Below are positions 1 through 64,000 of a DNA stretch of 64,000 nt, one piece after another. Both the position numbers and the translations under genes were made by a program. Positions within the stretch are counted from its first letter, which is position 1, and each line of letters starts with the position of its first letter. The notes beneath the pieces were generated by a model. That model was not told the DNA's origin, did no database searches, and was given only the letters and a program-made list of their open reading frames with translations. The stretch spans positions 31,372,001 to 31,436,000 of the forward strand of contig OZ024759.1 of assembly GCA_964016885.1 (NCBI GenBank), written 5' to 3'. The stretch comes from Eledone cirrhosa. Taxonomy: Eukaryota.

Positions 1-258
1 TTACATCTTTTATTTCGATCCACGACAACGCTTTGTTGACATGTATCGTAAGGTTTGCCGTAATAAATGTTTATATCTAAACTGAGATAATAGGAACAGT
101 TTTTTTAGATCAAAGTTTCCTAGATAATATCTGTCACAACAGACTGATAAAACTCGAATACAAATACTTCATTAATTAAATTGCTTGCACAGCTTGGAGG
201 GGGAAAAAACAGCCCCAAAAAGAAACAAAACAATAGAAAACGAAGTCAGTTTCTCCGG

Positions 259-270
259 GCCGCCATCTTG
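259..270 (-). promoter_or_regulatory. YY1/Pho-type motif (CAAGATGGCGGC on minus strand)
   Basis: GCCGCCATCTTG in non-repetitive sequence. The ATG reads only MAARRN* on the minus strand, so it is not a CDS start. Confidence 0.35.
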
Positions 271-375
271 TGGGTTTGTATTAGTGACTGCTGTTAATGA
301 AGTATACGTGTTGCATACTAATGATAATTCATCACATTAATACGTCAATACTAATGCTATATATATACATATATA

Positions 376-519
<144 letters not shown>

Positions 520-621
520 TATATGTATGTCTATACATAGATATTCATATATATATATATATATATATACATATATACATATAGCCATATATACACATAT
601 ACACATATATGTATATATTTT

Positions 622-657
<36 letters not shown>

Positions 658-848
658 GAGAGAGAGATATATATGTACACTCACATATATATATATTCAT
701 ATATTCATACACATACACACTATATATATATATGAATAAATAAATATATATATACATATATGTGTGTGTCTGTGTGTGTGTAGACATATGTACACACACA
801 TATATATGTATATATTCATATATTCATACACACACACATTATATATGA

Positions 849-900
<52 letters not shown>

Positions 901-946
901 ATATTAAATAAATGGAAACTATAATTTATAAAATCATATTTATTCT

Positions 947-997
947 ATTATATATATTTCAAGGGTACCAAAACAATGGTACGCTTTCATCAGATAA
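947..997 (-). ncRNA. Minimal type-I hammerhead ribozyme (mirror of 1143-1193)
   Basis: Reverse complement reads tat-CTGATGA-aagcgtacc...ggtaccctt-GAAA-tatatata-ata. Confidence 0.65.
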
Positions 998-1142
998 AAT
1001 ACGAAGTGTGTTTTATAAATTTTGACATAGCCAAGGAAAGTATACCTTAACGGTTCAAGTTTTCCTTGGATAGTATGAAAACCTGAACCGTTAAGGTATT
1101 TTTCTTGGTTATGTCAACATTTATAAAACACACTTCGTATTT

Positions 1143-1193
1143 TATCTGATGAAAGCGTACCATTGTTTTGGTACCCTTGAAATATATATAATA
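1143..1193 (+). ncRNA. Minimal type-I hammerhead ribozyme
   Basis: tat CTGATGA aag-c-gtacc attgtttt ggtac-c-ctt GAAA t-atat-ATA ata. Palindromic mini stem III, AUA cleavage triplet. Confidence 0.65.
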
Positions 1194-1336
1194 GAATAAA
1201 TATGGTTTTATAAATTATAGTTTCCATTTATTTAATATCATTGAATATTATACTCCAGAAATCTGTCGAGTGCTCTGAATCAGTTATAAACATTTATATT
1301 TGTTGAATTACCAACAAATTGAATATCCCTTTTGCT

Positions 1337-1581
<245 letters not shown>

Positions 1582-1752
1582 ATGATATTAATAAATGGAA
1601 ACTATATTTATAAAACCATATTTATTCTATTATATATATTTCAAGGGTACGCATATATATATGCGAAAAGTAAGCAGAAAACAACAAAGCAAACAATACA
1701 GTACAAGGAAGAAATATATTAGTTTAACGCTTGATATAGTAAGAAAAGACTA

Positions 1753-1786
1753 TCAACGTTTCGGACACTAGTCCTTCATCAGAAGA
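1753..1786 (-). ncRNA. Minimal hammerhead motif with weak stem I; same family as 47458-47493
   Basis: Reverse complement: tctt CTGATGA a ggac tagt gtcc GAAA cgtt gata. Confidence 0.5.
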
Positions 1787-2211
1787 TAAAAGAAGAAATA
1801 AAAGAAGGGAGATCACTACTACTAATACCACTACTACTAGTAGTACTATTGATACTACTATTACTAATCTACCGTTTGATACTGGCGTGTTTAGTTCCCA
1901 TACCAAGCTCTTTCTCGCTGCTATCAGGGCGGTGTTGGCCATCTCCGATTGAATGTACCCCGAGAGTTGGAATGGATCGCCCACACTATACAGCGGGGTA
2001 ACAACTTCTCCATTCTACTCGCCGGTATTACGTGACAGCTTGCACCCTGGGTTTCTAAGCACAAACGAGTGTTCTACACTGTTCGGTGTAATATCATTTG
2101 GGGTAGCGTTTCTATTGGTTACAGCTTGCTGTTAGTCTTAGTGAATAATATAAAGGGCTGAAGGGGTTTGTGGTGGTGGGGCTTGTAAATGCAAACAGTC
2201 TATTTAATTGT

Positions 2212-2700
2212 CTGGAGGCGTGTGGCCTAGTGGTAATGGTGTTGGACAACGATCATAATGTCGAGTGTTCGATTGCTGGGCTGGGTTTCGTGTTGTGTTC
2301 TTGAGAAAAACCCTTTATTTCACGTTGCTCCAGTATACTCAGCTGTAAATGAGTACCAGCAATTTGCTCGCTCTGATCGATCGACAGGATCCCAGACCTC
2401 ATTTGCTTGTCGACTGGGTTGGACCTCGTCAAATCGTACCAAGGAAACAATATTTCCATTGGTTTTTCCATTGCTGATACTATCTATTGGTCGCAATTCC
2501 TAGCAGGAGGAGCAACAATGTGAAACAAAGTGTCTTTCTCAAGGATACAACGCATCACCCAGCAATAGTTGAGTATTTAACCCTTCGATATCAGGCGTCA
2601 TGTCCAGGGGGTAGCCTTGTACTCTCAGTCGCTTACAACGCCACGAAAACCGGGATAAGAACCGGCCTAACGACCCTTCTGGCTTAAGACAGACAGACTA
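2212..2700 (+). mobile_element. tRNA-derived SINE with an internal antisense fragment of the same family
   Basis: A box-like TGGCCTAGTGG and B box-like GTTCGATT, body ...ttatttcacgttgctccagt...ctcagctgtaaatgagtacc, tail ...accgggataagaaccggcc...(cagac)n. An inverted piece lies at about 2510-2590. Confidence 0.7.
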
Positions 2701-3423
2701 TTTAACGATCTACTGTAGAAAACAAGTCAACCTTAAATAAAGAAAGAAGACCGTAAATATGGTTGCCAGTAAAAGTATTTCTGACTTTGTGCGGAAATTA
2801 CTTAAATATCTATTCGTTTGATTAGAGAAAATGATGGAGTTTCGGCCCTTTAAAGTATTCAACTTTGTTCGTTTGACTTTGTGCTTTACTACACTGATGT
2901 AATAAATAATTGTAATGACCTAGAATCGGTTCAATTGGTCCTTCCGTTTACTTTGCACAAATATATCCATACGACTAGTCAAAAGTCATCCTCATTACCA
3001 TATTTTGTAACGGACAGTGAGGTATGTAGGGGATTTTTTTTTTCGATATAAAACGTTATTATTATTAGTTAGTTTTCTCTTGTGATCTATTATTAGACGT
3101 CAATAAAAAATATTTAACGATAGTAATAGCTATTTTCTCATACGTTTTAATCTAATATGGCAATCGACCAACGTTTAAATCTAACATATTTTATCGATGC
3201 TTCGCTTGCTACAACATCTATAATGCCAGCGGTTTTGTTAGCGTTAGAGATTTAATTACAACTCTAGGATATGTGGCGGCCGTTTTCAAAATCTAAGCTA
3301 TTTCAATGGGAAAAGTTAGTTGGTGGCAGTGCTTTCAAGTGGAGAGATTTTCACATTGACGTCTAAATAGTCTTAAGAATTAAGTCAACTCATATCTATA
3401 GAATTTAATAAAGACGTTATAGC

Positions 3424-3461
<38 letters not shown>

Positions 3462-3521
3462 AAAACAAAATGGCGTAGGATAGAAGAAAGGAAAGGCACA
3501 GAAACGAAGAAAGAAATCCCC

Positions 3522-3566
3522 AGTCACTGAAGAGGTCACAGAGTGTGTGACGAAAGAACTATGACT
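3522..3566 (+). ncRNA. Minimal type-I hammerhead ribozyme
   Basis: agtca CTGAAGA g gtcaca gagtg tgtgac GAAA g-aa-CTA tgact. Perfect 5-bp stem I and 6-bp stem II. Confidence 0.75.
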
Positions 3567-3748
3567 ATATATATATATAAACAACTATCTGGTTGTGGAA
3601 CCAACCAACCAACCAGAAATTTATAAATTTGTAAATTTATAAATATATATTAAATTATTATATTAAATTATATTAAATTAAATTGAAGTGAAAGCAACTG
3701 GTGCGTGTGTTTCTTATTGGCAACATGACCCTCCCAAAGTATAACAAT

Positions 3749-3958
<210 letters not shown>

Positions 3959-4024
3959 AACAAGTAAGACCCCGACGGCTGAGCTCAAGCCGTTTCGACG
4001 GCTAATTCTGTATATATATATAGT

Positions 4025-4342
4025 GAACTAGTAGTAAAACCACTAATGAGAGAACTCCTACATACGTGTGAATGGATGAATGTAAACGACGTTTTCAAAG
4101 CTGAATCCAGCAATAATGGTAAATGTATAAACGCACACATATATGTACACAAACATATATATATATGTTTGTGTACATATATGCGTGCGTTTGTGTATTC
4201 ACTGATTTCGTTAAATTTAAGAAAGTCATGTTAAATTTATACATTTACCATTATTGCTGGATTCAGCTTTGAAAACGTCGTTTACATTCATCCATTCACA
4301 CGTATGTAGGAGTTCTCTCATTAGTGGTTTTACTACTAGTTC
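4025..4342. repeat. Inverted repeat with about 105-bp near-identical arms and a nested hairpin in the spacer
   Basis: 4025-4131 is the reverse complement of about 4236-4342. The ORF track shows the identical peptide MRELLHTCEW... on both strands. Confidence 0.85.
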
Positions 4343-4910
4343 AGTTGACTGTGTGGATGAGAGTGTTATTAAGTTTGGCTTAGCCATACACCCAAATATA
4401 TCAGTAGATTTCAATTGAATGATGAATAACTGACCCTATGTATTGCTATAATTAATTTATGTAACGTCTCTTCCAATTTCAAATACTACTCTTTCATCAA
4501 CACCTAATGTAATTTTCACTGGATTCAACTACAGCTTGGATTTCATATCAAAATACCTCTCTCGTCTTTCAAATTACCTGACAGCGTGTATTTAAAGGGA
4601 TTACAATTGAGTCAAATTAGAAAGAACAATGGACATCTCTGAAGTGTAATTCGCGAAGCAGATAACAACAGGATCCTCTCACTAAGTAATCATACGCTAT
4701 AGAAACAGAGACACAAGCAGAAGTAAAATCTCTCACAAATCCCATTGTTTCTACCTTATCTAAGGATAAATATATGGAAGAGCCAACCAAGAAGGGAGTA
4801 GATGTCTAAGTCGTATCTAGACGTTATATATATATATATTTGGATTGCAGCTCCTGATTATTACGGGAATTCTATAAGAATCCAGCTTCTATAATTTTTG
4901 TCGGAAGCAG

Positions 4911-4970
4911 GGGAGTACGTGGCTCTGATGAACGCCAACCAGCGTGAAACAGACCGTCAGCTTCTCTCCC
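4911..4970 (+). ncRNA. Type-I hammerhead ribozyme with extended stem I
   Basis: gggag...ggct CTGATGA acgc caacca gcgt GAAA c-agacc-GTC agct...ctccc. Canonical GUC site. The host element (about 4840-5060) has a decayed inverted copy at about 49890-50115. Confidence 0.75.
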
Positions 4971-5084
4971 TTCTTTCACCGAAAAGAAGTGACATAGTCA
5001 CTACTTTAAAACTGATAGCGTATGGTCTTCTAAATGTTTTTAATTAAACATACGGTATATTGCCAAATATGCTATACATACATT

Positions 5085-5143
<59 letters not shown>

Positions 5144-5318
5144 TATAAGGATGAGGAACAAGGATTCAGTGTTGCATCATAACATATTTAATAACATGTT
5201 ACATATGTTTCACTATCGATCAGCTGGAGCCAAGACCTATTGTAGATCGAACCTGACTCTGTATATATATATATAGCTGCCTTTTATATATACATATATA
5301 TATCGATTAAATAATTAC

Positions 5319-5427
<109 letters not shown>

Positions 5428-5519
5428 CATATATATATACATACATATATATATATACATACATATACATATATATATATATGCATATATATATATGCAT
5501 ATATATATATGCATATATC

Positions 5520-5818
5520 GCTTTCGCGATCTTCAGGTTCATGATATGTGGTGACAGTCGAGTTTGCAATTTTCAACTGTGAAAATTGACAGTTGAAAAT
5601 TGCAAACTCGACTGTCACCACATATCATGAACCTGAAGATCGCGAAAGCATGAAAGTACTTGTTCAATTAACACTTAGAATTTAATATTCTATCATACTA
5701 TTTCATTATAATACCATTATATGTATTTTAAAGGATTGTAAATAAAACGAGTAAATCAGACAAAGTTGGAATTCCTCTTATTAATATAATCTTCTATACA
5801 CAATCATACACACCCGTG
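5520..5818. mobile_element. Partial fold-back element with hammerhead; same family as 47837-48255
   Basis: 5520-5580 is inverted against 5589-5649. The right arm continues to 5818. Flanked by TA-rich microsatellite. Confidence 0.8.
5628..5666 (+). ncRNA. Minimal hammerhead ribozyme
   Basis: tgaac CTGAAGA t-cgc gaaa gca-t GAAA g-ta-CTT gttca. Stem II is weakened relative to the 48099 copy. Confidence 0.55.
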
Positions 5819-5834
5819 TATATTTACCTATCTA

Positions 5835-6064
<230 letters not shown>

Positions 6065-6138
6065 CATATATATATTTATATATATATATTATCCTTATCG
6101 AGCCCTCTTCGGATTTTAGTCTTCACATTTATTAATAT

Positions 6139-6273
<135 letters not shown>

Positions 6274-6619
6274 CATATATATAAGGCATTTTTATATGAA
6301 TCACTTTAGTCAATATGTGGAATGATACAATCAGCTATATTGCTTCCAATGTTTCGTAGAAATAGATTGAATCAGAATATATATATTAAATTTGTAAGTT
6401 GGAGGCAGTTTGCAGGGTTTCATCGACTAAAATTGCTGTACAGAGTTTGCTCTAGCGAGGTTGCTAATCATATATTTATTGGTACTACAGAATTACCCAA
6501 ATGTCACTTGATACGTTTTGAAATATAATAACGATTTCTTGCCATTAATTTATAATGAATAAAGGGGCTATCATATTTATGTTACAGGTAGTGAATTTAC
6601 AGAGAAGAATAGACTATTT

Positions 6620-6850
6620 TGAGGGATTCGTTTTGCCTCTCTGCTCTCTGGGTTGAAAATCCTGCCGAAGTCAACTTTGCTTTTCATACTTTCGAGGTTG
6701 ATAAAAAAAAAAAAAAGTACCAGTATCGTACTGGGTCGGTCGATTCTTCCTCTATGTCTATTCTCTCAACCTCTGGAAGAAGTCTGCTTTATTCAAACCT
6801 GGAGAGGAGATGAGCTCCACCGGGTTTTAAAATGCCCTAGAAACGCTAAG
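6620..6850 (+). mobile_element. Meta-domain SINE variant with an alternative 3' tail
   Basis: Core ...gtcaactttgcttttcatactttcgaggttgataaaa...gtaccagt followed by a tail shared with 57890-58232. Confidence 0.65.
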
Positions 6851-6984
6851 CTAAGATTCTATTGTTATCTTGGCACCTTTAATTTTCTAATGCATTGTAT
6901 GTTTTTTTAAATTATTAAAATTTATATATATATATATACAATGTATTAACAAATGGAAACTATATTGATAAAACCATATTTATT

Positions 6985-7041
6985 TCATTATACATATTTC
7001 AAGGACACCAAAGCAAATTATGGTGCGCTTTCATCAGATAA
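6985..7041 (-). ncRNA. Minimal hammerhead ribozyme, diverged relative of the 1143 family
   Basis: Reverse complement: ttat CTGATGA aag-c-gcacca taatttgctt tggtgt-c-ctt GAAA t-atgt-ATA atga. Stem II changes preserve pairing. Confidence 0.7.
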
Positions 7042-7167
7042 AATATAATATAGATCAGTTTTATAAACAAATATTGACATACCCTTAAAGAATGCGAGTT
7101 GAGTGCTTTATATCAGTTATAAAAATATTTGCTTGTTGAATCCCAACAAATTAAATATAACTTCTAC

Positions 7168-7292
<125 letters not shown>

Positions 7293-7301
7293 CGTGTGTG
7301 C

Positions 7302-7333
<32 letters not shown>

Positions 7334-8224
7334 ATTGACTCCTCTCTCTACAACTGTGTCTGTGTGTGTGCCTATTAAATAAATAAATATATATATACAT
7401 ATATATATACACTTCTCTCTCTACAACTATTCGTTTGTGTACCTATTAAATATATTTCTATACACCTTACTCTACAACTATTTGTTTGTGTACCTATTAA
7501 ATATATACATATCTCTGTACAACTATTTGTTTATGTACCTATAGAAAACAGAAGGCTTACTATAACGTAGCTGTGATTAAGAATTTAATTCCAGTCGCAT
7601 TAATTCTTAATACTATTTTTCTTAAAGAATTAATCACGCTTAATTTTCTCATCCTATATACAATATTATTTTATATATTTTATATATTTTATTTATTTTA
7701 TATTAATTCCTTATTGGTTTCTTTCTTTGCTTTTAATTTTCATTATAATTACATACATTTCGTAAAGTTTCTACGTTTTTAGTTAATCACTATAATTCTA
7801 GAAAACTTATACCTAAAATTCTCGAAGACTGTTCGGAGAATTTTCTGTTAATAAGACTTTTTAATCTTTTCATGGCGTCAATAGAGATATTAAGTGTTTT
7901 GTTTCATGACTTTGTTTATTGTTGTTGTTGTTGTTTTTTCAAATCTAAATCTATTTCTTCCCTTATTTCAATTGGATCCAGAGGCAAGGATGTGTGGATA
8001 AAGACGTCATTTCGTAACCACGTGTTTCTGCTTTCGATATCATTACATGGCACTTGGCACAAGAGCCTACCACTCTTGTCTTGGATTGACCAGTGCCTTG
8101 CTAAGTGAAATATTTCGTACATGGAAATTGTCAAATCACCAGATACGGAATACTATATCTACGATGGATTGGAGGATTAGCATAAAGCCGAGTGCTTTAA
8201 CTTCTTTCATATAATATAATATAA

Positions 8225-8337
8225 TTGTTTCTACTATAGGCACAAGGCCAGTAATTTAGGGGAGAGGAAAATCGATTAAATCGACCCCAGTGCAATACTG
8301 GTGCTTTTTTTATCGACCCCGTAAGGATGAAAGGCAA
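8225..8337 (-). mobile_element. Octopus-type Meta-domain SINE, 3' part
   Basis: gtttctactataggcacaaggccag...tatcgaccccgtaaggatgaaaggc. Confidence 0.8.
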
Positions 8338-8375
8338 TATGATATAATATAATATATTAAAATAAAATAAAATAT

Positions 8376-8992
8376 TCTATAACATTCTAAAATACGAGTG
8401 CCCCTTGCACTTGGTTTTCTGCATCCACAAGTTATACGTTGTTGTTTAATATATCCTAGGCTATGCTCCCAAAGAAGAGAGTTTGCTTCGGAAGAAAAAC
8501 GCCCTTTTCAAAAAGACTGCAAAGGAGGAGAGCAAATGAACAGTCCCCAGAAGCTGCTATTAGCCCATTGCAAAACGATGCATCAACACCCACTGCCCGA
8601 ACTGCTGAGAGTGACGGACAGCATGACCTTAGACCGGCAACAAATGATTTATCAGAAACCGACGTCCGATCTGCTGAGACACTGGAACCTTCTGCCAACT
8701 TAACCTGTGACTTTCTCTTTCATATTTACTCCGATAGGCCAAAACAGAGTGGCAACGCCGGGGGACAACTGTCACAGAAGGAGTATGAAAAGAAGGGGCC
8801 AAACAATATTTCTATGATCAATGGACGTAGACAGCTAAACTGTACTTTGAACTTCTTAATTTTCTCCAAATAAAACAAGTTTCCTGTCGGTATATTTTCG
8901 TGAGTTTTTAACAGGCACTCACAAATAAACGTTTCTCATTGGAGGTGCTATTACCAATATTCTTACCCTGCAACGCCGTGATACACTGCTAG
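8376..8992 (+). mobile_element. Probable non-autonomous Helitron
   Basis: 5' TCTATA, 3' ...ccctgcaacgccgtgatacactgCTAG|T resembling Helitron subterminal ends. The internal ORF 8463-8873 starts with a basic MLPKKRVCFGRKTPFSKRLQRRRANE segment. Confidence 0.45.
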
Positions 8993-8999
8993 TAACAAT

Positions 9000-9420
9000 A
9001 TAAAAACATAACACAATATAATATAGTGTATAACAAAACATTAATACAACACAATATAATATTATATAATATAGTGTATAACAAAATATTAATACAACAC
9101 AATATAATATAATATAGTGTATAACAAAATATCTATACAATAAAATATATATTGTCAAGTACGAAATCGTAGAAAAATAACAGTTGACCATATGCCTCAC
9201 TACAATTTTCATACTTAACGCCACAATAATGTAATATAGTGTATAACTATATAATAATATAATATAATATAACACAATATAATATAATATAATATAATAT
9301 AATATAATATAATATAATATAATATAGTGTATAGCTATATAATAATATAATATAACACAATAAAATATAGTATAATATAATATAATATATATTATAATAT
9401 AATGAAATAAAATATAATAA
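9000..9420. repeat. (AATAT)n-derived low-complexity repeat
   Basis: Direct reading. A pure array also lies at 9820-9920. Confidence 0.85.
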
Positions 9421-9820
9421 TTGTTTATACTTTAGGCACAAGGCCAGCAATTAATCAGTGCATTACTGGTACTTCATTTTATCGAACTCGTAAGGATGAA
9501 AGGCAAAGTCAACCTCGGCGGGATTTGAACTCCGATCGTAAAGGGACGTAACTATGCTGGAAAGCATGGCGTCCGACCCTCTACCGATACTGCTATCCAC
9601 CGCCCTTATAATATAACACAATAAAATATAATATAATTGTTTCTACTTTTGGCACAAGGCCAGCAAATACCCAGTGTATTACTGGTACTTTATTTTATCG
9701 ACCCCGTAAGGATGAAAGGCAAAGTTAACCTCGGCGAGATTTGAACTCAGAATGGCAAGGGCCGTAACTCTATGCGTCAAAGCATGGCGTCCGACCCTCT
9801 ACTGATATTGCTAATCCGTA
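9420..9820 (-). mobile_element. Two tandem Meta-domain SINE copies
   Basis: Each has ggcacaaggccagcaa...ggatgaaaggcaaagt...gggatttgaactc...gacccctctaccgatac-like blocks (9420-9605, 9636-9820). Confidence 0.85.
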
Positions 9821-10979
9821 TAATATAATATAATATAATATAATATAATATAATATAATATAATATAATATAATATAATATAATATAATATAATATAATA
9901 TAATATAATATAATATAATAATCTAACATGTGTTGTTTTGTTTTATTATTTGCATTTCTTGTCATAGAAACAACACATTTGTTGACACCGACCACTCTTA
10001 TTAACGATTAACATACGTGTTCTTTGTTATCTTCAAAAGTTACTGACAATAACATATGTTAATTTTCGCTAACACTTTATTAAATGTCACTGAGAACCTC
10101 AAGAAGTGAATTAAGAGATTCTTCTCTCTTTTTTTTCTCCTATTTTTTTTTTTTTTTTATATATATACGAACTAAAGCATGCCAGCAAAAGACATCATTC
10201 ATCAGATTATTAAGATTCTATATTAAACGGGTCAGCTCTCATATTAACTCGAATTTCTCGAATCAATTATGAAGACTAAACAATAAAGAACACCCAGCAA
10301 GCAGGTATACCGATATTACTCGGTAACGTGGCATATTTCTTCGTTTTTTTTTTTACTGAAACAAATATAAGAAACTTAAAGAGATGGGTACTATTGTAGA
10401 CATTATGTCGTTTATATTTTGAGAGTGTATGTTTATGGTGGCTAACAATAGAGGAGACCCAGCAAGCAGGTATACGGATAATATTCGGTAACGTGGCATA
10501 TTTCTTCTTTTTTTTTTTTTTTTGACAATTAAGTTTATTTTGAAAGCGAGCGAGTTTGAAATAAAAATAGAATCTTTCGCCATATTTTCTTTACTAAATA
10601 CTCATCTTTTTCCATTTCTTAGAGGGTTCTAAACCCCACTATTAGGCTAAAAAATGTTTAGTAAAAAGAAAATACTGCGAAATCTATTTCATTTTTTTTT
10701 TGTTTTTACTAAAACACATATAAGAAACTTAAAGATATAGGTACAATACTATAAATATGTCGTTCATATTTTGAGAGTGTAGAGTAGAGTAAAAAAAGAA
10801 TAAAAGAACAGGCTTATGCATAGCAAAGGCCCTCAGGACATACAGTTATATACAAACTGAAAATACTATTAATATCATAGATGCTACACACATGAGAAAG
10901 GGTTCTTTTATTACAATAGAAGCAACAGCACAGGAACAGAACACAACACAGGAACAGAACACAAATAATGATGATCAAA

Positions 10980-11405
10980 ATGGTTTCTACTTAAGGCACA
11001 ATGCCAACAATTATTTTAGAGAAGGGGAAAGTCCTCTGTCTTACTGGTACTTTATTTTATCGACTCCGTAAGGATGAAAGGCAAAGCTAACCCCGACGGG
11101 ATTTGATCGTAAAGGACGGTAACTCATGCTGCAAAGCATAGTGTCTGGCGCTCTACCGATACTGTCAATCCACCGCTCTTGGTGATAGTGATAATGGTTT
11201 CTTTTATAGGCACAAGGCCAGCAATTTGGGGGAGGGAGCGGAAAGTCGGTTAAATCGACCCCAGTGCAGTACTGGTGCTTTATTTTATCGACCCCGTAAG
11301 GATGAAAGGCAAAGTTAACCTCGGCGGGATTTGAACTCAGAACGGAAATGGCCATAACTCTATGCTGCAAAGCATGGCGTCTGACACTCTACCGATACTA
11401 CCAAT
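10980..11405 (-). mobile_element. Two tandem Meta-domain SINE copies
   Basis: The same diagnostic blocks occur twice. Confidence 0.85.
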
Positions 11406-12159
11406 CCCTTAATGATAATAATAATAGTAATGATGATGATAGTGATGATGATGATGATCCCCAAAGGAAAATGGTATGGTTTTGAAAACCCATTGTTTCG
11501 TTCATGTTTTTCTCTATTCTCTCATGTACGAAGAAAGTAGCACTTGGAGCATTTATAATAACGTTGAAATTAATGTCTAATTGTGTAGAAATCTTGAAGC
11601 TGACAGAAATATTGTTAATATCAATAAGAAAATTCATCACATAGTTAAAGCCGTCATATTCTTGTAAATTAATGAAGAAAATACATTACATGCCATAGCT
11701 TCAGTCGTATAAAATCCTTTATAGATGATGTGATTTATTTCAAATACTTTTCAAATAAATTTTCATAGAATTACAGCTAGTCCACAACAAATATTTTCTG
11801 CTTATTTTTAACGCAAATGCCGACACTGTGTTTTGCTGCAATTTGCTTCCAGACATACAAATGCAGATTGGGTTGTTGGGAGGTTTGGGGGGTTAGGTGT
11901 GTGAGAAGGTAGCTGCGTGTGTGTGTATGGGGGGAGGTTCTTTCAATAACATGTTATGTATTTTGTTGAGCAAAAGTAGGTACATGAATACCAAGATTAA
12001 TTTTCTATATAAAATTTTAGCATTTGATTTGAAATATTTAACGGCTGTTTACGTTTTCTTTATTAACCACAAGGGTTTACATAAAGTAGACATTAAGGAC
12101 AGTACAGGACAATACAGGACGGTACAAATGGGCATTTCTGCGTGTAAAAAACAGAGGAT

Positions 12160-12413
12160 GTAATAAAATAACAAAGAAAAATTCCCCAATAGGGGGGAGA
12201 CTTCCGAGGGACATTTGTGGAGAAAGCCCATTAAAAGACCACAGTGACTCTGACCAACAGGGCAAGTGCCCTCTCCCAGTTTTCCACCTTTAATTTACAG
12301 ACACATACTCAGAGAAGGCCCATTCATTCGGGCCATACTTGCTTCTCTCACCCATCTTTCAACAAAATGGTGGGAAGAGAGCACTTCCCTCTCTACCCTG
12401 ATTTTCCTTTTCA

Positions 12414-12414
<1 letters not shown>
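12160..12414 (-). mobile_element. Decayed 3' fragment of Tx1/L1-like LINE
   Basis: Similar to 21070-21320 (cccaatagggggg, gagaaggcccattcattcgggccat). Confidence 0.6.
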
Positions 12415-12446
<32 letters not shown>

Positions 12447-12528
12447 AATAGTATTACTACTACTACAACTACTACTAATAATAATAATACTACTACTACT
12501 ATTACTACTACTACCACTACTACTACAA

Positions 12529-12576
<48 letters not shown>

Positions 12577-12658
12577 TTACTACTACTACCACTACTACTA
12601 CTACTACAATTACCACTACTACAACAACAACTACCACTACCACCACTACTACGACGAC
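12415..12658. repeat. (AAT)n/(ACT)n trinucleotide microsatellite
   Basis: Direct reading. Confidence 0.95.
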
Positions 12659-12793
12659 ATTATTCAGAACAAACGATTGCTATTTTTAAAAAAAAGTTAT
12701 CTATTTCCGAATCATCAATAATTTCTCAATGAATCTGATACTTCGGTTGTATTAAATGCCAACACCATAGACAGTCCTTCAATTAATATAATG

Positions 12794-12974
12794 GTTTCTA
12801 CTTTTGGCACAAGGCCAGCAATTATCCCAGTACATTACTGGTACTTTATTTTATCGACTCCGTAAGGATGAAAGGCAAAGTTAACCTCGGCGGGATTTGA
12901 ACTCAGACCATAAAGGGCCGTAACTCTATGCTGCAAAACATGGCGTCCGACCCTCTACCGATACAGCCAATCCA
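12794..12974 (-). mobile_element. Meta-domain SINE with about 23-bp target-site duplication
   Basis: Flanked by acagtccttcaattaatataatg at 12771-12793 and about 12975-12996. Confidence 0.9.
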
Positions 12975-13283
12975 CAGTCCTTCAATTAATATAATGTAGG
13001 TTTCAGGATATAAAACTTATAATAGTTGCTAATATTTACAATAGCAATACATTTCGGAAAATGGTTTTTTGCTTTGTTTTGTTTTTACAGTTCAGATGCG
13101 CTCCACCAGCTTTTTCAAGAAACCAGTGTCCAAGAAACGCTGCATGTCACTACGGCGTCCCTACGACTCCATCAGTAGTTAAGGGTCTATACATACGTAT
13201 ATACATACCTATATATATATGTCCCAAGGCTCTGATACCATCAACACTATAAACACAGAGCTGGCATATCTGAGAACTGACTA

Positions 13284-13339
13284 ACTGCCTGATGAGGTCA
13301 TAGCCATTCAATGGCTATCATCGAAATATATATAGCAGT
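13284..13339 (+). ncRNA. Minimal type-I hammerhead ribozyme in a ~170-bp element (13218-13385)
   Basis: actgc CTGATGA ggt-c-atagccat tca atggctat-c-atc GAAA t-atat-ATA gcagt. Confidence 0.8.
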
Positions 13340-13380
13340 AAATAAAGGAGTATGAGTTCATGCAATTGACTTATGTTTTG

Positions 13381-13437
<57 letters not shown>

Positions 13438-13516
13438 AAAAAAGATGAAATCGAAAATGCAACTGGAGTCTTTTTTTTTTTTTTTTTTTTTATTTGGTTC
13501 CTTTACCGGTTTCGCA

Positions 13517-13586
<70 letters not shown>

Positions 13587-13600
13587 TTATATATATATAT

Positions 13601-13646
<46 letters not shown>

Positions 13647-14244
13647 ATAATAATAAATTTGAAGACTAAAATCCAAAGAGGGCTCGATAAGGATAAATAT
13701 ATATCAAATATATAAGAACCGTAGAGCAAATATTTATTAAAATAACAGATTAAAGTTTAAGCAAAGAATCGGTGCTTTCATCCTTAACTGAATCTTCTGA
13801 AACTGAGTTTCAGAAGATCCAGTTAAAGGTGGCTTATTCATGAATATCTTACACTGTCTAAGAATTAATTGAGACCAATTCTGAATGAAGTGTACAGAGG
13901 CCCTTAACTATCAAACCACCGACAGATTCTGGAAATAGGTGATAGATAAATAAAGCTAGAGAACGTGATAGAAGTTAATAACCAAATTTATTACTTGGGT
14001 TTATAACAATGGACGATGTTCATAGCTTGTTTGAATTTATTCATTGCACAACAGTGTTATATTCACATCATTGCATTTAATATTCAAATGGAATTATATA
14101 TCTACATTTATAGGGAAATGGAGGACGCGTTAAGTATAATCTGTGGAAGACTAACATAGAAAACGTGTTGAATAAAAAGTTCTGGGCTACGAAGTAATAT
14201 ACAGAAGACTGATTGTACACACACACAGATATATATATGTATAT

Positions 14245-14460
14245 ATGTATATAAGAATAAAAGAACACCTCAATACTAACGCTTCCTCATTTAAGAAACA
14301 CCTAGTTAAATGCAAAAACACTGATAAAAACATAACAGTTAGGATAGAAACTAAGGAAAGAAACCTCGGCAATCTTAGAATCAAGGAAGCACTCATTATA
14401 GATAGAACACATCCACCAATCAATAATAGACTAGAGCTCAACACCCAATTTATAACCTGA
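14245..14460 (+). pseudogene. C-terminal remnant of a Penelope-like GIY-YIG endonuclease
   Basis: RIKEH...SSFKKHL...C...IETKERNLGNLRIKEALII...P.IN matches the RxxEH and ExxxI...PxxN motifs of PLE GIY-YIG. It is 5'-truncated at a TA tract. Confidence 0.75.
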
Positions 14461-14842
14461 TAGGGCCTCTAGCCCCACTTTACACACCCCACACACACGC
14501 ACGCGCACACCTCCACTTATTCTCTCTCACACATACACACACAAAACCAGTTCTAACACCAGATAACACCTACCCCCCACTTTTACGATTAGACCTATCT
14601 TCCCACACTCACACACACACACCCACATACCTACACCTTCATGCTTTCTCCCACACACATATACAGGCACGCATATAAAATTTAAAAAAACACAACAAAA
14701 ACATAAACAAACCCCTCTTAAAGGGAGACTACTCTTTACCCACCTAATTTTAATTCTTTGATATTAAAGTTAGAACTCTATACTATTTCCGGTCAGCATG
14801 GCTTCATTGGAAATTTAGACGCTGGTCTGAGACTTTTACTTC

Positions 14843-14877
14843 CCTCCGAAGAAGAGATATTATCTCGAAAATTAAGG
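14843..14877 (+). ncRNA. Hammerhead variant (U4->C) downstream of the Penelope endonuclease remnant
   Basis: cct CCGAAGA a gagat att atctc GAAA a-TTA agg. Confidence 0.5.
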
Positions 14878-14991
14878 ACATTTAAATAAATTCAAGGTGA
14901 AAGACGAATTCTCATCAATATCTTTCACTATTGCATTCTTTTTTCTATGTCCATATCTGCATTGTCTTGGCCTTATTACACATATTCTAAC

Positions 14992-15381
<390 letters not shown>

Positions 15382-15481
15382 ATGCTCTGGCTCGTTAATT
15401 TATTAACCTGCCGTTGAACCACATTGGCATATGGTTGGACAATACATGTGTCCCTTGTGCGTGTAGGGATATATACTTTAT

Positions 15482-15580
<99 letters not shown>

Positions 15581-15732
15581 TACATAGATAGATAGTTGAT
15601 AAATGAAACAAACAAATCAGAGGCGGCAATTTTATAGGTAAAGTTATATTAGGTCTACGCTTAGAAGTGTATATATTTCTATATATATATATATATATAT
15701 ACATACATATATATATATATACATATATATAC

Positions 15733-15767
<35 letters not shown>

Positions 15768-15820
15768 CATATATATATACATATATATACATATACATAT
15801 ATATATACATATATATATAC

Positions 15821-15851
<31 letters not shown>

Positions 15852-15909
15852 CCACACACATATATATACACATATGTATACATATATATATATATATATA
15901 CATATATAT

Positions 15910-15962
<53 letters not shown>

Positions 15963-16354
15963 CGAGCAGAACTTAATTTTTCGCCTTAAAACTACTTTCC
16001 CGAATGGCCTCGAGTCCCCAATCCCTATAGTTTCTATAACCTCCCTTTACCCCTACTCTCTCCCCCTCCACACACACACACACACACTTGTGCCCGCGTA
16101 CACACCGAATACACACACAAACATAATTCCAACCACCACACCAACACACACACACCACAGACATATACATCCAGTGAGGTTATGTTGTTAAGTGTTATAC
16201 ATTGCAACAATTACAACTAATTAGATAGCCATGTAGCTGAACAGTGTGATGTTGTTGTTGTTGTTGTTAGAGCTCACACCTATGCAGGTTTAGCTGGCCT
16301 CCTCCAAGGTATATCTCGTTGGAGGTGTCTTGAGTGATTTAATGATAGGGACCC

Positions 16355-16510
16355 CAGTCCTATCATCTCATTTCTACAGCTGAGTAAACTGAAGCAACGT
16401 GAAATAAACTGTCTTCCTCAAGGTAACAACACATTACCCGGTCTGAGAATTGAACTCCCAACCTTTCGATTGCAAGTCCAATGCTCTAACCACTAAGCCA
16501 TGCGCCTTCA
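16355..16510 (-). mobile_element. tRNA-derived SINE 5' part (family of 2212-2700)
   Basis: Reverse complement: ggcgcaTGGCTTAGTGGttagagcattggacttgcaatcgaaaggttgggaGTTCAATTC...tttatttcacgttgcttcagtttactcagctgtag. Confidence 0.75.
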
Positions 16511-16768
16511 GTGTGATGAGTAGCAGTTATATAATGGTGTCGATGATGTGAACAAACATTAATTTTTTTAAACTTAGCTCTTGGACCAGCAAATCCACAT
16601 GCAGCTTTCGATGCATTTGTACATGTAATTTGAGTAGGTGTGTGCATATATTCGGCAGTAAGCGTGAAACTTCAAAGACTATGTTTTTGCATCGCTATGT
16701 TTATCCTGTCTATTTTTGAACTATATATATATATATGTGTGTGTGCGTGTGTGTATGTACACACACAC

Positions 16769-16830
<62 letters not shown>

Positions 16831-16840
16831 ATGTGTATGT

Positions 16841-16893
<53 letters not shown>

Positions 16894-17228
16894 CACACAT
16901 GCATATATATATATATATATATATATTTGTGTATGTGTGTTTAGACAAATTGTCTGTTTATTGTAAGACGGATTAGTTTATTTTATAATATTAGCAGCTG
17001 TTCAAGAGTTGAGAACTACTTCAACATTTACGACAAGCATCGTTCAATACATGAAATCTGTTGAGACTTGGGATTGATAAAATTGCATATAGAAATAGTT
17101 TAGATTAATAGAACTAGTTGAATAAAAACATGAGAGATTTCGGCATAATACAATCCAGAACTATTGCTGCATGTATATTTGACATAAATAAAGCAGTGTG
17201 TATATATAGTGTTATATATGCGTGTGTG

Positions 17229-17289
<61 letters not shown>

Positions 17290-17342
17290 CTCTGAATTTG
17301 TGTTACGTTTCGCTTTTTCTACCCGCCAGTGATTCTCGCTGA

Positions 17343-17402
<60 letters not shown>

Positions 17403-17465
17403 GTCCCAAGGCTCTAAAATCATCAACACCAGAAACCCAGAGCTGGCATATCTAATAACTTACTA

Positions 17466-17521
17466 ACTGCCTGATGAGGTCATAGCCATACAATGGCTAT
17501 CATCGAAATATATATAGCGGT
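17466..17521 (+). ncRNA. Minimal type-I hammerhead ribozyme (second copy of the 13284 family; element 17401-17568)
   Basis: actgc CTGATGA ggtcatagccat aca atggctatcatc GAAA tatatATA gcggt. Changes fall in the loop or form a G-U pair. Confidence 0.8.
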
Positions 17522-17618
17522 AAATAAAGGATTATGAGTTCATACAATTGACTTATGTTTCGTCACTATATATATATATATAACTAGGTAAATAGATAAA
17601 TATATTTATATAGATAGA

Positions 17619-17760
17619 TTTCTTTATTTGCCACAAGGGCGCACAAGAAAAGGGGACAATACAAAGACATGCCGGGGATTTTACATACAGTCGTGTAAAA
17701 AATATAAAACAAACCATTACAACAATCGAAATCCCCAATAGGGGGGAAGCGCCAGCCACA
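17619..17760 (-). mobile_element. Tx1-like LINE 3' UTR fragment
   Basis: tttctttatttgccacaagggc...cccaatagggggg, flanked by (GATA)n. Confidence 0.7.
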
Positions 17761-17766
17761 ATATAA

Positions 17767-17884
<118 letters not shown>

Positions 17885-18071
17885 AATGGTGTGTGTTCAT
17901 GCGTGGAGATAGTATAAAATACTTTATAAAATTGGATGAACATCATTAAAGATGGAACAAAAAGTTGCCATCGACCACTAGATGTCTTCATTCTATTTTA
18001 TGAGCTATATTAACTTTATCCACTCAGCCCTTCGTAAAAGACCGAGTTTTCGGCTTCCTATACACGACGTT

Positions 18072-18189
<118 letters not shown>

Positions 18190-18209
18190 CGTGTGCGTGT
18201 GAGTGTGTG

Positions 18210-20330
18210 TAGGTTGCTAGTTCTCTAGACGGTTAGCTCTCTAGAGTGCTGGTTCTCTAGACCGCCAGCTTTCTAGATTGCTAGCTTTCTAGACAGTAGC
18301 TCTCGTGATGCTTGACTCTCTAGACTACTTGCTCTCTAGACTACTAGCTCTCTAGACTGCTAGCTCTCTAGACAGTAGCTCTCTAAATTTTTGGCTCTCT
18401 AGATTGCTAGTTCTATAGACTGTAGCTATCTTGATTCTTGGCTGTCTAGACTACTAGCTCTCTAGACTACTAGCTCTCTAGACAGTAGCTCTCAAGATTC
18501 TTGGCTGTCTAGACTACAAATTCTCTAGACAGTAGCTCTCTAGACTACTAGCTCTCTAGACTACTAGCTCTCTAGACTACTAGCTCTCTAGACAGTAGCT
18601 CTCTAGACAGTAGCTCTCCAGATTCTTGGCTGTCTAGACTACAAGTTCTCTAGACAGTAGCTCTCTAGACTACTAGCTCACTAGACTACTAGCTCTCTAG
18701 ACCAGCGTTTCTCAACCTTTTTACCCTTGTGGAACCCTTGAAATAGGTTCATGTCTCAGGGAACCCCTACATAAAAATTATTATATACCATTATTAATAT
18801 CTATCTCTTATATTGACCAAGTTTTAAATAATATAAGAGGTTGAAGCCTTTCTTAAAATAAACAAGGATTTTCCGACAATATGCCGTAAATGTATAGTAA
18901 AATTACGAATATAAAATTAAACAAAAATTACTTTTTAAAATACATTAGTTTATTTATCACTGGTTCTCGGGGAACCCCTAGCGACCTCTTGCGGAATCCT
19001 AGGGTTCCGGGGAACACCGGTTGAGAAACGTTGCTCTAGAGAGTAGCTCTCTAGATTCTTGGCTGTCAAGATTGCTAGCTCTCTAGATTGCTGGCTCACT
19101 AGACTACTAACTTTGTAGACTACCAGCTCTCTAGACAGCCACCTCTCTATACAGCCAGCTCTCTATACAGCCAGCTCTCTATACAGCCACCTCTCTAGAC
19201 AGCCACATCTCTATACAGCCACCTCTCTATACAGCCACCTCTCTATACAGACAGCTCTCTATACAGCCAGCTCTCTATGCAGCCACCTCTCTATACAGCC
19301 AGCTCTCTATACAGCCACCTCTCTAGACAGCCACCTCTCTATACAGCCACCTCTCTATACAGCCACCTCTCTATACAGACAGCTCTCTATACAGCCAGCT
19401 CTCTATGCAGCCACCTCTCTATACAGCCAGCTCTCTATACAGCCACCTATCTATACAGCCACCCCTCTATACAGCCAGCTCTCTATGCAGCCAGTTCTCT
19501 ATACAGCTACCTCTCTATACAGCCACCTCTCTATACAGCCACCTCTCTATACAGCCACCTCACTATACAGCCAGCTCTCTATACCTCCACCTCTCTATAC
19601 AGCCAGCTCTCTATACAGCCACCTCTCTATACAGCCACCTCTCTATACAGCCACCCCTCTATACAGCCACCTCTCTATACAGCCACCTCACTATACAGCC
19701 AGCTCTCTATACAGCTACCTCTCTATGCAGCCACCTCTCTATACAGCCACCTCTCTATACAGCCACCTCTCTATACAGCCACCTCTCTATACAGCCACCT
19801 CTCTAGACAGCCACCTCTCTAGACAGCCACCTCTCTATACAGCCACCTCACTATACAGCCAGCTCTCTATACAGCCACCTCTATATGCAGCCACCTCTAT
19901 ATACAGCCACCTCTCTATACAGCCACCTCTCTATACAGCCACCTCTCTATACAGCCACCTCTCTAGACAGCCACCTCTCTATACAGCCACCTCTCTATAC
20001 AGCCACCTCTCTATACAGCAACCTCTCTAGAGATCCACCTCTCTATACAGCCACCTCTCTAGACAGCCACCTCTCTATACAGCCACCTCTCTAGACAGCC
20101 AGCTCTCTATACAGCCACCTCTCTATACAGCCACCTCTCTATACAGCCACCTCTCTAGACATCCACCTCTCTATACAGCCACTTCTCTAGACAGCCACCT
20201 CTCTATACAGCCACCTCACTATACAGCCAGCTCTCTATACAGCCAGCTCTCTATACAGCCACCTCTCTAGACAGCCACCTCTCTATACAGCCAGCTCACT
20301 TAATTGCTAGTTCACCAGACTAGCTCTCTA
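18210..20330. repeat. 16-bp minisatellite (CTCTCTAGACTACTAG grading to CTCTCTATACAGCCAC)
   Basis: Direct reading. Interrupted by a hAT MITE. Confidence 0.95.
18703..19033. mobile_element. hAT (Charlie-like) MITE
   Basis: TIRs CAGCGTTTCTCAACC / GGTTGAGAAACGTTG. 8-bp TSD ctctagac/ctctagag matches the NTCTAGAN preference of Charlie-type hATs. Confidence 0.9.
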
Positions 20331-20597
20331 TATGGCTGGCCTAAGAATTCTTCTAAGACTCTGGCTGATATCTAAAGCTGTTTGAGATCAATAGAGCCTT
20401 TCTGTAATTATCGATACGCTTACTGATGATTAATTACATATTTTAAGTGGTGTAAGGACGGGTGAAGAGAGGGGTGGAGTGGTAGAGTGGCGGAGGGGAG
20501 TGGAAGAGTTATATTTTGCTTAAGTTTCACCTTGGTTATGAAATTACGTTGAGAGGGAATTGTGTGAGGATGGGATGGTGTGGAGGATGGGATGGGG

Positions 20598-20715
20598 GAA
20601 GAAGAAGAAGAAGAAGAAGAAGAAGAAGAAGAAGAAGAAGAAGAAGAAGAAGAAGAAGAAGAAGAAGAAGAAGAAGAAGAAGAAGAAGAAGAAGAAGAAG
20701 AAGAAGAAGAAGAAG
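20598..20715. repeat. (GAA)n microsatellite
   Basis: Direct reading. Confidence 0.95.
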
Positions 20716-20952
20716 GGAGGGGGTGAGAAACTGTGAATGAGAGTGTGATATAAGATGGAGAAGAAGGCAATGGAAGTTGGGATTGAGATAGGGTTTTAGA
20801 AATATAAAGATTGTGATGAGAGAGAAGGAAAGGAAGTCTAAACTGAGATAAACAGATAAACAGACAAACAGACAGACAGACAGACAGATAAATAGATAGA
20901 GAGACAAGGAGCTAGATAAATAGATAGCTAGACAGGGAGATAGATAGATATG

Positions 20953-21645
20953 TTTCTTTATTAGCCACAGGGGCACAAAAGAAGGGGACAAATACAAAGG
21001 GGGAAGTTTACATACAATAAAAACGTGTAAAATATTATCACAAATGTAATTTAAAAATTAGTCGATTTTCCCCAATAGGGGGAGACATTTCATATGGGTA
21101 ACACATACCCCCGAAAAAAATGTGCAACCCTCATCTTCGGGAGTACGAAGAGTTTGTACTCCTTTCCTCTCCTCCTCCTCTTTTTCCTCAACCTACAGGC
21201 TGATATAGAGAGAAGGCCCATTCACTCGGGCCATTCTCGCCACTTTCACCCACCTTTCATAAAACTTGCTGGGGTACAGCACCTCTCTCTCCATCCTAAT
21301 TCTTCTTCCAAAGTGGTATTTGAAAAAAAGAATCAGTTGTTGGCCGGAGAGAAAGGTGTCTGACCTCAGCCCTTTCAACCTTGTCCACCATACAACCTCT
21401 TTCGCCATAGCTATCACACAAAGGAAAACCACCTCTCCTTCGTTTTTGAAGAAGGGTGGCGGTTTGATCATGGCAATGGACTCGGTGGTCAACCGGATTG
21501 GTCTCACCCGCGACAATAGTCGTTCTACATAGGCCCACAGGTCGGTGACGCCCGGGCAGTGTATGAATGCGTGCGCGACGGTTTCTTCGTCTCGCACGCA
21601 CCTTGAACAGATCTTTTTTGCAGGGTCCCTGCCCGGGCGCCCATG
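20953..21645 (-). mobile_element. Tx1/L1-like LINE 3' end (ORF2 zinc-binding C-terminus plus 3' UTR)
   Basis: Open frame CSRCVRDEETVAHAFIHCP...LW...VW..R (CxxC-x8-H-x4-C, zf-RVT-like) to a stop at 21193. The 3' UTR ends ggctaataaagaaa. GATA-rich flanks. Confidence 0.88.
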
Positions 21646-21721
21646 TCTGTAGATAAGGAGATAAATAGATAGAGAGAGAGCGAGAAAGAGAGAGGGGAGA
21701 TAGATAGACAGAGAGACATGG

Positions 21722-21804
<83 letters not shown>

Positions 21805-22187
21805 CAGACAGACAAACAAACAGACAGACACACAGACAATTGGTAGAAAGAAAGGATCAGATAGAATTAAATACAGACACACACAAATAGTAGACAGAAA
21901 GAGACCGATGATATTCTCCGTGGAAATGGCATTTTCACGTCAACATCTTAGAATTTCAATTGTTTTTGCTTTCATTGGATTTAGTTTTCTTTTTTGCCTT
22001 CCACTATTACACATTACTTTCTCACCCCAACCCCATTACGTTCCACCGTCTCTTATTACATATTCAGGCTGTTACTATTAACTAGATTCATTATATCTAT
22101 TCTTTTTCTCATCCATCAGCGTCTAACACTTTAGAGAAGCGAAAGAAACAGAAACAAAACAAAAAACGTAAGACATGTTTGAAAGAA

Positions 22188-22605
22188 GACATAGGTATCA
22201 GAGATACAGGGATAAAACCTGAGAGAGAAGAGAGAGGAAGGAGAGAAGAAAGGGGACTAGAGAAGAGAAGGGTGAGGAGAGAGGTGAGGAGAGAGGAGGG
22301 GAGAATAGACATAGGCAACAGAGATACAGGGATAAAACCTGAGAGAGAAGAGAGAGGAAGGAGAGAAGAAAGGGGACTAGAGAAGAGAAGGGTGAGGAGA
22401 GAGGTGAGGAGAAAGGAGGGGAGAATAGACATAGGCAACAGAGATAAAGGGATAAAACCTGAGAGAGAAGAGAGAGGAAGGAGAGAAGAAAGGGGACTAG
22501 AGAAGAGAAGGGTGAGGAGAGAGGTGAGGAGAGAGGAGGGGAGAATAGACATAGGCAACAGAGATACAGGGATAAAACCTGAGAGAGAAGAGAGAGGAAG
22601 GAGAG
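22188..22605. repeat. 120-bp purine-rich tandem repeat, about 3.5 copies
   Basis: gacataggcaacagagatacagggataaaacctgag recurs at 22188, 22308, 22428 and 22548. Confidence 0.9.
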
Positions 22606-23452
22606 GAGAGAGATGGGGGAAGAAGAGAGGAACGAGAGAAGAGATGGGAAAAGGGAAGAGAGAGGTGAGGAAAGATGAAAGAGGACAGAGGAGGGGGGGA
22701 GGGGGAGGAGGGGAGAGAGGAGGGAGGAGGGGAGAGAGGAGGGAGGAGGGGAGAGAAGATATGATAAGACAAAAGAGAAGCGTGAGAGAGAAGAGAGAGG
22801 AGAGAAGACATGGGTGAGACTGATTCACTAAAACAAGGTAAGACAAAAGTAAGAGGAGAGGAGAGATGAGAGAGGAGAGAGAGGAGAGGAGAGAGAGGGG
22901 AGATGAGAGAAGAGAGAGGAGAGAAAACAAGGTAAGACAAAAGTAAGAGGAGAGGAGAGAAGAGGAGAGATGAGAGAGAGGAGAGGAGAGAGAGGAGAAA
23001 AAATCAATTATAAGACAAAACGAATTAGATTGCCATATGCTGGTCGCGCTGTATTTATTGTCCAGATTCTGTGAAACCATTTCTGATATTTAATTATAGG
23101 AATGCTGTAAAGAGAGGGGGAGTGTGTGTGTGTGTGTGAAGAGAAAGAGAGAGTGTGTGTGTGTGTGTGAAAAGAGAGAGAGAGAGGGGGGGTGTTTGTG
23201 TGTGTGTGTTTGAAGAGAGAGAGTGTGTGTGTAAAGAGAGGGAGAGTGTGTGTGTGTGAAGAGAAAGAGAGAGTGTGTGTGTGTGTGAAAAGAGAGAGAG
23301 AGAGAGGGGGTGTTTGTGTGTGTGTGTGTTTGAAGAGAAAGAGAGAGAGTGTGTGTGTGTGTGTGTTTGAAGAGAGAGAGAGTGTGTGAAGAGAGGGAGA
23401 GAGTGTGTGTGTGTGTGTGTGAAAAGAGAGAAAGAGAGAGAGAGATAGGGAG

Positions 23453-23537
<85 letters not shown>

Positions 23538-23600
23538 AGAGAGAGAGAGAGAAAGAGAGAGTGTGTGTGTGTGTGAAAAGAGAGAAAGAGAGAGAGAGAT

Positions 23601-23679
<79 letters not shown>

Positions 23680-23877
23680 GAAGAGAAGGTGTGTGTTTGT
23701 ATGTGGAGTTGGGTGTACCTGAGGGTGAAAATCGGAGTGAGGGGCGGGGAAAACATCGATATTTTACCTCAAGTTATCATACACCTACACAACCACCACC
23801 TACCCTCTTGTTGCTTATATAGACCCAACCACACACATCACAATACAGTCGACATACAACCATCCACAACCATCCCT

Positions 23878-24520
23878 CAATAACAACAGCAACAACAACA
23901 GCAACAACAACAACAACAGCAACAACAACAACAGTAGCAACAACAACAGTAGCAACAACAACAACAGTAGCAACAACAACAGTAGCAACAACAACAGCAA
24001 CAACAACAGTAGCAACAACAACAGTAACAACAACAACAACAACAATAACAACAATAACAACAACAACAGTAGCAACAACAGTAACAACAACAACAACAGT
24101 AACAACAACAACAGTAGCAACAGCAACAGTAGCAACAACAACAGTAACAACAACAACAGTAGCAGCAACAACAATAACAACAGTAACAACAACAATAACA
24201 ACAACAACAGTAACAACAACAGTAACAACAGCAACAACAACAACAGTAGCAACAACAACAACAACAGTAACAACAACAACAGTAGCAACAACAACAGTAA
24301 CAACAACAACAACAGTAGCAGCAACAACAATAACAACAGTAACAACAACAGTAACAACAACAGTAACAACAACAACAGTAACAACAGCAACAATAACAAC
24401 AACAGTAACAACAACAACAATAACAACAACAACAACAGTAAAAACAACAACTACAACAGTAACAACAACAACAGCAACAACAAGATATACAAAAACAACA
24501 GTAACAACAACAACAGTAAC
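23878..24520. repeat. (AAC)n-derived trinucleotide array
   Basis: Direct reading. Confidence 0.95.
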
Positions 24521-24706
24521 CAATCCCACATCCATTGATCTTATCACGTATATATAAGGAGAAATACAAAATAGCTAGCAACTCCATCTTTTTACCGTCT
24601 GCTGTGTCAACGGATGGCAACCATTACATCATTTCTTGGTCATCAACTATCACTGATATTGTTTAGTATTATTTCTTAACACGACCACTGACATCATCGT
24701 ATTCTG

Positions 24707-24707
24707 A

Positions 24708-24753
<46 letters not shown>

Positions 24754-24925
24754 GCTGTTGCTGCTGCTACTACTGCTGCTGCCGCTCTTACTACTAATAC
24801 TGCTGCTGCCGCTATTACTAATATTACTACTACTGCTGCTGCTACTACTACTACTACTACAACAACAACTGCTACTACTACTACTAATACTAATACTACC
24901 ATTACTACAATCACTACTTCTACCA

Positions 24926-24986
<61 letters not shown>

Positions 24987-25052
24987 CACTACTTCTACTA
25001 CTATCATCACTACTACTACTATTACTACTATCACCACTACCACTACTACTAA
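24707..25052. repeat. (TAC)/(TGC) trinucleotide array
   Basis: Direct reading. Confidence 0.9.
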
Positions 25053-25524
25053 TAATGCAATTATTAGTAAGAGTTGAAATCAATGCATGCAAGATTTAGA
25101 CTTCGCAAAGACGAAAGCCTGAGATTTCGACATGTTCTAAGAGTTTCAGGATACAGGAAAAAAACAATTACATAAGGCAAACAGAAAACTACATCTCTAC
25201 CTCGTCAGTCACCCTGCTGGCGTAGAGTTTCGCACATTAAGTTATTAGGGTCGTCAAGTATGAAATTTGTAGAAATGTGTTGTTTTTTTCCTACAAATTT
25301 CTACAAATTTCATACTTAACGACCCAATAGTTTCTACAACAGATTGGAGAACCGATCTGTTGATATGATGCTAACAAAACAAAGAATAGTTTTTTTTTTA
25401 ATTTTAATTTTGGGGCTTATAAGCAAATTTTAAGTATATATACCGGCTCTGCATGACACCCTACCATTGTATTGAGCTAAAGTACAACTAGTAAATGAGT
25501 AAGATGTACATTCTTTAATATTAT

Positions 25525-25581
<57 letters not shown>

Positions 25582-25583
25582 GG

Positions 25584-25922
<339 letters not shown>

Positions 25923-26277
25923 GAGGTACGATTATATGCATAAAAAATACAAAAGAAATAATGTTGTTATAGAGAAGAATCACTACTAAGTTAAGAAAAT
26001 AACTTAAGTTTAGAGAAGAGAAAGACCAGGGAAGATATAAAAGGCTTCTAAAACGTAAATATAATAGCGATGTGAAAAACTGTGAAAAACTGTGAAAAAC
26101 TATTCAACTATCTTTATATAATTACGCGGCGAGCTTATTGGTGTAGTTAGTGATTCCGATAATCGATAGTAAATCAACTGGAAGAGATACAATACAGACA
26201 TTCTATATATATATATATATATATATTTATTTATTTATTATAGATATATAGATATATATGTATATAAATATATATAT

Positions 26278-26353
<76 letters not shown>

Positions 26354-26384
26354 CATATATTCATTATAAATATATAAATGTAAG

Positions 26385-26435
<51 letters not shown>

Positions 26436-26560
26436 CATTTATTTATTTTAAATATATATATGTAAGTACATAAATATACATACATATATATATGTATGTA
26501 TATAAATATATATGTATGTATATGAATATATATATATATATGTATGTATGTATATAAGTA

Positions 26561-26634
<74 letters not shown>

Positions 26635-26679
26635 AATCAAATCATTTTCCTGCAACTGGTGCAGCCAGTCGTTATATAC

Positions 26680-26950
26680 ATACGTTGAACTCAGAACGTA
26701 AAGGGCCATAATTCCATGCCGCAAAGCATGTTGTCCGACGCTCTACTGATACTGCCAATCCGCCATTCTACTTCTCTAAAATAATTTTTTCTACTTTTGT
26801 CACAAGGCCAGCAATTACCTAGTGCATTACTGGTACTTTATTTTATCGACCCCGTAAGGATGAAAGGCAAAGTTAACCTCAGCGGGATTTGAACTCAGTT
26901 AACCTCGGCGAGATTTGAACTCACTCGGCGGGATTTGAACTCATCTCAGC
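26680..26950 (-). mobile_element. Meta-domain SINE pieces with internal stutter of ctcggcgggatttgaactca
   Basis: Direct similarity to the other copies. Confidence 0.8.
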
Positions 26951-27738
26951 GGGGCTCTAAAATAATGAAAACTTATAAGGACTCCAAGCAACTACGTTTA
27001 ACACGAGGAAGGTGAAACAAACTCCTATGGCCTCAGATCACATCTAAACATGGAGACGTTTGTGGTAACTAGTTTATGTGACATGACTTGGTGTTATCAC
27101 GTGATATCATGTTACTTAGTTGTTTCGTGTTTGATTTAGACACTGGAGAAATTAATTGCTAACTCGCTTGAAAATAACAAATTTTCTAAAATTACTTCCA
27201 GTTAAAGACGACCGCGTTAAAAATTAGACAGAGAAACGAAATTCAATCAAATAATACACCAATTAGTATCCGGAAAACATACAGGTATTTCGGTATAAAT
27301 GGAGACTACTTGATATACAAAATAAAGGAAATTACCTTCCGTTTTTTAACAGGAAAGTTAGTTGAGCGGTTGTTTGTTAGTTGTTTTTTTTTTGTTCTCT
27401 CTCTTAAGATAACATGTAAGCAATAGTTTGTATGGCATTCTCCCAGACAAAAGTTAAAGTTACAATTTACTACCATTAAACTGAAACTATAAAATCAACA
27501 AAGAGAATCAAACAGCAACAACATTCCCACTACGTACGTCACACACACTTAATAAAATACAAAAATTTTACAACAGGCCTTCACAAGGATGACGCTCGCT
27601 ATAACTCCAATGATCGTTGGCAAAGGTACTTACCTATAAAACAAATAAAACAGACATAATATTTGGTTATTGCAAATGTTTTATTATAGGATGGAAATCA
27701 AACGAATAAACATTTGGTAAAAGTCAAACAAAGTTACT

Positions 27739-28060
27739 TTATTCAATAACTAAAGTTACTATCAATAAGAAAAGGAAGTAACGGGTCTCCGTCGGTCTCG
27801 ACAAAGAATTGGTATACCAATTGTTCGAAGAACGAAAGAGATTGCATTTGAAATAAGCGTGCAAGTGACTGAGCATTTCATAGTCAAAAACATTTTATTC
27901 AATAACTAAGATTAGTATCAATGAGAATAGAAAGTAACGGGTCTCCGTCGTTCTCGACGATTAATTAGTATACCAATTGTTCGAAGAACGGAAAATATTG
28001 TTTGTGAAATAAATGTTCAAGTGACTGAGCATTCCATAGTCAAACTACTTTATTCAATAA
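27739..28060. repeat. About 156-bp tandem duplication (2 copies plus the start of a third)
   Basis: ttattcaataa...aagtaacgggtctccgtcg...ataccaattgttcgaagaacg...aagtgactgagcatt...atagtcaaa is repeated. Confidence 0.85.
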
Positions 28061-29169
28061 TTAGGGATTGTGGGGATGTGTGGTTCGAAGTCCCGAAGAG
28101 ATTGCATGTAAAATTAACGTGCACGATACTAGGGGCATGTGGTTAGAATGTCTCAGGAAAGGATCCCTGGATAGATTTTGCGAGCAAATGCTACCATCTG
28201 GAGACCAGGTACACAGGCACCCACACACGGAGGAGTACACACACATAGACGAACACACATACACACACACATAGACAAAAACACACACACACATACATAT
28301 ACACACACACACACACACGGAGAAGGAAACACACATAGACGAACACACATGCACACACACACACACAGACAAAAACACACACAGACACACATACATTTAC
28401 ACACACACATAGACAAAAACACACACACACACGGAGAAGGAAACACACATAGACAAACACACATACACACACACACACATACACACACACACACACACAT
28501 GGACAAATAGATACATATATACACAGACAAGTACACACACATAGACAAGCACACATACATATAGATAAACACACAGACACAAATAGAGACAGATAGACAA
28601 GCACACATATAAGGGCATGCACACACACATATATAAACGACCACACATATACACTCATGCGCATGCGCAGAACCAGAGTTAATTAAATATTTACATGTTT
28701 ATATAAGTAGAGTTCATGGGGGGGAATAGATAGATAGATAGATACATACATAGGAAGAGAGGGAGGGAGAGAGATACATACATATGTACATACATACATA
28801 GAGAGAGAGAGACAGAGAGAGAAGCATACATACATACATAGTTAGGAAATTACAAGTACAATCCATTAATGGAACAGTAAAAATATGTGAAACATTCCAA
28901 AAATTGTGCATCTAATAACTGCATATACACATGTACAGATGCAAAGCATATACACATGCACACATACAACTCAAACATACACATCCACACAATAACATCC
29001 ATATCTACACATGCATGCATACATACATATCTACTTAGTTGATGTTGTGTAAATTCCAATGAGAGAGTCTTGTGTCTATGTTAGAAACCGACTCTGTCTC
29101 TATTGGTAAAACTTTGTGAAATTATAAAACCAGAAGAACATACATATATATATACAGAGGGACAGATAT

Positions 29170-29264
<95 letters not shown>

Positions 29265-29265
29265 T

Positions 29266-29299
<34 letters not shown>

Positions 29300-29489
29300 C
29301 TATTAAGGTGTGTGGTCCGGTAAAGTAGATAACATACAAAGTGAAACAAGCAAAACAATAATATAAATAGTAAAACAGTAGATGTTATCTCACGGGCCTA
29401 ACAAGTTATCGCATGGGCATTGATATGCCATGCTCAGCTGACAATATTTCTGTCAAATATATATAACATATCATATATACTTATATATA

Positions 29490-29610
<121 letters not shown>

Positions 29611-30035
29611 TACATATTTGTATTTGGGTGTGTTTGTGTGTATAAATCACATATATATATGTGTGTGCGTGTGTATCTGTATGTTTGTATATATATATAT
29701 TTAATATAGAAATTGAAATATTATATGAAGTATACAAGTATTTCAATCTATTGCAGATCTGACCTTATCAAAAACGAATTCATTTGTCACTGAAAGAACA
29801 GAATATGACAAATGCACTGGAAGATTGCTAAAAAAAATAGACTTCATGTACGCTGCTTTCAAACACAGGCAAATGTTTGATGAAAAACACTTTACAGTAA
29901 ACTCCGTAGATTTTGATGGTTTCTATGTCGTGATGAATTGATGCAGGATGATTGAATGGTTTGTAAGTACGATTTGCAATTGTAATGTTCCGATTTCGAT
30001 CCCACCATTTGGTATCTTAGTCTAATATCCAGTGA

Positions 30036-30135
30036 TTCTTTCCTGAGACATTCTAACCACATGCCCATAGTATCGGAGCTGTGATCTCTCAGCTCCGATA
30101 CTATGGGCATGTGGTTAGAATGTCTCAGGAAAGAA
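30036..30135. repeat. About 100-bp palindrome; arm also present at about 28122-28165
   Basis: ttctttcctgagacattctaaccacatgcccatagtatcggagctg / cagctccgatactatgggcatgtggttagaatgtctcaggaaagaa. Confidence 0.9.
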
Positions 30136-30299
30136 GGATACCAGATGGACCATTACGCACCAGAGTAATCGATACTTAGGGTAGTAGAGGGGGTAATAGG
30201 AAAAGTGTCAGAACCCCGACGACAGCTAGATCCGAACTCTGCGTTCGGATCTACCTGTCGGAACGGCCGAAACTCAGCCGTCGGGGTCCTGACTCTTTT

Positions 30300-30343
<44 letters not shown>

Positions 30344-31321
30344 AGTACTTGTTCCTTCACTGTTGTTTCCCCAAAGTTAAACTCTGAGATGTAAAAGGTT
30401 GAATGCATGCCTGATTGTTGGTTGCAATGCAATGCAATGTTGTAATCTTAAAGTCTCTTTCAACAAGCCGTTATGTTTGTGAGTGTGGTGCGTTCGTTGA
30501 AGGGCATTAGAGGGGGTAGTGCCATGGATAATTCAGGGAGTCTGGTGGAAGGGTGACATGTGGCGTAGGCTTCCAGTTGGATTATAAAAATGGGCCTTTT
30601 GATGCAAGCAAGATCTGAAGATTTCTGTATTTGAGTTGAGGTATTTATCCAATAACGTATTGTAAGCAGTCTGGTTAGAGATTTGCACGGTTATAGGTTC
30701 AAATATTGTCTCGTTGAGTGAGTAATGAAAGCAACCAAGGATATAATGAATATTTTTCCTATAACTTCCCTACTAAGCTGACATTTTGGACATAATGGTT
30801 CTTAAACTCATTCCGTCATAATTTGTTTAAATACGTATATACATTTTAAAACAAACATCTTTAATTCGTAATAGCAAGACAAGTTTCAATCGCTATTGTA
30901 TCAAAAGAGTTAATCCTTGTGCCTCTCCAATGATTAACAATACTGTGGAACGAATCACTTACAAATCATTTCCATTTCTAGAATAGCGAAACGATTCTGT
31001 GCCTAGTGTATCATTAATCAATATATATACATTTTTATCGTTCAGAAACAGTATCATTTCCTCCTCCGGCTAAATGAATACACATCGATAATGAATGAAA
31101 GTCTAATCTTGAAATAGTCACTTTTCTGAAAATCACTGATGTGTGGATAATAATGGATAGATTCTGTAGCTACGGAAATTCCGCCATTTATTCATCTAGA
31201 AACTAAAGTTAGATGATTCTATTTAAAGCCAACTGTTCGAAAACAAACCATGTTTTTTTTTTTGATTTTTTTAGTATTTTTTTTTTAACGGAATCAGAAT
31301 ATGTATATTATTGTAAGTAAT

Positions 31322-31515
31322 AATTGTTTCTACTTTTGGCACAAGTCCAGCAATTACCCCAGTACATTACTGGTACTTTATTTTATCGACCCCGTAAGGA
31401 TGAAAGGTTAAAGTTGACCTCGGCGGAATTTGAACTCAGAATGGAAAGGGCCGTAACTCTATGCGTCAAAGCATGACGTCCGACCCTCTACCGATACTGC
31501 CAATCCACCGCCCTT
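31322..31515 (-). mobile_element. Meta-domain SINE, full length
   Basis: Diagnostic blocks from the tail to the head ...gccaatccaccgccc. Confidence 0.9.
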
Positions 31516-31654
31516 ATTTATCGTTCAGAAACAGGATTATTTCCTCCTCCGGCTAAATCAATACACATCGATAATGAATGAAAGTCTAATCTTAAAATAG
31601 TCACAATAGTCATTATTGTAAGTAATAACAATAATTATTATTGTTATTATTATT

Positions 31655-31812
31655 CGGACGCCATGCTTTCCAGCATAGTTACTTCCCTTTACGATCTGAG
31701 TTCAAATCCCGCCGAGGTTGACTTTGCCTTTCATCCTTACGGGATCGATAAAATAAAGTACCAGTAATGCACTGGATAATTGCTGGCCTTGTGCCTAAAG
31801 TAGAAACAATTA
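31655..31812 (+). mobile_element. Meta-domain SINE, opposite orientation
   Basis: tcggacgccatgct...gagttcaaatcccgccgagg...gcctttcatccttacggg...tagaaacaattatt. Confidence 0.9.
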
Positions 31813-32118
31813 TTGTTATTATTATTGTTATTATTATTGTTATTATTATTATGGTAACAATAATAACTGCTATGATATTGTATTGCGACCTAGAAGTACT
31901 GAGTTCATACGAACTTATGGTATAAAATAATTTTAGCAAACAAGATAGATAGATAGACATATAGATAGATAGTCAACGAAATCAGATAACACGCAGTGGA
32001 AATTTCAATATATATATATATTTAAGTAAATTACTTTACAAATACGATAGACAGATATTGAACGAAATCAGATAACATTCAGTGGAAGTTTCAGAACCTT
32101 GTTTTATATATCTATCTA

Positions 32119-32158
<40 letters not shown>

Positions 32159-32504
32159 TAAATTACTTTACAAATACCATATTAAGTTGAATGTCCATTC
32201 TTGCAATGAGTTAAATTTAGTCAGTAGCTTTGCGGTTTTATGGATTATAATTACATCGATTTTGAAAAAAGAGATATGCAGCTATACATTTCACCAATAA
32301 TTAAACCTGGGAGCTTTCTATGTGACTCGGGTAGAAAACGTTTACATACTAATAATACCAACATGGAGATTTAACGATCGTGCTCTGTAACGATCGCTGC
32401 TTAGAGCGTAACTTTGACGTGTCACGCCAGAAGTTTCGCTGTGTAGCTAGGAGACATATCTCTAACTTCCCATATCGTGCACAAACAGCATACACAATAT
32501 TATG

Positions 32505-32557
<53 letters not shown>

Positions 32558-32616
32558 GAAAAATTGAACAGGGACAGAACAGAGAGGCAGTACGACAAAT
32601 GTTTATATAATTCACG

Positions 32617-32668
<52 letters not shown>

Positions 32669-32696
32669 GGGGAGGGGGTATTATATATATATATAA

Positions 32697-33042
32697 CCGT
32701 ATTTCCCGGCGCCGAAGACGCTTCGTCCTCGAGGACGCACCCTAATTTTGACAACCAAAAATTTGAAAAAAAAAATTGTTTCTACTTTTGACATAAGGCC
32801 AGCAATTCCCCCAATGTATTACTGGTACTTTATTTTATCGAACTCGTAAGGATGAAGGGCAACGTTAACCTCGGCGGGATTTGAACTCAGAACGTAAAGG
32901 TGTCATAACTCTATGCTGCAAAGCATGGCGTCTAACGGTCTACCGTTACTGCCATACACAACCTTCGGCCTCCAGGACTCATGGTAGATTTTTGAGACTT
33001 ATTTTAGGAAAAACGTAGTTTCTTCGACGCCGGGAAATACGG
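32697..33042. mobile_element. pogo/Tigger-type MITE with a SINE (32777-32955, minus) nested inside
   Basis: TIRs CCGTATTTCCCGGCGCCGAAGA / TCTTCGACGCCGGGAAATACGG in TA context. Confidence 0.85.
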
Positions 33043-33048
33043 TATATA

Positions 33049-33132
<84 letters not shown>

Positions 33133-33135
<3 letters not shown>

Positions 33136-33341
33136 CTTTATTAGCCACGAGGGCACAAAAGAAGGGGACAAATACAAATGGGGAGTTTACATACAGATAT
33201 ATGAAAATAAAACTATTAATAAAACAACAATTAACAATTGAAATCCCCAATAGGGGGAGGCGTTACACAGGGGTTGTACACACCCCGAAAAAAATGTACA
33301 ACCCTCATCTCCAGGAGCACCAAGAGTGAGTACTCCCTTCC

Positions 33342-33390
<49 letters not shown>

Positions 33391-33716
33391 TTCTTTTATT
33401 TGCCACTAGGGCATCAAAAGTGGGACAAGTACAAAGGGGGGAGTTTACACAAAAAGGCGTCCTCAATAAGGAGGAGGCAATAACAAAATATAAAAATAAA
33501 ATAAGATATCACAAAACATAAAATTTTTAACAAAATCCTCAATAGAGAGGAGGCGCCTTGGGGGGTCGCACACACCCCCGAAAAAGTGTGCAACCCTTCT
33601 CCTCAGGAGCACAGAGAAGGGGTGCTCCCTTGGTCTTTCATCTTCCTCACCTATAGTCTGATGTAGAGTGAAGGCCCATTCACACGGGCCATTCTCGCCA
33701 CTTTCACCCATCTTTC

Positions 33717-33718
<2 letters not shown>
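33133..33718 (-). mobile_element. Two Tx1-like LINE 3' fragments separated and flanked by (GATA)n
   Basis: 33133-33340 and 33390-33718 resemble 20953-21260 and 60497-60780. Confidence 0.8.
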
Positions 33719-33768
<50 letters not shown>

Positions 33769-33915
33769 CGAGAAAAGAAAATGTAATAGAGCCCAGACTA
33801 ACGGCATATAACATTCATTGGTGAGATATATGTTAAACAATATCAACGAAATCATTTCCTGATACACCAATAAACAGTACACAGGAAAGTCTAGAGAGTT
33901 ATTCAAACACACATA

Positions 33916-34052
<137 letters not shown>

Positions 34053-34088
34053 TGAGAGAGGGGGGAGTCATATATACACTGCATATGC

Positions 34089-34182
<94 letters not shown>

Positions 34183-35234
34183 CTACTAGGTATACGGAAA
34201 AATATCCATTAATGTGTTCAGGTGGATGGAGACGGCGAAATATAGTAAACGAGATCCATTCTGTGCTATCTTCAGAACATTTAATCAAATTAGATCCAAA
34301 AGTCAGCCAACAGCCACAACGAGACAGTTCACTGTACATTGCATATTCCTTACGATGGAACACTAAACTCTATTCCTATGATGTCCATTCACCTGTAACT
34401 CCATTCACCTGTAACAACATATCGAACACATTCGGTACTCTAACCTATCCCATTGACGATTTCTATTGATCTTAAATCAGAATGCCCAGAGCTAACTGAT
34501 TGAAACCAATAAAAGCCACAAAAAGGAATGCGGAGAAGGTGGGTTGCTGGTTTTAAAGTAAAGCACAGTTCAATTTTCTTTATTATTTCCGAGCTTGTAT
34601 GAACATTTATATACCCAAACAACCAGGCTATCTCTTAACTGAGCGGACAACCCGTTAGCTTAGATTTTATGGACATCTCAACATGAAGCAGGTTTAACAT
34701 TCTTTCAAGTTATCTATTGAACTAGATCATTAATCACTAATCCCATAACTTCTAATGGAGTCGTAAGAGGGGAGGGGGTTGTTTGTTTTCTTTTGCACCC
34801 TCATGGGTGTGTTTTGTTTCTATTTTATTTTTTACATCTGACTGCGTTACACCTGTTCACGTTTGACCACAGCTGATGTCTTCCAGAGAGAGAGGGGGAA
34901 AGAGGGAGAGAGGGAGTGAGAGAGACACACAGAGGGGGGGGTGTAAGATTGAGAAAGAAAAAAAAAGAATAAGAATTAAAGAGAAAGAGAGAGGAATAAA
35001 AAGAGAGATAGAGAAATGAAAAGAAAGAAAGAGAGGGACAAATGAAGAGAAAGAGAATGAAAGACAGGGAGAGAATTAAAGAGAAAGAAAGAGAGAGACA
35101 AATAATTAAAGAAAAAGCGAGAGTCAGAGAGAAATAAAGAGAAAGAAAACGAGATAATTAAAAAGAAAGAAAGAAGGAGAGATATAGAATAAAAGAGAAA
35201 GAAAAAGATAAAAAATAATTAACAGCCGCAATAC

Positions 35235-35380
35235 TGGGCTGATACTTTATTTATCGACCTTGAAATGGTGAAACTTGAGATTGGCTTCTGCAGGATTTAA
35301 ACTCAAAGCGCAAATAATAGGACTGAATACTGCAAAGCATTCTATCCGACTTTTTTAATGACTCTGCTAAATTCGCCGCC
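35235..35380 (-). mobile_element. Old Meta-domain SINE
   Basis: Degenerate tactttatttatcgacc...ggatttaaactca...aaagcatt...tccgac. Confidence 0.6.
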
Positions 35381-35927
35381 GAATTTTAACCATACAAATG
35401 TGTGGTGTTATGTAGCTGTATTATTGTTTTCAATATATTACTTTAAATCATAACAGTTTTATTCCATGTTGTTTAGATTTTATTAGGTATTTGTCTTCTC
35501 TTTGATTGTTATTTTATTCCTGTTTTTTTTGTTTTTTTTGTTTGGTAATTTGATATATCGCCCCAAAACAATAGGAAAAATAAATATTTCGATATGTATT
35601 TGAATAGGTTTATTGTGCCATAAATGTTTTTGCATTGGAAGCGGAATCGCGCACACTTTTCATTTTCAAAGATTCTTTACATGTGTTTATCAGTATATTG
35701 ATTAAAAAGGAATGGGGAGAAAAACTAGAGACATATATGTTTCACGCTTATATATACATATATACATATATACATATATATAAATACATATATATATATA
35801 TATATATAAACACACACATACACATATACATATATAAACACACTCACACACACATATATATACATATATACATATATATATATACACATATTTATATATA
35901 AACACACACACCTCACACATATATATA

Positions 35928-35983
<56 letters not shown>

Positions 35984-36004
35984 TATATATATATATATAT
36001 ATAA

Positions 36005-36095
<91 letters not shown>

Positions 36096-36496
36096 TATAT
36101 TCATATATGTATGTCAGTATAACAAAAATTGAAACTGGAAGGAAATTTCAGAGCACACAAAGATTATTTTATTATTTAGTCAATAAATTCACCCTAACCC
36201 ACCACACACCACCTTACACCCCAACACAAATACATCTTTTTCTTAGATTACTTTTGGCTTATTGTTTAAATTAAGCAAACAAAATGGAGGCATACATAAA
36301 GAATTCTCCATCGCTCAAATAAGAGGTTTGTCGCTCTGTGTATTGTTTCCAACTTTGTTTTATATCATGTTTAGATAATATATATGTTTAGATCACACGT
36401 TTTATATCATGTTTTGATCACATGTTTATATATATATATATATTTGTTTAGATCACACGCAACTATGTGAGGTATATGTGCGTGTAATCTAAACAC

Positions 36497-36603
<107 letters not shown>

Positions 36604-37089
36604 CACATATATATATTGAAAACAAGGGAGACGCAAGCAAAATAAGTTTGAAGTAAAGATTTTACATATATACATACAAATATATGTATATATGCAACGT
36701 ACGAATATATACACACATGTGTGTGAATGGGAGTGAGTGTATATGCATGTATGTGGTAGGGGGTGTATATATTGATACAATTCTATTCAGAATCACCGAA
36801 TGCAACAGAAAAACTTACAGCTGATTTTTGAAAATATAGGAATATAGGAATTTGAAACACAAGAACTATAACGACATATAATTGCGATAAATAACACCTT
36901 AGAAAATTGGGTAAAATACGCCTGGGAACGGAAATAATTGGCCAACAGCTGCTTCTTTCTAACTTCTCAGATGGATTGTAGTTAGTGCTACTACCGTTGG
37001 GTTTCCGATATTTTCAAAATTTCAAATCATCCAGCGTTTCGATAATTTATAAGACTCGTTTTGAATATATCTTTCTATATTGATATACT

Positions 37090-37270
37090 TGTTTCTACTT
37101 TAGGCACAAGGCCAGCAATTACCCCGTGCATTACTGGTACTTTATTTTATCGACCCCGTAAGGATGAAAGGCAAAGTCAACCTCGGCGGGATTTGAACTC
37201 AGATCGTAAAGGGACGTAACTATGCTTGAAAGCATGGCGTCCGACCCTCTACCGATACTGCCAATCCACC
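37090..37270 (-). mobile_element. Meta-domain SINE
   Basis: Diagnostic blocks. Nearly identical to 62778-62952 in reverse. Confidence 0.9.
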
Positions 37271-37724
37271 AACTGTTTGTTAGTTGGTGTGCGTGGATTT
37301 GTGTGGTTGTGTGTCTGTATATGTGCACCTGTGCGTGTGTGTCTGTGTCTGTATGTGTGTATGGATGTGTGTCAGTGTCTGTGCCAGTATATATGAGTGT
37401 GTGCCCGTGTATGTGTATCTGTGTATATGTGTATATGTGTATATGTGTATGTGTATATGTGTATATGTGTATATGTGTGTATGTGTGTATGTGTGTGTCT
37501 ACGTATATGTCTGTACATGTCCATAACATACGTACACAGAACACAGTTACGCCAAGATTTGGTCATGAAAGTTCATTTTAAAAAAATAATATATAAGGCG
37601 GTGCCCCAGCATGGCCTCAGCCAGTCGGCTGGAACAGGTGAAAGTGGAGAGTATCTACTCTCCAAGTATTAGTGAATATATTCTAAAGATATTCCACCTC
37701 AACTGTTTTACCAATAATATATTG

Positions 37725-38265
37725 GTTTATGATTTAGACACAAGGTCAACAATTTGTGGGGAAGGCAGAACTAACCTCGGTGCGATTTGAACTCTGGTCG
37801 TAAAGGGTCGTGACTCTATACTGTAAAGCATAGTGTCTGACGCTCTACCGATACTGTCAATCCACCGCCCTTGATGATAATAATGGTTTCTTATATAGGC
37901 ACAAGGCCAGTAATTTGGTGAGAGGGGAAAGTCGGTTAAATCGACCTCAGTAGATTACTGGTACTTTATTTTATCGACCCCGTAAGGATGAAAGGCAAAG
38001 CTAACCTCGGCAGGATTTGAACTCAGATCTAAAGGAGCGTAACCCTCTGTCATAAAGCATGTCTGACACTCTACAGATACGTTCTAATATATTTGTTTCT
38101 ACTTTTGGCACAAGGCCAGCAATTACCCAGTGCATTACTGGTACTTTATTTTATCGACCCCGTAAAGATGAAAGGCAAAGTAAACCTCGGCGGGATTTGA
38201 ACTCAGAATGGCAAGGGCCGTAACTCTATGCGTCAAAGCATGGTGTCCGACCCTCTACCGATACT
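37725..38265 (-). mobile_element. Array of three Meta-domain SINE copies
   Basis: Three head-to-tail units. Confidence 0.85.
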
Positions 38266-38921
38266 CTCTAATATATTGATATTTATTTAGGAAGTAATAT
38301 AAACCGCCTTCGATCAACTTTCGATATAATTTGATATAATTCCTGACTTCTTTCTTTACAACATTCAGACACATTATTCTCAAACTGTGGATTAAGTTTC
38401 TAAATAATTGTCGTTTACTCATAAATTTGGTAATTATTATCGAAATCCCGGAGAATCTATATATACGAAGCAGGTATTCCAGGCCGAAGAAAGTGTAGTG
38501 TAATGTAGTGTAGTTTGCTAAATCAATATTTTCTAAAATAATTTTCATACGGTTAACTTTAAGTCTCACAAAAGCTTTCGGTCATAAAACGCTGGTGCTG
38601 ATATATAGAGCTATACTGGCCTATTGATACGATTAACTGGAACAGAATTATATGAAATCGAGAGCGTAAGTCAATTCTTGTACATTATATATTAGCTCAG
38701 ACTGTGGTAAAGTACTATCAATATGATATAATTCTCTTGCGGATTAACCTAGGCATAGGATTTCTATAAATATTATGGACGTAGATTGAAATCTCTTTAA
38801 TAATTTACTAAAATAAGATTATAACGAAAGTCTTCCATGGGAGATATATACATATATACCTACATACATATACATAAATGCTTACATATACATACATACA
38901 TACATATATATATATACATAC

Positions 38922-39047
<126 letters not shown>

Positions 39048-39160
39048 AATTAGTATATCTACCAACATATATATATACAGATGCATATCTATGCTAGCAA
39101 ATATATAGGTTTTGTCTTAGTAACTTTGTGATTCAATGCAAGGGGATGCAGAACAATTAT

Positions 39161-39338
39161 ATGAAAGGCGTAAAATAAGAAAATTATAAAAATTAACTTA
39201 CTAAAATTTGATGACGAAAGGCCTTCTCCATGCGTTCCATTCGGAAACCATGTTTATTCCCTTTCAGAAACTAATTAGTTGGAGTGAAATTTTAGTAAGT
39301 AAGTTAATTTTTATAATTTTCTTATTTTACGTCTTTCA
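39161..39338. repeat. Inverted repeat with about 45-bp arms and a unique spacer
   Basis: tgaaaggcgtaaaataagaaaattataaaaattaacttact / agtaagttaatttttataattttcttattttacgtctttca. Confidence 0.8.
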
Positions 39339-39483
39339 CATATATATATATATAAAGTGAGGTTTTTTTACAAAATGAAAAAAAAACGAGGTGCCCTACA
39401 CGAGTGAAAGTATAAGGAAAAAAGATGAAATCGAAAATGCAACTGGAGTCTTTTTTTTAAAAACATATATATTTATTTGGTTC

Positions 39484-39519
39484 CTTTACCGGTTTCGCAG
39501 TTGTTCTGCTCTTCAAAAG
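39484..39519 (-). ncRNA. Hammerhead variant (C3->U)
   Basis: Reverse complement: ctt TTGAAGA gcag aacaa ctgc GAAA c-cg-GTA aag. A truncated sister copy lies at 13432-13518. Confidence 0.55.
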
Positions 39520-39571
39520 TAGAATTGAGCACAAACCCTCCATCTCAATTCTACTTCGATTTCATCATTTT

Positions 39572-39663
<92 letters not shown>

Positions 39664-39896
39664 GTATATATATATATTTATATATATATATATATATATA
39701 TTGGTAAACGGAATAGAAAATGCTGACAAATTGTTCACAGTTGAAAAATGGTTTAATTAGGAATAAAAGAGTATTAGTGATTGTATGGGTTAGTATTCAG
39801 TTGTGGTTTTAAGTTTTTAAGTTTTTACCGGTTGCGTATTTCTAAATGCTTTTCAAAAATAATTTTGAGATAGAGTGTCCGTGCTGTTTGCTCTGA

Positions 39897-40153
<257 letters not shown>

Positions 40154-40339
40154 CATATATACATATATATACAAATATATATATATAATTCTTATAGTAT
40201 TGGTGATTCCAATGTCTTGGAATCGCCGATGTTGTACCCTGGGTTCCAGGAACCATGGCCGGGTTATTGTATCAGTAAAAACCGACTTTTATATACATAT
40301 ATACATATATACATATATACATATATATATATATATATC

Positions 40340-40548
40340 ACCGACATCCAGAGTTGACATTGCACTCAGTGCTCCTTTGGGAGCCCCTACATGGACACAT
40401 TAGAAGGGGAAGACCAAGGTTAACGTATGTTGATGCTCTAAGGACAGACACTGGTCTGTTGGAGACGCAGGACATGACAGCGATAATGAGGGACAGAGAC
40501 CTCTGGAGAGAACTCGTCCATGGATCTCGGGAATTTTACCCGCCTTAG
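40340..40548 (+). mobile_element. RTE-clade LINE 3' fragment
   Basis: [22 protein letters not shown]...MRDRDLWRELV, typical RTE C-terminus, with a (TAGA)n tail. Confidence 0.85.
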
Positions 40549-41004
40549 ATAGATATATATATATATATATATATAATACAGACCTGAAACCCGTCAAGAA
40601 AAGTTGGAACGATGTAATGGTAGTTACAAGTAACCTAGGTCATTGGAGCCCCATTCGTCTCAAGACGCAGGAACTTCTAATTGTAAGTCTAATGAGGATG
40701 ATGATATATTGTGTAAAGTACTGCATATGGGTGTAAACTAAATGCTGTTACTGGCAGTGATGTGTTCTATGTTAAACAATACAGCGATACTGTTAAATTG
40801 AAATTAAGTTTCTTTTGGTTAAGAAATATTTCCTGTAAAGTAGACTTCACATAAACAACAGGTGTTACAGTTTAGAAAACAAAACAAGCGAAGATAAATC
40901 AGTGCAAATAATCTATGAAAGAACGATAGAAAGATGAGATAAATTTAGGTAATAGTTTTTGGGAAAAGAAACTGTTAATTAATTGTGTTTGATGGGAGGT
41001 GGTT

Positions 41005-41368
41005 GCAAAGCCAGCAATTTTGAGGAAACAGATAGAATGGACTGCAATATTTGACTTGTACTTTATTATATCGACCCCTGTGGCGAGATTTGAAATGAGA
41101 ACGTAAAGAGATGTTAGTAAATGACGCAAATAATTTTGTCCGGCGCTCTATCAATTCTGCCAAACCTATACATTTAGGAGGGAATAAATAATTGTTTCTA
41201 CTTTTGGCACAAGGCCAGCAATTATCCCAGTACATTACTGGTACTTTATTTTATAGACCCTGTAAGGATGAATGGCAAAGTTAACCTCGACGGGATTTGA
41301 ACGCAGAGTGTAAAGGGCCATAACTCTATGCTGCAAGGCATAGTCTCTGACGCTCTACCGATACTGCC
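41005..41368 (-). mobile_element. Two Meta-domain SINE copies
   Basis: An older copy at 41005-41165 and a younger copy at 41190-41368. Confidence 0.8.
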
Positions 41369-41391
41369 TGGAGGGTATAAATAATGGTTTC

Positions 41392-41439
<48 letters not shown>

Positions 41440-42438
41440 CAATTGACCACTGACCTGCTTGTCAACACTTTGTGAAAGAGAGAAAGTAAGTTAAGGAGGG
41501 ATATCAAATTACCATACCCCTTTCAAAGTCTCAGGACCCTTGTGTTTGTATAAGGATTTTATTCACATATCACAAGTTTTTTCGCCTAACACATAACATA
41601 CTTTTAGATCAAGAATGTTAAAATCCGAAAATTTACAAACACTAGTTTGTTTGAGGTTTTTTATGAGTGAAGGTGATCACCTGAAGTCTTCCCAAAAATT
41701 ATTATTACATGTAAACGAGTTTTGTAGGAAGAATGGCTATTAAATGCGATCATTGTTACAATAAAGGCGTTTAATATCTGCAGTGAAGTTGCAGAGGATT
41801 ATAAGCTCATAAAATAGGATTTGCAAATTCAATAGCTACCCACTTTCGTTGCTAATTACGAGAAGTTTCTAGCATCTAAAAACATGAAACGGTGAAGGTT
41901 TTGTTGATTTTTTGTTTTTTCATTATCGGGATTTAACCTCACAGATGTTTATACGCAGTTGTGATTGCAAATACTTTTAAATCAATGTGGATTTGAAATG
42001 GATGTAACCATTGTCAGCAAGGTTTTCAATAGGGGATATTTTATACGGAGATTATTCCAGTAATGGTGGACGTGAAATAGTTAAATGGACAATTATAATC
42101 AAGATAAAATAATAGATAAAAGGTATATTAACTCATTGACAAAGAATCATTGTCCTCTGTTCTGGTTCTATCTTGTATCGCCAAACTATTTTTTCTCTTT
42201 ATTGTTCTATATTTTGCGAGCAGTTGTTTTTTCTTTTCATGTTTTTGTTTTTTTGCTATTTATCCATCCATATATTTATACATTTATATATATATATACA
42301 TATATGTATGTATGTGTGCACACACGCAGACGTATATATATATACATATATATATACATATATATATACATATATATATATATACAATTATAAATGTACA
42401 TATATACGTGTGTGCGCACACACGTATATATGTACATT

Positions 42439-42499
<61 letters not shown>

Positions 42500-42691
42500 C
42501 TTTTTATATATATATATATATATAGGGATTGTAAAGTCAAGTTATTGTTGATTCACTCGATGCGTAGTTTCCAGTATGTACGTTGGGGTTGTACTAAGCA
42601 GTGTAATATATATATATATATAAATATATATATATACATATATACACACACATATATATATGCCTATACACACACATACACTTATATATAT

Positions 42692-42884
42692 ATAGGAACA
42701 AATAAGACCCCGACGGCTGAGCACAAGCCGTTTCGACGGCTAATTCTAGTCCAGAATTAGCCGTCGAAACGCCTTGAGCTCAGCCGTCGGGGTCTTACTT
42801 GATCCTATTACCCACTCTACTACCCTAAGTATTGAGTACTTTGGTGCGTTATGGTCCACCTGGTTCCTTACCACATTTCTTTCG

Positions 42885-42886
<2 letters not shown>
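42692..42886. mobile_element. Fold-back element; palindrome 42692-42808 with a mirrored hammerhead 3' half
   Basis: Arms ccccgacggctgagc..aagccgtttcgacggctaattct / agaattagccgtcgaaacg..ttgagctcagccgtcgggg. Flanked by (TA)n. Confidence 0.8.
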
Positions 42887-42942
<56 letters not shown>

Positions 42943-43329
42943 ATTTACATCAATGCATTATCCTCAGTCAGTTGACCTATCTATATTATATATATATATT
43001 ATATATTTATATATATAATATTCTAAACGGTTATTTCTATATTCAAGTTTGGTAAAATACAATTAGAATCCGTATTTAGTGTTATATCATCATCAGACGT
43101 CGATAAGTAGGAAATCCCGATCAGATTATAGTTGATATTGGGAAAGATAAGATCTATCGATTTATACTTATTATATTGGTGAACGATAAATAAGGATTAA
43201 TAAAGACGGAAGATAACACATTATCATTACGTTGTTTGCTATGGTTTTATATGAGTTTTTGCTGAGCCGTTGAATGTTACATGTTATTACTGAAGTGTGT
43301 GTATCTGTGTGGGTGTGTATTGTGTGTGT

Positions 43330-43383
<54 letters not shown>

Positions 43384-43894
43384 CTGTGTGAGTTTGCTAT
43401 GGTTTTATGAGAGTTTTTGCTGAGCCGTTGGGTGTTACATGGCATTACTGTATGTGTGTGTGTGTGTGTGTATGTGTGTGGATGTTAGGGGAGAGAGTGG
43501 AAGAGAGTGTGGAAGATGATGGAGAGGAAGAGAGTGGGAAGAGAGTGAGAGGGGGAAGAGAGTGAGGGGGAGAGAGAGGAAGAGAGTGAGAGGGAGAAAG
43601 AAAGAAAGGGAGAGGGGGAGAAGAAGTGTAGGAGATGATGGAGAGGAAGAGATTGAGGGAGAGAGAGTGGGGGAGATGATGGGGAGGAAGAGAGTGATGT
43701 GGGGCATAAAGAGAAGGAGAGTGGGAGGAGAAGAGGTGGAGAGTGAGAGGGGGAAGAGAGAGGGGAAGAGAGAGAAGAGAGAGGGGGAGAGGGGGGAATG
43801 AAATAACAGGAGAAAGAAAAAGTGTGTAATGACCAGAATTTAAAAGATTGATCTAATCTATGAAAATATAAAGTGAAGATTTAAAAGGTGAAAA

Positions 43895-44305
43895 ATAAAA
43901 GACGAAAGAAAGACGAGAGAAAAACGAGAGAAAATCGAGAGAGAAAAACGAGAGAAAGACGAGAGAAAGACGAGAGAAAAACGAGAGATAAACGAGAGAT
44001 AAACGAAAGACGAGAGAAAGGCGAGAGAAAGACGAGAGAAAGACGAGAGAAAGACGAGAGAAAGACGAGAGAAAAACAAGAGAGACGAGAGAAAGGCGAG
44101 AGAAAGACGAGAGGAAAACGAGAGAGAAACGAGAGAGAAACGAGGGGAAAACAAGAGAGACGAGAGAAAGACGAGAGAAAGACGAGAGAGAAACGAGAGA
44201 AAAACGAGAGGAAGACTAGAGATAAACGAGAGAAAAACGAGAGAAAAACGAGAGGAAAACGAGAGAAAAACGAAAGAAAGACGAGAAAAAGACGAAAGAA
44301 AGACG
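43895..44305. repeat. About 11-bp purine-rich minisatellite (AAAGACGAGAG)
   Basis: Direct reading. Confidence 0.9.
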
Positions 44306-44896
44306 TAGGAATGGAAGGAAAAAACGCGAAGACAAAGAACGAGGGAAATAAATTTACCATGAAATATAAACAACATTAATACAGACATGTCAGAAAAAAA
44401 AGTATGGAAGTATTTTATGGGTCAGGGACGTTAGATTTTGAAAGGAATATTAAAATACTGGATGAAAAAAATAGGAATAAAAACAGATTTTTTTATTTTC
44501 TTTAATTTGTTTGTTGCTTAATCCACTGGACATGCCATGGTTACGGGGAGCTTTCATTATATAATTTATTGACAATAATTAGCAGTTTAATTAACACTTT
44601 TTTGTTAATTTGGGCAGAAAAGAGATTTTAAAATCTTTTTTTTTTTCAGCTAATCTAAAAAGTGTCATTAAATTTTATTTTGTTATTTTTTTTGTTAATT
44701 TTTGTTGCTGTTTTTTATTGTTTTGTTGTTGTTTTTTTACTGATTTCTTTTTATCTAATGATGTCTTCATCGTTTCACTTAAATCATATTTTACGATAAA
44801 AGCAAGTACTATTAGTATTGTTAATCAAAACTTCGATTCCGCTGTGATTATTCAGCTGTGAGCATGCCAATAATTTGGTCGAGTTCTGTGACTAAA

Positions 44897-44954
<58 letters not shown>

Positions 44955-45084
44955 TTTTGAAGTTTATATATATATATATATATATAAACTTTTTGAAGTT
45001 TATATATATATGTATATATATATATATAAACATTTTGAAGTTTATATATATATATATATACATATATGTATATAAAGTTTTTGA

Positions 45085-45154
<70 letters not shown>

Positions 45155-45410
45155 GCTGAAAAAATTTCAGCAAGGGCCTTCTTAAAGCTGGATCTTCTTT
45201 CGGGTGAAAGCAGAAATTATTTGCTTAAACTTTTAATGTGTGTTAATAACATATATTGGCTCTACGGGTTTATTTACAATCTTTAACGGGTCCTCTCTAG
45301 GATTTGGTCTTGTTATTACTAATATATATATAAAGATTCAGAAGCGAAAACCAATCCAAACCAAACAGTGAGTGTGTTTTATTATTATTTCTGGCAATAT
45401 GACCCTCCCC

Positions 45411-45464
<54 letters not shown>

Positions 45465-45547
45465 GTTATTCCGGGTTGAATCGGAGGTAACCACAGTAAG
45501 TAAGGTACTCAATACATAGCAGAGTATAAAAGTTTTAATATAGATGA

Positions 45548-45596
45548 GATTCTACAGGACTAGAACTGTTTCATTCATTAGAAATCATCAGGAATC
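45548..45596 (-). ncRNA. Type-I hammerhead ribozyme (mirror of 45599-45647)
   Basis: Exact reverse complement of the plus-strand motif. Confidence 0.75.
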
Positions 45597-45598
45597 AG

Positions 45599-45647
45599 GA
45601 TTCCTGATGATTTCTAATGAATGAAACAGTTCTAGTCCTGTAGAATC
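45599..45647 (+). ncRNA. Type-I hammerhead ribozyme
   Basis: gattc CTGATGA t-ttc taat gaa-t GAAA cag ttctagtc ctGTA gaatc. 5-bp stem I, 4-bp stem III, GUA site. Confidence 0.75.
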
Positions 45648-45650
45648 TCA

Positions 45651-45729
<79 letters not shown>

Positions 45730-45733
<4 letters not shown>

Positions 45734-45999
45734 CTAATCTGAGTTTTTCGAATATTAATAATAACATTCGATTCGTTTGCAATTATGCAAACAAGCCTCA
45801 ATTTTATAGCCATGTCAGTAGAATGAACCCTTCATTCTTGCTCTTGTGTTGGCATGTGAACAGAACTGCAGACACTAATGACAACACAAGAGCAAGAATT
45901 AAGGGTTTATTCTACTGACATGGCTTTAAAATTGAGGCTTGTTTGCATAATTGCAAACGAATCGAATGTTATTATTAATATTCGAAAAACTCAGATTAG

Positions 46000-46003
<4 letters not shown>
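45730..46003. repeat. About 270-bp palindrome between (TA)n tracts
   Basis: About 125-bp arms with few mismatches. A partial third arm lies at 46132-46192. Confidence 0.9.
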
Positions 46004-46048
<45 letters not shown>

Positions 46049-46089
46049 TGAGATTCTACAGGACTAGAACTGTTTCATTCATTAGAAAT

Positions 46090-46130
<41 letters not shown>

Positions 46131-46186
46131 CATTTCGAATATTAATAATAACATTCAATTCGTTTGCAATTATGCAAACAAGCCTC

Positions 46187-46238
<52 letters not shown>

Positions 46239-46272
46239 AGTAAGTATGTTTTGAAACAGTGACCAAGTTTGA

Positions 46273-46607
<335 letters not shown>

Positions 46608-46981
46608 TTCTTTCATTGTATATCTTAACAGGCAATAAATATTGATGAAAGTGTGAAAGCACAGATTCCTAAACACGAGATCACGTGACAGAAAAGAGAG
46701 CGAATCCTTGGTCTATGTTTGTTTGTTTGTTTGTTTTGCCTGACATTGATGCTCTCTGGAATCACATCATCCATCTTGCAATATAGAAGATAGAAATGTT
46801 GATTAAATCTTTAAAGCAATTTGATAACAAATGGATTGTATATTACATTTCTACAATTCGGTTGGAGTGTTTATGGACAAAACACGTTTTTCTGTGAATT
46901 TATATATATATATATGTATATATATATATGTATATATATATGTATATATATATATATATAACTATATATATATATATATAA

Positions 46982-47089
<108 letters not shown>

Positions 47090-47090
47090 G

Positions 47091-47168
<78 letters not shown>

Positions 47169-47190
47169 GACCCACGGGCATATTAACTTC

Positions 47191-47252
<62 letters not shown>

Positions 47253-47291
47253 GTATATATATATGTGTGTGTGTGTGTAAAAGTTAAGCAG

Positions 47292-47371
<80 letters not shown>

Positions 47372-47457
47372 GTAAAAGGTAAACAGAAATAACAACACAA
47401 TCGGTACAGTATCTGGAAAGAATATATTAGTTAACGCTTGAAATAGCAGGAAGAGGG

Positions 47458-47493
47458 TCTTAACGTTTCGGACACTAGTCCTTCATCAGAAGA
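47458..47493 (-). ncRNA. Minimal hammerhead ribozyme with loop-less palindromic stem III
   Basis: Reverse complement: tctt CTGATGA a ggac tagt gtcc GAAA c-GTT aaga (AACGTT palindrome). Confidence 0.7.
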
Positions 47494-47661
47494 AAGAATA
47501 AGAAATAAGATAGATTGAAGGGACGGGCGGGATGAAATTGGAAAAAATGTCTTTAGATAAAAATAACAGGTCTCATATATGTGTGTGTGAGTGTGTGTGT
47601 GTGCGTGTGTGTGTCTGTGTGTGTGTTTATGGGGACAACCCGTTTTATATGAATATATATG

Positions 47662-47713
47662 GGCTTTCCTGGTGATTTCTTCCGAACGAAACAGTTCTAG
47701 TCCAGTAGAAGCC
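47662..47713 (+). ncRNA. Mutated hammerhead (A6->G) of the 45599 family
   Basis: ggctttc CTGGTGA tttc ttcc gaac GAAA cagttctagtcca GTA gaagcc. Confidence 0.45.
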
Positions 47714-47729
47714 ATTTCTATATATATAT

Positions 47730-47835
<106 letters not shown>

Positions 47836-47986
47836 ACACGGGTGTGTATGATTGTGTATAGAAGATTATATTAATAAGAGGAATTCCAACTTTGTCTGAT
47901 TTACTCGTTTTATTTACAATACTTTAAAATTTATAATGGTATTATAATGAAATAGTATGGTAGAATATTAAATGTTAAGTGTTAAT

Positions 47987-48025
47987 TGAACAAGTACTTT
48001 CATGCTTTCGCAATCTTCAGGTTCA
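47987..48025 (-). ncRNA. Minimal hammerhead ribozyme (mirror of 48099-48137)
   Basis: Exact reverse complement. Confidence 0.7.
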
Positions 48026-48098
48026 TAATGTGTGGTGACAGTCAAGTTTGCAATTTTCAACAGTTGAAAATTGCAAACTTGACTGTCACCACACATTA

Positions 48099-48137
48099 TG
48101 AACCTGAAGATTGCGAAAGCATGAAAGTACTTGTTCA
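48099..48137 (+). ncRNA. Minimal hammerhead ribozyme
   Basis: tgaac CTGAAGA t-tgc gaaa gca-t GAAA g-ta-CTT gttca. GAAA tetraloop on stem II and palindromic AAGTACTT stem III. Confidence 0.7.
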
Positions 48138-48249
48138 ATTAACACTTAACATTTAATATTCTACCATACTATTTCATTATAATACCATTATAAATTTTAA
48201 AGTATTGTAAATAAAACGAGTAAATCAGACAAAGTTGGAATTCCTCTTA

Positions 48250-48305
<56 letters not shown>

Positions 48306-48652
48306 TACATAAATCATCCGAGATGCGAAGGTTTGCGAAAATCAAAGAAGTCCTTAATGAAAAAAAACAATGAAAGTAGGACATTGTTGTGTTGCAATGA
48401 GTGTCTAAAAAAAAATTAAAAAAATGAATTCTTTCCAATAATACAGCATGAAGTTGGTGTAAAATGAACGATAGACGGAATTGCGGAAAAATATAAATCA
48501 CATTCACCTACTGTAAAAAACAGTCTGTCACAAACGCCTACAGCACCTCACTTCATGAAGATAGATGACACTGTTAATGGCGAGAAATAGTGACGATAGA
48601 TTTAGAAAGTGTATTGTTCCGAACTTATGAGAAGAATATGAAAAAATTCCTT

Positions 48653-48746
<94 letters not shown>

Positions 48747-48857
48747 GAGAGAGTAAGGTATAGGTATATATATTTTATCATAGAAATGACTTCATTCGTA
48801 AGAAACCATCATGTTCTAGTCCTTTAGAAGTTATTTCGAGTGTTTTCCACGAGAGAG

Positions 48858-49812
48858 ATTCACCACCTTACATACTGAGATATTTAACATCTCTCTCTCT
48901 CTCTCTCTCAACTCACCACCTTACATACTGAGATATTTAACATCTCTCTCTCTCTCTCTCAACTCACCACCTTACATACTGAGATATTTAACATCTCTCT
49001 CTCTCTCTCTCTCAACTCACCACCTTACATACTGAGATATTTAACATCTCTCTCTCTCTCTCTCTCAACTCACCACCTTACATACTGAGATATTTAACAT
49101 CTCTCTCTCTCTCTCTCTCTCAACTCACCACCTTACATACTGAGATATTTAACATCTCTCTCTCTCTGACAATTCACCACCTTACATACTGAGATATTTA
49201 ACATCTCTCTCTCTCTCTCTCTCTCAACTCACCACCTTACATACTGAGATATTTAACATCTCTCTCTCTCTCTCTCAACTCACCACCTTACATACTGAGA
49301 TATTTAACATCTCTCTCTCTCTCTCAATTCACCACCTTACATACTGAGATATTTAACATCTCTCTCTCTCTCTCTCAACTCACCACCTTACATACTGAGA
49401 TATTTAACATCTCTCTCTCTCTCTCAATTCACCACCTTACATACTGAGATATTTAACATCTCTCTCTCTCTCTCTCAACTCACCACCTTACATACTGAGA
49501 TATTTAACATCTCTCTCTCTCTCTCTCTCAACTCACCACCTTACATACTGAGATATTTAACATCTCTCTCTCTCTCACCACCTTACATACTGAGATATTT
49601 AACATCTCTCTCTCTCTCTCAACTCACCACCTTACATACTGAGATATTTAACATCTCTCTCTCTCTCTCTCTCTCTCACCACCTTACATACTGAGATATT
49701 TAACATCTCTCTCTCTCAATTCACCACCTTACATACCGAGGTATTTAACCTTTCTCTGACAATACTACCTTACATACCGAGATATTTAACATCTCCCTCT
49801 GACAATTCACCA

Positions 49813-49815
<3 letters not shown>
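48858..49815. repeat. About 50-bp composite minisatellite, about 19 units with variable (CT)n
   Basis: caccaccttacatactgagatatttaacat-(ct)n-caact. Confidence 0.95.
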
Positions 49816-49876
<61 letters not shown>

Positions 49877-50154
49877 ATAGTATATTTGGGAATATACTGT
49901 ATGTTTAATTAAAAACATTTAGAAGACCATTCGCTATGAGTTTTAAAGTAGTGACTATGTCACTTACTTATTCTCGGCAAAAACAACAGAGAGCGGCCGT
50001 CAGACCGCCGTCTGTTTCTCGCTTGTGAGCGTTTATCAAAACCACGCACTCAGTTGCCTCTGCCGAGAATTATAGAGGCTGGATTCTTATAGAATTCCAG
50101 TAATAACCAGGAGCTGAGAGATGGGTGGGATGGGGAAAGAGAGAGAGACAGACA

Positions 50155-50254
50155 GAGAGATATGTAAAATCCGGACCGCGGTGCCAAGCGGTTTCGGCTT
50201 GTGTGTTCAGCAAGCCAAAACCGCTTGGCGTGCAGTCTGGGTTTTACATATCTC
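50155..50254. repeat. Imperfect palindrome with a hammerhead 3' half
   Basis: Minus strand: caagcc GAAA ccgc ttggcacc gcgg TC cggatttt. Confidence 0.7.
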
Positions 50255-50342
50255 TATACCCACTCTGCATCTCCCCATGAATTGAGTACTCCGATTATTA
50301 GTGGTATCCTTCATCTCAGGACCGCATACTATCTCACTCCTC

Positions 50343-50418
<76 letters not shown>

Positions 50419-50619
50419 CCTTGCCCACTTACACCTCTCTAAGACAATGACACTGGATCGAGACCTTTGGCGCCTTGCAGTTGGACAAAAGACCCGACTA
50501 CCATTGCATACAAACCTACAGTCAGTAGGCACCTCTTAACTCAATGTACACCGCACGGTCACACCCTACCCCACCCTCCCTCTTCCGTCCACTGTGTCGA
50601 TGACACAACAGCCCCCACT

Positions 50620-50830
50620 GTAAGGTGTCCGTGTAGGAGACATGGTGAAAAGGCTCCCAGTCCACACTGTAAGGTGGTTGGTGTTAGGAAGGGCATCCAG
50701 CTGTAAAAAAAAAACCTGCCAGAGACGCTTCCGTGCGAGCGATACATGGTCTCCGCATCAAATGGAACAAAATCGTCTAACCCATACTAGCGTGGAAGAT
50801 GGACGTTAAACAACGATGATGATGATGATA
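50620..50830 (+). mobile_element. RTE-related short element/SINE
   Basis: ggtgttaggaagggcatccagctgtaaaa...ggacgttaaacaacgatgatgatgat tail. Confidence 0.65.
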
Positions 50831-50841
50831 TATATATATAT

Positions 50842-50923
<82 letters not shown>

Positions 50924-50957
50924 ATACTTTGGGAGGGTCATGTTGCCAACAAAAAAC

Positions 50958-51520
50958 ACTTTAAAATTAGTGGTTTTCTTTTATAAAATCAGAACTGATT
51001 TTGGTTGGTTTGGGTTGGCTTTCGCCGGTTTTGGCCGGATTGGAAAAGCAAAAGGTTAACACATGGTGTTTGTTTTTTTTAAATATAATTACGTTGGAAA
51101 ATTTTAATTTAAATAGAAAACCTTTAAAATTGGTGGTTTTTGTTTTATAAAATCAGAGCTGGTTCTGGCTAGTTTTGGCTGGTTTTGGTCCGATTGCTAA
51201 AGTAAGAAGGTGAACATATGGTTTTTAAATATAATTACGTTAGAACATTTTAATCTAAATAGAAACCCTTTAAAATTTGTTGTTTAGTTTTATAAAATAA
51301 GACCTGGTTTTGGCCAGTTTGGACTGGTTTTGGCCAGGTTGGTATAATAAGAAGGTGAACATATGGTTCTTAAATATGATTACGTTAGAAGATTTTAATT
51401 TAAATAGAAACTCTTTAAAATTGGTGGTTTTTGTTTTATAAAATCAGAGCTGGTTTTGACTGGATTTAGCTGGGTTGATAAAGCAAAATGTATGTTGGGA
51501 AATATACGTTTTTAAAATAA
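50958..51520. repeat. About 146-160-bp tandem repeat, about 4 units
   Basis: ctttaaaatt.gtggtttt...ttttataaaatcagagctgg recurs at about 50958, 51121, 51267 and 51413. Confidence 0.85.
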
Positions 51521-52091
51521 TAATATTGCCTCTGTTAATATTATACTACAAGTATTACTGCTGCTGCTACTACTGCTGCTGCTACCGTTGTTGTTGATTG
51601 CCGATGTAGCTGCTAAGACTAGCACTGCTACTGTTGCCATTGTAACCGTTGTCTTGGTGATAACCAGTTGCTAAGTGACATATATTGTCATTTAACCATT
51701 CTCGTTCATCAATATATTGTTGGTAACTGTTCTTCAGTGGATGTTGGTAAATAAGACGACACTTTTTTTAAATCTTCTCCCAGAACAACAACAACAACAA
51801 CAACAACAACAATCGTAACAACAGTAGTAACAACAAATAATTGGTATTGATACGACTACTAGTAATCCGAATGTAGATTGATGACACTAATGTGACATTT
51901 GTCATTTTCAGTATAGCTTGTTCAATATCAAACTGCATGTTGATATACAGTAAGGGTATTCACTTAATGCGTACGTAAAAACTCTTCATACTATATATTA
52001 TATATATGAATATGTATATGTATAGAGAGAGGGGTATGTTTATATCTGTATGTATGTATATACCTATATAGATATCTTGGGAGACAGAGAA

Positions 52092-52130
<39 letters not shown>

Positions 52131-52378
52131 GTGTGTGTGTGTTTAGCGTGAAGATATGCATATGTGTGTATATATATATAAATATATGTGTATGTATGTA
52201 TAATAGAGTAGTGAAGGGGGATATGGAGAGATCGGTATAGGCAAATAGTGAAACAAACAGACAGACAGACAGACAGGTATATATATAGAGAGAGAGAGAG
52301 AGGCGGAGAGAGAGAGAGAGAGGCGGAGAGAGAGATGGAGAGACTGGAAGAGAGACAAACTGAGACACAGACCGAAAC

Positions 52379-52448
<70 letters not shown>

Positions 52449-52851
52449 GGATGGAGAGAGAAGCAAAAAGAGCCAGAGAGAGAGAGAGAGATGGGGGTGG
52501 AGAGAGAGTGAGAGAGAGAGAGACAGTGAGAGAGAGAGAGATAGACAGAAAGAGACAGAGAAAGACAAACAGGCAGATAAATATAAATAGGTGTATCGTT
52601 CTCACATTCCACAAACACACATGACTATCTATATGTATCTTATGCAGTCCTCCGGCATATGGCATGCGTTAGATCGATTCCTGCAGACGGCTCTGTCTAC
52701 ATTTTTCTGCCTCCATATTTTCACTTACTCAAATATTTTACTGTTGAACGTACATCGTAGCAATTTTACAAACAGCTAAGATTTTCAAATTTCAAATTCT
52801 CCCAACACGTTGGAAACAAGATTATATATATGTATGTGTATGTGAAGGTGA

Positions 52852-52909
<58 letters not shown>

Positions 52910-53001
52910 TGCATCGATCGTGCCTCGAGCTGGTCGTCAGAGAAACGATTGTAATATGTCTAATAAATCTTATTCATCGCACCACTGATTCTCCGTTTCT
53001 T

Positions 53002-53073
<72 letters not shown>

Positions 53074-53217
53074 CGAATATGCATATAATTGCATATACGC
53101 ATATACATACATGTATATATAGATATATATATACATGTATATATATAGATATATATAGATATATATATACATGTATAGATATATATATATACATGTATAG
53201 ATATATATATATATACA

Positions 53218-53517
53218 CTGAGGATGAAAAACTCAGAGCTGTATGGGAGCATCCCAAAAGTGAGCTCAAAAGTGACACAGAGGAGACTGAGGTTAGCTAG
53301 ACATGCTCACCGACATCCAGAGTTGACATTGCACTCAGTGCTCCTGTGGGAGCCCCTACATGGACACACTAGAAGTGGAAGACCAAGGTTAACATATGTT
53401 GATGCCCTAAGGACAGACACTGGTCTGTTGGAGACGCAGGATATGGCAGCGATAATGAGGGACAGAGACCGCTGGAGAGAACTCGTCCATGGATCTCGGG
53501 AATTTTACCCGCCTTAG
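53218..53517 (+). mobile_element. RTE-clade LINE 3' fragment (same family as 40340)
   Basis: ELYG...[12 protein letters not shown]...VLLWEP...GRPRLTYVD...DRDRWRELV, with a (TAGA)n tail. Confidence 0.88.
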
Positions 53518-53617
53518 ATAGATAGATAGATGTGTGTGTGTGTATATATATACATATACATACATATACGCGTATATATATATGTGTATATATATACACA
53601 CATACATACATATACAC

Positions 53618-53665
<48 letters not shown>

Positions 53666-53768
53666 GCATACATATAGACATGTATAGTTATATATATATA
53701 TATATATATATACATATATATAGTTATAGGAATAACCAGAGTGCTTAGAAATACATTGTTTTATATAC

Positions 53769-53799
<31 letters not shown>

Positions 53800-53870
53800 T
53801 ATATATATACATACAAAGACATACATACATACACACATACATACATACAAACACACACACACACGCAAAG

Positions 53871-53945
<75 letters not shown>

Positions 53946-54009
53946 TACATAAATTTCTTTTATGCATTTTACTGTCGATTACTTTAGTTTCCAGTTTTTC
54001 TATTTTACT

Positions 54010-54040
<31 letters not shown>

Positions 54041-54043
<3 letters not shown>

Positions 54044-54650
54044 TGGCTGCCAACTCGTTTTCGAGTACGGCCACTACTTTATATCCATGTAGGAGAACTC
54101 CTACCGATGCGCTGAACGAGTGTGACTTTTTAGTCCAGACAGCAACTTGAAAACTCTGGTACAAACACTACACTTGTGACAATTATTGACACATAGTGCT
54201 GGGCCCATGATACCATGTGATGACAAGTGCAGAGAGATCTCCAGATACAAAGCAATGCCTGTGCCGTGAAGCTTTTATAGTGAGCAAAGGCACTGCACAA
54301 AGCCAGTCCCACTCACTTAACCAAGATGATATTTACCAAAAAGAAGAACAAGTCAACATCATTGGATACCATCAGAGTTGCAGGTGTTATATCAGAGTTT
54401 TCCTTCTCCTAGAATTCTGCCTTGACAAAGGCTAAGGGGTCATCTCTCCCGGTGATTTTGGATGGCCATTGACTCTTAAGAGCTCCTTTGCCCTTTGACA
54501 GGTTTTGTTTTTAGTCCTGCAGGATGTCCAAAGTCACCCTCCTCACCAAGAAACCTTGGTGGGGTTGCCAGTTTAGTCGCCAACGACCCGACCATGGGAC
54601 AGGTTGTACTGGGATACATGTTACCAGTAGCACCAACTGGTGACCTGACA
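54041..54650 (-). mobile_element. Internally deleted non-autonomous RTE (5' UTR joined to 3' end)
   Basis: 5' UTR-like block tctaggagaaggaaaactctgatataa. C-terminal C2H2 finger HKCSVCTRVFKLLSGLKSHTRSAHR* at 54178-54101. 3' end ctcgaaaacgagttggcagccacca. Lies between (TA)n tracts. Confidence 0.7.
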
Positions 54651-54667
54651 TAAATATATATATATAT

Positions 54668-54738
<71 letters not shown>

Positions 54739-54739
54739 C

Positions 54740-54772
<33 letters not shown>

Positions 54773-54777
54773 CATAC

Positions 54778-54838
<61 letters not shown>

Positions 54839-54859
54839 CATATATACATACATACATAT

Positions 54860-54890
<31 letters not shown>

Positions 54891-55070
54891 ATTGTTTCTA
54901 CGTTTGGCACAAGGCCAGCAAATACCCAGTACATTACTGGTACTTTATTTTATCGACCCCGTTTGGATGAAAGGCAAAGTTAACCTCGGCCGGATTTGAA
55001 CTCAGATCGTATAGGGACGTAACTCTATGCTAGAAAGCATGTCCGACCCTCTACCGATACTGCCAATTTA
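54891..55070 (-). mobile_element. Meta-domain SINE
   Basis: Diagnostic blocks. Confidence 0.9.
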
Positions 55071-55106
55071 CCAAGGATATATGTATCGTAAGAGAAGAGG
55101 AGAGAA

Positions 55107-55204
<98 letters not shown>

Positions 55205-55252
55205 GTATGTATGTATACGTACATACATATATGTATATAGACGTACAGTAGC

Positions 55253-55298
<46 letters not shown>

Positions 55299-55345
55299 AG
55301 GCACACATATAGAGTGAGAAATGAAATTTCGTTTCATTCTATTCC

Positions 55346-55417
<72 letters not shown>

Positions 55418-55741
55418 CTCTCTTCATTTTATATCATTTTATTTCAATTTTTCTTTCTCTCTTCTTAAAATTACAACAATACAATATTTACAATATTTAG
55501 AATATTTTTGAAATGATATGTTTCCAGTTTCCCATACCGAATTATATCAGGCAATCAATCCTTTATTTTTAATAATTCTCCATATATTTCCTTATCGGAC
55601 CAATAAATATATGAAACAATACTCTATTTGATATCTATATCTGTATATATGCATATGTACCAATCATAAACGTCCATTATATATATATATATATATATAT
55701 ATAGATATATAGATATATGTGTGTGTGTATGTGTATGTATG

Positions 55742-55779
<38 letters not shown>

Positions 55780-55806
55780 AAACTATACACATATATATAT
55801 TTAACT

Positions 55807-55845
<39 letters not shown>

Positions 55846-55864
55846 ACTATACATATATATATAC

Positions 55865-55896
<32 letters not shown>

Positions 55897-56445
55897 ATAA
55901 AACTATACATATATATATAACTATATATATGTATGTATATATATATATGTATATATATATGTATATATATATATATATATATAGTTTTCGGTTTTTTTTG
56001 TCGTTTTTTTATTTAGTTTTTCTGATGAAGGAGGTTGAGTTGTTTTATGGGGGATTTTTTGCTTCTATTTTTTAGTTTCTTCTCATAGTTGTTTTTTATT
56101 AATAAATTTAATGCTCGGATAATTTAAAAAGATATGAACAACTATTTTTGATTATATTAATAAAAAATTTGTTTATATAAATTCGTCTTTTTTTAACTAT
56201 TATTTATATTTTATTTTATTTATATTTTTCTTTATTTTTTATTTGCAAAGCAGAAAGTCCTTTACATTTTTCATTGGTTAGCATCTACTTGATATCAAAT
56301 TTAATATATTTCTCGTTCTTTTATATCGATTAAAGGGAAATGGATGAAAATCGAAATTAATCTGGATCTTATATGCTTTTGAATTTAGAATATGGTGATG
56401 AAATATCGTAAAATCACTTAAGCGGTTGTTCGTACTATCTCTCTT

Positions 56446-56508
<63 letters not shown>

Positions 56509-56539
56509 CTCTTCCTCTCACTCTCTGTTTCGCATCTCT

Positions 56540-56581
<42 letters not shown>

Positions 56582-56857
56582 CCTCCTCTCTATATATATC
56601 TTTCTCTCCCTCTCTCTCTCTCTTTCTTTCTCTCTTCCTCTCACTCTCTGTTTCCCATCTCCCCCCTCTCTCTCTCTTGCACTTTCTCTCACTCTCTGTT
56701 TCTCCTCTTTCTATCTCTTTTTCTTCCTCTCTCCCACTCTCTCAGTATTATGTCATTTTCTCTCAACCTCATGTCGCTCTCTCTCTCTCTCTCTCACTCT
56801 TTCTAAGTAAGATTTCATTTTCTCTCATCATGTTCTCCCAGTTTGATAACCCTGCAC

Positions 56858-56938
<81 letters not shown>

Positions 56939-57436
56939 ATCTCTCTCTCTCTCTCACTCTAACACTTCATATGCAACTGTGGTTCTTTATTTGAGTTAAA
57001 ATAGAAATTACAATTATTTTCTCCCGATAATACACGCCATTCTTTTCTGCTCATGAGTCATAAATGAATTGAAAATCGAACGAAGCAGGTTGTTGCTATT
57101 GTTACTGATGAAAGTGTTTAGCCCGGATTCAGCTCTAATTCAACAGAACGATGGTCAAGGACTAAATTATCTAATTTGCTATAGCTACTGTTAATTAATC
57201 CCAGCCTAATCAAGCACGCACTCTATGCAAATGAACTTCTCCAATAGATATTTTCATACTTTTATTTTAATCTCAGTACCGAGTGCGTAAACGTCTTTCA
57301 TGATTGATTTAAAAATCTTGAAACACTAGATAAATTCTGGCGTTCTCTCACCACCATTGAGATATTTGTGGCATGATCACAGCTTAAGCCCTTCATAGCG
57401 AGATATATAAGGTTATTATTTATACAAGTGCGGGGG

Positions 57437-57838
57437 GGATTGGCAGCAATCGGAAAATTGTCGGAAAATTAACTTTGCTGCGTAGAATTACGGCCATTTA
57501 CGTTCTCAGTTCTAATCCTGATGAAGTTAGGATTGCCTTCCATCCTTTGGGGGTCGATAAAATATAATACTAGTGTACCAGTGATACACTGAGGTCGATT
57601 TAATTGACTTTCCACTCTCCCAAAATTGTTGTCGTGGTGCCTAAATCAGAGGTGAATTGGCAGTATCGGTAGAGGGTCGGACGCCATGCTTTGCAGCAAA
57701 GAGTTACGGCCTTTTATGGTCTGAGTTCAAATCCAGCGGTGGTTAACTTTGCCTTTCATCCTTACGGGGTCGATAAAATAAAGTACCAGTAATACACTGG
57801 TATAATTGCTGGCTTTGTGCCAAAAGTAGAAACAATTA
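57437..57838 (+). mobile_element. Two tandem Meta-domain SINE copies
   Basis: An older copy at 57437-57650 and a younger copy at 57657-57838. Confidence 0.85.
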
Positions 57839-57889
57839 TTTATAGAAGAACTGCTACAACACAAAGTATGATATGATATAGTATGGTAT

Positions 57890-58232
57890 GATATGGTCCC
57901 GTAACTCCTGGTTGAGTCGTAGGGACGCCGTATTTACATACAGCGTTCCCTGGGCATTTCTAAGCCTGGCGGAGCCCATCTCTCTCCAGGCCTGATTACA
58001 GCAGATTTCTTCGAGAAAAAGATAGAAAGTGACAAAGAGGAAAATAAGATTGAGATATAGAGGAAGAATCGACCCTAGTAGTAGACTGGTACTTTTTTTT
58101 ATCGACCTCGAAAGGATGAAAGACAAAGTTGACCTCGGCGGGATTTGAACTCAGAGAGCAGAGAACCGGAACAAATACCATGAAGCATTCTATCTGGCGT
58201 TCTAGTGACACTATCTGCCAATTCGTCGCCTT
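57890..58232 (-). mobile_element. Meta-domain SINE variant with an alternative 3' tail
   Basis: Same head and core. Tail ...ggcctggagagagatgggctccgccaggcttagaaatgcccagggaacgct is shared with 6620-6850. Confidence 0.7.
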
Positions 58233-58640
58233 ATATTACAACCCATACCCTATATAAAAACACAGATGAAAGACGAAAAACGAAACACTACAGCAATACA
58301 AAAAACAACAAACCAATCAGACCCATGATATAAGCAAACATACAAATTCTCTTCTCACTTTTTTTATCATCTGTGAAGCTAATACCCCTTTATTTCCTCA
58401 CATTAATATAATTACATTTACTTCTCACATTTTTTGTACTTTGTTGTTAGTTGAATTCAGTTTCCCAGAAGAACATAACTGCCACCCTTGATAAAACTGT
58501 TTATCATATTTCTGGATTCTTTTCTACAATAATTCGGCAGTGCTCCTAGCATTCATTAATATACAAAGGCTTCGCGGTCGGCGTGTGTGTGTGTGTGTAT
58601 AAGTATGTATTGGTGTGTGTGTGTGTGTATAAGTATGTAT

Positions 58641-58675
<35 letters not shown>

Positions 58676-58758
58676 AGCATGTATGGGTGTGTGTATGTGT
58701 GTGTGTATGTGTGTATATGTGTGTGCATACGTATACACATATTAATGCACATATATAA

Positions 58759-58804
<46 letters not shown>

Positions 58805-58860
58805 AAATATATACATACATGCATACATATATAAACACAGACACACAGACACAGACACAG

Positions 58861-58943
<83 letters not shown>

Positions 58944-59115
58944 TATACATACATGCATAAACCTCACACACAAATAAGTATATATGCACATAAATACATA
59001 CACACACACTCACACACACATATATATATATATATGCATGCACATATATATATATACATAAATTCACACACACATATAAATATATATATATATACATAGA
59101 TAAATTCACACACAC

Positions 59116-59154
<39 letters not shown>

Positions 59155-59364
59155 GGGGGTGTATTGTGTGAAATTTCTTATTACCTTTTCCCTGTTGTTA
59201 CTGTCTAACCTTTTTAAGGTTGTTGTGAAACCTCACTCATGTCATTTACCAGTTTTCCATTCGATTTCTTTCACTATTGTTATCTACCAAGCCCTCCCTT
59301 TGATGAACATTTCTGATCTGTATACATATATGCCTACAATTCTGTTTCATAATGGCTTGAGTGA

Positions 59365-59980
59365 AGTATTTGCCGCCATCATTTTATTTTATGTGTGTGT
59401 GGGTAGTCTTTCAAACCGCCGCCATTTTGCTTTATTTGTGTGTGAGTAGTCTTTCAAACCGCCGCCATTTTGCTTTATGTGTGTGTGTGAGTAGTCTTTC
59501 AAACCGCCGCCATTTTGCTTTATGTGTGTGTGAGTAGTCTTTCAAACCGCCGCCATTTTGCTTTATGTGTGTGTGAGTAGTCTTTCAAACCGTCGCCATT
59601 TTGCTTTATGTGTGTGCGAGTAGTCTTTCAAACCGCCGCCATTTTGCTTTATGTGTGTGTGAGTAGTCTTTCAAACCGCCGCCATTTTGCTTTATGTGTG
59701 TGCGAGTAGTCTTTCAAACCGCCGCCATTTTGCTTTATGTGTGTGTGAGTAGTCTTTCAAACCGCCGCCATTTTGCTTTATGTGTGTGTGTGAGTAGTCT
59801 TTCAAACCGCCGCCATTTTGCTTTATGTGTGTGTGAGTAGTCTTTCAAACCGCCGCCATTTTGCTTTATGTGTGTGCGAGTAGTCTTTCAAACCGCCGCC
59901 ATTTTGCTTTATGTGTGTGCGAGTAGTCTTTCAAACCGCCGCCATTTTGCTTTATGTGTGTGCGAGTAGTCTTTCAAACC
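59365..59980. repeat. 43-bp tandem array, 13 units each carrying a YY1/Pho long motif (one variant)
   Basis: aaaccGCCGCCATTTTGctttat(gt)n-gagtagtctttc. Confidence 0.95.
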
Positions 59981-60179
59981 TGCTCCATATTGTTCGGTGT
60001 ACTTTTAAATATTCATTAACCAAATGTTTCGCAGCTTTACTTCGTCTTTTCCTGAATTAATAGGTTTTCTATTTTCCTATTGTAATTGTTTCTTTCTGGA
60101 GATAGGAGGGGTTAGTTTTTCTTTTTCTGGTGGGTGCTTTTTTATATATATATACATATATATATATATATACATACAC

Positions 60180-60256
<77 letters not shown>

Positions 60257-60401
60257 CGTATATATACACATTGACATATATATATATATATATACACATA
60301 TATACATATACACATATATATACACATACACACACATACGCATACACACATACACATACGTACATACATACACATACATACATATATACATATATACATA
60401 C

Positions 60402-60434
<33 letters not shown>

Positions 60435-60496
60435 CATATATATATATACATACATATATATGCGTTTTTACATATATATAGAGAGAGATAGATATG

Positions 60497-61022
60497 TTTC
60501 TTTATTAGCCACAGGGGCACAAAAGAAGGGGACAAATATAAAGGGGGAGTTTACATACAGGTATATGAAAATAAAACTATTAATACAATAACAATTGAAA
60601 TCCCAATAGGGGGGAGGTGTTACACAGGGGTTGTACACACCCCGAAAAAATGTACAACCCTCATCTCCAGGAGCACCAAGAGTGAGTACTCCCTTCCTCT
60701 CTTCCTCTTTTTCCTCAACCTACAGGCTTATATAGAGAGAAGGCCCAACCACTCGGGCCATCTTCGCCACATTCACCCACCTTTTATAAATTTGCTGGGG
60801 TACAGCACCTCTCTCTCCATCCTGATTCTTCTTCCAAAATGATATTTGAAAAAACGAATCAGTTGATCGCCGGAGAGAAAGGTGTCTGACCTCAACCCTT
60901 TTAACCTCGTCCACCATACAACCTCTTTCACCATAGCCATAACACATAGGAAAACCGCCTCTCCTTCGTTTTTGAAGGAGGGTGGCGGTTTGATCATGGC
61001 GGATAGATAGATAGATAGATAT

Positions 61023-61076
<54 letters not shown>

Positions 61077-61563
61077 TTCTTTATTAGCCACAGGGGCACA
61101 AAAGAAGGGGACAAATACAAAGGTGGAAGTTTACATACAATAAAAACGTGTAAAATGTTATCACAGATAGATATATTTCTTTATTAGCCACAGGGCACAA
61201 AAGAAGGGGACAAATACAAAGGGGGAAGTTTACATACAATAAAAACGTGTAAAATGTTATCACAGATGGAATTTAAAAGTTAGTCGATTTTCCCCAATAG
61301 AGGGAGACAGTTTATATGGGTAACACATACCCCCGAAAAAAAATGTGCAACCCTCATCTCCAGGAGTACGAAGAGCTTGTACTCCTTTCCTCTCCTCCTC
61401 CTTTTCCTCAACCTACAGGCTGATATAGAGAGAAGGCCCATTCACTCGGGCCATTCTCGCCACTTTCACCCACCTTTCATAAAACTAGATAGATAGATAG
61501 ATATATTTCTTTATTAGCCACAGGGGCACAAAAGAAGGGGACAAATACAAAGGGGGAAGTTTA
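60497..61563 (-). mobile_element. Cluster of four Tx1-like LINE 3' fragments separated by (GATA)n
   Basis: 60497-61001, 61075-61165, 61176-61485 and 61506-61563. The first is frameshifted AMIKPPPSFKNEGEAVFLCV.... Confidence 0.88.
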
Positions 61564-61564
61564 C

Positions 61565-61603
<39 letters not shown>

Positions 61604-61641
61604 TTTATATATATATATAAACATACATATACATATATATA

Positions 61642-61673
<32 letters not shown>

Positions 61674-61714
61674 CATATATATTAGGATTGGTGCTCTGAA
61701 ATACCGATGTATAT

Positions 61715-61751
<37 letters not shown>

Positions 61752-62094
61752 CATACATATATATGTATGTATATATATATATATATAAATATATATATAT
61801 ATGTGTGTGTGTGTGTATATATATATATCCTTGCTGTTTGTTGCTCAGTACACCATATTCCTTACAAATTCGTGTTTCTATAATATTATTACGCCATACC
61901 TTTCTGATTAGCTATTATTAGCAGGTACGGTAAGGAGACATGAACCGCTAAGTTCGACATTGCTAAAGAAACTCAGAGATAAACCTTCCGTAGATATCGA
62001 TAATTTCACGTGTTGCTTATATGATCATTATTTAATTAGTAATGGGTTGTTTAGTGCGCCTTATTAGCCATATAATTAGTCAGTATATTGACTG

Positions 62095-62952
62095 ATCTCA
62101 ACCGTCCCTTTCATCCTTCTGAGATCGATCAAATATATTACCAATCAAGGACTGGGATCGATATAATCGAATTTCTCTTCTCCACAAAATTACTGGCCTT
62201 ATGCCAAAAAGATTAGAAATCAATTGGCAATATCGGTAGAGCGTCGGACAATATGGTTTGCGGCATAGAGTTATGGTCCTTTACGTTCTGAGTTCAAATG
62301 CTGCCCAGGTTAGCTTTGCCTTTCATCCTTACAGGTTCGATAAAGTAAAGTACCAGTAACAAATTGGGGTCGATTTAATCGACTTACTCCTTTCCTACAA
62401 ATTTCTGACCTTGTGCCAAATATAGAAACAATTATTATTATTAGAGGTATCGGTAGAGGGTCGGACGCCATGCTTTGCAGCAAAGAGCTACGGCCCTTTA
62501 TGCTCTGAGTTCAAATCCCGCCGAGGTTAACTTTGCCTTTCATCATTACGGGGGTCGATAAAATAAAGTACCAGTAATACACTGGAATAGTTGCTGGCCT
62601 TGTGCCAAAAGTCGAAACAATTATTAGAGTTGAGTTCAAATCCCGCCGAAAATAACTTTGTCTTTCATCCTTACGGGGTCGATAAAATAAAGTACCAGTC
62701 ACGCACTGGGGTCGATTTAATCGACTTTCCCATCCCCCCAAAAGTGCTGGCCTTGTGCTTATATAAGGAACCATTATTGTGGATTGGCAGTATCGGTAGA
62801 GGGTCGGACGCCATGCTTTCCAGCATAGTTACGTCCCTTTACGATCTGAGTTCAAATCCCGCCGAGGTTGACTTTGCCTTTCATCCTTACGGGGTCGATA
62901 AAATAAAGTACCAGTAATGCACTGGGTAATTGCTGGCCTTGTGCCTAAAGTA
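62095..62952 (+). mobile_element. Head-to-tail array of about five Meta-domain SINE copies
   Basis: Repeated gcctttcatccttacggggtcgataaaataaagtaccagt cores and ccttgtgcc...gaaacaattatt tails. Confidence 0.88.
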
Positions 62953-62983
62953 GAAACAATTATTATTATAATTATTATTATTA

Positions 62984-63135
62984 TTCTTTGAGTCTCAGTC
63001 ATTGATGTTATTTAACTGGAAAGTTTGTTGAAATGAATATCAAGCCGCTACCTGCAGCCTCAGATATTCAGGACGTATCGGAGGGTTCTTGCTGTTCCCA
63101 GCAAGCATGCCTTTTGAAGCGTTCCAAAAAGCGTG
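62984..63135 (-). mobile_element. R4/Dong-clade non-LTR retrotransposon 3' end
   Basis: TLQKACLLGTARTLRYVLNI* matches the R4/Dong C-terminal motif. The 3' UTR runs directly into (TAA)n. Confidence 0.75.
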
Positions 63136-63335
63136 NNNNNNNNNNNNNNNNNNNNNNNNNNNNNNNNNNNNNNNNNNNNNNNNNNNNNNNNNNNNNNNNN
63201 NNNNNNNNNNNNNNNNNNNNNNNNNNNNNNNNNNNNNNNNNNNNNNNNNNNNNNNNNNNNNNNNNNNNNNNNNNNNNNNNNNNNNNNNNNNNNNNNNNNN
63301 NNNNNNNNNNNNNNNNNNNNNNNNNNNNNNNNNNN
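63136..63335. other. Assembly gap (200 N)
   Basis: Run of N. Confidence 1.
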
Positions 63336-63414
63336 CATCGCTGCCCCCAGGTCCTGTCTACTGATTCCCGTTTCCCTAGAGATAACGTCAGGGAATGACA
63401 GCTTCCTGCTCCTA

Positions 63415-63463
<49 letters not shown>

Positions 63464-63623
63464 TATATAGATATATATATATAATAGTAGAACACTAGTG
63501 GGTTATATCCGCAGTAGTAGAGCACTCAGTCCATGGGACGAGTTTGGTGGAAGTAGTTCCACAACGGTTAATTCACCATACCAAGAACAAATGTTTCACC
63601 TTATTCGTAACCTCAGCTAGACC

Positions 63624-63660
63624 GAGCTGATGATCCGACTAAGGTGAAACATTTGTTCTC
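63624..63660 (+). ncRNA. Minimal hammerhead ribozyme inside imperfect palindrome 63550-63694
   Basis: gag CTGATGA tcc gactaa ggt GAAA c-attt-GTT ctc. The mirrored arm has a decayed core. Confidence 0.6.
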
Positions 63661-63694
63661 AGTAATGGTGAACTAATTGTTGTGGAACTACTTC

Positions 63695-63810
<116 letters not shown>

Positions 63811-64000
63811 GATAGATATGTGAAATAGTTGTAGCACACCTATATTGATTAGCTTGTACACTCATACACGGACACACGCTCTCACACGTATTATACGTAG
63901 TTACTGACATATCTTGTCCTCTTCATATTTTGGTCTTTACATTTGTTATTTCTTCTTCGATATATAAATATCACTATCCACTTCAGTAATATAGGGTATC

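Follow-up and report, generated by a model that had tools for sequence, protein, structure and literature searches.

Penelope-like elements (PLEs) are the closest relatives of telomerase. Their layout includes partial tandems, an adjacent inverted and 5'-truncated copy, a tail of 30-40 bp at one end and microsatellite targets, with a frameshifted ORF1 noted in some types, and how the inverted structures arise is, in the accessible part of the same account, described as undefined (Craig et al. 2021, PMC8557442). For rotifer Penelope elements, the available text of another study reports palindromes where the inverted copies join and proposes self-priming on an antisense template (Arkhipova et al. 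2013, PMC3846280). For its part, the protein of an anole PLE cuts and extends both target strands in vitro, uses two reverse-transcription start sites, one on either side of the tail, and has a predicted dimeric form; in the accessible sections of that report, these findings are not linked to inverted copies (Frangieh et al. 2024, PMC11167929). The inverted pLTR (pseudo-LTR) architecture is thus already known for PLEs.

The palindrome of the window and its parent element

The window (the whole stretch of 64,000 nucleotides analysed here) consists of AT-rich, microsatellite-rich DNA of a 3.0-Gb genome. It contains a perfect inverted repeat at 47867-48257, with arms of 195 bp and a 1-nt spacer at 48062, whose left arm extends to 47830 and so includes 37 bp that have no counterpart on the right arm. 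The palindrome reported in the preliminary description is therefore real, although its bounds, given there as 47837-48255, had to be corrected, since the element spans 47830-48257. The copy at 5520-5649, with which it had been compared, has perfect arms of 61 bp and a spacer of 8 nt (5581-5588), so that the contrast in spacer length noted earlier holds; its right arm continues to 5825 and matches 47830-48120 at 90.9%. The feature is almost certainly an inverted pLTR pair of an endonuclease-bearing PLE, and its parts are as follows.

47830..48061, minus strand: long arm, consisting of the 195-bp pLTR plus the 37-bp tail of the PLE; the same sequence flanks the RT/GIY-YIG body in the full-length copies L032 and L031
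47830..47866, minus strand: 37-bp tail, present on the long arm only
48062..48062, no strand: centre base of the head-to-head joint, within the near-palindromic element start AC-A-GT and the putative transcription start region (TATA-like box at -31)
48063..48257, plus strand: short arm, the 195-bp pLTR without tail, running into (TA)n
48099..48137, plus strand: minimal type I hammerhead-like core from a motif scan (stem I, CTGAAGA, short stem II, GAAA, palindromic stem III region)
47987..48025, minus strand: mirror copy of the hammerhead-like core, from the same kind of scan
47787..47829, no strand: (GA)n run adjoining the tail
48258..48300, no strand: (TA)n target repeat on the tailless side, in which no target-site duplication is readable
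5520..5825, plus strand: second insertion of the same family but of another subfamily, with a 61-bp inverted arm (5520-5580), an 8-nt insert copied from the pLTR start (5581-5588) and a full pLTR plus tail (5589-5825)

The (GA)n run probably arose by expansion of the CT/TA repeat that belongs to the element and, in full-length copies, follows the tail.

The arm belongs to a repeat family, for which 40 scored candidates gave 52 matches. Partial tandems of pLTRs, direct or inverted, were present in L031 and L032, and L032 consists of an inverted 5'-truncated copy followed by pLTR, tail, coding region, 3' UTR, pLTR and tail, with a unit of 4.2 kb. The autonomous copy encodes an RT and then a C-terminal GIY-YIG endonuclease; the GIY-YIG match (E 3e-6) lay above its curated cut-off, and the RVT_1 match (E 3e-6, 27.5 bits) fell under its own cut-off of 29.6. 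No matching solved structure was found for the RT/EN protein. In L202 (G000:C1:21871800-21881000) and L214 (C1:110664200-110672000) the coding capacity is divided between two frames, of 449 and 728 aa, in contrast with the single ORF expected of endonuclease-bearing (EN+) PLEs and with the Neptune/Nematis clades. The 728-aa product contains a CX4CxxC linker that fits the CX2-5CxxC linker found before the endonuclease in Neptune/Nematis, and by this motif the element is probably Neptune/Nematis-like, the clade being a lead. A T-TTT-TTA heptamer in the -1 frame follows 15 nt after the opening of the second frame, and programmed frameshifting at this slippery sequence in the frame overlap is possible; no strong stem was predicted downstream of it. 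In L202, two copies of almost full length form a near-perfect palindrome of 8.7 kb, whose axis lies in the hammerhead stem I region and whose halves differ at 5 of 4310 columns. Elsewhere, at L037:1-3800, a copy of the family adjoins Rep/helicase reading frames, which from their motifs we take to be Helitron-like.

The family shares with the EN+ PLEs described in the available text of PMC8557442 and PMC3846280 the pLTRs, the inverted copy at the 5' end, the tail at one end only, the microsatellite targets and the order of RT and GIY-YIG, and its candidate hammerhead-like motif would correspond to the hammerhead motif in their pLTRs. In the loci inspected, the flanks of the insertions were mostly (TA)n, in line with the bias of EN+ PLEs for microsatellites or AT-rich DNA. 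Short palindromes in many dispersed copies within TA repeats are also features of MITEs or foldback DNA transposons; this identity was rejected because such elements have symmetric TIRs with fixed ends and a fixed centre, whereas here the ends are asymmetric, the centre differs between loci and the arm serves as terminal repeat to an element that encodes an RT.

The hammerhead-like core and its stem I were found by pattern, and the motif was kept in 125 of 161 arms. The predicted fold of the core contains stems I and II, with a z-score (-0.36) no better than that of shuffled sequences. Rfam scans gave no match to a hammerhead family, the only matches being of miRNA type, to simple repeats or hairpins and below the gathering scores. 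We regard the core as a candidate hammerhead-like ribozyme motif of the pLTR.

Head-to-head joints across the genome

Exact-pattern searches of the genome returned 547 head-to-head centres with a 1-nt spacer, 330 with spacers of 2-30 nt and 151 joints with a 4-nt loop, three classes that overlap slightly. The controls yielded 0 in every class, and since 547 exact 1-nt-spacer centres stand against none in the reversed control, this class of palindromes is not due to chance. A further 1438 copies carried the natural upstream sequence (3' UTR joint) instead of an inverted joint. In 27 of 30 copies with upstream sequence, a TATA-like box was located 31 bp before the A of ACAGTTG, and from this spacing we infer that the axis of the joint corresponds to the 5' end of the RNA. 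Of 48 longer spacers, 35 had both strands starting with CAACTG, and in only 2 of 65 cases was CAACTGT followed by the genomic next base, indicating that both arms stop at the same base. The centres themselves were highly varied between loci. Compared with the EN+ PLEs in the accessible literature (PMC8557442, PMC3846280), this family is distinguished by more than 1000 joints at one base behind a TATA-like box and by many stumps made of the pLTR only.

The position of the axis bears on the proposal of Arkhipova et al. (2013), in which self-priming on an antisense transcript yields head-to-head palindromes. This mechanism was published for the same architecture (PMC3846280, in the part available), and palindromic loci could be read on either strand. 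However, the axis lies 31 bp behind a TATA-like box of the sense strand, both arms stop at the same base, and antisense self-priming alone explains neither the one-sided tail nor the 1 : 1 ratio of centre bases (see below). We consider it quite improbable as the origin of the joints studied here.

Agreement between the arms of a locus

The comparison of arms used the loci that stood first in the list of each class, namely 50 of the 1-nt class, 50 with longer spacers and 30 of the loop class; after the removal of 3 duplicates and the addition of the 2 window copies, the sample comprised 129 loci. Arms were compared at the 84 of these that had 140 or more comparable columns. Over 12 polymorphic columns, the two arms of a locus disagreed in 64 of 980 subfamily-marker cells (6.5%), as against 41.6% for shuffled pairs (2000 shuffles, lowest value 32.4%), and arm divergence was 2.0% within loci and 5.0% between loci. 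The tree of left and right arms, which the preliminary description had proposed as the check, gave the same picture: the distance of an arm to its own partner was 0.031, while distances to other loci were 0.080 on the same side and 0.081 on the other. Thus, arms pair by locus and not by side. Exclusive sister arms were found at 33 of 84 loci, and the partner was the strict nearest neighbour at 24 of 84 (21 ties); exclusive pairs are few because young copies are nearly identical. Longer insertions behaved similarly. Among 26 long loci, 19 were resolved as head-to-head pairs (the other 7 being cut, rearranged or of the short type), and their arms differed at 137 of 24,987 columns. The divergence of the tails, 43 of 2157, was set aside as a measure of conversion relative to that of the arms, being affected by end effects and by unfiltered subfamily variation.

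The two window copies fit this pattern. The four differences reported between them, at pLTR positions 18, 32, 35 and 50, are each mirrored in both arms of their own copy, as had been described; positions 18, 32 and 35 are subfamily markers. The variant at position 50 is rare, with 15 exact matches genome-wide. Among the 10 palindromes in which both arms cover this position, only the 5520 copy carries it on both arms, and in the other 9 the partner lacks it. An apparently frequent arm difference at position 141 was set aside as an ascertainment effect, the query itself carrying a rare allele there.

Taken together, arms that pair by locus and centres that vary between loci indicate that the palindrome is made anew at each insertion from one source. 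This part of the earlier proposal, rebuilding at each insertion, was borne out; fold-back synthesis of a single cDNA, in the form in which it was stated, was not, since 32 of 67 loci have the wrong orientation for it (see below). Gene conversion between the arms, the other possibility raised, is at most a minor contributor: variants private to a locus were found on one arm in 103 cases and on both in 15.

A related alternative is that the two arms derive from templates unrelated to each other, or from a palindromic master that is inherited, and are made alike after insertion by conversion. The 15 private variants on both arms and the 17 of 84 loci with identical arms could be read in this way, but the remaining 67 loci retain differences, whole-arm conversions amount to at most about 0.54 per locus lifetime, the shared variants of the long pairs are spread along the arms and not concentrated near the axis, and centres as varied as those observed are unexpected from an inherited master. 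This explanation is accordingly very improbable.

It was also considered whether the symmetry could be an artefact of assembly or polishing. Short reads mapped to the wrong place could, in polishing, have levelled the arms or patched them, and neither the short reads nor the contigs searched included one that spanned the locus at 47830-48257 and phased its arms. At the family level, however, the axis is crossed both by independent contigs built from short reads and by raw Illumina reads, and polishing does not produce tails on one side only, inserts of varied sequence or arms of 4 kb with few differences. As a general explanation an artefact is extremely doubtful, and for the 47830-48257 copy, given the one-sided tails and the family-level crossing of the axis, it is unlikely.

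A separate observation concerns pLTR positions 32-35 (48094-48097 in the window, and their mirror), where linked two- or three-base switches to the allele of another subfamily occurred on one arm only at about 6 of 84 loci. Such patches may be products of polishing. Their use as proof that two different RNAs were copied was abandoned, as the combination C18+G32/A34 was found at only 4 places, each of them in a palindrome, and at none of these did the two arms match fully. An error of polishing or ectopic conversion could be the cause with equal likelihood, and a template switch is another candidate.

Polarity of the joints and a proposed two-cDNA model of insertion

One arm with the tail and the other ending at position 195 were found in 81 of 129 palindromes, and the end point sites of both arms are TA-rich in the template. 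This asymmetry gives each such locus a polarity. If the palindrome arose by fold-back, the tailed arm would have to be the first strand, because the tail cannot be copied from the tailless arm, and the centre base, the strand carrying the loop and the arm with the longer 5' end would all be fixed as a result. None of the three was. Among the 32 tail/195 loci of the 50 in the 1-nt class, the centre base was T in 16 and A in 16, and in the 15 youngest tail/195 loci it was T in 9 and A in 6. The loop was on the tail strand in 9 and on the tailless strand in 8 of the 17 tail/195 loci among the 30 of the 4-nt-loop class. In the 19 long pairs, the longer 5' arm was the tailless one in 8, the tailed one in 10 and neither in 1, and the 8 pairs with a longer tailless arm include some that are only 0.08-0.14% from their nearest relative. 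Pooled, 32 of 67 loci were opposite to the fold-back expectation, with no age trend. Since the three markers are each near 1 : 1, simple fold-back of a single cDNA fits poorly.

A more elaborate version would be that synthesis of a single cDNA begins at the tail site and proceeds to the 5' end of the RNA, after which the cDNA folds back, copies itself as far as the TA-rich 195 site and joins the target, its polarity being masked later by inner flipping or trimming. It would account for the matching of arms by locus and for the 15 private variants on both arms, including position 50 of the 5520 copy; moreover, the 4-nt-loop class (151 joints) resembles a snap-back product, and positions 186-195 are TA-rich and could end synthesis on the (TA)n target. 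On the other hand, a 1-nt loop is impossible within one strand, so that the commonest class (547 joints) could not form in this manner. The wrong polarity of 32 of 67 loci shows no dependence on age, and very young long pairs are among the 8 of 19 in which each arm has sequence absent from the other. Frequent exchange between arms is further opposed by the predominance of one-armed changes after insertion (103 versus 15, and 9 of 9 at position 50). The upper bound obtained for flipped loci was 33% (p = 0.008 against 32/67), a bound that is not strict, as it assumes that each flip converts a whole arm. Fold-back with subsequent flipping thus appears unlikely, although less so than the other alternatives. 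Nevertheless, inserts of snap-back type (TGTG-AAAA...) were seen among the joints, which shows that cDNA ends fold on themselves at times and that both routes may operate.

The reading that we favour, with moderate confidence, is that the palindrome was formed at insertion by two separate cDNAs, which had a common source but different start sites and were annealed head to head. In this scheme both strands of the (TA)n target would be cut by the endonuclease, and reverse transcription would be primed by either cut end on RNA from a single source locus, either one RNA read twice or two sister RNAs. That there is a single source locus follows from the matching arms, and the tail/195 asymmetry matches two start sites, as found in vitro for the anole protein, whose cutting and extension of both strands and predicted dimer also favour this reading. 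These sites, TA-rich and 37 nt apart (195 and just beyond 232), would produce one tailless and one tailed arm. Starts in the 5' pLTR would run off the 5' end of the RNA after about 200-235 nt, both cDNAs ending in ...CAACTGT. Their 3' ends might then pair through ACTGT, which is nearly self-complementary and would give four base pairs with a T-T mismatch in the middle, and be filled in, with repair of the mismatch in either direction leaving T or A at the centre; alternatively, joining might occur by end-to-end jumps with short copied inserts, followed by fill-in. Longer cDNAs that stop early would be joined by microhomology of 2-7 nt and give the long asymmetric inverted copies. At 12 joints of long pairs, overlaps of 2-13 nt were observed.

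In twin priming of LINE-1, both cut ends likewise prime cDNA and the cDNAs are joined by microhomology. There, non-overlapping parts of one RNA are copied and an inversion results, whereas both cDNAs proposed here would cover the same 3' region and result in a duplication. Poseidon of the green anole resembles our family, as read here, in its two start sites around the tail, in the cutting and extension of both target strands and in its AT-rich targets, but its start sites are not homologous to the target, while both end points are TA-rich here (PMC11167929, in the sections available). A search of the accessible literature listed no two-cDNA model for PLE inversions, and the accessible portion of a retrozyme preprint (10.64898/2026.07.22.740005) does not treat the origin of these inversions.

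Some evidence tells against the two-cDNA reading. The start sites of the anole element differ in kind from those proposed here, snap-back inserts are present, and only a minority of loci have exclusive sister arms. Later flipping by recombination between arms, or trimming by central deletions, could yield all three symmetries after fold-back. Likewise, fold-back or conversion fits the 15 private variants on both arms, position 50 of the 5520 copy among them, as well as an unseen source does; no source copy for the position-50 variant was seen among its 15 exact matches.

Whether PLE integration in general consists of two simultaneous target-primed reverse transcriptions from double-strand-cut ends, started at two sites on RNA of one source and joined via the self-complementary first transcript bases, is a wider claim that may equally well hold or fail. 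If true, a single mechanism would account for the inverted pLTR, for the tail on one side only and for the abundance of pLTR-only palindromes, the 1 : 1 centre base would be the scar of a T-T mismatch, and it would be understood why genomes like this one are strewn with short perfect palindromes in TA repeats. A young family with more than 1000 joints at one base and with polarity markers (tail, centre base and loop strand) makes the open mechanism of PLEs countable, and the two-cDNA view would yield countable predictions for the existing in vitro system.

Other palindromes were observed in the window. That at 15112-15480 is of another family, whose relatives occur as tandem arrays with a unit of about 484 bp and as inverted pairs that have two end points, 132 and 233-239; one weak match to the endonuclease region was found in 1 of 20 loci, and the family is possibly a non-autonomous PLE or a retrozyme-like element. 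The palindromes at 896-1243 and 45543-45652, also of other families, have hammerhead-like cores (CTGATGA...GAAA) on both arms. Nine further short-spacer palindromes are located at 4024-4343, 25243-25329, 30036-30135, 42386-42445, 42695-42805, 45731-46002, 46276-46475, 50156-50255 and 63550-63694.
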